A DNA stretch of 64,000 nt. It comes from Utricularia gibba (lineage: Eukaryota > Plantae > Magnoliophyta). Each line of letters starts with the position of its first letter. Positions within the stretch are counted from its first letter, which is position 1. The DNA lies in the NCBI GenBank assembly GCA_002189035.1, contig NEEC01000007.1:1550001-1614000 (forward strand). Reading direction: 5' to 3'. A program made the translations under genes and the position numbers. This document shows positions 1 through 64,000 of this stretch, piece by piece. The notes beneath the pieces were generated by a model that had not been told where the DNA came from, made no database searches, and saw nothing but the letters and a program-made list of their open reading frames with translations.

Positions 1-660
1 ATGCAAAAAAGGAACCCTTTAGCGTGGACGGAGTAAATGCCCTGGGCTGGGGTCTTATGTTATTTAATGCTTCATACTTTCCTGTTGGCTTGTACCCCCT
101 AGTTGCGTGTTGGAATTTCCCGCAGGTGGTTGTTGCTGGAGAAATTGTGTTCAGCTTCTTCCCTGCTGTGCTATAAGCTCCTCAATTTATTAGAACATAT
201 TATGATTGATTTTATCCGGACATTAGTCGGCCGCATGAATCTCTTCATTTCTAGTTTGATTAGTAGTCTCTTAGTTGCTCCATACGTTTTTAATCTTGAA
301 ATCATGCTGTTCACGTAAGTTTCTAGATTTTCAGTACTTGCAAGTTTAGCCAGAAAACTTTCTGGCTCTCTTTATCTGATCTTCTCTTGTGGAAAACTTG
401 TCTGCTTTGATCGGCATTGCATTCTCATTACGCTTCATTCCGAAGAAATGCATTATAAATGACTGTTGGTCTACTTTGCAATTTGCAGCTCTGTTTTGTT
501 GATTAGCTACTAGCTCCCCGATTAAGAGAGTTCCTTGAAGACTTCTTTTTTCCCCTCACATTGGGTTGTTCTTGGATATCAAGAGAGGCTTTTTACGTGT
601 GATCCCACCATTGAAAGAGTAACTGAAGACTCGTGCAAGAGCAGAACAAATCCGGGAAAA

Positions 661-2702
661 ATGGACCTGAAATCTACCCATTCTTCCCCTGTACTAGCTG
701 ATCCTGCTCCCATGAATAACTCGAGACTAGGCCTGCGTTCTGCTCTGCTTCCATACTCAACAAATAGCTCTTCCTTCTCGTCCCCGCTTATTCTAAATGT
801 CCCAAGGAGGCGAGCTGGGACCCTCGATGATGTTCGAGCAACACTATTGGATTCTATGATATCATCTTCCCCTACCAACAACATACTCCCAAGAGAGGTT
901 CTCTCCGAATCAATGCTGCGTGATATTGATCGTGCTTATCTCAACTGGATGGTATAGTCACGGATTTGATTACTTTCTTTTGAGTTTTCAATCTTCAGTA
1001 TGTTGACAGTGATATTTGCTTTTTTGTTGGTAATGTAGCACAAATACCCGTCAGCACTTGCATCCTTCGAGATAGAAAATAGTGCCAAGGGAAAGAGAAT
1101 CGCTTTGTTTTTAGACTATGATGGAACTTTATCCCCCATCGTCGACAACCCCGATCTGGCCTTCATGTCAAATTCTGTAAGGAAACCTCTTTATGAGCTA
1201 TCTTTGTTATAGAACAACTTGACTTTAAAACATGGGATTTTCTTAAACTCCTGATGCCTAGAAAATGATCTATAATTGTGCTTGTTTGTAGATGCGGGCT
1301 GCTGTCCAGAATGCGGCCAAGCACTTTCCCACGGCCATAATCAGTGGAAGAAGGCGTGACCAGGTGATGCATGAATTGATTTGTCGAACCTTGTCCTTTT
1401 CCAGAGCATTGAGTAATATTGCATTTTCTGTCGCTACTTCAGGTGTACGAGTTTGTTGGACTAACTGAACTGTATTATGCTGGAAGTCATGGAATGGACA
1501 TCATGTGCCCAGTTCAGACTGATAGCAGCAGCAATGAAGGGTGCATCAGATCTACTGATAAGCAGGTAACAGCTTTGAAATCTTTCTCCTTTGTATTAGC
1601 ACAAGGCTTGAATCTTAGTTCTTTGCGTCATGAATTTTCATACCCTTTTTTTCCCGAAGGGCAAAGAAGTTAATCTATTCCAGCCTGCCCGTGAATTTTT
1701 ACCAGTCATCAACAAGGTACACTATCTTTCGATTCAACTCGTCCGTAAGTTCAAAGACTGGCTTATCCCTCATTCTAAAATGCCTTACTGTTCCATTCAC
1801 ACCAGGTCTTTGACTCCCTTGTTGAGGTCATGAAAGATATTCCTGGCACAAAAGTGGAGAACAATAAGTTCTGTGTGTCTGTGCACTATCGCAATGTGGA
1901 CCAAGACGTAATATAATCTTTTATCCTTCCCTTCAAGGTTTAGATAACCGCTTCTTGATCCATTCTTCATATCCTGATTCATTCAAGCTTTCTTGTGTCT
2001 TAAATTCTTGATTCCAGAAATGGGATACGGTGGGCCAATATGTTCTGGATATTCTGAAGCAGCATCCTCGTTTGAAGTTGACACACGGCCGGAAGGTAGC
2101 CATCCTAGCCTTTCATTCCTTTTCCTTTAGATTGCCCTGAATTTATACCATCTTCTATTTCAGGTTTTAGACATCAGACCTGTTCTCAGCTGGGACAAGG
2201 GTAAAGCCGTCGAGTTTCTCTTGGAATCACTTGGTGAGTGTCTGTCTAGTCTAAGCTTGGTCTCTGAAAGCATGAAGCGTGTTGCTTTGTAATGGACTTT
2301 CATGCACACGATAACATTTCAGGGCTAGCAAACCGTGATGACGTGCTTCCCATATACGTGGGTGATGACCGGACTGATGAAGATGCATTTAAAGTAAACC
2401 TCCCATTTTTTTATCTCAAATCACATACATGTCTTTCTTCAACATTGGGGACTCAACTCAACTTTGGCAGATCTTGAGAGAGGGAAACAGAGGGCTCGGC
2501 ATTGTAGTCTCGTCTTCTCCAAAGGAAAGCAGTGCGTTCTACTCACTAAGAGATCCCTCAGAGGTAATCAATCAATCAATCGAATCTCCCTCCCTTCAAG
2601 TTTGTCTCATGACATGCCTCATATCTTGGATGGATGCTGCAGGTCATGGAGTTCCTGAAGATGCTGGTGATGTGGAAAGAAAAGAGCAGCAGCAGCCCAT
2701 GA
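661..2702 (+). CDS. TPP: Trehalose-6-phosphate phosphatase, TPPA-like (11 coding exons)
   Basis: Starts [12 protein letters not shown]; HAD motif [47 protein letters not shown] exons join in frame; stop TGA at 2700-2702. Confidence 0.95.
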
Positions 2703-3646
2703 GATGATCATCCCCTCCTTCCCTGACGCTCGCCTGTGATTACAACAATGCAAGATCAAGATGGACAGACGCTTCCCATCGTAGGCACTGATCAACAGCA
2801 GAACATAGCCTTGGCTCTGCCTCCCTGCTTCCCTCACTAGCGTTCGTTCTTTTGTTCCTTCATTATCGTCCTCCCCTGATCCTTGCACATTCCATGTCAT
2901 TATCATCCTGTCTTAACATTACAGATTTAAAAGGAATAAACAACACACGGAGATGGCACCTTCCCTGTAACCAGAATCTGAATGAACATCGTTTAAAATA
3001 TTAAATTTCAAATGCATCGTCAAGAAAGCTGATAAATTGCCGGCAGGCAGTTGCATCAATAGTTGAAAGCGAGTCTGTAGGCAAGGATTGAGGGAGAGAG
3101 AGATGATGGGCTTTTGAAAATGAAAGAACATGTTAGGAGGGGCCGGGCAGCAGGAAAATTTGACCGTTGGTTTAGCGGGTTGTCCAGGACACAGACAGAC
3201 CGGCTGTAGCCGGTTGCCTTTTTGAATTCCTTTGATAAAGCAGGTAATTAATCATGAATTGTGCTTTTGGGAAGTGTTTGTTAACACTCCTGTATCCATC
3301 CCTCCTGGAATGATTGTTGACCGGCTAGAGAGGTAGCTGGTAAGAGTAAACGCGTATGACGCCCCGCATTTCAAAGAACCCAGTAAGGGAATTTCAAAAA
3401 AAGTAAAGGCGAGTACACCACCCCACTGCCGCGTTCCCATTTGCTACTCTCTTTTCTCTGCTCTGTGGAGTTTTGAGGTTCGATAAAAAGGGTTTCTTCA
3501 CAACTTTTCTTTTCTTGTTTGCCACTGCCTTTCAAGAATCTCGTCAATTCATTTCCAATTAAGGAGCTATGTAAATTAAAGCAGAGTACTGAGACTTGGA
3601 TATTCTGGGGGTACTTTCGGGCTTTAGTTCTTCAGGGACTCAGGAA

Positions 3647-6440
3647 ATGGGAGCGCTTGGGTCTTTGATCTTCTGTATTTGGGTTAGTTTGGTGGTGGGG
3701 ATGTCGTTTGCGGCAGACCCATTTGCGTTCTTCGACATGGAGTTCACTTACGTTACTATTTCTCCACTCGGAGTTCCTCAACAGGTTAACGGTCATTCTG
3801 GACTTTGCATTGTTTATTTTCATTACCTATGTCCTAAGTTCTTGATTTCATGTATCGTTCATTGTTGTCTATTCACTTAGTGCCCAAAGCATATCCTGGG
3901 TTATACATCTCTCATGCATTTAAGCATTAAAGTTTCTACCTTTGCCGTTTTTGTTCCTTATCTTCAGCGTCTTCCAATCGTAAAAAAGGGAGATTTTTGG
4001 CCTTGATTTAAAAGATTCGTCATTCCTTGATTCAAGTATGCACTTTTTTTTTCCAGTCAGTAATGCCTATAAATGTCTCGTCTTTTTTATGTTTTAAAGT
4101 ATATTTTGGCCCGTAACCTGCCTAAAGATATGCATGCTGGTTAATGCTTGAGAATCTTGCTTATCGATTGGTTATTTTTGGGGACGTAGTGACTGTATCA
4201 ATTATTATTCTATTTTGTAGGTTATAGCGGTTAACGGGATGTTCCCAGGTCCTGTTATAAACGTTACTACGAACTACAATGTTGTGGTAAATGTGAAGAA
4301 TAGGTTAAACGAGAATATGTTAATCACATGGTATGTATTGTACCTAGTGTTCCTCTGTGATTGAATTTCTAGTTGTCTTTTTCCTTTACAGGAAATGATT
4401 GATCTTGTACTTTCAGGCCTGGCATTCAAATGCGTCGCTCCTCGTGGCAGGATGGACTTCTTGGTACAAATTGTCCAATACCCCCAAGAAGGAACTGGAC
4501 CTATCAGTTCCAAGTGAAGGATCAGATTGGTAGCTTCTTTTACTTCCCATCATTGAACCTGCAGAGGGCTTCTGGTGGCTTTGGACCTTTTGTTATAATG
4601 AACCGAATTATCATTCCAGTCCCTTTTTCTACACCTGATGGAGAAATCACTATCATTATTGGTGATTGGTATGTACGAAGTCATGTGGTATGTGATCATA
4701 TGGCATAGGCTATTTTTTTTTTTTTTTTAATTTGTGTGCAGTGTTACTCCACAGCATCACATCTATCTTGTTTCATTTGTAACTTATTAGGCATTGAGAA
4801 CAGAACTTGACAATGGAAACGAGTTGGGTGTGCCAGATGGTGTTCTCATAAATGGGAAAGGCCCATATAGATATAACACAACTTTGGTTCCTGAGAACAT
4901 TGAATATGAAACCATAAATGTTGATCCTGGTAAGCCTTTGGTTCAGGTTTGCTTTTATTGTCCTTGAGATCATTCTGAGCTGCTCTTCTGTGTTTTTTTT
5001 TTTTTTTTTTTTTGGCTTTTTTTTATATATTTTCCCTTAATCGCAGGCAAAACATATCGTCTCCGAGTGCATAATGTAGGAACCTCAACTTGCTTGAACT
5101 TCAGGATTCAGGACCATAATTTGCTTTTGGCGGAAACAGAGGGCTATTACACGTCAATGCAGAATTACAGTAGTATGGACATTCATGTTGGCCAATCTTA
5201 TTCTTTTCTTCTGTCCACGGATCAGAATGCAAGCAGCGATTATTACATCGTGGCTAGTGCTAGGTTTGTGAATGGATCACTCTGGCAGAGAGTAACTGGT
5301 GTTGCAGTTTTGCATTATTCAAATTCCAATGGACCTGTTTCCGGACCACTTCCAGACCCCCCAAATGATGTCTATGACACAACCTACTCCCTGAACCAGG
5401 CCATGTCTATCAGGTACATCTGCATATTTACTCATCCTAATTTGGCTTCTATCTCATGCCTTGTAATAATGGTCAGGCAAAATGGTTCTGCAAGTGGAGC
5501 TCGTCCTAATCCACAAGGTTCATTTCATTATGGATCCATCACTGTAACGGATGTTTATATTCTTAGAATTCAACCTCCAACCTTGATTGATGGGAAATCC
5601 AGAGCGATGTATAATGGAATCTCATTTGCGAATCCTGATACACCAATAAACCTTGCTGATGCATACAATGTCAGGGGTGCTTACAAGCTTGATTTTCCAA
5701 CTCAGCCTTTTGATCGACCACCCATCGTTGACACTTCTGTGATCAATGCTACTTACAAAGGCTTCATAGAAATAATACTGCAGAACAATGACACCGTTTT
5801 GCAAACGTTTCATCTCAATGGTTACTCATTTTTTGTGGTCGGGTAATGTGCTAAAAACTGTAGTATTCCAGTGGCTGTTCATTATCTCAATGTTGGTGGC
5901 TCTAGTCTTATAGAATGCTGTATTTTCAGGATGGGTTTTGGTGTATGGAGTGAAAACAGTAGAGGTTCTTACAACCGGTGGGATGCAATATCCCGGTCAA
6001 CGGTGCAGGTTTGTACAAGTTTAGTTGCTTTGCCACACTGGATGCACTAACTGGCTCTGTGGCCAGGTATTTGCTGGAGGTTGGACGGCTGTATTTGTGT
6101 CTCTAGACAACGTCGGCATTTGGAATCTGAGGAGTGAAAACCTGGATAGATGGTATCGTGGACAAGAAACCTACATGAGGATAATTAATCCTGAAGATGA
6201 TAGTGGCAACAAAACAGTGATGCCTGTACCTGACAACGCCTTCTACTGCGGTGCCTTGAGCAATCTGCAAAGGTATAACATACAAATGCATCACTAACCC
6301 TGAGAAAATACACAACTGATGCATGCACCTCATCTTTCAGGAACCACATATCTTCTGCTTCGCCTGCTGGACTCGTACCCTTGGGACTGCTCATATTTGT
6401 GTTGGCATTCTCATATGTGACGATTCATAGGTACCATTAG
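3647..6440 (+). CDS. SKS: SKU5/SKS-family GPI-anchored multicopper-oxidase-like protein
   Basis: Signal peptide then AADPFAFFD..SPLGVPQQV; NGMFPGP; QDGLLGTNCPIPP; KDQIGSFFYFPS; FHLNGYSFFVVG (copper ligands degenerate, as typical for the family); hydrophobic GPI-type C-terminus; stop 6438-6440. Confidence 0.93.
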
Positions 6441-8179
6441 ACTCAACTCTGAGATTGTGAAGCAAGCACCATTTTGTCCTAAGATTGTTGGCTTATAAGT
6501 TGCCTTATAAGTGTTGATGTGCGCAAACAAGGTGATTGAGATTTATCTACTTTTTCTTAGGTAAAAGTCGCTTTACAGGAAAGAGAAGAATCATCATTGT
6601 GTATGTCATGTGACCAAAATGAATGAAAGATGAGGCTAGTTGCTAAACATCAAGCATTCAGCAAGAGCATGCTGTCTCCTTTTTATCTACTCTATGTCAC
6701 CCAAAATTGTATTTGGTTTATGACAAAAGAAACGCATACGGTTTAGAGCTGAGGTGAATCCCAAGTGGAAAATGGAAAAAAGCAATCACTAGAGCTTCTT
6801 TTGACACAAAATTTCATGCTTCCACCCCAGTACCAGACAACCTATTTATCTGATCACGCTCTTGCTGCATGCGCTCCCCCCTTTGTATCTATCTCTTCTT
6901 TTGTGTATCTATCCATCAATGCATTCATATTAATATGCACATGCCCTTACTCAGAACATCCCATTCTCATCCTTCTCTTCCCATTCTTTCTATCCATGTT
7001 CTCCGTCTGCCTTTCCTTGGAATAGCTCTCTACTTGGCTTCCCATGAACCATGAAATCAAAGGTCCTTGCGTTCCAGTTTCTGGGTAACGATCCCACTTT
7101 TCTTCTTTCATCGTCTTTCTGCTTGGCCACCATACATGCTGCTGCAAGTACTGGCTCATATCCACCCACAAGTGAAGCTGAAGATTGTGCTGACTTATGA
7201 GTATGCCAACTAATCGGTTCTCATAAACCATGTTCCTTATATTTGTTTTACAATCATGCGATTATACGAGTTGTTTTCTTCTTTTGGCAACAAAAAGAAT
7301 GTCATTAGGAAATGAGCAATCAGGTTTACAGCTCGCACTCCACTCTTTATTGATGTACAACGAAGCTTGTTTCCAACATGTTGCTAGCTTCTCTTTGAGT
7401 TCTCTTACATGTAAAGCATAAGAAAGCTCCTTGAGTAAAGGACCACCGCCCCCAGCTACACACCAGTCCCTCCTTCCAAGCGACGTTACAGAAAGAACTA
7501 CTAATGAGGTTTGGTTAGTGTGATCTACCCATCAGAGCAAAAAGACGATGTTTTCATCAAGGAATGCATGTCTACGAACTCAAAACTTGGGAATGGGGTC
7601 TATCGTCATTTGCCCATCTTGAGTGAGTTATCATCCAATGACAGTGATAAATGAGATTGCTTTTAACCTCACAGGGGTTCCCCACTTCACTAAAACTTTC
7701 AGAAAAATAGTTGAATGGATGACTCAGTTGTGCTAATGAGTCCTAATGTTGTTCTGATAAAAACCCTAAATTTATACAATCTAAGCATTCTGTGCTCATG
7801 TTCACTATTGACATCCATTTCTTCAAGATGCAGAATAATGTTTTTGAAGTGGAGTGTAGAACACTCTTACAAATCCATGTTTTGTTCCTATTTAGAAAAT
7901 GATTGAACCAATTGACCTACAGGGGTTTTCTTTATATTTGCATTTATGTTTGTTCATGTAATAAAGGCGAAATCTTGAGAACAAATAGGGTGAAATATGA
8001 AGGTAAAATAAGATACACAATGGATCATTACAGTAGCATCATTGAATCCTATTAATGTGTATTGCAAGATCAATAGTTAGTTATATTCTCCCAGTTATCT
8101 ACATGAAACCTTCCTTTAAGGATAAATCCTGAAACCTTCAACTCCACCTCCAGCACCTGTATATTCTTACAGATTCCAT

Positions 8180-9312
8180 TCACTTCCACACATCATCAAC
8201 GAGCTGATTTGAAGCAGAAGCGGAAGTGTTGTTGTCATGCTTTTCCATGAAGGGATTCATCTCCTCGCCGCGGCTGAATACATCATTTTCATCGTGGCTG
8301 AGCTGAGAGGCCACGAACTTGTCAAGAACCCTCCAGTCAGTAACATAATCATTAGAAAGATCACCATTGTTTATTGCAGGAGCTGAGCTGAAGTTGTTGG
8401 TGCCAAGGGCTTGGAATTGCTTTTCATGGCTGATCTCGTGGACCGGGCCGAAAGATGGAATCGGGATTTTGGGGCTTTCTAGAAATGGGAGATGGAGGTA
8501 GTGATCAGGTGGAAGCTGCATTCCGCTTCTTGCATACTGCAATTCCATTTCAGTCTTGCAGTAACTGTGGGGACGATGATGGACAGCATTGGGCTTTGGT
8601 GAATCCATGTCTGGCATGAAGGAGACATGATCATCGTACCAAATCGGAGAATCTTGCTCCGAAAATTTTCGTGTTGTTGCTGCTATTCTCTTCTTGAACA
8701 CCCTGCAAACCACCCACCCTTCCTCCTGCATTCACATAAGAAACGCATCATCTCGCAAAAACCTACTGCAACATGATTACTGCTGCAATAAACTCACCTG
8801 TGGAGCTGCATTTTCATCGGTTTCAAGGCGATATTCGTGCATGATCCAGTCCGATTTCTGGCCACTAGGAGCTCTTCCTTTGTAGAACACAAGGGTTTTC
8901 CTCATACCAATCAGCTCATGCTTGGAGTAAATAGCTTTATCACGTCCAGTCGCCTTCCAGAATCCGACCACCGTGGCCCGATTCGTCCTCGTCCCGGTTG
9001 GATATTTCTTATCCTTGTGACTGAAAAAGTACCATTCGTTCTGCTCCTCGCTCCCTATTCTGCAAAGCGCTGTAACCAGCAACACAAAAGGTGTTATCGA
9101 TATCTCATGCCTTTGAAGAGCTTGCTAAATGATGAAACACTTCTGCTCCAACCTTGTAAATCCCATGGCTCAATCTTGTAGAGATCGACGTCTCTGATCA
9201 CGTCTACGTCGATCCGACGAGAAGTCACCTTCCTCCTCAAGTAATAATCCACAAGTTCCTCATCTGTGGGATGGAATCTGAAGCCTGGAGGAACCTGAGA
9301 AAATGCATTCAT
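8180..9312 (-). CDS. VND: NAC transcription factor, VND (xylem vessel regulator) subgroup, 3 exons
   Basis: [51 protein letters not shown], and the VND-type C-terminal motif [14 protein letters not shown]. Confidence 0.95.
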
Positions 9313-10758
9313 CCTTTCCTGCAAATCCAAAACCTCTCTATCACCACATCAACTCGCAAATGCACACAAAAGTAAAGTACAGTAGTTGTTTTTTCCACCA
9401 ATCAGATAGAATAAGAACAAGATCATCTATTCTAAAGTACTGGGCAACAAACCGTGAAAAAAAAGAAGAATAGAGAACTGGAACTGAGATGAAAAAATGG
9501 ATCCAATCCCAGAAAACCAACAAACAAACAATAACCGTGGCATAAAAAGCACAGCTGCGGGACGGAAACAGCTGCTCTTGGGTTGGATTCAAGGACTGGT
9601 TGAAGAAGATGCAAAACAACGGATGAAGGCCAAGAAGCAAGAGCTTGTATATGTCTGTCTGAGTGTGCGTATAAATGTACAAATATTTATATAAGAGGAG
9701 AAGGAGATGAGAAGAAAAAAAAAGGTGTTAAAATGAAATGGGAAAGAGAGAGAAAACCCTAATGAGCATGAGTCGTGGGTGGTGAAAAGCAAAGCTTCCT
9801 TTGAGCACCAGAAAAAAGAGGCACCGCCATTGATGGAGATGGATGAGAAGGAGAATGCTCTCTTCCCACTTTCTGTGAACCCCAATACCCCTTGTGCTCA
9901 TTATCACTTGATTTTTGTTTTAGGCATGATTCGAGTTATGGGAAGAAGGGCCGCTGCGTATGATGGTACGAACAACAGACACAGGTGCAAAAACACCAAC
10001 ACCATGATTAGATCAGTATGATCTGCATACCATCCTACATAATACAATCCATTAGGGTTTCTGCCTTTGCTACAGACAACGAGTTACTACTCATCACACT
10101 TCACCCACCTTTCATCTACTTACTGTTTATATTGTGGATGGAATGTATTACAAAATTGACTACTGTATTTTAAGTATGTAAGAAAAATAATCATCGTATG
10201 TGTAAGAATATTATTCTTAGTTTGGGTTTGAAAAATGTTTACTGACCAAATTTTTAGTATAAAGTGTTGAATTGAATATTTAGATTTTTTTTAAAAAAAT
10301 ATTTACTAATTTTAATTATGATGGCATCGTGATTTATATATATAATACATGGAGTTTGTCGCGTTGGCGTAGGGACGCGGGCAGGCGGGTTTATCCACCG
10401 TGACCAAGAGAGTGATGGGACCGACCAAAGGATGAAAGGGGGGCCCACCGGGGCCGTGTCCTGCTCCATGGGCCCCGAAACTGCGCACGGGTCTCAATTA
10501 TTAATCTATATGAGTTAATAAATTAATCCACAGCCCTGTTTTTTTTGTAATTGGAGTGAATCAAATGCTTTCAAAATGGTGCTCGTACTTGAATTTTATT
10601 TAGAAAAATGGTCGTTGTCACATTATCTTTCATATATTTGAATAAAAAATACATATGATTTGATCATTTTTTTCACACAATATCTGATATTGACAAATAC
10701 CTAAATTTCTAATTCATTCCTTAAACTAGCCAGGCTTTGACTGGTAGGGTGCGCGTAA

Positions 10759-10966
10759 CTAGGGTTGATGATTGAGGAATAGACTAGGGGGGTGGCAGGC
10801 AGGGCAACGAAGCATCCATCTTCTTCTGCCTCGTCATGGAGACGCTTCGCTTCCACCACCGGCCTTCATCATTACCCAACTCCTCTACCCAGTTCTTTTC
10901 TTACCGCTCTTTTTCTGCTGCCACTGCTATTCGTGTCTTAAGGTGGGAACGAACTGGGTGTCCCAT
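10759..10966 (-). pseudogene. Possible highly decayed PMEI/invertase-inhibitor fragment
   Basis: Minus frame reads RSHLKTRIAVAAEKER*EKNWVEELGN..KRSVSM, echoing PMEI LKPRE..AMRDCVEELGD. Weak similarity, supported mainly by its position. Confidence 0.25.
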
Positions 10967-11754
10967 TCAAAATTCTCCCCAGCTGAGAATTGGAGCATAT
11001 TGCCGCCGCTTCGGTTCATTCTTTATTTTTATTTGCTTTTTTTTTTTAAATTCAGAGGTATGCACCTACCAAATCGCGACTTCAATTCGCCAAATCATGA
11101 TCCATGTTGAATATTTGAACTGTAACGTTCCAATTAGTATTTGTCATAATTTGCAAAGTGAAACAGCGTCCCAATTTTTGTAACATTACAAATGAACTCA
11201 AATCAAATTCGAGTAAAAAATATTGGACTTGTTCCGTACAAATACGAGTTACTTATACTTGTTTCATATGAGTAAACTCACGAGTTACTCTAATTAACAG
11301 GGATTCGTGTCTTGGTCTAGCCTTCAATAGTGGATTTCAACTTGGTGTGTGGTTGTTTATTATGTGGTTTTTACGAAAAATATATGATTTTAGTAAGTGA
11401 TGTGTCGGTCAACTACCGGCAGTGGGGCCCGTTAATTCATTCCTTGTCAACTCACACTCGTACGTGGCAACGTCTGGTTGGAGGGGTGGCGAAGTAGCCA
11501 GCAGGGAGTTGCCACGCCACACAGACTACCCCCAATATTCACGGGGGGTAGGAGCCTGGATTGCTTGTTGAACTGATTAGATGGATTGTGCGATACGATA
11601 CCAATTAATAATAGAATCATTTCATTATAAGTATATTATAAAAGATAAAAAAAATTATTTAAATTTTTATGAAAATTGTTGAATCGTCATAGATTCGAAA
11701 TTGAATCCATCAAACTTCAAATCCAATTTTGGTTTTAAAACTGTTTTTGAACGG

Positions 11755-12087
11755 AAAGGATTCCCTCATCACGCTCCGAACCGAGTTCTTGACCCGCCCC
11801 GAGAACCAGGTATTGTAATCAACCCCTCAAAACGTCTCAGCTTCTCCCCCCATCGCCGTAGCCGATCCACGCTGACTCAGACAATCCCTCACGGCGGCGC
11901 GCTCCATGGGCCTCAGGAGTGCGAAACTCATCAAATTCGAAACCAATGCCTCACGGATCGAGCTCTTTGCTGCAAGTGCCGCCCACGCGAGCCGCCGCGG
12001 ATTTATCCGGATCGCGGAGGAGTGAGTATCCTCGAAACGGGAGCCATGGCATTTATTCTTGGGAGTAAATTCATAGTCCAAGGCCAT
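11755..12087 (-). pseudogene. Pectin methylesterase inhibitor (PMEI) pseudogene or truncated remnant
   Basis: Reads EF.KNKCHGSRF..HSSAIRINPRRLAWAAL...LRPMERAAVRDCL, then a stop, then FSGRVKNSVRSV. All pieces match the PMEI fold. No signal peptide; second and fourth Cys missing. Confidence 0.65.
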
Positions 12088-12327
12088 TCTCTCCGAGGTC
12101 TAATCAGTTCTTACCAAATTAGGGTTATAGTGAACTCAGGTCTTTCCCTTTGAGTTTGTTCTATTGGGCAAGACCAATCGAAAGTGCCAAAGGGATTGTC
12201 GAGCTGCTTCCTCCTCAACTTCTTCATACCTTAATTTGGACATGTTTAAAATCAGATGCATGTGGCCCTCAATGATGTATGTCGGAAGGGCATGCGCTGA
12301 AACATGTACCACATGGAGAATGAAGCT

Positions 12328-13860
12328 TTAGAGTCCTCTTTCCCTCATCATCTCCTCCACTTGCTCCGCCTCCGTATGCCAGCCAACACTCCTGTAAATC
12401 TTGATCAACAAATCATAATTATGCACGCCTTCGGGCTCTAAAACCGATAGATGATCGGCGGCAATCTTCCCAAAGTGAGGATTCCCGTGAAGGTAGCATC
12501 CGTAGAGCAAGGCCCCCCAAACACTAGCCCCGGCATCCTTACCCTCCATCTTCTTCATGATGAAATTATACGCTTCCTCGATGTATCCTGCTCTGGCGTA
12601 CAGGTTCACCATGCACCCATGATGCTCGATAGATGGGTCGATCCGGTACTTGTTTGACATCAGGGCGAATAATCTCTCCCCATCCTTTACCATCCCTGAA
12701 TGAGCACAAGCTGATAAAACCAAGACGAAGGTGACATCATCCGGGGTTGCATTGGACTCGATCATGTGATTGAAGTAGTCTAGTGCTTCAGGGTCCTTAG
12801 AATGGGCTGATATGATCGAATTCCATGAAACAACGTCTCGGTGTGACATGGTGTTGAACAAGGCTCTTACTTTCCTTAACTGGCTGAAGTTGGAGTAGAA
12901 AACCATCAAGGAATTGGCAACGGGGAGATGGAGATGCATACCATGGCGAAGCACCCACCCATGGATCTCTGTCCCTATTTTGTAAGCATTTATGTTGGCG
13001 ACAAGGGAAGATAGAGTCACTGAATCTGGAGCAACACCTTCTGAAACCATCCGTTGAAGAGTACACAATGCTTCTGAAACTAAGCCATGGTTGATGAATC
13101 CGAGAATCATGGAGTTCCACGAAACTACGTCCTTATTCTTCAGTGTGTTGAAGACTTTCCAGGACTTGGCAATGTCACCACATTTCGCATACATATCCAC
13201 AACTGCATTGAGAACAAAAGAGTTAGTTCCAAATCCATGCCGAATCAAGTTTCGATGGACCTCCTCCCCAACATGGATCATCCCGATGCGTCCGCAAGCT
13301 TTCAACACCCTCGGGAATGTGTATTCATCGGGCTCCACTCCTTCTTCCACCATCTGAAAGTAGAGCGCCAACGCGTCCTCGTATAATCTTGCCTCAGCAT
13401 AACCCGCAATAAGCGAGTTCCATGGAAACGCCGAAGTGTTTCTCCCAGGCATTACGTCGAACATCTCGTGCGCCTTTTCCAAATCCCCTTTACAGACGTA
13501 CAACCTCATGAGCTTCGATGAGATACCCACGTTCTTGCGAATGAGCTTATCGGGGATGAGACGATGAAGCCTGAGACCATGATCGATAGCGTTCACCTGG
13601 AAACAGGTCTCCAACAGAGAAGCGAAGATTTGCGGATCGTCTATTGATACGCCTCTGCTGACGAAGGATTCCAACTTGTTCATGACGATTTCAAGAGCCT
13701 CGAGCTTCGTGCGGGTCTCTAGCTTCGGATCGGGTAGCAAAGGATTGGGGCGTGATTTGGGGAAGGGGGAATTTGTTGTGCTTCTCTTCCGGTAAATGTG
13801 CTGCTCATCATGCTTCTTCCTCACGGCGTAGAACGATGAAGGGGCGCAGCATGACTCCAT
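12328..13860 (-). CDS. OTP70: PLS-class (E-subgroup) PPR protein, OTP70/At4g25270-like, intronless
   Basis: 510-aa ORF with repeated PPR motifs (PWNSLIAGYAE, VSWNSMILGF, IEHHGCMVNLYARAG, VWGALLYGC); no DYW domain. N-terminal region resembles At4g25270, and the gene sits beside a UMP-CMP kinase as in Arabidopsis. Confidence 0.9.
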   Translation of the reverse strand: MESCCAPSSFYAVRKKHDEQHIYRKRSTTNSPFPKSRPNPLLPDPKLETRTKLEALEIVMNKLESFVSRGVSIDDPQIFASLLETCFQVNAIDHGLRLHRLIPDKLIRKNVGISSKLMRLYVCKGDLEKAHEMFDVMPGRNTSAFPWNSLIAGYAEARLYEDALALYFQMVEEGVEPDEYTFPRVLKACGRIGMIHVGEEVHRNLIRHGFGTNSFVLNAVVDMYAKCGDIAKSWKVFNTLKNKDVVSWNSMILGFINHGLVSEALCTLQRMVSEGVAPDSVTLSSLVANINAYKIGTEIHGWVLRHGMHLHLPVANSLMVFYSNFSQLRKVRALFNTMSHRDVVSWNSIISAHSKDPEALDYFNHMIESNATPDDVTFVLVLSACAHSGMVKDGERLFALMSNKYRIDPSIEHHGCMVNLYARAGYIEEAYNFIMKKMEGKDAGASVWGALLYGCYLHGNPHFGKIAADHLSVLEPEGVHNYDLLIKIYRSVGWHTEAEQVEEMMRERGL

Positions 13861-14155
13861 GCTGTTGTCTTCTTCGCAAAAATGACCAATTTGCTAATTC
13901 TATGAGGGCACTTTGAAATTGCGCTTGTTTTCGCCGGCGGCGAGGGAGTTACCGGCGCCGGCTGCCGCAGACCTGTAAGGAGTACGCACACACAAGGTGT
14001 ACTTAAATGGATTTGTAGTATGGACATTCGCTCTGTTGACTGCTTTCATCCATCCATGAAAATAAACCATGGCGGGGGAATGTATGCTGAGGTGCTATGC
14101 ACAATTATGACAGATTCTATCATTTAGCGAGGGAATGCATGAAAGGCCATCACGC

Positions 14156-15697
14156 CTACACACCTACCCCTAATGTAGCGAACACAGAGCGCACCCTTGC
14201 GAAAATTTCATCTTCTGATCCAGTACCATCAATCTGCAATCGTTTTAATATTTGTTAGAGCTTGCAAGTCAATGTCAAGAAACTACAAATGAGCATAAAA
14301 CACACGGGAATGGCAGGACAAGAAAAAAAAAAAAGTCCATCTCTGCGAGGAAGCATATAGTTGGAAGTTGAATAAGAAAAAGAAGACGATCACCAGGTAA
14401 GACAATTCAATACCTTCTGAACTTTCCCTATGCTAGAATAGTAATTAATGACAGGAAGATTTAGTTCTGCAAATACTCTGAGTCTTTTCTTGACGGTTTC
14501 TATATTGTCATCAACCCTCCCCTACATAAGAAAACACAGTCTCCTGAAATGAGTATGTTGGTATAACCTAGAGAAGGTTGAGGATCAAGATTAAGGACTG
14601 ACCTGATTACGGCAAAGGACTCGTTTGACCATTTCTTCTTCAGAGCAGTCGAAGAAAAGCACAACATCAGGTTCAGTGCCAATCTGTGTTGTTAATTTTT
14701 CCAAAATATGATGTATTTTTTTACAACTGCAACCAAAAGAAATGACATGACAGGGAGGCAAAACTTACTACTTTTTCATATGCAACACGGTTCTCTTCAG
14801 TTCTTGGGAAGCCATCAATAAGAAATCTGTCATTTTTACTGGCTTCCATGGCCCTCTGGATTAGTCTAACAGTCACTTCGGAAGCCACAATCTTTCCTTC
14901 CTTGATTGTATTGAGAATCATGGACCTGCAACATGATCCCTTTAGAATCTACAATTGAACACTTTCTAACAAAGAAAATTCAAATTGTTACCCATTCTCG
15001 CTATCAGAAGAAATTTCTTTTCTTAATAGATCCCCTGCACTTAGGTGAGTAAAGTTGAAGGCCTCAACAATCCTCGCACACTGAGTACCCTTTCCGCTCC
15101 CAGGACCCCCTGAATGCATACGTATCACACATGGATTTGAGGAAAACAACAGCTCAGAATCAAGTCACACAGTCGAAACTTCATTAGGAATCTTAACCAA
15201 GAAAACATTACCCAAAACAAAAGCTACAAAAGGGCGTTGCGTCCTATCAACGATTTCACCGTCCACCTGTATGTCAGATAATGAGTCAAAACAGAATATA
15301 AAATCAACATCATCCATTCAAGAAATATGAAATGTTAGCTTTTCACTTTAAAAAAGAAGCATCCAGTAAATAAGACCTTCCAAAGGAATAGACTAATGAT
15401 CTTCAAAATCACCCAGCCTCGATATCATCGGGATTCAAATCAATAAAAATATACATAATCAGGAATTGGAAACAATACCGGATTCAGAACTTGAGTACTC
15501 AACACACGATGAGCATTGAGTCCGCACGACACCTGAATGCATCAGCAACCACGTTCAGGCCGACAACAAAATCTCACCACCTACACAACAAAATGCGCGA
15601 AATAACAATGAGCGGACGGCGGTAAAGCTACCTGATCTAGAAGCCGCCGCTTGTGAGAAGCAAAAACCGGCGACAGCGATGCGAATCGCCTCCACAT
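14156..15697 (-). CDS. UMK: UMP-CMP kinase (adenylate kinase family), At4g25280-like, with organellar transit peptide
   Basis: [10 protein letters not shown] start; P-loop [32 protein letters not shown] exons. The position of the last stop codon is less certain. Confidence 0.88.
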
Positions 15698-16499
15698 ATC
15701 AAATCCAGAGCGCGGTAGAAGACTTCAACTCCGGATCACGAGTAGTCAACCTGAAGAGACTTTTCGTCGGACAGTTTCCGATGTGCAAGTAAATGAACGG
15801 CAACGGCTCTATAAATTAGCCTTCTAAAAAAAGCGTTGCGTCATTCTTAAGTAGATCTGCTTCATACCAGAATGAAGTGCCCTGACACTAAGCGTATTTA
15901 TATTACGGATTTCATTTTATATTACGTCTGTTTAGAATAACTTTATATTCCTCTAAAAACAATCCAAAATTAAAATTTTATGCTTTTGTACCAAAAATAA
16001 TATAAAGTTAAAAACACTTCTTACCAAATAAAGTCTAAAATACAGAGACTAAAATTCTAAAACCACCATACATTTACAGCCGTTAAAATATCTGTATATA
16101 AGCTTTACTTACAGAACACTCGAAGAAAAATGCAATAAATTAATTGGAGCCACTGAGCCGTTTCCTGCATCCGGATCAGGCAAGAAATGCGAGGTTTCGT
16201 GCCATCACAAATAAATGACTCGAGCACCTAGAAGGTTTGTGCACGAAGAATGTATGTGTTGTGCAGGATTTGTGTGCTTCTAAACTATCAGCTTACATCC
16301 ACAGCCTGCGGAATCATGCTTCTGGTCGTTTCTGCGCTCATCTCTGCGTTTCGATATGATGAATGACAAAGGTGATTCTGCACAGATGGGAATGAGAAGG
16401 GGATTATCATGAGAGAAAGTTTGTTCAAGGACATTACTAACTTGCTGACTGTAAGGATATGTCATATTGTCAGCTGTGTTTTTAAGGAATGCTCAGTCT

Positions 16500-22430
<5,931 letters not shown>

Positions 22431-22665
22431 GGTGAATTTCCTCCGCTCTGCACCGCGGTGGTGGGTTGCAGTGCTTCATCTAAAGAAACTGGATCAGGTT
22501 GGGGACCTTTTTCAAGCACAAAAATCGGATTTAGGTATTTGATCATTCCTCGGAAGAGATTTTCGCGGGAAAGTGGAGGCCGTTAGAAGACGACACGTAT
22601 GCCAGTCCCCAAGTATTTTCAGTGGGCGGTTGTTCCATTACCCGTCTTCCTAAATCATTTAATAT

Positions 22666-22687
22666 TATATATATATATATATATATA
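22666..22687. repeat. (TA)11 microsatellite upstream of IRE
   Basis: Direct reading of the sequence. Confidence 0.9.
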
Positions 22688-23239
22688 CTAATTAATGAAA
22701 AATTTATCCTAAATTTTTTTAAAAAAATCAATGAATTTTAGATGAAATGTGAAAGAAATGAGTAATCTCAATACGAAGAATTGTCACTAAATAAGTTCCA
22801 TATTTCCATTTTCAATGACAATTGAATTTTAGATGAGAAAAGAAAATATATGTCAAATATAAATTATAATTAAAATAATCTATAATACTTAAACGTGTTG
22901 ATTTAAAAAGTTATCTTAAAATGAGTTGAATTATTAATTTACAAATATTAATGTCTTAACAGGAGTATTGAATGCAAGGCGCCTTCGCCTGCAAGAGTCT
23001 CCAGACGAATGGGATGGTTTTTTTCTTAAGTATTTGTAGCATATTTCACTCCCATCGTCTTCCTGTTCTTTGCAAGAACAGTTGCAAATTGAGTATTGAA
23101 GTACTTGCAGAATGAAAAACCGATAATGGGATCGTGTTCTTCCTCAGAGATCAAAATAATCAAACTTCAACGACAGTAGATAAAAAAAATGAAACCAGAA
23201 GACAAGGTCTCTGAAACTCTAAACATCTCAGGACAAGGT

Positions 23240-24037
23240 CTAGGAATCAGCGATGGTGACTTCAACCTCCACACCAGGTTCTATTGTGATTGAGGTGATC
23301 TGTTTCACAACATCCGGGGAGCTGAAGAGGTCGATGATGCGCTTGTGAACTCGGAGTTCGAACCTGTCCCAGGTATTGGTGCCTGTGGAACAAGTACACA
23401 AGTCCAGAGATGAATGAAGCCAACCAACTAGAAATGAAGAAATCAAGTAGTATATGAATTGAGATGCAAAGTAGAGGCTTGGACTCTCTACTAGCATCGA
23501 TGAGAAGCAATTACCTTCACCACAGGGAGATTTTCTTGTGGTGATGTTAAGAACCTTGGTCGGCATTCTCACCGGACCCTTGACTGCAAGCTTTTTATCT
23601 TTGGCACCTCGGACCAAGTCGGCACAAACTGAGTGAGACCATAAAATCACTAATCAGTGGTTCGCCCCAGAAACAAAACAAGTCCTTTAAGCCAAATACA
23701 GGAAAAGAGTTGATCCTGAGAGCATCATATTTCGTGCACATTAACCAAAACAACGGATCAACGACAAGCTCACGCTACCCGAAGAAATTCGTATATAAAA
23801 AGGGGCTAGACATCATCCTTATCCATCATGGAAAAAAGCAGCAATACATTACATGCAATGGACACTAGAATCACTATGAAACAACAATCTCGGAACTTTT
23901 CAATCAACCAAGGAAATCGTACCCTTCTCCAGATTCTTCACATTCTTCGACGACAGCGTGATCCGTATCTTGTGAATCTGTTCCAGAGGCTCCTCGAGCC
24001 CAGTCTTTCCCGGCTTGACGGCAGCGTATGTTGCCAT
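23240..24037 (-). CDS. RPS20: 40S ribosomal protein S20 (uS10), 3 coding exons plus a non-coding first exon
   Basis: [17 protein letters not shown] / [18 protein letters not shown] / [24 protein letters not shown]. Confidence 0.97.
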
Positions 24038-24239
24038 ATTTCGATCAAATTCGCTAACGCAACATGTTAAAGAGGCAACTATTAGCGTTTTGAACTTAAA
24101 TTTCGAGATGCAGAAGAATCATTTAAAAAAACATTTGCCGCATATTGTTAGGTAGTGCTCACCGGCGGCGTCAGGCGTAGAGCGGCCGTGCAGTCGACAG
24201 GAAACCTTGCACTCTTAACAATCTGTTGATGCTCTGTAT

Positions 24240-24295
24240 CTTAAACCTAGGGTTTGTCGATGGGCCATATTAGAATCGGGTTACTCCCGGCCCAT
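24240..24295 (-). promoter_or_regulatory. RPS20 promoter: telo-box plus site II elements
   Basis: TAGGGTTT (telo-box AAACCCTA on the minus strand), TGGGCC and GGCCCA site II motifs; the standard plant ribosomal-protein promoter arrangement. Confidence 0.75.
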
Positions 24296-24340
24296 CAAAC
24301 AATATGTTAAAAATGTTTATTCAATTCTTATACCACTATA

Positions 24341-24544
24341 GTCTGTGTTTGATAGCAATATCGATATAAATTATTACGATATGAATTTCTTCTGATTGAA
24401 CATATAAAAATAAGGAGGAATGGAAACAATTTTATGTTTTGTAAAGAATAAAAAGATATACTGAAAAAATTTAATTTCGATTATCAAATATATTATTATT
24501 ACAGATATTGGAATTACTATGCTATCCTTATTATCAAATACGAC
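24341..24544. mobile_element. Degenerate Tourist/PIF-Harbinger-like MITE
   Basis: AT-rich ~200 bp bounded by imperfect inverted termini GTCTGTGTTTGATA / TATCAAATACGAC; no clean TSD. Confidence 0.4.
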
Positions 24545-24911
24545 CATTTGATTAACCAAAACTAATATTTTAAATGAAAAATATCATAAATCACTTATAC
24601 GAGCACTTTATGATTCAAAACGATCTAATCATAATTTTATCGACTTTAACCCAACTCCTATATTATAAACCAACCGTGATTGAGTTGCATTTTGGGCAAA
24701 ACACAGCATGCATATGAAGTCAAAAATTGCTGAAACAAAATTTTCACAGGTTGAATAAGAAGAATATGTTACAACAGGCAGGCAGAGCATGTGATGTCAA
24801 AAACTGCTTTGCTGACATGGGAATATCTCATAAGGGACTCATCAAGGGCACACCAAACGGCATAGATTAGATCTACTAGGAAGCTACGGACAGAGACAAG
24901 AAGAAGGCAGT

Positions 24912-26449
24912 TCACATGCGGCCATTCGTATCATCCTTCTCCACCTCTTCAGCATCCTCAAACCGCCGATCGTTGATCTGGAGCTGTAACAAATGAGTCG
25001 TGTTCTTGTTACTATAAAAGAGAAGCCATCATAATGTGTCGAGGAGAAACAATGTCACAGTTGGAAGGCTTAATTTCAGAGAAAGAACACTCGAAATGAC
25101 TATGCACAAAGAAGGCTGACAAAAGAAGTACAAGGAAGAAAAATGAGACTGCAGGTTTATGATAGGATTATGATAAAATGCATATCTGGGGATGATGAAG
25201 ATACAGCAATACGTTCAATCAAAGCAACTGTATATATGCGGACCTGTAGCACCGAATGTGCTAAGTCATTATTCTCATTGGCGCCAATAGAATTGGATGC
25301 ATTTGAGTTGGCCCATTCAGAATCCTCATCATCTAAGTAAACAAAAGGAAAGCAAAATAGTGAACAGGGGGTGTAACAGAAAAGGGAAATGAACAAGGAG
25401 AACTACAGCTAAAGGCAATGTTCAGTACCGCCGTCATCATCTTCAAATTGACCAGCACTGAAAACCCAGTCATGCCCATTTTCATTCTCTGTTCACGGAG
25501 TGAACATTTAACTTAGTTCATGTATATCAAAAGAGACTGCAACTACGAGAAAATTTCCACAGGAGTACTGGTACCTTCAGTGAGGTCAGGATTAAGTTCC
25601 GCACATTCACAAAATATAGAGAACAATGTATCCACTGTATGAGAGCGAGAGGAGTTTCACCACATAGTTTCAGCATTACAAGGAGCCCCATAAAACAGGA
25701 AAACAAAAGTTCAGATTGCTTAATTGAAAGATAGTTGCATACACTGGTTAGGATCCGAAGGCACAAGCCTCATCTCTCTTATCTTAGATAAATCCAATGC
25801 ATCATCATCCTCAGAATCTGAATCCTCCATCTCATAATCCTCAGTCCCATTATCGATCTTGACATGAAAAAAAAAATAGACAGTAAAACCAAAATTGAAC
25901 GTCTTATTAAAAGAATCATACGAAACGGCCATATACTAAAAAGTTTTCTCTTCGTACTTCTCTACGTAACAAGTCAAAGCACCATGTCCATAAAGAATAT
26001 GATAAACAGCTCAAATGGCAATCCAAATAGCCAGAATCCACTGAAATGTAATTTACCTGAGTATATATACAGGGAGAAGGGTACGACTCAGGATCTCTGG
26101 ACACCGCATGTAATGACACAGAAGTAAAATCAACCGCATAGCCTTTACTCCTGTCCGTATCACTCAGCCAAACAAGCTGCCTAAACCGTATAGAACAATT
26201 CAAATAAAAATTCAAATAAACTTCCATACCAAAAACACTCGCGTAAAAAATCACACCAAATAGTAGAAACACTGATCAACCTGGTGGAAATGTAAAGTGT
26301 GCCGCATGGTTCCGGTGGTCTGTGCCCGAGGACGATCGCAACAGCCGGTTGCTGATGCATTAGCTCCTCTCCATTATCTACGTCTAATATTGGCCCCCAG
26401 CTCCGTCGCCTATTCTCTCCGCAACGGCGTGAATTCCGGCAGCCACCAT
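24912..26449 (-). CDS. ICln: pICln / chloride conductance regulatory protein (methylosome subunit); apparent 1-nt frameshift at 26394-26398
   Basis: MVAAGIHAVAERIGDGAG [shift] PILDVDNGEELMH, GTLYISTR, KGYAVDFTSVSLHAVSRD, DLSKIREMRLVPSD, LQINDRRFEDAEE. Lies next to RPS20 and IRE as in At5g62290-62310. Confidence 0.88.
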
Positions 26450-26702
26450 GTCTCCAAGAAAAGACTACTCTAATAGGCTCCGAGAGCACAATATTTTCCG
26501 ACGGCAGCGTAGATGGATATTTCTATCGCATTCGCTACTGCAGCATGGTAAAAGCGCAACAAATCAGCATTTTGAACAGGTACTCACGCTTGCGAAGCCA
26601 TTCTTACCGGCAGCGTGAGGCGGAGACCGGCGATGCAGTAGTAACAAATCCTGGCGAGGATGACTTCACTACCGTCTACTGATCTGATGCCCCGGATCTT
26701 TA

Positions 26703-26757
26703 ACCTAGGGTTTGTCAATAGCCCAATTTTACAATTTCAATTGGGGCAAGGCCCACT
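26703..26757 (-). promoter_or_regulatory. pICln promoter: telo-box plus site II-like elements, paralogous to the RPS20 promoter
   Basis: AACCTAGGGTTTGTC is identical to the RPS20 promoter; also AGCCCA and GGCCCA. Confidence 0.7.
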
Positions 26758-27299
26758 AACATGTAACTAAATATTTATAAAAACCCTTGAATAATAATTT
26801 AAAATTTAAAATATACCTTCTATTTTTAATAATTTTATTATCATAAAAACTCCATTTATATCTCAAAAAAAACCTAGAAATATACATTATATTTAAAAAG
26901 ATGGCGTCCTTCAAATTCTATATTTTTATTTATTTTTACTTCTTTATGATTAGTTTGAATTTTGTTCGATTGAGTGTTTTCTTAAATGGTATATAAAAAA
27001 TTCAGAGTTTCACATGGAAGGAATTCAAGCTTCTCGGCGCATTCGTTGACCGAGTCAGCGATGCGAGAATCATGAAGCAGGTACGGAGGCATTACTAGTT
27101 GCTGTTCTCTCTGACTTCGATGGAATGCGTTCAGCCCTACAATTGACATTCAAAGTTCACATGCAAATGATGCATTAGGTACGCCCAAATCCTCCAAGAC
27201 AAATGGTTCAGTTAGCAGAGCACAATATGCGTTAGTGGCAGCATATCCCTTCTATATATACTGTGAGTAAGGGAAAGCAGGAACCAGGAAATAGCAGCA

Positions 27300-28201
27300 A
27301 TGCAAGTTTCTAAGAGTGGAAGAAAGAGAGAGAGACAGAGCATCACCGTTCCCTTCGTCTGGGAAGAGAAGCCTGGGATCCCCAAGAGGGATTGGAAGCC
27401 TACCACAGGCCAACAAAGTAAGCATGCTTTGCTTCCTGTGAAGCTCGTCGTGTCAGTTCCCTTCAGGTGGGAAGAAAAGCCGGGGACGCCTCTCAGGTCA
27501 TTTGTGGAACCTGCAGCGGAGGAGTTGGGGTTGGAATATAATGAGAAGGAGGGCTCCATTGTTTCATTACCTGGTACGTGCTTCAAGGAGGGAGGCTTGT
27601 GTGGCTGCGGTGACCAGGGGGAGGATGAGGGAGATGATATGCGCAGCGTTCAGACGGATGACTCCTACGACTCTGCGCAGTGTCTACTAGCATCAACTAT
27701 GCCAACTGCTGGTCGTGTTAAGCTGCATCATACTCCGATTGCACCAGCAGATGATGAATTTGGGCAGCAGCAGACTTTTTTTTCGGGGACTTGTGGTCCA
27801 GATGGTGTTGCTAGCAGGTACGAAACAGAAACCACAAACCTGACTGGGGCTTCTTTTCTGGAGTGGCTCTTCCCTCTATTGGTATCGAATTCCAGTTCGC
27901 TGGACAAGGTTGGATGCAGACAGAACGATGCTCCTCAAGGATATGGAAACTGCAATCAAGTTCAAAGACCATTATTAACGCTTGGGGAGCTGATAGTGAT
28001 GAGCCGAAGAAGAAGTTGCCAAAGAAGAGTAAAAAAACTGCCATCTGAGGTGATAAATTTCATCCACAAACTATCACTGAATGCATAGTTTCCAATGCAT
28101 AATACCTGCTTTTGTGATGACAGAATGTTATGAGGAGGAGGAGGACATTGCAGTTGGGCTGTGGTATCTTCCGAAGACACCTGCAACTGAAACTACTCTA
28201 G
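27300..28201 (+). CDS. DUF688 family (hydroxyproline-rich, At5g51680-like) protein, 2 exons
   Basis: Twin VPFVWEEKPGIPK / VPFRWEEKPGTP motifs, SFLEWLFPL, LTLGELIVMSRRRS. Likely intron 28050-28123 and last exon ending LQLKLL*. Confidence 0.8.
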
Positions 28202-28413
28202 ATGATATGTCTCCATAAAGTGTAGACAATCAGAATTGCCAGAACACCTGACACTTATATTGTCGTAGTTTCATTTTGTGCTAGTGTGAATGTAGTTTCA
28301 AAAATGTTGGAATATGAATCTGAACTCTATAAACAACCGCATGAGATCTGCACCATTGGTAACAAAAAAAACTTACAGAAAGTGAAGATCAACATCGCAC
28401 ATTTGAAACTTTA

Positions 28414-30359
28414 TCATGCAATGGCCTTACAGCTATCAAGAACACTACGAAGCCGTTGCAAAACTACAGGAATATCCCTGTCTTTCAACGTAGTAAAACA
28501 AAATCTAAACCATCCAGGCTCAATACAGTGACAAGCTGAACCAGGAGTTGCATATATCTTGGCTGTATACAAAAGTTTCTCCCACAAATCAAGCTCCCCT
28601 TCAGCACTGTATGGACTAATGAAAGAGCTCATGTCAACCCAGCAATAGAAGCCCGCGCTGCTTCTTACGCATTCCAATCCCAATCCTTTCAAACCTGCAA
28701 CAAACATATCATACATTGCTCCTATTTGCTGCTTGTTTGTCTTCAGGTATTCCAGAATGAATGTTTTATCTGACAGCATTGACGCTATTATTTGCTGAGT
28801 TTGACTTGGGACAGAAGAAAATCTAGCTAGTTTCCTTGATGCAGCCAACATGTTTTCATTGAAGGAATATATTACGCCAACCCTAAACCCGGGGACGGAT
28901 AAAAACTTGGAAAGTCCATACACGATGTGAACCCTCTCTTTGTCGGCATCCTCACATTCCACTACCTCTGCCATGCTGACAAATTCTTCATCACCATGCC
29001 CTGAACCAGCAAAGGTTTCATCTGATATGACATGAATGTTCCTCTCTCTTGCAAAATAAAGGATATCACATAGCATATCTCTGTTCAACAAATTCCCAAC
29101 TGGGTTGGAAGGATTTGAAATGAGAATGCCCCGGACTTTCTGACCTCTTTTCCTAGCCTGATTATACGCCTGTTCAAGAGCAGCTATGCTTAATGTGAAG
29201 TTATCGCAGCTGCGACAGTGAACAGGGATCAGCTCGACTCCTGTTCTCCATTTAATGTCCCTATCGAAACTGCAAATGCGTGTCATATCTCTCTCAGACA
29301 AAATTAATATGGAGAGAGCCAAAATGCATCAAAACACAAGGATAGAAAAATTACCCAGGAGAGTAAGGAGCCGGCACAAGAAAGGCGTTGCCTGGATCAG
29401 CCACACAAAAACTTAGTATCTCTAGTGCAGGAGTTGCCCCAGAGATGACTACCAATCGTGAGGGATCAAAAGACACTGTACTTCTTCCCATCACTTCAGT
29501 CATGAAATCCGCCATCACCTGAAACATTTAAAACTTTTACTGATTCATAAGCAAAAACTTGAGATATACGCAGCATTTAGTCTATTTTCAATTAATACCC
29601 CTCGCATACCATCCGAAAAAAAGAAAAACACTCACACACTAGAGCAGTTATAGCTTATAAAGTTGACAACAACTTGCGAATATATTTTCCAAAGATAAGC
29701 GGTAACCAGTAATCATTTGATTACCAATTTAAAATTCTCTAACCCATCCATGGGCTGATAGGTCGCCATCCGGTCGAGTCCCGATCCTGAAGCCACATCT
29801 CCTACTCCGGCTGTTAAGTTGGTTAGTTTTTTCGAAAGCCATTCTTCGATTAGGTCCAACGACAACTTCAGGTAGAATTCACGAAGCAAGGTGTCATAAC
29901 ATGAGCCTGGAACTCAAAGATAACAACAACATAAATACTCATTTCGATCATTACCCTGTTCTCCGACGATCCAAGCTGCACAATTCCACCAGGATTATCG
30001 ATTTCATCGTACGGATCGTCACGCGCCTGATCTAACCCAATGTAATACGGCGAATTATTCGGCTTCCAAATAGAACCTGCCCGAACGGAAAGCTTAGCGC
30101 GTCCAGACGAGCCACGGGACAGCAAATTCGCACGAGAAGGTGATTTCGAAAGCTCGGAGAGATTCGCAGACGACGACCTCGACGGCGCGTCCGAGCGGTG
30201 GCGCTTCAAGTAAAACTGAAGAAAATAAAACAAGGCACAGGGGATTAGCGAGCCGAGTATCAGGCCTCCCCCGCCTTGAACGACGTCTTGTAAGGGCACT
30301 ATAAGCCTCATGCCAGTCCTCCTCGGGCTGCGAGGTGACTCTTTCCGTTCCGGCGTCAT
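28414..30359 (-). CDS. ACS12: ACS10/ACS12-type PLP aminotransferase (ACC-synthase-like), 4 exons
   Basis: GMRLIVPLQDVVQGGGGL..PCALFYFLQFYLKR, FDRDIKWRTGVELIPVHCRS, SNPSNPVG, GLSK (PLP lysine), CHCIEPGWFRFCF. Confidence 0.92.
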
Positions 30360-30931
30360 GAAACACTCTCTCGAGATGGCCCGAAGATCGCTTCCCGGTG
30401 ACTGGGCCGCCGGCGATGATTTCGTGATTTCGAGGATTTTGAATTTTGAGGTGTATCTTAGCAGAAGCCCACGGGCGCGACAAAACAAGCAAATGGAGCT
30501 GCTCAGTCCGATGTGGTGTCAATGCCAATACAAAAATAGCGTGCTGCGCTATCTTTGGGCCTAATAAACAAGATAATTAATAAAGAATAATTAACAATAG
30601 AATTTAATATTATTTTAAATGATGGTAATACAAAATATAATGCATAATAGGAATAATTCCTTCTATCAAAAAAAAATATTATTTGAAATTTGTTAAACCA
30701 ATGAAAGTATGACACGTTGGCGCTCCTAAAGATAAACTGCGTAACTATTATTACCGTAATGCCCTTAGTATTCCACCATCCTCTCCTCAATTACTTTGGT
30801 ATCGGGGGCTTAGCGCCAACCTAAAACCTCTCTTGTGCTGTGGGCTGAGAGAAGATAAAAAGTTTTCCATTGCTCGGGAACTTGGAATTAGGGTTTGGAG
30901 TTCCCGTTCTTTTCCAGAGTGTTCTCCGGGA

Positions 30932-33900
30932 ATGGTAAGGTGTTGCTGCTTCTTTCTTCCATTTCATGATTAGCTATTGCATTTTCTGAGTATCCGCTTC
31001 TGGATCTTGGTCGTTTTCGCAGTCAACCACCCTCCGGTATTTTATGTTTGTGGTAGAATGAATGCTAATCGATGGATCTAGGGCTGTGTACATGAAATTT
31101 AGATTATTTCTTTCGATCGTGGATGTCAAGCTCTTGAATTGGATAATGTATATATGGTATTTTCGGCTGGGTCTGTCGGAGCGTCGGAGCCATTGTTTAC
31201 AGTGTAGATGTAATTATTTGGTTTTGACTCACGTTAGGCCTCCTTCTGGGTGGATTTAAACTCATCCTACTGGAGCGTGGATAAGACGTTGAAGGTTCTT
31301 TTTTTTTTTTTTGGAGAATTTCAGTCTGATGGCCACGTGTTTCTCTCATTTATCAGGTATCGAATCATGAAGTTGGGGGGAACTCGTTTTCTCCCAACAT
31401 GGACTCCCCAGGAAGTGCGGAGCACCATGAAATTAAAGGTTCAAGTGCGAGCGCCAAGGTCTGCAGCTTTATAAAATTCTACCTGCTCATAACTTTGATC
31501 AAAGATAGGTTTCATCTAACCATGCGTGGCCGTTGAATGTTCTCAGTGGATTCTACAGCATATCTGTTGTTAAATCTGTAGTGTTTGGTCTCCTTTGCCT
31601 TGACTATGGACACCTCAGTGTCAAAATATTTCTGCCTTCAGAATAATTTTGGTACATTTAGGTGAGTAATACAATTTAGAAAGGGGAAACACGGAATGTG
31701 GTGCTTTGGGACTCAACTGAGTATTTCTTTTCTATGAACTACTTCATCCTATGTTAAATTTGATTCTGTGTACAAGGAATTTCATTGAGCATCGACAATG
31801 AGTGCTGCTGATGCTAGTTTTCCGTAAAAAAGGCTGCATTTGGCCTATCCAGCGTATTCCTTTTTTAATTGCAGTTTTCCGCCCATGATGTCGTGGGAGT
31901 TGGTTATAGGAAAGTGGTCATATTCTTTTGCATGAATTGTTTAATAGTTGTATCATACTGTTGTTTGCAGCATGAATCTTTTGACTCTATGAAAAAGGAA
32001 ACGGAAAGAGGTAGAGATAGGGACCATGGCCGGGAGAGGGATGGAAACAGAGAAAGGGAAAGGGAGAAGGACAGAGAGAGAAATAGGGATCGGGATAAGG
32101 AAAAGGACAGAGATCGAGATAAGGATCGCCGCCACAAAGATCGAAGTGAGAGAAAAGAAAGGACAAGGGATGGGAATGATGATTACTACCAAGGCCGAGA
32201 CTATGAGAGGTAAAAAACTGAAGTAATCTGATGTTTGGTTGCACAATTCCTGTTTCTAATGTTATATCATTGCTTCCAGTTTTCTAAGATTCAAATCCAG
32301 TGTTATCAATAAAGGTTTTCATGTGCATTGATTGCTTTGATATGTGAACAGTTTGTAGATATTTTATATTCAAAACTAATGTTGTTGTATCTATCTGATA
32401 TCGAGAATAATGCCATACAGGCGTAGAGATCATGAGAGGGAGAAGGACAGGGACAGGAACCGGGATAGGGAGAAAGAAAAGGACAGGGTCAGGGATGACA
32501 GGCACAGACACCGGTCTAGATCACGCTCTAAGCCTAGAACTGAGCGTAGGTCAAAGTCAAGATCTCGTTCGCGCTCTAAGAGGTACTTTCAGGAAAACAA
32601 ATCTGACTTTAATTTCCGGAAAATATCCATGTGCAGCGTAATAAGTGCATGATGTGTAAACCGATATTGGTTTGATCTTTAAGTAGGTGTGCCTATGAGA
32701 GACAGTGTTAGACATTAGAAAAGATAATGTTGTGTTATGTTGACGCGGCTACCTTGTTCACATTTTTTTCTATATAATTTTATCATCTATATGCTTACCC
32801 TCTTATGTTACCATGACAATACATTCCTAGTAGAATATACCAATGACCTTGATGGCTTATATTCTCTATTTTGTACTTCTCACATTACAAGATTTCATTC
32901 TTACGAACCGCTCATATTGAGCTTCAAGTATTCCTCAAAAGCAGTAGACTGTATCCTGTAAAAGTGAACTGTTTAGTGTTATCTTTACCAAATGTTTTTA
33001 ATGTTGCTCCGAAAATTTAATACCATCTCTTGCATAAAGAATATTTCCTAGTGACCAGTTTTCCATGTGATCGGTTTGTGTTGTAGATAATATCATCAGC
33101 AGTTCAGCTTCACTGGGTTTACTGTTGGGACATGCCTTCTGTCATTCCTTTTTTTCCCTACTTTATTTTGCATCTGTTCATCAATCATTTACTTCCAGCA
33201 AAAGGAGAAGTGGCTTTGACATGGCTCCTCCTTCTGCAATGATTCCAAATACTGCCGTGGTTCCTGGTACAGTCCCACAGCTATTTTACCTTTGCAGTTA
33301 TTATGATAACTACAAGCTTTTGTGATATAGTGTTGGAAAGTTCATTCAAAATCATGGTTTCATGTTGGTAAGCATACTTGGTCCTTTCATTTACACGTAC
33401 AAGAATTTGGTGTAGCAGACCATTTATTGAATTTCTGGTTTCCTTTATCCTTAATATTTTTGTTTGGTCAATCGAACTGAGAGGGCTTTTGGTTTTTTGT
33501 TGTCTTTTGTGTTTTTTGCTTGTTTTGTATGTCCTATATTGTGTCCTAAGAAGGCAATATTGGGCTACTAGCCCCACTGTGCTGACAATGGGCGTGAGCC
33601 GACTTCTGTAGCTTATATGTACACGGAAGATGATTACAGGTCCTGTTCATCTTTAACCAGGATGTTATGTAGTTTTCTGGATATAACGTACGGATATTGC
33701 TGTTGCCATCGAATTTCTTGCAACGTTATTGGACTATGAAATAATCTCTGGGAAAGGAGGCTGCATCTCTAATCCCTCTGATTCTACTTATTTTACTGAC
33801 TTCTATGTTGAGATGAATTCACATTTTAGCCTTCACAGGCCAGTTGCCTGGGACTGCTCCTGCTCTTCCTGGAATGTTGCCGAATTTTTTAGCATTGCCT

Positions 33901-35735
33901 GGACAGGTATGCTCATTTCTTTCACCATATTTGTTCGAATGTTTCACTCAGTATCCATACTGACCCAACAGCAGTTTGGAGCCCTCCCGATGATGCCCCC
34001 AGCCATGACTCAACAGGTTGATCTTTGTTTTCCCTCAGCTGATTATACTTACAATGTTTGATATCGTTCCTTAAAGATTATTTTATCAGGCTACAAGACA
34101 TGCTCGGCGGGTGTATGTTGGTGGGCTACCCCCAACTGCTAATGAATCGGTATGCATATCTTCCTCCCCAACATAATACTTTTTGTTTATAATTTTAGGG
34201 TGTCGTGCATGAAAATTTTCATTGATCTATTGGCCTCTATTTATTCAAGTTTTGGTGTCAGTGCTTGGATTTTGATTTTATACATCTTTCCAAATAACTG
34301 ATCCTGTGCGCGTGAATGTTGATTTTTGCATGATCAATCGCAGTCAGTTTCGATTTTCTTCAGTCATGTCATGTCTGCAATTGGAGGAAACACAGCTGGT
34401 CCTGGTTAGTACACTTGACGCATATGATGGTTTTATGAATTCCCTGTTGCTTGATAATTTTGTTGGTTGTATAGGCGATGCAGTGGTGAATGTATATATC
34501 AACCATGAGAAGAAGTTTGCATTTGTTGAAATGAGATCTGTTGAAGAGGCAAGCAATGCAATGGCGCTAGATGGTATCATATTTGAGGTACAGAACATGT
34601 TTTTTAGGCCAGTTGTGATCTTCTCTTGAGAAAGATTTTAGGATAAAAACAGCATTCAATTATGCCTTGTTCATTTTTTCAGGGTGCACCAGTTAAAGTG
34701 AGGAGGCCCAGCGACTATAACCCCTCTTTGGCTGCTACACTTGGCCCTAGTCAACCGAACCCCAATCTGAATCTTGGTGCTGTCGGGTTGACACCAGGGT
34801 CTGCTGGTGGGCTGGAAGGTCCAGATCGTATATTTGTTGGGGGCTTACCGTATTACTTCACCGAATCGCAGGTTAGGGAATTGCTGGAGTCATTTGGACC
34901 CCTCCGAGGCTTCGACCTGGTAAAAGATAGAGAAACCGGGAACTCCAAAGGCTATGCCTTTTGCGTCTACAAGGATCTGTCAGTCACTGACATTGCTTGT
35001 GGTGCGCTAAATGGGATAAAGATGGGCGATAAGACACTAACTGTTAGACGTGCTAATCAAGGAACAAATCAGCCTAAACCGGAGCAACAGGATGTGCTAT
35101 TGCATGCACAGCAACAGATTGCACTGCAGGTTATCATTTTTCGTTAGTATGATAAGTTGCTTCCAAGTGCTGCTAGTACCGACGAAGCTGACAAAATCAT
35201 TTATTTTGCAGAGATTTATGCTAGCACCTAACGTGATGCCCGCTACAAAGGTCGTATGCCTAACACAGATTGTCAATCCAGAAGAGCTGGAGGATGACAA
35301 TGACTACGAAGATATACTGGAAGACATGAAGACTGAATGTGGGAAATTCGGTGAGTACCATATATCCTCCTAACAATCCTCCGTCAAGGGTATCTCCACC
35401 CTAAGTGCCTTCCTATTTATATAATAAAAATTTACAGGCACCTTAGTAAATGTGATCATCCCTCGGCCACAGCCTAACGGGGAAACTTCCCAAGGTGTCG
35501 GAAAGGTTGGTCGCTCACCACTGGTCTCATCACTAACCTTTGATTTGAGTGGCTTCTCCAATATGCTTACTTCAGTGCCTTTCTACTGGTGTTCACAGGT
35601 CTTCTTGGAGTATACCGATGTCGAGGGTGCAACAAAAGCTCGACAAGGACTGAACGGACGAAAATTCGGGGGAACGAAGTGGTCGCAGTCTTCTACCCAG
35701 AGAACAAGTTCTCCGAAGGAGATTACACCGGTTAG
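30932..35735 (+). CDS. U2AF65: Splicing factor U2AF large subunit; apparent 1-nt frameshift at 35668-35672; start codon tentative
   Basis: RD/RS-rich exons, SGFDMAPP, ATRHARRVYVGGLPP, three RRMs (EKKFAFVEMRSVEEASNAMALDG; RIFVGGLPY; VFLEY..GRKFGG [shift] NEVVAVFYPENKF). The ATG at 30932 is directly followed by a GT donor. Confidence 0.9.
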
Positions 35736-36819
35736 TAGTTCGAGTCACTGCAGGCTTTCCAAACAATATTTAGCTCACGTTTTTCAAGAAGTCGGCGGCA
35801 TGATCCGCCATTTTTTTTCTTCCAACAAACCTTGAAATTTGACTTGCTTTCAACACCATTTTCTTTTCACCACTGTTCATTATGCCACGCGCAAGTACCC
35901 CGCAGCTGTGATGTGGATCGTAAGAGGGAGTAGAAACCCCTCGTTGCCTTTATACGGGACAGCAACCTCTTTTGTCTCTCCCGGAAAGAATTCCAATCTT
36001 AGGGATCTGCTTTCTTCGCATGGTCGGGATGCGAGATCCAGTTACGACTTCAAGGGCGCATGTTTTTCATGGAAAACCAGGGCCTTCCCTTCTTTGCGTG
36101 GCTGTTGGTCGAGTACGGGGCTCTCCTCCTATCAATTGCTTGATTGATTGATCAACGGGTCGTGGCATCACAGCGCCCACCCATAAATACCAAAAGCAAT
36201 CAAAAAAATATAAGAAAAAAAACAAGTCACGTTGGTCCATGTCCTCCTACTCTTCGAGCAACCAACACTTGAAATTTTAACTACCTACATACAGAGCCAA
36301 ATTGTGAAGTGGTAATTAAATAATACCAGCAAGCCGACAATAAGGATTTAAATGATGATCGCTTCCGTACAGAGCCCCTTGATCCCTAACCCATTTTACT
36401 GTAAAATTATTTGTATCTATGTAGCAGTGGCAGTCGCAGGGGCAGCGGCAAGGTACCAACCCCGCCCGACATCCCACCGGTGTGCTGCAAAACTCGGACC
36501 CACCCCACGAGTAGGCCCGGTCCGCATTGCAGAAAACCCGGTCGCCCGTTTTTTGTTTTTTTTTTTTTTTTTTTTTTGGGTTGGGGTATTTTTCATAGCA
36601 GCGAAAATGACCCACTGAATTGTGACCGCCAATTTACTGTGATGATAATAAATTGGGAAGTTCTGCGGAGACGACGATGCTGTTGCCGATGCTTTATCAC
36701 CTGTTCTGGTGAGGACGCAGGCACAACTTGGGTTCATGTCGTGAGTCTACACGGAAGAATCTGTAAGAATCCCTTTTTTTTTAATCTTCCGGTGTTTGAG
36801 TGCCGTCGTTTGTATGTGT

Positions 36820-37635
36820 ATGTTCAGTCCGCCCGCGGTGCAGAATGAGCTTCTCCTCAAAATCCCTAAAATTTCAGCGCAGGAAATGGGAGGGGCGAGC
36901 CCCCGGAAGGTGGAATTCAAGGAGATTGATGAAATGAATGAATGCAAGAAAAGGAAGATTCTTCACCGGGATATCGAGAGACACCGGCGGCAGGAAATGG
37001 CCGCCCTTTACGCTTCACTCGGTTCCCTTCTTCCGAATGAGTATACAAAGGTATTTTGAGTCCGATTTTGTTTGTTATCATTAGGGAGTTTGGGTGGATT
37101 GGGGTTCATTGTTTTTATGTGCTGTGTGCTTCACTGCAGGGAAAGAGATCCATATCTGACCACATGCTGGAAGCCATGAATTACATTAGGAACATCCAAG
37201 GGAGAATTCAAGAGCTCCGTGAAAGGAGAGACGAGTTGCTCTCCAATTCCTCGTGCCCACAAGGGAACAATGATGTGGTCTGTGTGAGTCTGCAGTCTTG
37301 CTTGGAGATAGTTGAGATACAGATGAAGTGCTTGTCTTCAAAAAGAGAACTCCGTTCTCTCCCCAAAGTCCTCACCGAACTCATCAACTCCGATCTCCGA
37401 GTTACCTGCTGCATTCTCTCCAGATATGACAATCGAATGTTCTTCACAATCCAAGCCAAGGTAAAAGCTGCTACATATGACTCACTCCCTTCCACTCAGC
37501 CCACAGCAAAAAACTTTTTTTCTTCATGTTCAGGTGAATGACCCTGATGGGCACGTCGACCCGGTGCTGCTGAAGCAAAAGCTGATGGAAGCGGCAGTGT
37601 TTGGATCAGCAACTCAGGTTCCATTTTCCTTCTGA
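36820..37635 (+). CDS. bHLH transcription factor, subgroup Ib (bHLH36/118/120/126-like), 3 exons
   Basis: KILHRDIERHRRQEMAALYASLGSLLP / KRSISDHMLEAMNYI, followed by an ACT-like C-terminus. Confidence 0.88.
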
Positions 37636-37999
37636 TAACCTACAATTGTGCTGGTTGCTGTTTCTGTGATTCTGATTGTGTTGATTATTGAGAAGCGACA
37701 GGATTTGGAGTCCATTCCATTCCTCCCCCATATCAACCATACAGAAATGACAGCTACAGGGTCCCTTGAATCTGAGTGCCCCCAACTCTCTCCTTTTCAA
37801 GGAAGCCTCATGATTACAAGTCACATATGCGCAATGTGTCCGCCATGAATGATGCTGAATAATGAAAATGAGGAAAACATGACCCATAATAGGTACTGTT
37901 CATCATGCCATTCAAACACATTACGAATTACATACCTCATTTGAGAAAGGTTTGAAATTAATTTCACTCCGAAAAAGGCGTCGTACATTATTACATTTA

Positions 38000-38229
38000 A
38001 TGGGTGACCCATCAACCCCCTTATCCCGACAGTACATCGTGGGTCCCACCAACAGCCCCAACTTGGGATTCCTTTTGAATTAAAAAAATCAAATAAAAAA
38101 CGTGCTCTTTAGTAAATCGGGAAAAAAAGACAAATGGACCCCCGCAGCCCCGAATCGCCGGTCAGCGCCAATAATAAAATCACGATCCATCGGCGACGCA
38201 CGTGGCCATGTTGGTGACACTGGGGCCCA
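38000..38229. promoter_or_regulatory. GC-rich cis-element island (TCP-type sites and G-box) between convergent bHLH and GA20ox 3' ends
   Basis: Palindromic GTGGGTCCCAC at 38039-38049, ATGGGTGACCCAT at 38000-38012, GCACGTGGC and GGGGCCCA, all within AT-rich flanks. Confidence 0.45.
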
Positions 38230-39415
38230 TAATTTTTTTAATTAAAGGAAATTACGTTTTAGTTCTCCATTATTTAAATAATCCCTATTATTCAAAAGAT
38301 TACTTTTATCAAATTTTTAAACAACTATAGGTTATTGATATCAAATACTTTAAATAATAGTTATTATTTATATTAAACTGTTTTTGTAAATATTAATTAA
38401 TAAATTATTGAAACCAATTTTTAGACACCATGAATCAATTTTATCATTATTTTAAAACAATAGGGATTCATTATATCAAATCGTTAAAATCATGAGGATA
38501 ATAATAAAAATATATTAGTAATTATTTTTGTAATTTTGACACAAATTATAACCATTTTCCAAAAAGGTGTAGGAGAACTCACATGCTACAGTAAATATAT
38601 GGGTCATTTTTTTACTTGTATAAATTTGACATTTTTATATTAAAATTGATGTCAGAGAAATAATAGTATTCTAAAATTATAATTTAATAACATTTTTTAT
38701 TAACATATATAGTATTTCTTTTTTTATTGGATTGTATCATTTGACACCACTTTGTGAGGAGTGGCTGTGGCTCCACCCATAGATAGAATTTGAGAGGATA
38801 TTGTAAGAAGCTGTGCACTAAGATAAGGGTGCAAAGGTAACAAGTTGCTCAAATAGCCAGCACATAGCATCCCAAAGTGAAAAGCATTTGATCCTCACAC
38901 CTCTTTCAATAACACACAAACTCATCATGGATTAAAATACATTCAACTTGTTTTTTTAAAAAATATAATTAAAAAAGAGTTTATAAATCAAATTTATGAT
39001 TAAAATAGATTCAACTCATTTTTTTCAAAGCATGGCAGATGGACATTTGGAAGCATTTTCATTTTGTTGGTTATGGATTTGAGAGTTGCTTCTTCTTTTT
39101 TATACCATTTATACCCTTGGCTTTTTGAAAAACCCTTAAATAACATCATGAATTATATATAACTCAGCACAAGGGTAGTTTGGGTAAACCTGATCATAAA
39201 TCATTGGATCAGTATTTGTTCAACTCGATCTCATGATTTTTTGGATTAAATTCAATATTTTTTGTAACATTTTTTTAAGAAAATTACATTTATGAATATT
39301 TATTTTAGATAATTATTATTTTTATTTTTATAATATAAAGCCTTGGTTACACGTGGGTGTCTCATGAGGTGGAGGAGGCTGCCTTCAAAACTTGGAGTGC
39401 GTTTGGTTGCTTTTA

Positions 39416-40662
39416 CTACGATTTGGAGTGCTGGTTCATCCACTCGGAGAATACTTGGAGGGTTTTGGCGTCGGATCTGTAATGCAACTGCGTGAAGCAG
39501 TGGAGGGTCTCCCATCGGAAATCCGGGTACACCCGAGGATGATCGGAATCCACAACCTCCGGCGGTGGCGCCACCACTCTGTCTTTCCTTGGGCAGAGGA
39601 AAAACGCCAAGGATTTTCTGGGACTTTTGCTGTTCACCACCGCCCTGTGGAGACAGCTCTTGTACCTCCCGTTTGACAGTGCCTGAAGAAAAGCCGATAC
39701 CTTGTTGTTATTCTGGTAAACCTAACTACTACTTTTTGTTTCCGGTTCAGGTTTAGAATATCTTACGGTTAAGGTGTCACCGATGATGACGACGAAGGCG
39801 TCTGGGTTGGGGGCGATGGAGCGCCACTGGCCGTCCACGAACGCCTCCAGTCCGGCGACATTGTCTTGGTGGAGTAATGTTATGGTGGTGGGATCGCAAT
39901 GGGGCCCGGTACCCAGAGCTTGCTCCGGATGCCGGCACCGGGGGTAGTAGTTAAACCGCATTATCGACTCGTTGTCCTGGTAAAACTCTGTGAAACTCTC
40001 CGGCTTCACGCCCAAGCTCAACGCAAGCAGCTCCATGATTGCAAGTGAAAGCTTGCTCATTGCACGGCAGTACTCCTGGAAGAGTCTCCTGCTCAGTCGG
40101 TTCATTTGTATGTTAATTATGGGAAATCAAAATACCAACTAGACGTAGTAGATGATGTGTTTCTGGTTTTACCCCAGGTGGAGAAATTCGTCGCCAAGTG
40201 TTCGACGAATGTACTCTTCCACGACGGGCTTTTGCGTCTCCTTGTACTCGAACGAGAGAGTTTCTTTCCATGGAAGTTTGGATGAGAATCGCCCAGTGAA
40301 GCTACTGGCGTAGCCCCAAGGATCGCCGATCTTTCTCTCCGCGGTTCGCTTCCGATCGAGCGGCTGCCGGAAGAAGGAGTCCATGTGCCGATGCGTCTCA
40401 GCGATCAAACGTGGGTCAACACCGTGGTTCACTACGCGAAAGAATCCATTTTTCTGGCACGATTCTCCGACGAGCTTCGATGCTTTCACAGCCGCATCAC
40501 GGTCCCCCCGAGAAAACCCGCTAAATCGATGTACGGGGAGTGGAGCTCCGGTGTCTTGTCCCCGGGCTTCTCATCACTAGGCCAGATGAACTGCGACGGC
40601 AAAGTGGCTGCATTCTGGACGGCAGCGTCGAAAACGATGGGAATCTGGTACAATATTCCCAT
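39416..40662 (-). CDS. GA20ox: Gibberellin 20-oxidase, 3 exons; apparent 1-nt frameshift at 40504-40509
   Basis: [24 protein letters not shown] motif, NYYPRC, GPHCDP (Fe ligands), [16 protein letters not shown] on the minus strand at 40714-40720. Confidence 0.93.
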
Positions 40663-42261
40663 CACTAAACCCAAACTGAAGAAATGGCAGCGTTGAAGAA
40701 GAACAAGACAGGCTTTTATAGGAGCAGCAAACACTGTACAAAAAGAAGCAACTGTTTCGGTTTTGGAGTGAATAAAGGAATAATGGGACAGGAGAATTCT
40801 AATGGAAAAAGTTCTGGAGAGTGGAGAAGAGGAAAAGGACAGCAAGAAATTGGGAAACAGCGGTGTCCCGGCATCTTCACAACGCCAACATGGTCGTCTC
40901 CTCCAACCAAAAGCATCCGCCGTGGTGACTGGATAAGGCATCCTCTACAAGCTATCAGATAAAAATATGCTCTGAGCATGTCCTAAAAACACTTTCAGTA
41001 CAAAAAAAAACGTAACCAGGGATTCCCATTTTCATAAACTTAAATTATGCTCCAAAAGATGGACTGTTTCAATGGGCGAAGAGTGCTTTTGCTATAAGAA
41101 CAAAAGGAAGACGATAAGCACATATTCTACTCAAAAAAACAGCAGCCGTTGGTTGCCACTTATCAGTATCGCTTTATTCTCCGGAGCTGCTATTTGATAA
41201 CGATAAACAAAAAAGGGCAAGCTGCGAGAGGTAGATGCTTACCATACACGGAGTCTCCATGGAGTTGATGGATTATTGCAATTTCTTTTCATTTAACACC
41301 AACTTCACGATGCCGGTCGATCGGGAGTTTTAGTTGAAGCCACCTGAAACCCAGATTCATTCGAGTCTCTCAGCAGCACGTAAACTGCGACACTCTTGTT
41401 TGGCGTTCAGGCAGTTGTTTTTTTCTCAAGTGATCATCTACAACGCCCCCATCACAGCAAAAGGTGCTTGTGAGTGGGATCCTAATCTTGATTTGGTCCC
41501 CGCCTCAGATTTCAGTGTCAGTCAGTACCCTCGTGTCCGAATTTGCAGAGCCATCACCATTGATGGGATTCTTCTCGGCCAAATGCCTTATGGGTGAGGG
41601 CTTGTTTGTACCACAGAAAACGAATAATCTGTGGGACTAATGATTAGACAATCATATCCAGGAGTAAGAAGAAGAGTGTGGGAGAACTAACGATCATTGT
41701 CGGCTCCCCTGAAGGTGAATCATTTGGACTGAGCCACACACTGTTGTTTCATCGCTTTAACTTTATTCGATAGTTCCAGTTTATATAGAAGACAAACTAC
41801 TCTACTTCCCATATAAGCAACACAGTAGAATTTTATCCATACAAAAAGTAAAAAATTTCAATTCTACTTCTGGGTTCCCATGGAGAATCAACCATTTTCT
41901 CCCAGCATATCCTCTATACAACTTAAGACCTGCACAATGACGGCTGCAAGCACATGGGAGAACTTACAAGGAAATGCAGATTAACAGTAAACATCTTTAG
42001 ATTGTGATTTCATGCACTTTCTGATCCCGAATTTCTACATAGTTAGTGTCGTTTGTGATAATGGAAGTGAATTAACTTGACTGGAAGACTGAGAGTCATG
42101 CAAGAAACAGAAGGGTGCCTTGAATCAGAGAACAGGTGACGCTACTTCCATCTGCAGCTATCACAGATATTGTTTTCCTGTTTGTTCCATTCACTGCTGC
42201 TGTCAAGACAAGGAAGCTGCTGCTACTTCAACAACATGTAATAAGTTGATTTCTTCCAGGT

Positions 42262-42981
42262 TCAAGAACAAAACATTCTGGAAAACAAGTATCCATGGCA
42301 CCCCTGTATTGTGTCAAGCAACGGACACGTCTGACAGGCCTCCGAAACATCTCTGTTCATCCACTTCACCGCCAAAGCCTCTGCCGTTTGAGCAATCCCA
42401 TGCTGCAACACTGCTGCACCCAATGGTCCAATCAAGTTCAACCTCGTTGCTGCAGATATGACATCTCTCATAGTCACAAACATAAAGGCCCTCTGTGCAG
42501 TCTCTGGGTCAAACCCAAGCAGTCCAAAAATCAACCCGAAAATTGGGGCATGGTGGAATGAAACTGACAGCCCATTGCTCAGAGCTGAAGTCCTCATGCT
42601 CTTGAGAGATGGGATTTCTGAGAAAATAGACACAGCCACTCTCAACAAAGATGATCCTTGAGATATTGAGGCTTTACGTGAGATTTCGTTCGTGATCGTA
42701 GCGTTGAGCGTTGTGTCAAGTTTCTGCCATGTTTGTGCGTCTGGAGAAACTGCGGCTGCGTACACGAATGGGAGAAGCAGGCTTGCTGTGTTCTCCAGGA
42801 CATGGATTATATACATTCTCAGCTGATCTGGGTTGGTTACCATCCGCGTTTGAACGGCTGCTTCAAGCCCCGAAGAATGTGCAAAGCCCCCTGTTGGAAG
42901 AATGGAGTCCAGGAGTTGCCATTGACTCCATGGTTGTGAAGATTTTGCTTCCCGTTGTTCCATTTCCTTAACATCCTCCAT
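42262..42981 (-). CDS. UREF: Urease accessory protein F, intronless CDS
   Basis: WSQWQLLDSILPTGGFAHSSGLE, FHHAPIFG, RDVISAATRLN, QGCHGYLFSRMFCS. Confidence 0.96.
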   Translation of the reverse strand: MEDVKEMEQREAKSSQPWSQWQLLDSILPTGGFAHSSGLEAAVQTRMVTNPDQLRMYIIHVLENTASLLLPFVYAAAVSPDAQTWQKLDTTLNATITNEISRKASISQGSSLLRVAVSIFSEIPSLKSMRTSALSNGLSVSFHHAPIFGLIFGLLGFDPETAQRAFMFVTMRDVISAATRLNLIGPLGAAVLQHGIAQTAEALAVKWMNRDVSEACQTCPLLDTIQGCHGYLFSRMFCS

Positions 42982-43001
42982 CGTTGAACTTCACCGAATC
43001 C

Positions 43002-43269
43002 CTAGATTACAACATAATGCATCAAAAACCAATCTTTGAGTATCAACCCAGATCCCCAAATTACAGGATAAAACATTAGTATCAAAATCCCCAATCTTCT
43101 CGATGGCGGGTGTAGGAAAAGAAAACGAATCGGGAGACAGAAGTTTGGATCTGACATTCTGAATAGATGAAATAAACCTAGATCTTGCTCTCCTCTGGTG
43201 ATTCCCATAAAATTTCACGAAGTCGCGCAGAAATCTTCAAAAATTAGGTATTGAAGAATTGGGGATTAC
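43002..43269 (-). promoter_or_regulatory. UreF 5'-leader intron (268 nt) containing an AUG uORF
   Basis: Donor CAG|GTAATC at 43269; acceptor CTAG at 43002, 21 nt before the ATG. A 5'-leader intron is a reported conserved feature of plant UreF. Confidence 0.7.
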
Positions 43270-43707
43270 CTGAAGGCGTACGCAGAGTGCTAAACGGCAC
43301 GGCACATTAAAGAAGTGAGAGCTGAAAAGGAGAATGGAGATGCAACTTTCTGGTATCGAATTTTCTGTCCGTTTGTGTAGCGTGGTGCGTTGACTTCAAT
43401 TTCTAAAACTTCAGTTATGAGAAGCAGGTACTATGCTATAGATGTCCAAGTACGGTTTGATAAAATGCCTGTAAGAGAAACAATTGCTGTCTTGAATCAT
43501 TCTGATTTTGTTAGAATCAGGAAACGATTCGATGCCACCATTTTTGGGACAAGAGCTCCCTCAACTTCACCCAAATGGAAACCGGGAAGAAGATGAATGG
43601 CGGCTGCCTTGTCTTCATACATCACTTATGTTGATACAATCCAAGACATTCATCATTCATCAAGATGGGAATGGCTCAACGAAAATCAGCTTGCCAGTAA
43701 GCTGAAG

Positions 43708-43728
43708 CAGGGCAATCCTCGTTTGGCA
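43708..43728 (+). other. miR399-complementary 21-mer (MIR399 remnant or target site)
   Basis: CAGGGCAATCCTCGTTTGGCA matches the reverse complement of UGCCAAAGGAGAAUUGCCCUG at 19/21 positions; no intact partner arm was found. Confidence 0.55.
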
Positions 43729-44008
43729 TGTCAGAGGAATCTCCTCTGCATCTTCGTCCCCGTTGCTGTTTCTCTTTACCTTTCCACGGTGTTATGATTG
43801 AGGAAAGTGACATGTCCTTCAAATTGAGTACTTTCCAACCATCCGCAGAAGGAAGGTCAAAGTCACCAACAATTTGTACGCGGAGTTGAATACATTGAAT
43901 CCATCTCATCCGTAGCACACGACCAAAAAACACCAGTACGGAGGGTATGGACATTTATCACAGAAGAAAACAAAAGCATTGGTTGGCTGCGCGTGGCGCC
44001 GAGCTTGC

Positions 44009-44652
44009 TTAGAAGCTCCAGAGAGACATTTCGTACCCATCATCCACGTCATCATAGTACTGCGGCGTCAATGTCGGCGGAGGCGGGGCAGCATCAGCCC
44101 CTCCGCCATGTTCGTCAGCAGCCCATGCATCCCGAAAACCGTGTCCTCGATCTCATCGTTGAAGTACGACGCCTGCTCTGGAGACTCCACGGCAGGCACA
44201 TATGAGGACGAGTTCGGCGAATCGTGCTCCTGCTGCACCTCCCGCGGCCTGAAAGCTTCAGCCGCCTCCGCCGCCGCCCTCTGGATATCCTTCGGGTCAG
44301 TAGAAGCGGGAACCGGCAACCGCCACGCCGAATCCGCGAAATTCAGACACGCGGATCTCCCCCTCAATGCCATCGCTGCCACATCGTGTGCACGAGCCGC
44401 CATCTCGACGGTCGGGAACGTCCCCAGCCAAATCCGCGTCTTCTTATTCGGTTCCCTCACTTCGCAGACCCACTTCCCAGAGCTCCTCCGCCGCACTCCT
44501 CGGTAGACCGGGTGGCGCGTCTCTTGGAACTTCTTTCTCCCAGCCTTCTTCTTGGGATTTTCCGATGCCAACATCAGTTCCTCGTCGCAGAAATCAGGCC
44601 TCCCCTGTTCCACCCAGTAGCCAGCATACCCATTCCCAAATGTGTATTCCAT
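44009..44652 (-). CDS. CBF: CBF/DREB1 AP2 transcription factor; apparent 1-nt frameshift at 44085-44088
   Basis: [16 protein letters not shown] and DSAWR signatures flank the AP2 domain. Restoring one base gives the C-terminal MSLWSF* motif. TATAAA at 44718-44723. Confidence 0.95.
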
Positions 44653-45274
44653 CCCGATCGCAGACCTTTCTTCTCCAGAAGAAGCTCCGTGAGTGAGTGT
44701 GAAGAAATGATTGAGCATTTATAGGGGTGGGGAGGAAGCTTCGACAGGATATGATATGATATGTCTGCGGATTAAACGCGAAAACACGGAAACCCTCAAT
44801 GTTACAGGCTGGGAAGAAGTGGGGCATGCAAAGCTGGAAACCGCCCACGCCAGTCCTGTCTTTTTCACCTGGAACTGCCACGTGTGCGTTGTCTTTATAT
44901 CCACTCCCCAAGTTAACCAAGTCGTCAATTTCACAGTCAAGTCTCTCGACACGTGGCTTACATCCGACCTGCAGCTCGCGAAATCGTACGGCTTGCGTGG
45001 AATCAACCGTCATTTCTACTCATTCCTTCGTATTGATGAATAAAATCACCACATTGCCTATTTCTTGTATCCATCCCCATCCAAAATGACTTTCATTTTT
45101 ACATTTCCGTACATCTATGCTCCAAATTCGTGCTTTTTTTTATTAAAATTCAATTTTTTTTAGAAAAAGTGCAATTTTTGATTTTTAATTTTTTTTAATT
45201 TCTGATTATGGTGATGAAATTTAAAAAAGAAAAAGTAAGAAGGATGAGGATGAGGAGGTGGCAGCTGTATCATC

Positions 45275-45406
45275 CACGTGTCATCCGTACAGGCGTGTGA
45301 CAGTTAATAATCTGTTGGACGGGCCGTTGGTTGCCGAACCGCGTTGACCGTATGTCCGATTGCACAGTCACGTGCGCGTGCTGCTAGCTCATTCACACCG
45401 CACGTG
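45275..45406. promoter_or_regulatory. Distal cis-element cluster upstream of CBF: 3 G-boxes, 2 CAMTA-type CGCG boxes, 1 W-box
   Basis: CACGTG at 45275, 45369 and 45401; CCGCGT at 45339; GCGCGT at 45374; TTGACC at 45344. Proximal G-boxes also at 44879 and 44950. Confidence 0.6.
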
Positions 45407-45789
45407 TGTTGAATTGCTGACCCGTACGGGATTCATGAAATTTGGGGTGCAAAATGATATTATGCGTAAAGTTTAGGGTGTCTAGAGAATATATGAAATT
45501 CCCCACAATCTTTTAGAACAACAGCATTGTAGATATGAAGATCTTTTAAGATGGTAAGATTGTGTAAATGCGAATTTCATTCTCAGATTCATTTCCATTA
45601 AATGTATTCTGAAAAATTAAACTAAACTAACATTTCTTCAATTCTAAAAAGAAAAAGGGTGGAATACAAACACCAATTACTATAACTTGTTCAATACCAA
45701 GCAATTTCTATCTCCCCATAGTCATTTTTTTTCACCTTTCTCCATCCAAAAAGTGACCATGTCTTCCACTTTTCGCAATACTCTCCTCA

Positions 45790-48005
45790 ATGGCCGGTGC
45801 AAATGAGGTTTTAGAGTCGTGGAAGTCAAGTTTTTCAATTCAGTAGTCCCCTCCAGTCGAGGGAATTTGTGCATCCATCGTTATCATTCTTGCTGTTGAG
45901 AGCGTATCTTCCTTGGCCACGGTTGCAGCAACTGATAAACAAGAGATATCAGCAGGTTTGAGCTTTGAGTTCATGAAAATTATATAGTTTGTTGGATGCT
46001 GCTCTCTCCTGTTTCTAGGTTCTAGTTTCTGCTCATTTCCTTTCTTTATGGCGTTTAAAGTTGACATGGGTTTATTGAAACGAAACCCTAAATTCGTATT
46101 GTGTAGTTTTCTGCCTGAAAATACTAGAAAAAGTGGAACTTGTTCATGAAACTCAACGTACGTGGCTCGGATTGAGTAGTTTTGTCCCTGAAACTATAGT
46201 TCGTGCTACGACCCTTTACATTTAGATTTGAGAATCGCCCTAAGCTTCATAATTGTAGATTTTTTTAAAAGATTATCAGATTTTAAATCATGATATTGTG
46301 AAGATAATCGAATAAGGAAATAAATTTACCCTAAAATATTTGGTATAATTTTCTTGGAATTCCCATCTGCAACTGCAAATGCATAGATGCCTTGTGGGAA
46401 TTCAGCTTCTACTGAGTTCCATTAGCTTCACTGGTGATCAGACTTCTTCTGAAGGGATGACGACTAATCCAAGCAACGGCCATGGTTCCTCCTCGGAGAC
46501 AGTAACTTCAATGAAGAAGATAATAGAAGTTGAGGAAGAAGGAAGCGTTTCTATAGAGAAGACTGCGACGGCGAGCTCGTCTGTAGCCGCGAGCAACCGG
46601 AACGATCGAAAGAAGGAATCAAGTCGAAAAGGGAAGAGCTCATTATCTTTTTCACAGAGAAAACCCAAGATCATTTGGACAAATTCATTGCATAACCATT
46701 TCTTGGAAGCCCTAAGGAGCATTGGCCTCGAGAGTAAGCTTTCTTGTTTGTGCACATAAATGTGAATAATAAAAAATTGTATTTTTCTGAAACAAGAAAA
46801 TAAAAAATTCAAGACTATTTTTTTCAAAGATTGTTTTTTATTTTATTTTATTTGTGCACAGGAGCTGTCCCAAAGAGGATTCTTGAGGTGATGAATGTTC
46901 CAGGGTTAACTAGAGAAAATGTTGCTAGCCACCTCCAGGTTTTCTGATCCTTATTTTGGATTATGTTTCACTAATTAAAATACTACATTTATACATTTCT
47001 AGTTGCCTGGGGCTTCATGAATTTACATATGAAAACAACCCTGCAGAAATACAGAATCTTCCTAAAGAGAGTGAGTGATGCAAGCATCAAGATGCAAAAT
47101 CGCGTTGGAGACGCGCCGAGCTTATGGCCTTGTAATGCAGTTCCTGCCCCTTGTTTTAAGGTTTCGCCCCGCCGTCCGATGGAGTCTCCGGTGAAAGCCT
47201 CCGTTTCTAAGTGTGTAGAAGCTTCTTCCATGAGAAGCTCTAGCTTCATTCCTGCTCAGGTACTCCGACAACCCCGAGTGAGGACCTAATGCGTTGCATG
47301 CATTCTTTTTAACGTACTAAATCACGCTTTACTTATCAGCTTGATCATTCTCTCGCTTGGAGCAATCAACAGACACCAATCAGCTCAATGAATTCCGGCG
47401 ATGTCTCCAGCAACCCAATGGCTTGCTTCAGTAACCAAATGTTGAACAATCATCACCCTAGTTTCCCTGCAATAGAGAGAAATGCACTGTTGAGCTGGGA
47501 TTCGTTGGCGAATTTCGGGTTCCCTTCATGTGATTTGGAGAGCATCAATCATGTTGCTGGATCAGGGCAGCCAGAGAAAAACAAAGGCCTGGATTCCTCT
47601 CCCTGTTCAGTATTTTTTACCAGAGATCAACTTGGTCAGCACACGGGGTTGCCTGGTTCTCCCCCGGACAACAGTGGCGAAGGACTCCTCTCTGATGTTG
47701 TTGCGGAATACGGCTTCCGTGTGCAGAACATCCAAAGAATCAATCACCAAAGCGACGGGGCATTGAAATCTGATCTATTCACTGCTTCTTCAGATCACAG
47801 AAGCCTACAAAATGAGGTACGCTACTAAACCATTATCCACAATGCAGCATTTTACATTGTTTTGGTAACAACTCTAAACATCAGTGGCGTCATTCTTCAG
47901 CAAAATGAAGAGGAAATGGCGCCTCCATGTTGCACAAATTGCGACGACTTCAATGACTGGGAGAGCCTTCTGCAGTCCCTTGGTCAACCTAATTACCAGG
48001 CATGA
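45790..48005 (+). CDS. Type-B response-regulator-like GARP (Myb-like B-motif) gene with a decayed receiver domain; possibly a partial pseudogene
   Basis: Intact [24 protein letters not shown] / [25 protein letters not shown] / KYRIFL. Upstream exon 45790-45955 is receiver-like but has an in-frame TAG at 45844. The confident coding part starts near 46379. Confidence 0.75.
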
Positions 48006-48955
48006 TTACTACTACTTCCCATGGTTTGGCATCAACCTCCTCGTAAAAATCCATGGTTTGCGGCACAGTAGACAACATTTGATGAACTAAATGACAGGTC
48101 TGAGAGATTTCTACGTCAAGTGTGACTGATTCAGCTGAAATATGTACAACAAGACTTGTTTGGCATAGAAGTACAGACAGCATTGTGTTTTATATGCAAC
48201 ATTTCTTGTAAACTAAAAAACAAAAACAACATAATTCTTTCCGCAATTACTTCTGTCGAATCGAGGAAACGTAGATGTGAACTGAAGAAACAGAGGTTCT
48301 AGTTGCTTATAGTATCATTTAGAAAAATGATTACTGTCACATTCTATCTCAAACACTTGTCAAAAAAATACATATACTATGTCCATTTCTTTCATAATGT
48401 ATGACACATGTCCAAATTGATCATTTGTCCATGATCCACTTCCTCGTCAACGGGGCCCACTCACCTAGGGGTAAATTTGTAATATACACATTCTGGTTTT
48501 TTTTTTTGTGTTTGAATGTGAATTCATTTAAAACCCACATACAAAACCATTTAATGTGTATACTAGTGTTGTAAAGATCACATAAACTCATTATTATATT
48601 CAATGATGGATTTGAGTTGACTCCAGTGTAATAATTTTTTAAATATGTTTTAAAATATTTAGAAAAATAAGATCTGCTTGTTTAAATGAATTTAACTTAT
48701 TGCCCAATTTATTACAGATATGAGTTGAAGGTGATGTAGCCGACCCATGATTTTTAAACAATCGTGTATACATCCCACATGAAAAACGTGGTGTAATGGG
48801 AATACGTGTGCTGGAATTAATTCTGTTACGAAAAAACCAGCCAATCAGAGTACGCCACTTCCAAGTGTCTACAAGTAGACCTGGGCATGAAGGCCATTTC
48901 ATCACTCAACCCGCTTGTTTTTTTTATCTTATCCATTTCTAGGCATTCAAAAAGC

Positions 48956-50616
48956 ATGCTGTTACTACGACAACAACAACAGCAGCAGCAGCAGCAAAAT
49001 AAGGAGGAGGAGAAGGAGAAGCTCGAACTAACATTGCTCGATAACACGATGAAGTCTCTTCCAGCAACCGATTCTACCGTTGACTCTGAACCAGTTGATC
49101 CAACAGTTGAATCCTCCGTCCTCTTCGTTACCTTGATCCCGAAAACAACGCCCGCGGCGGCGGTGGAGGAGGATGAGGAGGAGATGGGCGGGGTAGTGTT
49201 AAGGGAATCTGTGGCTTTATGCAGGCTTGCTTTCCCGATGATTCTCACTGGTCTGTTGCTCTACTCAAGGTCCATGATTTCGATGCTCTTTCTTGGGAGA
49301 CTGGGAGATTTGCCTCTCGCGGGAGGCGCCTTGGCCATCGGATTTGCCAACATCACCGGCTACTCTGTTCTATCCGGGCTTGCCTCAGGGATGGAGCCTC
49401 TCTGTTCGCAAGCTTATGGTGCAAAAAGGTTCACTCTTCTCGGACTGACTCTCCAGAGAACCATCCTTTTACTTCACCTTGTTTGTCTGCCCATTTCCCT
49501 CCTATGGCTCAATGTCCACAAGATTCTCATTTTTTTCCGACAAGATGCCACCATTGCAGCGCAAGCTCAAGCTTATCTGATCTACTCTTTACCTGATCTT
49601 TTCGCACAATCCCTCCTGCATCCTCTCAGGATCTACCTTAGGACCCAATCCATTACCCTACCCTTGACTTTTTGTGCTGCGGGTGCGATTCTATTACATG
49701 TTCCGATCAACTATTTTCTCGTTCTGAAGATGGGGCTGGGGATAAGAGGGGTGGCGTTGGGTGGGGTTTGGACAAACTTCAACGTCCTTCTGTCGCTTCT
49801 TTTGTACATTTTAGTGTCCAAAGTGTACGAGAAAACGTGGGGAGGGGTGTCGGTGGAAGCTTTCAAAGAGTGGAAAAGGCTACTAACTTTGGCAATCCCG
49901 AGCTGCGCCTCCGTCTGCTTAGAGTGGTGGTGGTACGAAATCATGATTCTTCTCTGTGGACTTCTTTTGAACCCCAAATTGACCGTCGCTTCAATGGGGA
50001 TCTTGATTCAGACGACGGCATTGATCTACATATTCCCCAACTCGTTGAGCTCCAGCGTTTCCACGCGTGTTGGGAACGAGATAGGGGCCGGGAGGACGGA
50101 GAAAGCCAGACGCGCCGCCATGGTGGGCCTCTCGATGAGCTTCTTGCTCGGTTTTGCCGCCCTCAGTTTGGCTTTCTCAGTGAGGAACATATGGGCGGGT
50201 ATGTTCACGAGTGACCAGGAGATTGCGCGGTTGACGGCTATGGTTTTGCCCATAATTGGTCTTTGCGAGCTCGGAAACTGCCCCAGACTACGGGGTGCGG
50301 CGTTCTCCGGGGTACGGCGCGCCCCCGGGTGGGAGCCAACATAAACTTGGGGTGCTTTTATCTCGTCGGAATGCCGGTGGCGGTTGGGCTGGCTTTCTAT
50401 TACGGCATGGATTTTGAAGGACTGTGGTTGGGCCTCCTGGCGGCGCAGGCGTCGTGTGCCGTTACAATGATGGTGGTTTTGATGAGGACAGATTGGGACC
50501 TTGAGGCGGAGAGGGCGGCGGAGCTGACCACAAAATGCCCCGGCAGCGGCTGCACCCTCCATGAAAACGTCGCTGATGGGATCAAGCTCAAACCCCTCGG
50601 AGATTGCATGTGCTAA
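48956..50616 (+). CDS. DTX: MATE/DTX efflux transporter, intronless DTX48-52 clade; apparent 1-nt frameshift at 50281-50284
   Basis: [43 protein letters not shown] [shift] [20 protein letters not shown]; N-terminal Q9 tract. Confidence 0.93.
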
Positions 50617-51121
50617 TTAAAAAAATTCATATATGTTTTTTTTTGTCCAAAAGGGGAAGTGAACCGATTTTAGCAGCACTTGCAGGTTACCAATTCGCGG
50701 AGGGTCAAACATGTAATTAAATATTTTATAAAATTCACAAGTAAAAAAATAAAGGATAAAAATAGTCTTCGACTTTTTTTCTTTTTTAATCATTTATTGG
50801 AATTAGAAGTCAACCAGCAGGCTACAACACTATGGTTTTGATGAGTGAGAGTTGGAGCCCCAATGATCATGCTTGCAAGAAAGAACAATGTATTTAGTCA
50901 GATCATCCTTATTTTATTTCTAACACACCAAAATAAAAAATTAATATTAAAATTAATCAATTTTTTTTACATATACAATACAATTGTTTGAACAAATAGT
51001 ATTAAAAAATAAAATAAAATAATCAATTATATAAAAAATAATAAATTTTAGTTAAATCTAATTTTTTCTAATATTATCTATATTTATTATATAGTTAGAT
51101 TTTACTTGTCCTGTACATTAA

Positions 51122-51344
51122 GAATGTGTTTGATAGAGATGATAAATGGAAATGATTAAATGAAAAAAGAAAAATAATATATTTGATAGGTGAGATAAAT
51201 TATATTCAAGATAAATTATACCATGAATGTAGGATAAAATAATGAGAAGAGATAGATTAAGATAAAATTATACTGTTATATAACTTTTATTTATATACCA
51301 CCTCTTATTCTTAATATTAATTTATCCATGTACCAAAAACACAC
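51122..51344. mobile_element. Degenerate Tourist-like MITE
   Basis: GAATGTGTTTGATA ... TACCAAAAACACAC flanked by TAA on both sides; shares TGTGTTTGATAG with the 24341 element. Confidence 0.42.
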
Positions 51345-53126
51345 TAAGTAATTAATTTTAACAACAATTATTAATTCTAGGGTGAGAATTCCTCCCCATT
51401 AATTTATACGCCAAACTGGTTATTGATAGGCGATGCACCATTACGCCAAGAAAAAAAATTAAAGCATTCACATGTTAGTCCACAAGCACGTAAAATTTGT
51501 CATACATTTAATGTGCAATTAATTTCATTTATATATCGTGTTACCTTGAACCTTTCATCTCATAAGCACATTTGTGTATCGATAAACATTATTCGCGTAT
51601 ATCGTGTGTTAATGTCAAACATGATCCTTTTGCTATCAAATTCTTCAACTGTCGCTAAATGTAATTTAGAAGTAGTAGATGCTCAAGTATTAACTATTAG
51701 AATAAAACGATATCATATCGAAAGATAAATGTGAAATAATGAATTGTATAAAAGATTTTAATTTATTATTAATCGATTGGATATTTAATGTTTTCTAATA
51801 TTATTTACAGTGTTAAATATTCGGATTTTACATATAAGCACTTAATTCATCAACTCGTTAATTTCCATATTAGCGATTATTGATAAGTCCCAATGGTTAC
51901 TCAGTGTAAGTATTCTCCTTTCTTCTTTAGTCTTTGAAGTTTGGCATCGAGTATTTCACTGAGTGATTAAACAAGCGCGATCGGAAAGAGGCAAGATTCG
52001 GCCGGCATTGGGTGATTTACTTTGATGGAATTTCATGGTCGATTGGAAGGGAGGCTCGGAATAGCCCCGAGCTGTGTTTCGACAGTTGGAGGTGTTAGAA
52101 GATGCATAAACCCTCTACAGAGTTGAAGTCAAAAGAAAGGATTCATCTCCTGGCATGAACGGCATGATTCAACATTGTGAGGCTGGTATTAGGTTGGATT
52201 GCCATGTCCTCGTGAAGAAGGTTGAGGAAGTCGGACACTCTACTCATAGCCCTTTCGTGAATCGGCCGCGAGAATCCTTTGAACTCTCAACCAGACAATC
52301 TAGCCATGCATTGTTCATCAATGATAGGCATATCCTCGGCCGCAACGAAACAAGGAAAATCACACCCTTGAACTAGGGGTGTTGAAAAATCAGAGAAGCT
52401 ACTTCAAAAGTGACGATCCACGTACTGGCCCAAGAACATCTAGGAGCTGATTCAGGCCACTTGAATTCCCAAAGGTAAAAAAGAAAAAGCGAAAGGGAGA
52501 CAAAAGCGTGCGAAATGCAATAAAGGATGACGAAAGAGAGGAAGGATGGGCATTTCGGCCATTTCACAACCCAACAAAATTCATCACCTTCTACAGTTCG
52601 GTGATCTGAAAATCATCAGCAGCAAATGTTCCCAAAAGTTGGTAAACAGAGGGGCGGTGGGGGGAGGACCTGCGCGTAGGGGCCCCAAATCTATCTCCGT
52701 CAATTATTGGGGGCCGGATGTTCAATTTCAATTTCTTTTGTTTTCTGGAAGTACCATTTTTGTCTTTTAACATGAGTTGTCGCCACCGATCTCTTCAGTT
52801 GTTGGTTATTTCTGCAATAAAAAACACAGTGACTGTCGTGGATTGTTTTGATGTGAATGAAATTTTTTTGAAATGAGCGTGAAAAATGTTATCTTTTTGT
52901 TTATTTGTTTCCCTTGAAAGCACCACAGGGCACCATCTTTTTTCCTTGTCCAAGAATTAGATACAGACTGCTCAATCCACTATTCACCCACAAACTTTTG
53001 TCCGCTGGAAAATGTGAAGCGACTTTTGACCCAAATTTCGTGACTTGGTGGATCTAATAGAAACTGAAAAAGACCCGGAGACTTATCGGTTTGAAGGAAC
53101 GCGGAAACAAGAATATCGTTTGATCC

Positions 53127-55811
53127 ATGGGGAATTCATTTGGGTGCTCTGCATCGGGCGAGCGATTGGTTTCAGCTGCGAGAGATGGGGATTTTGTGGA
53201 GGCCAAGATGCTTTTGGAGTACAATCCGTGCCTTGCTAAGTACTCTACATTTGGCGGATTGAACTCGCCGCTTCATTTCGCTGCTGCGAAAGGCCACAAC
53301 GAGGTGAAGCATAAGGTTCTTTTTTTTTTTTTGAGGGGAAAAGAAGATTGATTTTTAATACCGCCCATTTCATGTTCAGATCGTAGCGTTGTTGCTGCAG
53401 AATGGAGCTGATGTGAATTCTAAAAATTATTGTGGGCAGGTGCACCATTTTGCTCTTTCTTTCTTTTTGTAGTCGGTTTACTGCATTAGGATTTTTTTGG
53501 AAGAAAAATGGCATGGCTATGAAATTGCTTTACTCGGTGTCATTTATTGCCATATAATGAGTTGTAGAAACTGAATACGGACGGTGAAAATTTTGTTTCA
53601 TGGTTAGAAGAAATATTTCTATGTTTAAGAAAGCAATGGATCATTGGTGCAGACAGCGTTGATGCAAGCTTGTCGATATGGACACTGGGAAGTTGTTCAG
53701 ACACTTCTTCTGTACAGATGCAACGTATGATTCATCTGGAATTTCTTGATTTGCTTCTTATGCTGTCCTTTTGTTTTCATTTTTTATTTGTGTATTTTTA
53801 GGTCACAAGATCGGATTATTTGAGTGGAAGAACCGCTCTTCATTTCGCTGCTGTCAATGGGCATGTCCGGTGTATGAGATTAGTTGTTGCTGATTTTGTT
53901 CCCAGTATTCCATTTGAATCTCTAAAGGAGCAAACGTTAAGTGATGGCTGTAATGCTAAAACCAGGTTCGTGGAAAGTTTTAGCATTTTCTTCCTTGATT
54001 ATGCATGGCATCTATATGAAGTTGCAAATGTTTGTATTGTTTTATGGGTGTCTCAAGTAATTGATGATGGATATATTTGTCATAAGAATGTTAGACTTTG
54101 TAGCGACAGGCCGATAAGATGAGTGTGACTGCTCCATCTCATTTTCTTAGTGTGGATGATGTGAAATATATGTGGCTGGTAATCAGAACACAAGGCTTGT
54201 GTATTTCAGACAGGGTCAGCCTCTACCACATTGACCTCTTCATTAGGGCCTAATTATATGTTTTTTTTCGACAAGAACCTCGTTTGTAATTTTCTACTGA
54301 TGATGATGATGATGTAGTGTACTTCTTCTTCTCTTGCAGTGGCCTGTTCAAGTTTATAAACAAAGCTGCTGATGGTGGCATTACAGCTCTTCACATTGCA
54401 TCCTTGAATGGATACTTCGATTGTGTACAGCTCTTACTTGATCTTCGTGCCAATGTATCTGCTGCTACATTCCATTATGGGACTTCAATGGATTTAATAG
54501 GTGTGCTTTTCTCGCTATACTTCAATTCACAGGCAACTAAATCCGCTTATTATCATTTTTTTCTTATTGTTCTAGGGGCTGGGAGCACTCCTCTGCATTA
54601 TGCTGCTTGTGGAGGAAACTTAAAATGCTGTCTGGTGATGATTCTATTTATTTTGCAGGTTCTTTCCCCAAGCAACTAATGTGAATCACTTCTCTTCTCC
54701 TTTCAGATCCTCCTTTCAAATGGTGCAAGTCGCTTATCATTGAACTGTAATGGGTAAACCTCCCTTCATGCACATGTTTTGAGGTAGATACCTGCATTTC
54801 GATATGGAAACTGATAAACATCCACTCTGGTTCAGGTGGCTTCCCGTTGATGTTGCAAGGATGTGGGGGCGTACTTGGCTTCAGCCTCTGCTCGATCCGA
54901 ATTCGGACATGACGATACCCGTTTTTCCACCTTCAAATTATTTATCTTTACCACTCATGAGTGTGCTTGATATTGCAAGGTGATATGAAAGTATTAGTAT
55001 TGTTTTCTTGCTCTTTGAACAAGTGAAGGCTTTATGTGCAGTGAAGAATTAAATGATCGCACAGTTTATTCATCAATAAAAATGGCTTTCTGCTTCAGGG
55101 ACTGTGGGATGCAATACTCCGCCAGTGCTTCTGATGATTCCGAAATCTGTGCGGTTTGCTTGGAAAGAGCCTGCAGTGTAGCAGCGCAAGGTGCGCTTCC
55201 TGTATATAGACCAGGTTCCTTGCTGAGTTTCATTGAGAACTGTGAAGTTGAGGTGATCTCCATTTTCAGGTTGCTCACATGAGCTCTGCATCAGCTGTGC
55301 ATTATACCTCTGCTCAACCAGCAACGTGCCTTCAGAATCGTCAATCCACCTGGATCCATTCCCTGTCCTCTTTGCCGCCATGGGATCATTTCTTTCCTCA
55401 AGCTTCCAGGTTCATCGACCAGGGAAGTTAAAATGCCATCATCCCGGAACTTGTGTACACCCTGTATGACTCACACCAGAGAGCAGGACTCAAGTCATCC
55501 CGATGATTCCCCTGATGTGCGAAAGAGGCGGACAGAGTGTGATACTCCTGACATGCTGTGCCCAGTCACCTGCGGGCCGTTTCCTTCTGTTGCGATCCCA
55601 TTGTGCACTTGCAATGAAGGGCCATGTCCTAATTTTTGCCCCCAAGATGGTGGCCGCGAAGAAGAAGAAACCCCCGACGTTCCCAATCCATGCCAAACGA
55701 GCAGGAGAAAGCGGGGGAATGAGATTGGAGAAAACTACATGTTCCAGCATGTTTTGGGGGAGAAGAAGCTACAGCAGGGAGCACCGTTGCAATGCTGAGA
55801 TCAACGCCTGA
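53127..55811 (+). CDS. XBAT33: Ankyrin-repeat RING E3 ligase XBAT33-like; two apparent 1-nt frameshifts (55671-55675, 55713-55717)
   Basis: [22 protein letters not shown], ankyrin repeats, [19 protein letters not shown]-terminal [19 protein letters not shown]. Confidence 0.92.
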
Positions 55812-56275
55812 AGGTGATTCTGATCCACCCTTCACTTGAAATTGCCGGTCGACCGGCGGCAGCAGTTGGCTAACTTGTTTTCGTACAGCAGGTGCCCATT
55901 TGAAACGAGTAGGAAGGAGCTTTTAGAAATCTCACATGGTGGCATTAGCCGCGACTGGCAACACATCTCAGCGTTGCATGTATGGAAGGTCGCTTGTGAA
56001 AAGGGAGACGATGATCTTGTGTTTTTTTTTTCTTCTTTTTTTTTTAAATAAATTATTTGAAAATTTAGAAAATACAAAACAATCACTCTCATTTACGAGC
56101 ATGGATAAGCCAGTGTGTTAGAACATCGTCCTAGAAGACACCTTGTAAACGGAGAAGCAGTGTTACAGGTCACGGTGCCGCCTTGTCGTCTGGTTCAGCT
56201 TGGGGGCCAAGTAGCTTGGAATCCACCGCCGCCGTCCAGGTGTGTGTAATGTAACACCGCGTGTACCGGAGAAAA

Positions 56276-57369
56276 CTATTTTTGGGATGTATGATGCTCC
56301 GGCGGCGAACTGCAACGATTAGGCCACCGGCACTCCATCTGATTGGTCGCATCCGACGGTTCAGACTTGATGCGGGGCCGGGCTGTTGCAACTGCAAGTC
56401 CATTTTGGCGACGTCCTCATCTTGGTCGACTGGGGAGCTGCGATCCACTTCTCTGAGGCGCTTGGCGCCGATGTGCACTCCGAAGAGTCTCGCGTTTGCT
56501 TGCTCCGGAGCAGATGGGAGATTATCGTCTTCAGGGCACTTCTCCACGCCGGTTTCAATTTCAGAGCAGAAGCTCGTCATCGGTAGGAGATCCAACGGCT
56601 TCACTGCGTTCTCCGATGAGAATAAGTTAGAGCCGTCGCTGCTGCCGTTTGATTTCTGGTCGTTTCCGTAATTCGACATCAGAACGTAGATATTGTTGCA
56701 TAAGCTCTTCATTTGGTTCAATTCTTTGTTCAGCTGCACGTTTTCTTTCCTCAACCGCTCGTTTTCTCCGACTAGGTCCGCGCTGGTGCCGCTGAACTCA
56801 AGGGCTGGGGGCGGAGGGGAGCTGTTGGAAGAATGCACAAGCTCCTCCCGGAGTCACATGGTGACACCGCCCTCGGCGGCGCTGCCGTCGTTGGCTGCAA
56901 CGGCGCCTCCGTCGGCGGCGTCACCGTCGCGGCTATTTTCCGTCGCTGTATGTCGCAAAGACGCTTCTTCTCCCCTCTTCGGAAGCAATCATTCGAGAAT
57001 TCCCACCGATCAGGCACAACTTTCCGAAATCCCTAGAATCCCACAAAAGGACACCTCAAAACTACAAACGGAAACTACACCTCAAAATTGCACCGATGAA
57101 CACAGGAAACTTACGTAAGTGTTCAGCTGCCTAACAAAACTCGAGAAATTGTTGTGTTTGAAGTATTTGGGCAACAAATCCCTAGCAAATTCCGTCGGAT
57201 TCCAAACAATGAAACTCGATCCATCTTCATTCCAAGAGATAACGTCGTCGACGGTGTGGTCATCGACAAGCTGGAAAGTTTTCGTCAGAAACGGCGTCGG
57301 AAGAGACCTCGCTCCATCCGGCGCCGGCGACTCACCTCCTCCTCCCCGATCCACCGTCTGCGGAGCCAT
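56276..57369 (-). CDS. HSFB2: Heat shock factor class B2 (repressor), 2 exons; two apparent 1-nt frameshifts (56847-56849, 56374-56377)
   Basis: [33 protein letters not shown]|[22 protein letters not shown] repressor motif. Corrected frames restore [11 protein letters not shown] and IKSEP. Confidence 0.93.
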
Positions 57370-57396
57370 ATCGCTTCCCCCTCCACTGTAACCAAA

Positions 57397-57471
57397 TCAC
57401 GACAAACGGAAACAAGCCCAGCAAGAGAAACCAAGCATTACCCTCACCGCGCCGGGATCCAATTGAACCAG
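57397..57471 (-). other. Candidate peptide uORF in the HSFB2 leader (CUG at 57471 or AUG at 57438)
   Basis: (LVQLDPGAVRV)MLGFSCWACFRLS*, ending 27 nt before the main ATG. Confidence 0.5.
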
Positions 57472-57483
57472 TCGGCAATGGCG

Positions 57484-57498
57484 ATTCTAGAAACTTCA
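57484..57498. promoter_or_regulatory. Heat shock element (3 units) near the HSFB2 transcription start
   Basis: TTCtaGAAacTTC. A second, imperfect HSE (TTCtaGAAgaTAT) lies at 57771-57783. Confidence 0.7.
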
Positions 57499-57912
57499 GA
57501 GACGGAACAAGAGAGAGAAGTATTCATTTATCTTAGAGATAAGGAAGGCGAAACTTCGGTGGGGTGGCATACGTGGCTCATCGTGATTGGATGCTGTGGG
57601 ACAGTGGAAATTTCTGTGGGCCGGTGCGGGGAATTAATTAATAATTAATCAGCCCTTAAATGGGATTAATGCATTAATATAAATCTGCTTTACACGAAAG
57701 AAAGAAAATATCTCGTCTCACCATTTGAAAAGAAGCATCTAGAAGAGGAAGCCCCGATTCCACGGCCGCCTTCTAGAAGATATTTTCTTTTTTAATAGAT
57801 GAAAAAGAAGTGATGACATGACATCATCATTTATTCGGACATCTGTTCCATGAGAAACACATGAAAGAAATAAAACAGGAAGAATGACAATGGGGGATCT
57901 GCATACGGCAGA

Positions 57913-59033
57913 TCACAACCAGGTTAGCAGCTTCTTTGGAGCAGATCCAGTGGCGAGATGCTTGGCAGCTACTTCTTCAACTTTGAGGAGATCAACGCCG
58001 CGCTGCGCTTCGATCATCGCACGCTTCTCCTCCGCCGTCTTGCGAATCAGGGCAATTTGGTTCTTGACTTTCTCTGTATAATCAGCTCTCCTTTTTTCCA
58101 GGTGCTCCTGTTTAGAGTAGCCAGAAAATCAGGTCTATTATGCGGGTATCGCCTGCCCTCTTGTGATTCAAGAACAGGATACGCAGTTTTTTGTCTTGAA
58201 AAGCAGAGCGGGTGAGTGATATGATTTGAGTTACCTCCATTTTTTTGAGCTCGGCCTTCAAAGTTGCTCTCTTGGAATTCTCCCACACCCCAATTTCAGA
58301 TAACTTCTTCTGAGCCCTGTACGTGACAAAGCTTATACATTGAACCTGAGAAGAAGTTATTGCAATTTTCGACACATTTCTTATGGACTTGGATGCCCGA
58401 GTACCTGTTTTCTGCCTTGGATTTCTTGCTCTCTTCCCATGCTCTTATGAAACACAACCTCTTCTCGGTTTCCACTCTTGCAAGTACAGAGTCTACATGA
58501 AAGCTTGTGCAATTTGGTTACGATCCCATCAAAAGATAAGAACTACATGCAACAAATAGGAAGGCACGCTCCCTTCAATTCAACCTCGATTCATACAGCT
58601 TTCTGATTCTATCAACCTCTCCTCTTCCTTGTCTGGTTCTGTAAAAGTAAAAATGAGAGGCTTCACAAGACAAACAAACTAAACCATGATCCGCAACATA
58701 AGGACAGCATCTCAACTCCTCAATAAAAGTAATGTTTCTGCGTCTATAAACAAAGAGATTTGCGTCAGGAGTGCACGTCGTAGTTGCAGATCTCCTGTGA
58801 GCATAAACCAGAGTGGGGAACTAAAAGAAATACAAACCGGGTCTAGTCTCCTGTTTGCAAACATCAGGGTTAGGGCCGGGGTCGAGTGTTTTGTCCTGTA
58901 CAACTTTGAACTCCTCCTCAGCGGCGGCAACGACGACAACGACTGCCTTCTCCTCCGAAGATGCGACCTTCAAAGACTCTGTCACCGGGGCCTCGGCACA
59001 GAGCTCGCCTTTTTTAGTCTCCTCTTCTGCCAT
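57913..59033 (-). CDS. REM: Group 1 remorin, 5 exons
   Basis: DSVLARVETEKRLCFIRAWEESKKSKAENRAQKKLS..WENSKRA..KME / EHLEKRRADYTEKVKN..AEEKRAMIEAQRG..TGSAPKKLLTWL. Confidence 0.9.
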
Positions 59034-60215
59034 AACAAAGTTTCCGGCGCTTTGGCGTTGGCAACACAGGGAGTGAAAATGAACTAGGGAAGATGAAGTA
59101 TTAGTTGACACTTTATTATGCTTTTCAATTTAAAAGTGAAAATCAATTTTTCTTGTTTTTAATTATTTCTTATTGATAAATAAATAATGATTTCGAATAA
59201 TAGTATTTTGATGATGGATATTAAGAAATTCTATTATTAGTTTAGTATTATTAAAAAAATAATTTTTTTGATATTGACATCGAATACATAATTGTATTAA
59301 ATTACAAAGTTCTGAAAAAAAACTTATGTTAATTCCCCTTAAAATAAAGTTTCAGGTTGTAGTGTGTTTAAAATTCGAATTTAATTCAATCGTTTTGAAT
59401 CGTAAATCATTTATAATAAGAATTAAATTAAATTTAACAGAATCATGATTAAATCCTTTTGGTTTGTAAGGGGTTGATCATTTTGTTTTACCATTTAAAA
59501 CACAACCCACCAAACTCCATATGGGAAGCATGCCGCAGTCAGTGTGAGTCTGTGCATGGTTTAATGTCCTAGAATCAGCACAGTGTAGATTCGAGAAGAA
59601 GAAAAAACAGAAAAATTGTCAAGGGCTATGGATCTGAATGATTTAGGCAAAAATGTCAAGCATTTGGTAAGGATATTCGTGCTCAAAGGGTGGGTTTGGA
59701 GGGGTCACTCGTTGCACAGAGATAATGGGAGTCTTGAATGGGTTGATGATCACATTGATGGAGCATTCACTGCCTACATCAAGTTGTCCCCTTTGGGAAA
59801 CCATCAGGAAGGAGCTCAAATAATTGTGGCCTATGTTCCATGGCCCTAGATAATTATTGTAAATAGTCATCCATCAGTAGTAAAATTTCTGTGTTATTGG
59901 CTAGCTTTGTACTGCTGCTAAATAACAAGAAAAGAGGAGGCAGTAGGGAGGGGAACCTGAAAGAGGAAGAAGGTAGGAGGAGAGGATAGGCTTCTTCTCC
60001 CCTGATTCCTTGATTGTTCCTTTTCATGTAGGCGATGTCCAGGAATTCTGGGCTAAGTGTGGACTCATTCATGGGGTTTCTTGATTTTGGGAGGTGATGG
60101 ACAACATTCCATCCAATATACACATTAATTCGACTCTTGCAGGTGACAAGCTGAACTTACAACATAGTTTCATGTAACAATTCGACTTCTGTGATATGAA
60201 GTCTATGCAGGACCT

Positions 60216-61387
60216 CTAGATGGGTGTGTAGCCGCTCGTATCTTCATCCTGAGGGCCTTGGGAGAGAGAGGTTAATATGACAGAGGTCCCAAACAAGATA
60301 GTGATGATGGCAGTGCAGTTGACAAGGATTGCTTCCGATCCGTACTTGGCCAAGCCACTGTTCTCTAGGAAGGTGAGTTTCTCCAGGAAGCCTAGAGATG
60401 CAGTGCCCAAGGCTAAGATGTAAACAAAGAGGCCGAACAGGACATGCCATGGGAGGGACGCACTTCTTATTGCTGGTGTTCCTCCAGGGAAAAAGAACAC
60501 ATAGAAGCCATAGATCCACTGAAAAAAGTGTACACATAAGTACAAGGTGAGGATTACATCAGGGATATCAGATGGTGTATGAAGTAACCTGAATAGCATA
60601 GAGGCTGATGACACTGATTCCCAGCCAAGAGTGCAAACTGTACAAGTTGGCGATATTGCTCTCGTTATGGAACTTGAATGCTGTGTAGATTCCAAGTATA
60701 CCGAGAGCAAGGGCGAGAAGATGTAACACAAGATGTATGAGCTTCTTCTGTGGCTTGCTCAGGGGCAGAGACTTGTAAGCGATGATTGCTGTAGTCATGA
60801 GAGCAGAATGAGTTCCAATGATGCAAAAGCAGGGAATTTCAGAACATTCGTGTCTGTGCATTACCTTCGCCTCCAATTATGAGGAACCCAATCAGCATAA
60901 ACACTGGATGAAGCTGTTACCACAACAGAGCACCAGAAATACAAAGGATGATCAGATGAATCAATTAAGAACAAGATTCAATCTTTCAACACTTGACTGT
61001 CATGGGAGGACCACCTCCTACTTGATACTTACATTTAATTCGGTGTCAACAAAGAGATACAACAACCAACTTTACCACTCCCATTTTCATCATTAGCGAT
61101 AATCAAGATAGAAAAAGAAAGGGACTTCATGGTCTCCTCTACACGGAAAAAAGTCAACGGACAAAAGGAAAACAACAAACGGAGAGATCCTCAATGAAAC
61201 AAACGCAAGGTGCTATGATCTCGAAATTCGCGAAGGGACTTACGTTGAAAATAAGAGCCTTGTTGTTGGCCTCCCAGGCAAGGCCACCCCTGAAACCGAT
61301 ATTCCAAACCAGAACAAGAATCGCAGCCACAGCGGCAAGAAAGTGAGCGACGCGGGCTACGTGCGATGCCTTCAACCCAATCCCCAT
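60216..61387 (-). CDS. CYB561: Ascorbate-dependent cytochrome b561 (At4g25570-like), 4 exons
   Basis: RGGLAW..LIFN|LHPVFM, KLIHL, FKFHNES..NLYSLHSW, LPWHV, LGFLEKLTFLE. Confidence 0.95.
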
Positions 61388-61692
61388 CCCTTGATTCCTT
61401 CCCTGTTCGGTATCCAAAAACTTTGGGGAGATCAAGATCGGGCTAGTGTATGTGAAATGTTAGCAAAAGCGGCAAAAACCCGCACTCTGGGTGGGTGGGT
61501 GCGGCGCCTCCAACCAGTGTCTATCTACCAGCCCATTGGTGTATTGCGGGCCACGTGTCGGACGCGCCACTACCAATCGTATCGGTGTCCCAATCCCAAT
61601 CCCATCTTCAACGCCATCATCCACTCCCCATCTTCAGTTGCTGTTACGTAATGAATACCCCATCATTTTTCCCAGAGTTCCCATTTCTTGGC

Positions 61693-61718
61693 AATAATAA
61701 TAATAATAATAATAATAA
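61693..61718. repeat. (AAT)8 microsatellite in the CYB561/DIM1 divergent promoter
   Basis: Direct reading of the sequence. Confidence 0.9.
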
Positions 61719-61849
61719 AGGGTTTTAAATAAGGGTTAAATTGAATTCATTCTTACATTTAGTTATTAATTTAAATTGAATCATTTAAATAGTTAGAATT
61801 ATTTTTTTTTCTTTTAATTATAAATAAATAAGGAGAGTTAGGGTTCTGA

Positions 61850-63102
<1,253 letters not shown>

Positions 63103-64000
63103 GAAGTGATCAGGTGACCGGTTCCTGTGTGTCGCCTTGCAAAATTTTGATTGTTTTGTAGCTTATAATATTATTATTCAAAGGAAGTCCTTGCCTTTCG
63201 GGAGGGTTGGATTATCTCCATGCTGCTGAAAAAATCCTGTATCTCGATTGGCTGAGATGAATGAGTTGCTGTATTCGGCAGAGTGGTGGTTCAGGGCTAC
63301 AACTGCCCTCTGCATCCTGCCAACTGACAAATACTTCAACCTGATAAGTCCATTTTGGCCATGCCAAGTCGAGTTCCCCTTGGTGCCAGGATGCCGATGT
63401 TACAAGTTTCGGAATGCCCAACTACTTTTTGTTCTTCACAGGAGTAACAAAGCTGCTTCCCTCGCTTTCGAGGATGCGGATAGCGTGACCGTCCCCACAC
63501 TGCATCACGTGCATTCGACTCTATAAACACGTATATATATAAAGGCAGATCCAACAGTTCCTGTCCCGGTCATTGCAAATACACATATGTATAGAAGATG
63601 CTCACTCTTTTCATAAATTGGAGCTAGATCCCTGAGTCACCGATAAACTAGTGTTGTAAAGTGGAACAGCTATTCTGGAGAGAAGGTCTGTACATCATTG
63701 TGATTCACAGTTAAATGGTGTTAACTCCCACAATTTAAAGGGAAAATTTGGTGTGTTAAACTGGCAAACCTGAGTCAAAAGCAGGAGGCATTCTCACTAA
63801 AGAGAAGATATGCATACTACAGTGAAATGATTTCTAGACGACGAATCGGATTCTGTGGTTAGATCAGGGAAGCATGAACACGCAGTCAAGTTACCTTGAT
63901 ATTTATAGAACTGGAAATGCTGGACGTTGGTTCTTTACATCTACCTCCAACAGAGCTTCACCTAAATTGAGGAAAATATGAGGCAGAGCCAAAGAGTACT

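What the first reader, a model, noticed from the sequence alone, without database searches (positions are those of the whole stretch)
24158..26757. RPS20 and neighbouring pICln share a duplicated promoter plus non-coding first exon (possible promoter capture)
Seen: 24158-24193 vs 26603-26638 (exon end and donor) match 29/36 without gaps. 24228-24266 vs 26686-26724 (TSS region and telo-box) match 32/39. The order is the same, followed by GGCCCA site II, and intron-start similarity continues (GTGAG..TACCT..AATGC). Identity extends well beyond the short telo-box/site II motifs, so convergence is unlikely. Inference: one unrelated neighbour acquired a copy of the other's 5' regulatory module by local duplication or conversion, probably placing the snRNP-assembly factor pICln under ribosomal-protein-type control.
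Basis: partly seen in the sequence, partly recalled or inferred. Interest (0 to 1): 0.75.

Follow-up and report, generated by a model that had tools for sequence, protein, structure and literature searches.

The report
pICln borrowed RPS20's promoter and leader
In this small-genome plant of the mint/olive order, the gene for the snRNP-assembly factor pICln has lost its own promoter and now sits behind a decayed ~310-bp copy of the front end of its neighbour, ribosomal-protein gene RPS20; this is a clean but not unprecedented case of a gene front end rebuilt by local duplication.

Summary
Both genes lie on the minus strand, with pICln upstream of RPS20.

The homology is one collinear block, 24320-23987 vs 26778-26470, at 75% identity with 16 indels and z about 34 against shuffles. 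It runs through site II and telo-box motifs, the non-coding exon 1, the donor, the leader intron, the acceptor and RPS20's first 17 codons.

That coding relic (start codon now ATC) lies in pICln's leader, so the direction was RPS20 to pICln.

- **Relatives:** in eight other plants pICln has its own short promoter. In six, a telo-box lies 46-72 nt before the ATG. The window lacks this promoter.
- **Not new control:** the swap is like-for-like, since pICln was already a telo-box gene.
- **Selection:** the pICln coding sequence stayed under purifying selection (dN/dS about 0.1).
- **Parallel case:** Handroanthus carries an independent, or conversion-homogenised, partial RPS20 copy upstream of pICln with the native promoter still present.
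- **Same genome:** earlier unchecked scan notes describe three similar captures on other DNA of this genome.
- **Open points:** transcription from the copy is inferred, not shown. A -1 frameshift sits in pICln's first coding exon.

Verdict: a known mechanism, new example.

The parts
26686..26778 (-). Copy B, promoter block upstream of pICln. Site II motifs at 26750-26755 and 26720-26725, telo-box at 26706-26713.
   Evidence: 79% identical to RPS20 block 24228-24320. Motif positions. No homology further upstream (z 1.1).
26608..26713 (-). Predicted non-coding exon 1 of pICln. The 5' end is not mapped; it is drawn here from the telo-box. No ATG inside.
   Evidence: 70% identical to RPS20 exon 1. 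The donor CCG|GTAAGA is homologous to RPS20's CCG|GTGAGC.
26535..26607 (-). Predicted pICln leader intron, 73 nt, GT..AG. An alternative donor AGC|GTGAGT follows 26588. A 37-nt deletion relative to RPS20 removes most of the 5' half.
   Evidence: The 3' half plus acceptor is 76% identical to the RPS20 intron. The acceptor ..GCAGTAG|CGAA matches ..GCGTTAG|CGAA.
26470..26534 (-). pICln exon-2 leader derived from RPS20 exon 2. It holds the 16-nt RPS20 leader, the dead start codon (ATC at 26516-26518) and the relic of RPS20 codons 4-17 (26475-26511). A mini-uORF ATG-CGA-TAG lies at 26523-26531.
   Evidence: Leader 13/16 identical and coding relic 80% identical. The relic alone gives z 8.8 against shuffles. 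It shares the derived GCT GCC GT state with this species' RPS20 and not with other species.
26450..26469 (-). Junction between the RPS20-derived sequence and the last few native leader bases before the pICln ATG.
   Evidence: Homology to RPS20 stops here (z 0 beyond codon 17). The native AAAACCCTAAT..CCAATT core promoter of other Lamiales is absent.
24912..26449 (-). pICln coding region. Exons: 26449-26281, 26180-26057, 25857-25743, 25634-25575, 25488-25429, 25332-25244, 24983-24912 (TGA).
   Evidence: Exon-by-exon translations. Pfam Voldacs PF03517, E 1e-9, on exon 3. dN/dS 0.08-0.11 against Sesamum and Handroanthus.
26394..26398 (-). G5 run where the pICln reading frame is short by one base. 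The ATG-26449 frame stops at TAG 26384-26386. The next in-frame ATG is at 26358-26360.
   Evidence: Alignment with six orthologues shows a single 1-nt gap here. Translations.
24228..24320 (-). Copy A, RPS20 promoter block. Site II motifs at 24289-24294 and 24261-24266, telo-box at 24248-24255.
   Evidence: The same site II / telo-box / leader-intron layout is seen in RPS20 of Erythranthe, Sesamum and Primulina. Matching motif positions 210-390 nt before the ATG occur in Handroanthus, Penstemon, Actinidia and Prunus.
24163..24255 (-). RPS20 non-coding exon 1 (5' end not mapped).
   Evidence: Donor CCG|GTGAGC at 24163/24162.
24054..24162 (-). RPS20 leader intron, 109 nt.
   Evidence: GT..AG boundaries, 65% A+T. 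No Rfam family in it.
23240..24053 (-). RPS20 exons 2-4: 24053-23923 with ATG at 24037, 23628-23515, and 23382-23240 ending in TAG.
   Evidence: Translations. Pfam Ribosomal_S10 PF00338 on exons 3 and 4.

Best explanation
**Shown.** A ~330-bp piece of the RPS20 5' end was copied to just upstream of pICln. The piece spans the site II and telo-box promoter, non-coding exon 1, the leader intron, the acceptor, the 16-nt leader and codons 1-17. The copying happened in this plant's own lineage (Lentibulariaceae-like Lamiales), after that lineage split from the Bignoniaceae, Pedaliaceae, Phrymaceae, Gesneriaceae and Plantaginaceae sampled. The copy now ends about 20 nt before the pICln ATG. The native pICln core promoter, which has a telo-box 46-72 nt before the ATG in relatives, is gone, as is the ancestral upstream neighbour RPS13.

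**Inferred.**
- pICln is now transcribed from the copied RPS20-type promoter.
- Its mRNA starts with the copied non-coding exon.
- The copied 73-nt leader intron is spliced out.
- The leader carries the dead RPS20 start region (ATG changed to ATC).

**Likely route (inferred).** The first possibility is a tandem duplication with one breakpoint in RPS20 exon 2 and the other just upstream of pICln, which puts the RPS20 5' end in front of a second pICln, followed by loss of the upstream copy. The second is a deletion or break upstream of pICln that was patched by copying the nearby RPS20 5' end.

Functionally this replaces one telo-box promoter with another. It is not a new regulatory regime.
For: - **Homology and extent:**. 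The block is 334 vs 309 nt, 75.4% identical, with 16 indels and z about 34.
- **Polarity, coding relic:** an RPS20 coding relic with the start codon changed to ATC lies in pICln's leader. It is significant on its own (z 8.8). It shares derived bases with this species' RPS20 only.
- **Polarity, tree:** (WIN_A,WIN_B) has 100/100 support, with the pICln-side branch 0.51 against 0.054 for RPS20.
- **Ancestral state, gene order:** RPS13 then pICln then RPS20, all on one strand, in Sesamum, Erythranthe, Primulina, Penstemon and Actinidia. pICln then RPS20 in Prunus and Handroanthus.
- **Ancestral state, promoter:** the pICln telo-box lies at -46 to -72 in six species, against -264 in the window. There is no pICln/RPS20 5' similarity in Sesamum, Erythranthe, Primulina, Penstemon, Prunus, Actinidia or Arabidopsis.
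- **Function after capture:** pICln coding exons give dN/dS 0.08-0.11 and carry one frameshifting indel in ~690 nt. The copied module carries 13 non-3n indels in ~330 nt. The gene therefore stayed expressed.
- **No other candidate promoter:** the copy holds the only telo-box between the pICln ATG and the divergent DUF688 gene at 27300.
- **Splice signals:** donor and acceptor are kept, and exon 1 has no uATG.
- **Known mechanism:** tandem duplications with breakpoints in two parallel genes yield chimeras that carry the downstream gene's 5' end (PMC4069613).
Against: - **No transcript evidence:** none could be obtained. The transcription start and the 26608^26534 splice are predictions.
- **Relaxed constraint:** the pICln-side copy has evolved about ten times faster than the RPS20 side. 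That fits relaxed constraint as well as a changed function.
- **Weak motif argument:** with 75% identity, retention of the 15-nt telo-box stretch is not by itself more than chance would give (my estimate).
- **Possible broken gene:** the first pICln ATG frame is broken by a -1 shift. If real, this copy may be failing, or it may use a later ATG.
- **Route not resolved:** no homology remains upstream of the copy. Tandem duplication plus loss therefore cannot be told apart from direct patch-copying.
Confidence: 0.7

Rival explanations
1. The copy is an inert RPS20 pseudo-fragment. Either pICln is transcribed from a cryptic start inside or just after the relic, or this pICln copy is itself a dying gene with a working paralogue elsewhere in this repeatedly duplicated genome.
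For: - The B-copy branch is long: 0.51 against 0.054.
- There are 16 indels, including a 37-nt loss in the intron.
- A -1 frameshift lies 53 nt after the first pICln ATG.
- In Handroanthus a similar RPS20 fragment sits upstream of pICln while the native promoter is still there, so such fragments can exist without being used.
Against: - The native core promoter is absent and no other telo-box lies in the 850 bp up to the next gene.
- All other pICln exons are intact, with dN/dS about 0.1. That is incompatible with long-standing silence.
- The N-terminal 19 codons before the frameshift still match orthologues, so the break is recent or a homopolymer error.
Confidence: 0.15
2. One old duplication was shared by the ancestors of this lineage and Bignoniaceae. 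It was kept similar within each species by gene conversion between the two tandem copies. A later deletion in this lineage fused the RPS20 fragment to pICln.
For: - Handroanthus also has a partial RPS20 copy ending 84 nt before the pICln ATG, and also lacks RPS13 within 10 kb upstream.
- The junctions are within ~60 nt of each other on the pICln side.
- Handroanthus falls in the same unresolved group as the window plus Genlisea in the PPR tree.
Against: - Each copy groups with its own species' RPS20 (100/100 and 100/98 support). The AU test rejects a clade of the two pICln-side copies, p 1e-9.
- The breakpoints differ: RPS20 codon 17 here, intron 2 in Handroanthus.
- Within-species distances (0.56 and 0.15) are far below the between-species distance of about 1.3.
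- The idea needs conversion in two lineages plus an extra deletion.
Confidence: 0.12
3. Chance or convergence: the two promoters merely share the short telo-box and site II motifs typical of growth-related plant genes.
For: Both motifs are common in such promoters (PMC3022908), and pICln orthologues carry a telo-box of their own.
Against: - Collinear homology covers ~330 nt, including intron and coding relic, at z about 34.
- Five other telo-box regions in the window score 10-21 against 77 for this pair.
- Seven other species show no pICln/RPS20 5' similarity.
Confidence: 0.01
4. Assembly artefact: a mis-joined or collapsed duplicate of the RPS20 5' end.
For: None beyond the general possibility. 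The assembly does have one suspicious homopolymer indel nearby.
Against: The copies differ by 69 substitutions and 16 indels, which is not how assembly duplicates look. An independent assembly of another species (two Handroanthus haplotigs, 98% alike) shows the same kind of arrangement.
Confidence: 0.02

Closest known systems
Chimeric genes and 5'-end recruitment created by tandem duplications whose breakpoints fall in two parallel neighbouring genes (Drosophila surveys, PMC4069613; review PMC3449122)
   Same: The junction places the downstream gene's promoter and 5' exons in front of the upstream gene's body. The parental downstream gene stays intact. The donor's coding start is carried along.
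   Different: Here the donor coding part is not translated into the product: its ATG is lost and it ends up as leader. The expected upstream parental pICln copy is no longer present. The event is old (JC distance 0.30) rather than a segregating variant. The tandem route itself is inferred.
Other 5'-end captures noted by this scan in the same genome (s1-181095 RPL36a to GT61; s1-257877 mS23 to RIX1/PELP1; s1-290770 UBP to EFL1)
   Same: A decayed partial copy of a neighbour's promoter, first exon and intron start stands in front of an unrelated gene. Two donors are ribosomal-protein genes. Two other recipients are ribosome-assembly genes.
   Different: These are unchecked notes on other DNA, and I did not re-test them. 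Here the whole leader intron and 17 codons were copied, and the replaced promoter was of the same telo-box type.
Partial RPS20 copy upstream of pICln in Handroanthus impetiginosus (found here, L007/L010)
   Same: Same donor, same recipient and same orientation. The copy starts upstream of the RPS20 promoter and ends inside the RPS20 transcription unit. It lies immediately upstream of pICln.
   Different: The copy is larger (about 3 kb, reaching into intron 2) and younger (73-87% identity). It is interrupted by a ~3.1-kb insert with 383-bp direct repeats. The native pICln telo-box promoter at -72 is intact, so no capture is needed there. The tree says it arose separately or was homogenised separately.
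Telo-box plus site II promoters of plant ribosomal-protein and ribosome-biogenesis genes (PMC3022908)
   Same: Both copies have site II motifs followed by AAACCCTA at the start of the transcribed region, which is the layout described for almost all RP genes.
   Different: That literature describes a motif class spread among many genes. Here a whole module was inherited by copying, not assembled motif by motif.

Membership tests
Gene 5' end captured by partial local duplication (chimeric leader/promoter) | A segment shared by descent between two adjacent non-homologous genes, limited to their 5' ends | tested here: met
   75% identity over ~330 nt, z about 34. No homology upstream or downstream of the block.
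Gene 5' end captured by partial local duplication (chimeric leader/promoter) | Identifiable donor: donor-specific sequence (coding relic) inside the recipient's non-coding leader | tested here: met
   The relic of RPS20 codons 1-17 has ATG changed to ATC. It gives z 8.8 alone and shares derived bases with this species' RPS20.
Gene 5' end captured by partial local duplication (chimeric leader/promoter) | The recipient's ancestral 5' end is different and is missing here | tested here: met
   Six species have a pICln telo-box at -46 to -72 and no leader intron geometry. The window has none there.
Gene 5' end captured by partial local duplication (chimeric leader/promoter) | Recipient transcripts start in the captured module and splice its intron | not testable with these tools
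   No transcript data could be reached.
Plant RP-type telo-box / site II promoter | Site II (TGGGCY) upstream of telo-box AAACCCTA at the 5' end of the transcription unit | tested here: met
   Copy A has motifs at -257, -229 and -218. Copy B has them at -306, -276 and -264, in the same order and with spacing within 2 nt.
Plant RP-type telo-box / site II promoter | Promoter activity dependent on these motifs | not testable with these tools
   Needs reporter assays.
pICln / Voldacs (PF03517) | Match to the family profile above the curated cut-off | tested here: met
   Exon 3 alone scores 39.1 bits against a cut-off of 22.1. It is 90% identical to Lamiales pICln.
pICln / Voldacs (PF03517) | Uninterrupted reading frame from the conserved start codon | tested here: not met
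   There is a -1 shift at the G5 run 26394-26398 relative to six orthologues. Whether this is real or an assembly error is not decided.
Ribosomal protein S20e (PF00338) | Profile match and intact three-coding-exon gene | tested here: met
   Exons 3 and 4 score 33.4 and 37.9 bits. All exon translations are intact.

The most novel reading that the evidence does not exclude
Front-end borrowing may be a recurrent rescue route in this deletion-prone, minute genome. When microdeletions or fractionation remove a promoter, essential genes survive by acquiring a copy of the adjacent gene's 5' module. pICln/RPS20 would be the fourth case noted in this genome, and three of the four recipients act in RNP or ribosome assembly. 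The pICln-RPS20 pair may itself be a hotspot, hit independently in Handroanthus.
Probability: 0.2. Interest if true: 0.65.

Novelty: new member of a known kind. Interest (0 to 1): 0.4.

Why it matters
- **Dated natural experiment:** an essential snRNP-assembly gene lost its own core promoter and has lived, under purifying selection, behind a copied ribosomal-protein promoter, non-coding exon and leader intron.
- **Testable unit:** it delimits a compact RP-type module of about 310 bp that appears sufficient for a housekeeping gene. That unit can be tested directly in reporters.
- **Before-and-after pair:** the Handroanthus arrangement is a plausible "before" state, with the fragment present and the native promoter intact.
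- **Genome compaction:** together with three similar notes from the same genome, it points to a testable idea about how genes survive extreme genome compaction.
- **Annotation:** the pICln model needs a non-coding first exon and a leader intron. The RPS20-like ATG region must not be called as coding. The G-run frameshift needs checking.

Tried and rejected
- **Chance or motif convergence:** rejected by shuffles and by five in-window plus many cross-species telo-box controls.
- **Third copy or mobile element:** none in the window.
- **Structured RNA or snoRNA in the conserved intron half:** no Rfam match at E <= 1.
- **Ancient feature shared with Arabidopsis:** no. There RPS20 is convergent to pICln and the 5' regions are unrelated.
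- **Apparent weak pICln/RPS20 similarity in Erythranthe and Primulina (scores 32-34):** inspection showed only A+T-rich low-complexity alignment.
- **Single origin of the window and Handroanthus copies without conversion:** rejected by the AU test.
- **Homology upstream of the copy, expected from a simple tandem duplication:** not detectable.
- **Penstemon's local pICln duplicate:** it lacks any RPS20 5' fragment.
- **Finding this species' own pICln protein or transcripts:** the exact look-up of a window PPR protein found nothing. No protein more than 90% identical to the window exons appeared among 477 fetched. Andrographis P0467 was not on record.
- **Joined model:** I searched the spliced models exon by exon and left out any search with a joined model.
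- **Failed run:** a first PPR tree run was killed by the memory limit and repeated with a lighter model.
Full report
**What is there.** The window is plant nuclear DNA. Both genes of the finding lie on the minus strand.

- **RPS20.** It has a non-coding exon 1 ending at 24163, a 109-nt leader intron (24162-24054), and three coding exons: 24053-23923 with ATG at 24037, 23628-23515, and 23382-23240.
- **pICln.** It lies immediately upstream, with coding region 26449-24912 in seven coding exons.
- **Identities.** These rest on exon-by-exon translations and on Pfam hits to Voldacs and Ribosomal_S10.
- **Neighbours.** The gene on the far side of pICln is a divergent DUF688 gene starting at 27300. 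Beyond RPS20 lies an IRE-type kinase gene that matches the Arabidopsis one, 44% over 466 aa.
- **Method note.** I searched spliced models exon by exon and left out any step that needed a joined model.

**Checking the observation.** The two ungapped matches are exactly as reported, 29/36 and 32/39, and the repeat finder finds the second independently. They are parts of one collinear homology block.

- Gapped local alignment scores 77, against 14.5 +/- 1.8 for dinucleotide shuffles.
- blastn gives E 5e-13 and 5e-10 and shows no third copy in the window.
- A global alignment of 24320-23987 with 26778-26470 has 212 matches, 69 mismatches and 16 indels. That is 75.4% identity, JC distance 0.30.
- Identity by block:

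| Block | Identity |
|---|---|
| Promoter | 79% |
| Exon 1 | 70% |
| Intron 5' half | 67%, with a 37-nt loss in the pICln copy |
| Intron 3' half plus acceptor | 76% |
| 16-nt leader | 81% |
| RPS20 codons 1-17 | 80% |

- Homology stops on both sides: z 1.1 upstream and z 0 beyond codon 17.
Five other telo-box regions in the window score 10-21.

- pICln's leader contains the region homologous to the RPS20 start codon and first 17 codons. The ATG now reads ATC (26516-26518).
- This relic is significant by itself (z 8.8).
- It shares GCT GCC GT with this species' RPS20, where Erythranthe, Sesamum and Primulina have GCA GCG/GCT ATG.
- In a tree of RPS20 5' regions, the pICln-side copy is sister to this species' RPS20 (100/100). 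Its branch is 0.51, against 0.054 for the RPS20 side.

**Ancestral state.** I fetched the pICln locus from nine other species.

- **Gene order.** Sesamum, Erythranthe, Primulina, Penstemon and Actinidia have RPS13, pICln and RPS20 in a row on one strand. Prunus and Handroanthus have pICln then RPS20. A GAE-type epimerase gene follows in several. Arabidopsis has RPS20 convergent to pICln, followed by IRE.
- **RPS20 layout.** In the Lamiales sampled, RPS20 has site II and telo-box motifs 210-390 nt before the ATG and a leader intron.
- **pICln promoter.** It has a short native promoter with a telo-box 46-72 nt before the ATG in Sesamum, Erythranthe, Primulina, Handroanthus, Penstemon and Arabidopsis. 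In the Lamiales this sits within a conserved AAAACCCTAAT..CCAATT core.
- **The window.** That core is absent, and its only telo-box is at -264 inside the RPS20-like module. RPS13 and the epimerase are not in the window.
- **Controls.** Within-locus pICln-5' versus RPS20-5' similarity is at chance level in Sesamum, Erythranthe, Primulina, Penstemon, Prunus, Actinidia and Arabidopsis.

**Handroanthus parallel.** Two haplotigs (98% alike) carry a partial RPS20 copy upstream of pICln.

- The copy starts about 2.6 kb upstream of the RPS20 ATG. It runs through exon 1, intron 1 and a shortened exon 2 into intron 2, and ends 84 nt before the pICln ATG.
- It is 73-87% identical to the resident RPS20.
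- It is interrupted by a ~3.1-kb insert with 383-bp direct repeats.
- The native pICln telo-box at -72 is intact.
- The tree groups this copy with Handroanthus RPS20 (100/98). The AU test rejects a clade of the two pICln-side copies (p 1e-9).
- The two events are therefore independent, or one older duplication was homogenised separately in each lineage. I cannot separate these fully.
- Either way, Handroanthus shows what the state before capture could look like.

**Taxon and age.**

- A single-exon PPR gene of the window finds Lamiales best, at only 65% identity.
- In a tree that PPR gene is sister to Genlisea (SH-aLRT 99). Both are on long branches, so this is indicative only.
- With about one gene per 3.5-4 kb, the window fits a Lentibulariaceae genome of the minute, deletion-prone kind described for Utricularia gibba (PMC4972453). 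I did not identify the species.
- Synonymous distance of pICln to Sesamum or Handroanthus is about 1.5-1.7, and the A-B distance is 0.3-0.56.
- The copy therefore post-dates the split from those families but is not recent. I estimate a quarter to a half of the way back, as an inference.

**How it most likely works.**

- **Shown:** the copy, its limits, its donor, the loss of the native promoter, and purifying selection on pICln. dN/dS is 0.08-0.11 over about 200 codons, with one frameshifting indel in ~690 nt against 13 in the ~330-nt module.
- **Inferred:** because the coding sequence stayed under selection long after the capture, something drove its expression. The copied module holds the only telo-box/site II promoter-like motifs I found in the 850 bp up to the next gene.
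- **Anatomy that fits:** it keeps the motif order and spacing, a good donor (CCG|GTAAGA), the homologous acceptor, an ATG-free exon 1 and a dead RPS20 start.
- **Mechanism:** it matches the known way in which a tandem duplication with breakpoints in two parallel genes puts the downstream gene's 5' end before the upstream gene's body (PMC4069613). That would be followed by loss of the redundant upstream copy. Patch-copying during repair of a deletion is an alternative.
- **Consequence:** pICln orthologues already have a telo-box promoter, and such promoters are typical of translation-apparatus genes (PMC3022908). The regulatory consequence is therefore probably small.

**Open problems.**

- **Frameshift.** The first pICln ATG (26449) opens a frame that stops after 21 codons. 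Alignment with six orthologues shows one missing base in a G5 run, 26394-26398. The codons before the break still match orthologues, so this is a homopolymer assembly error or a very recent lesion. An in-frame ATG at 26360 would still give the conserved core.
- **No transcript evidence.** None was reachable.
- **Other cases in this genome.** Earlier scan notes, which I did not check, describe three further front-end captures. This makes the present case less singular but raises the question of a genome-wide tendency.

**Verdict.** A real, well-delimited and polarised case of promoter, first exon and leader-intron capture by partial local duplication. It is a new member of a known kind and of moderate interest.

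Noticed in passing
window 26384-26449, G run at 26394-26398: The pICln frame from the conserved ATG is short by one base relative to six orthologues and stops after 21 codons. The next in-frame ATG is at 26358-26360. This is either a homopolymer assembly error or a recent frameshift.
   Followed up: partly
L010 4456-9917 vs 14977-18022 (Handroanthus impetiginosus; L007 is the other haplotig): About 3 kb of the RPS20 upstream region, exon 1, intron 1, a shortened exon 2 and part of intron 2 is duplicated immediately upstream of pICln, with the native pICln promoter kept. The copy is split by a ~3.1-kb insert flanked by 383-bp direct repeats (5889-6246 / 8656-9038) that contains a tandem array (about 7670-8530).
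   Followed up: partly
L001 8033-10580 vs 16243-18563; L011: Penstemon davidsonii has a 5'-truncated tandem duplicate of pICln (75-79% identical). It lacks the promoter and first coding exon and is merged in the public gene model with a KIB1-4 beta-propeller/F-box gene. The intact copy keeps the native telo-box promoter.
   Followed up: partly
L008 7018-8181 and 10431-11518; P0434, P0440, P0025: Prunus brigantina has two tandem RPS20 genes after pICln. Public gene models fuse pICln with RPS20 in Prunus and Actinidia, and fuse RPS13 with pICln in Rhododendron. This is probably read-through mis-annotation of very closely packed same-strand genes.
   Followed up: no
L004-L006, L008, L009, L002 and window 16000-27000: The block RPS13-pICln-RPS20-GAE epimerase is conserved from rosids to asterids. 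Arabidopsis and the window instead share pICln-RPS20-IRE kinase, with RPS20 inverted in Arabidopsis. Locus tags suggest 10-14 genes between pICln and the PPR gene in other eudicots, against two here, i.e. heavy gene loss in this block.
   Followed up: partly
window 26523-26531: The RPS20-derived pICln leader has gained a minimal uORF (ATG CGA TAG) where RPS20 has CGAATTTGATCG.
   Followed up: no
window 24123-24149 and 24298-24324: A 27-nt inverted repeat (78% complementary) brackets the RPS20 core promoter and exon 1. The intronic arm lies in the stretch that is deleted in the pICln-side copy. It is A+T-rich and may be chance.
   Followed up: no
window 12328-13860: An At4g25270-type PPR gene in a single exon. 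In a one-gene tree it is sister to Genlisea aurea on a long branch, suggesting the genome is from Lentibulariaceae.
   Followed up: partly
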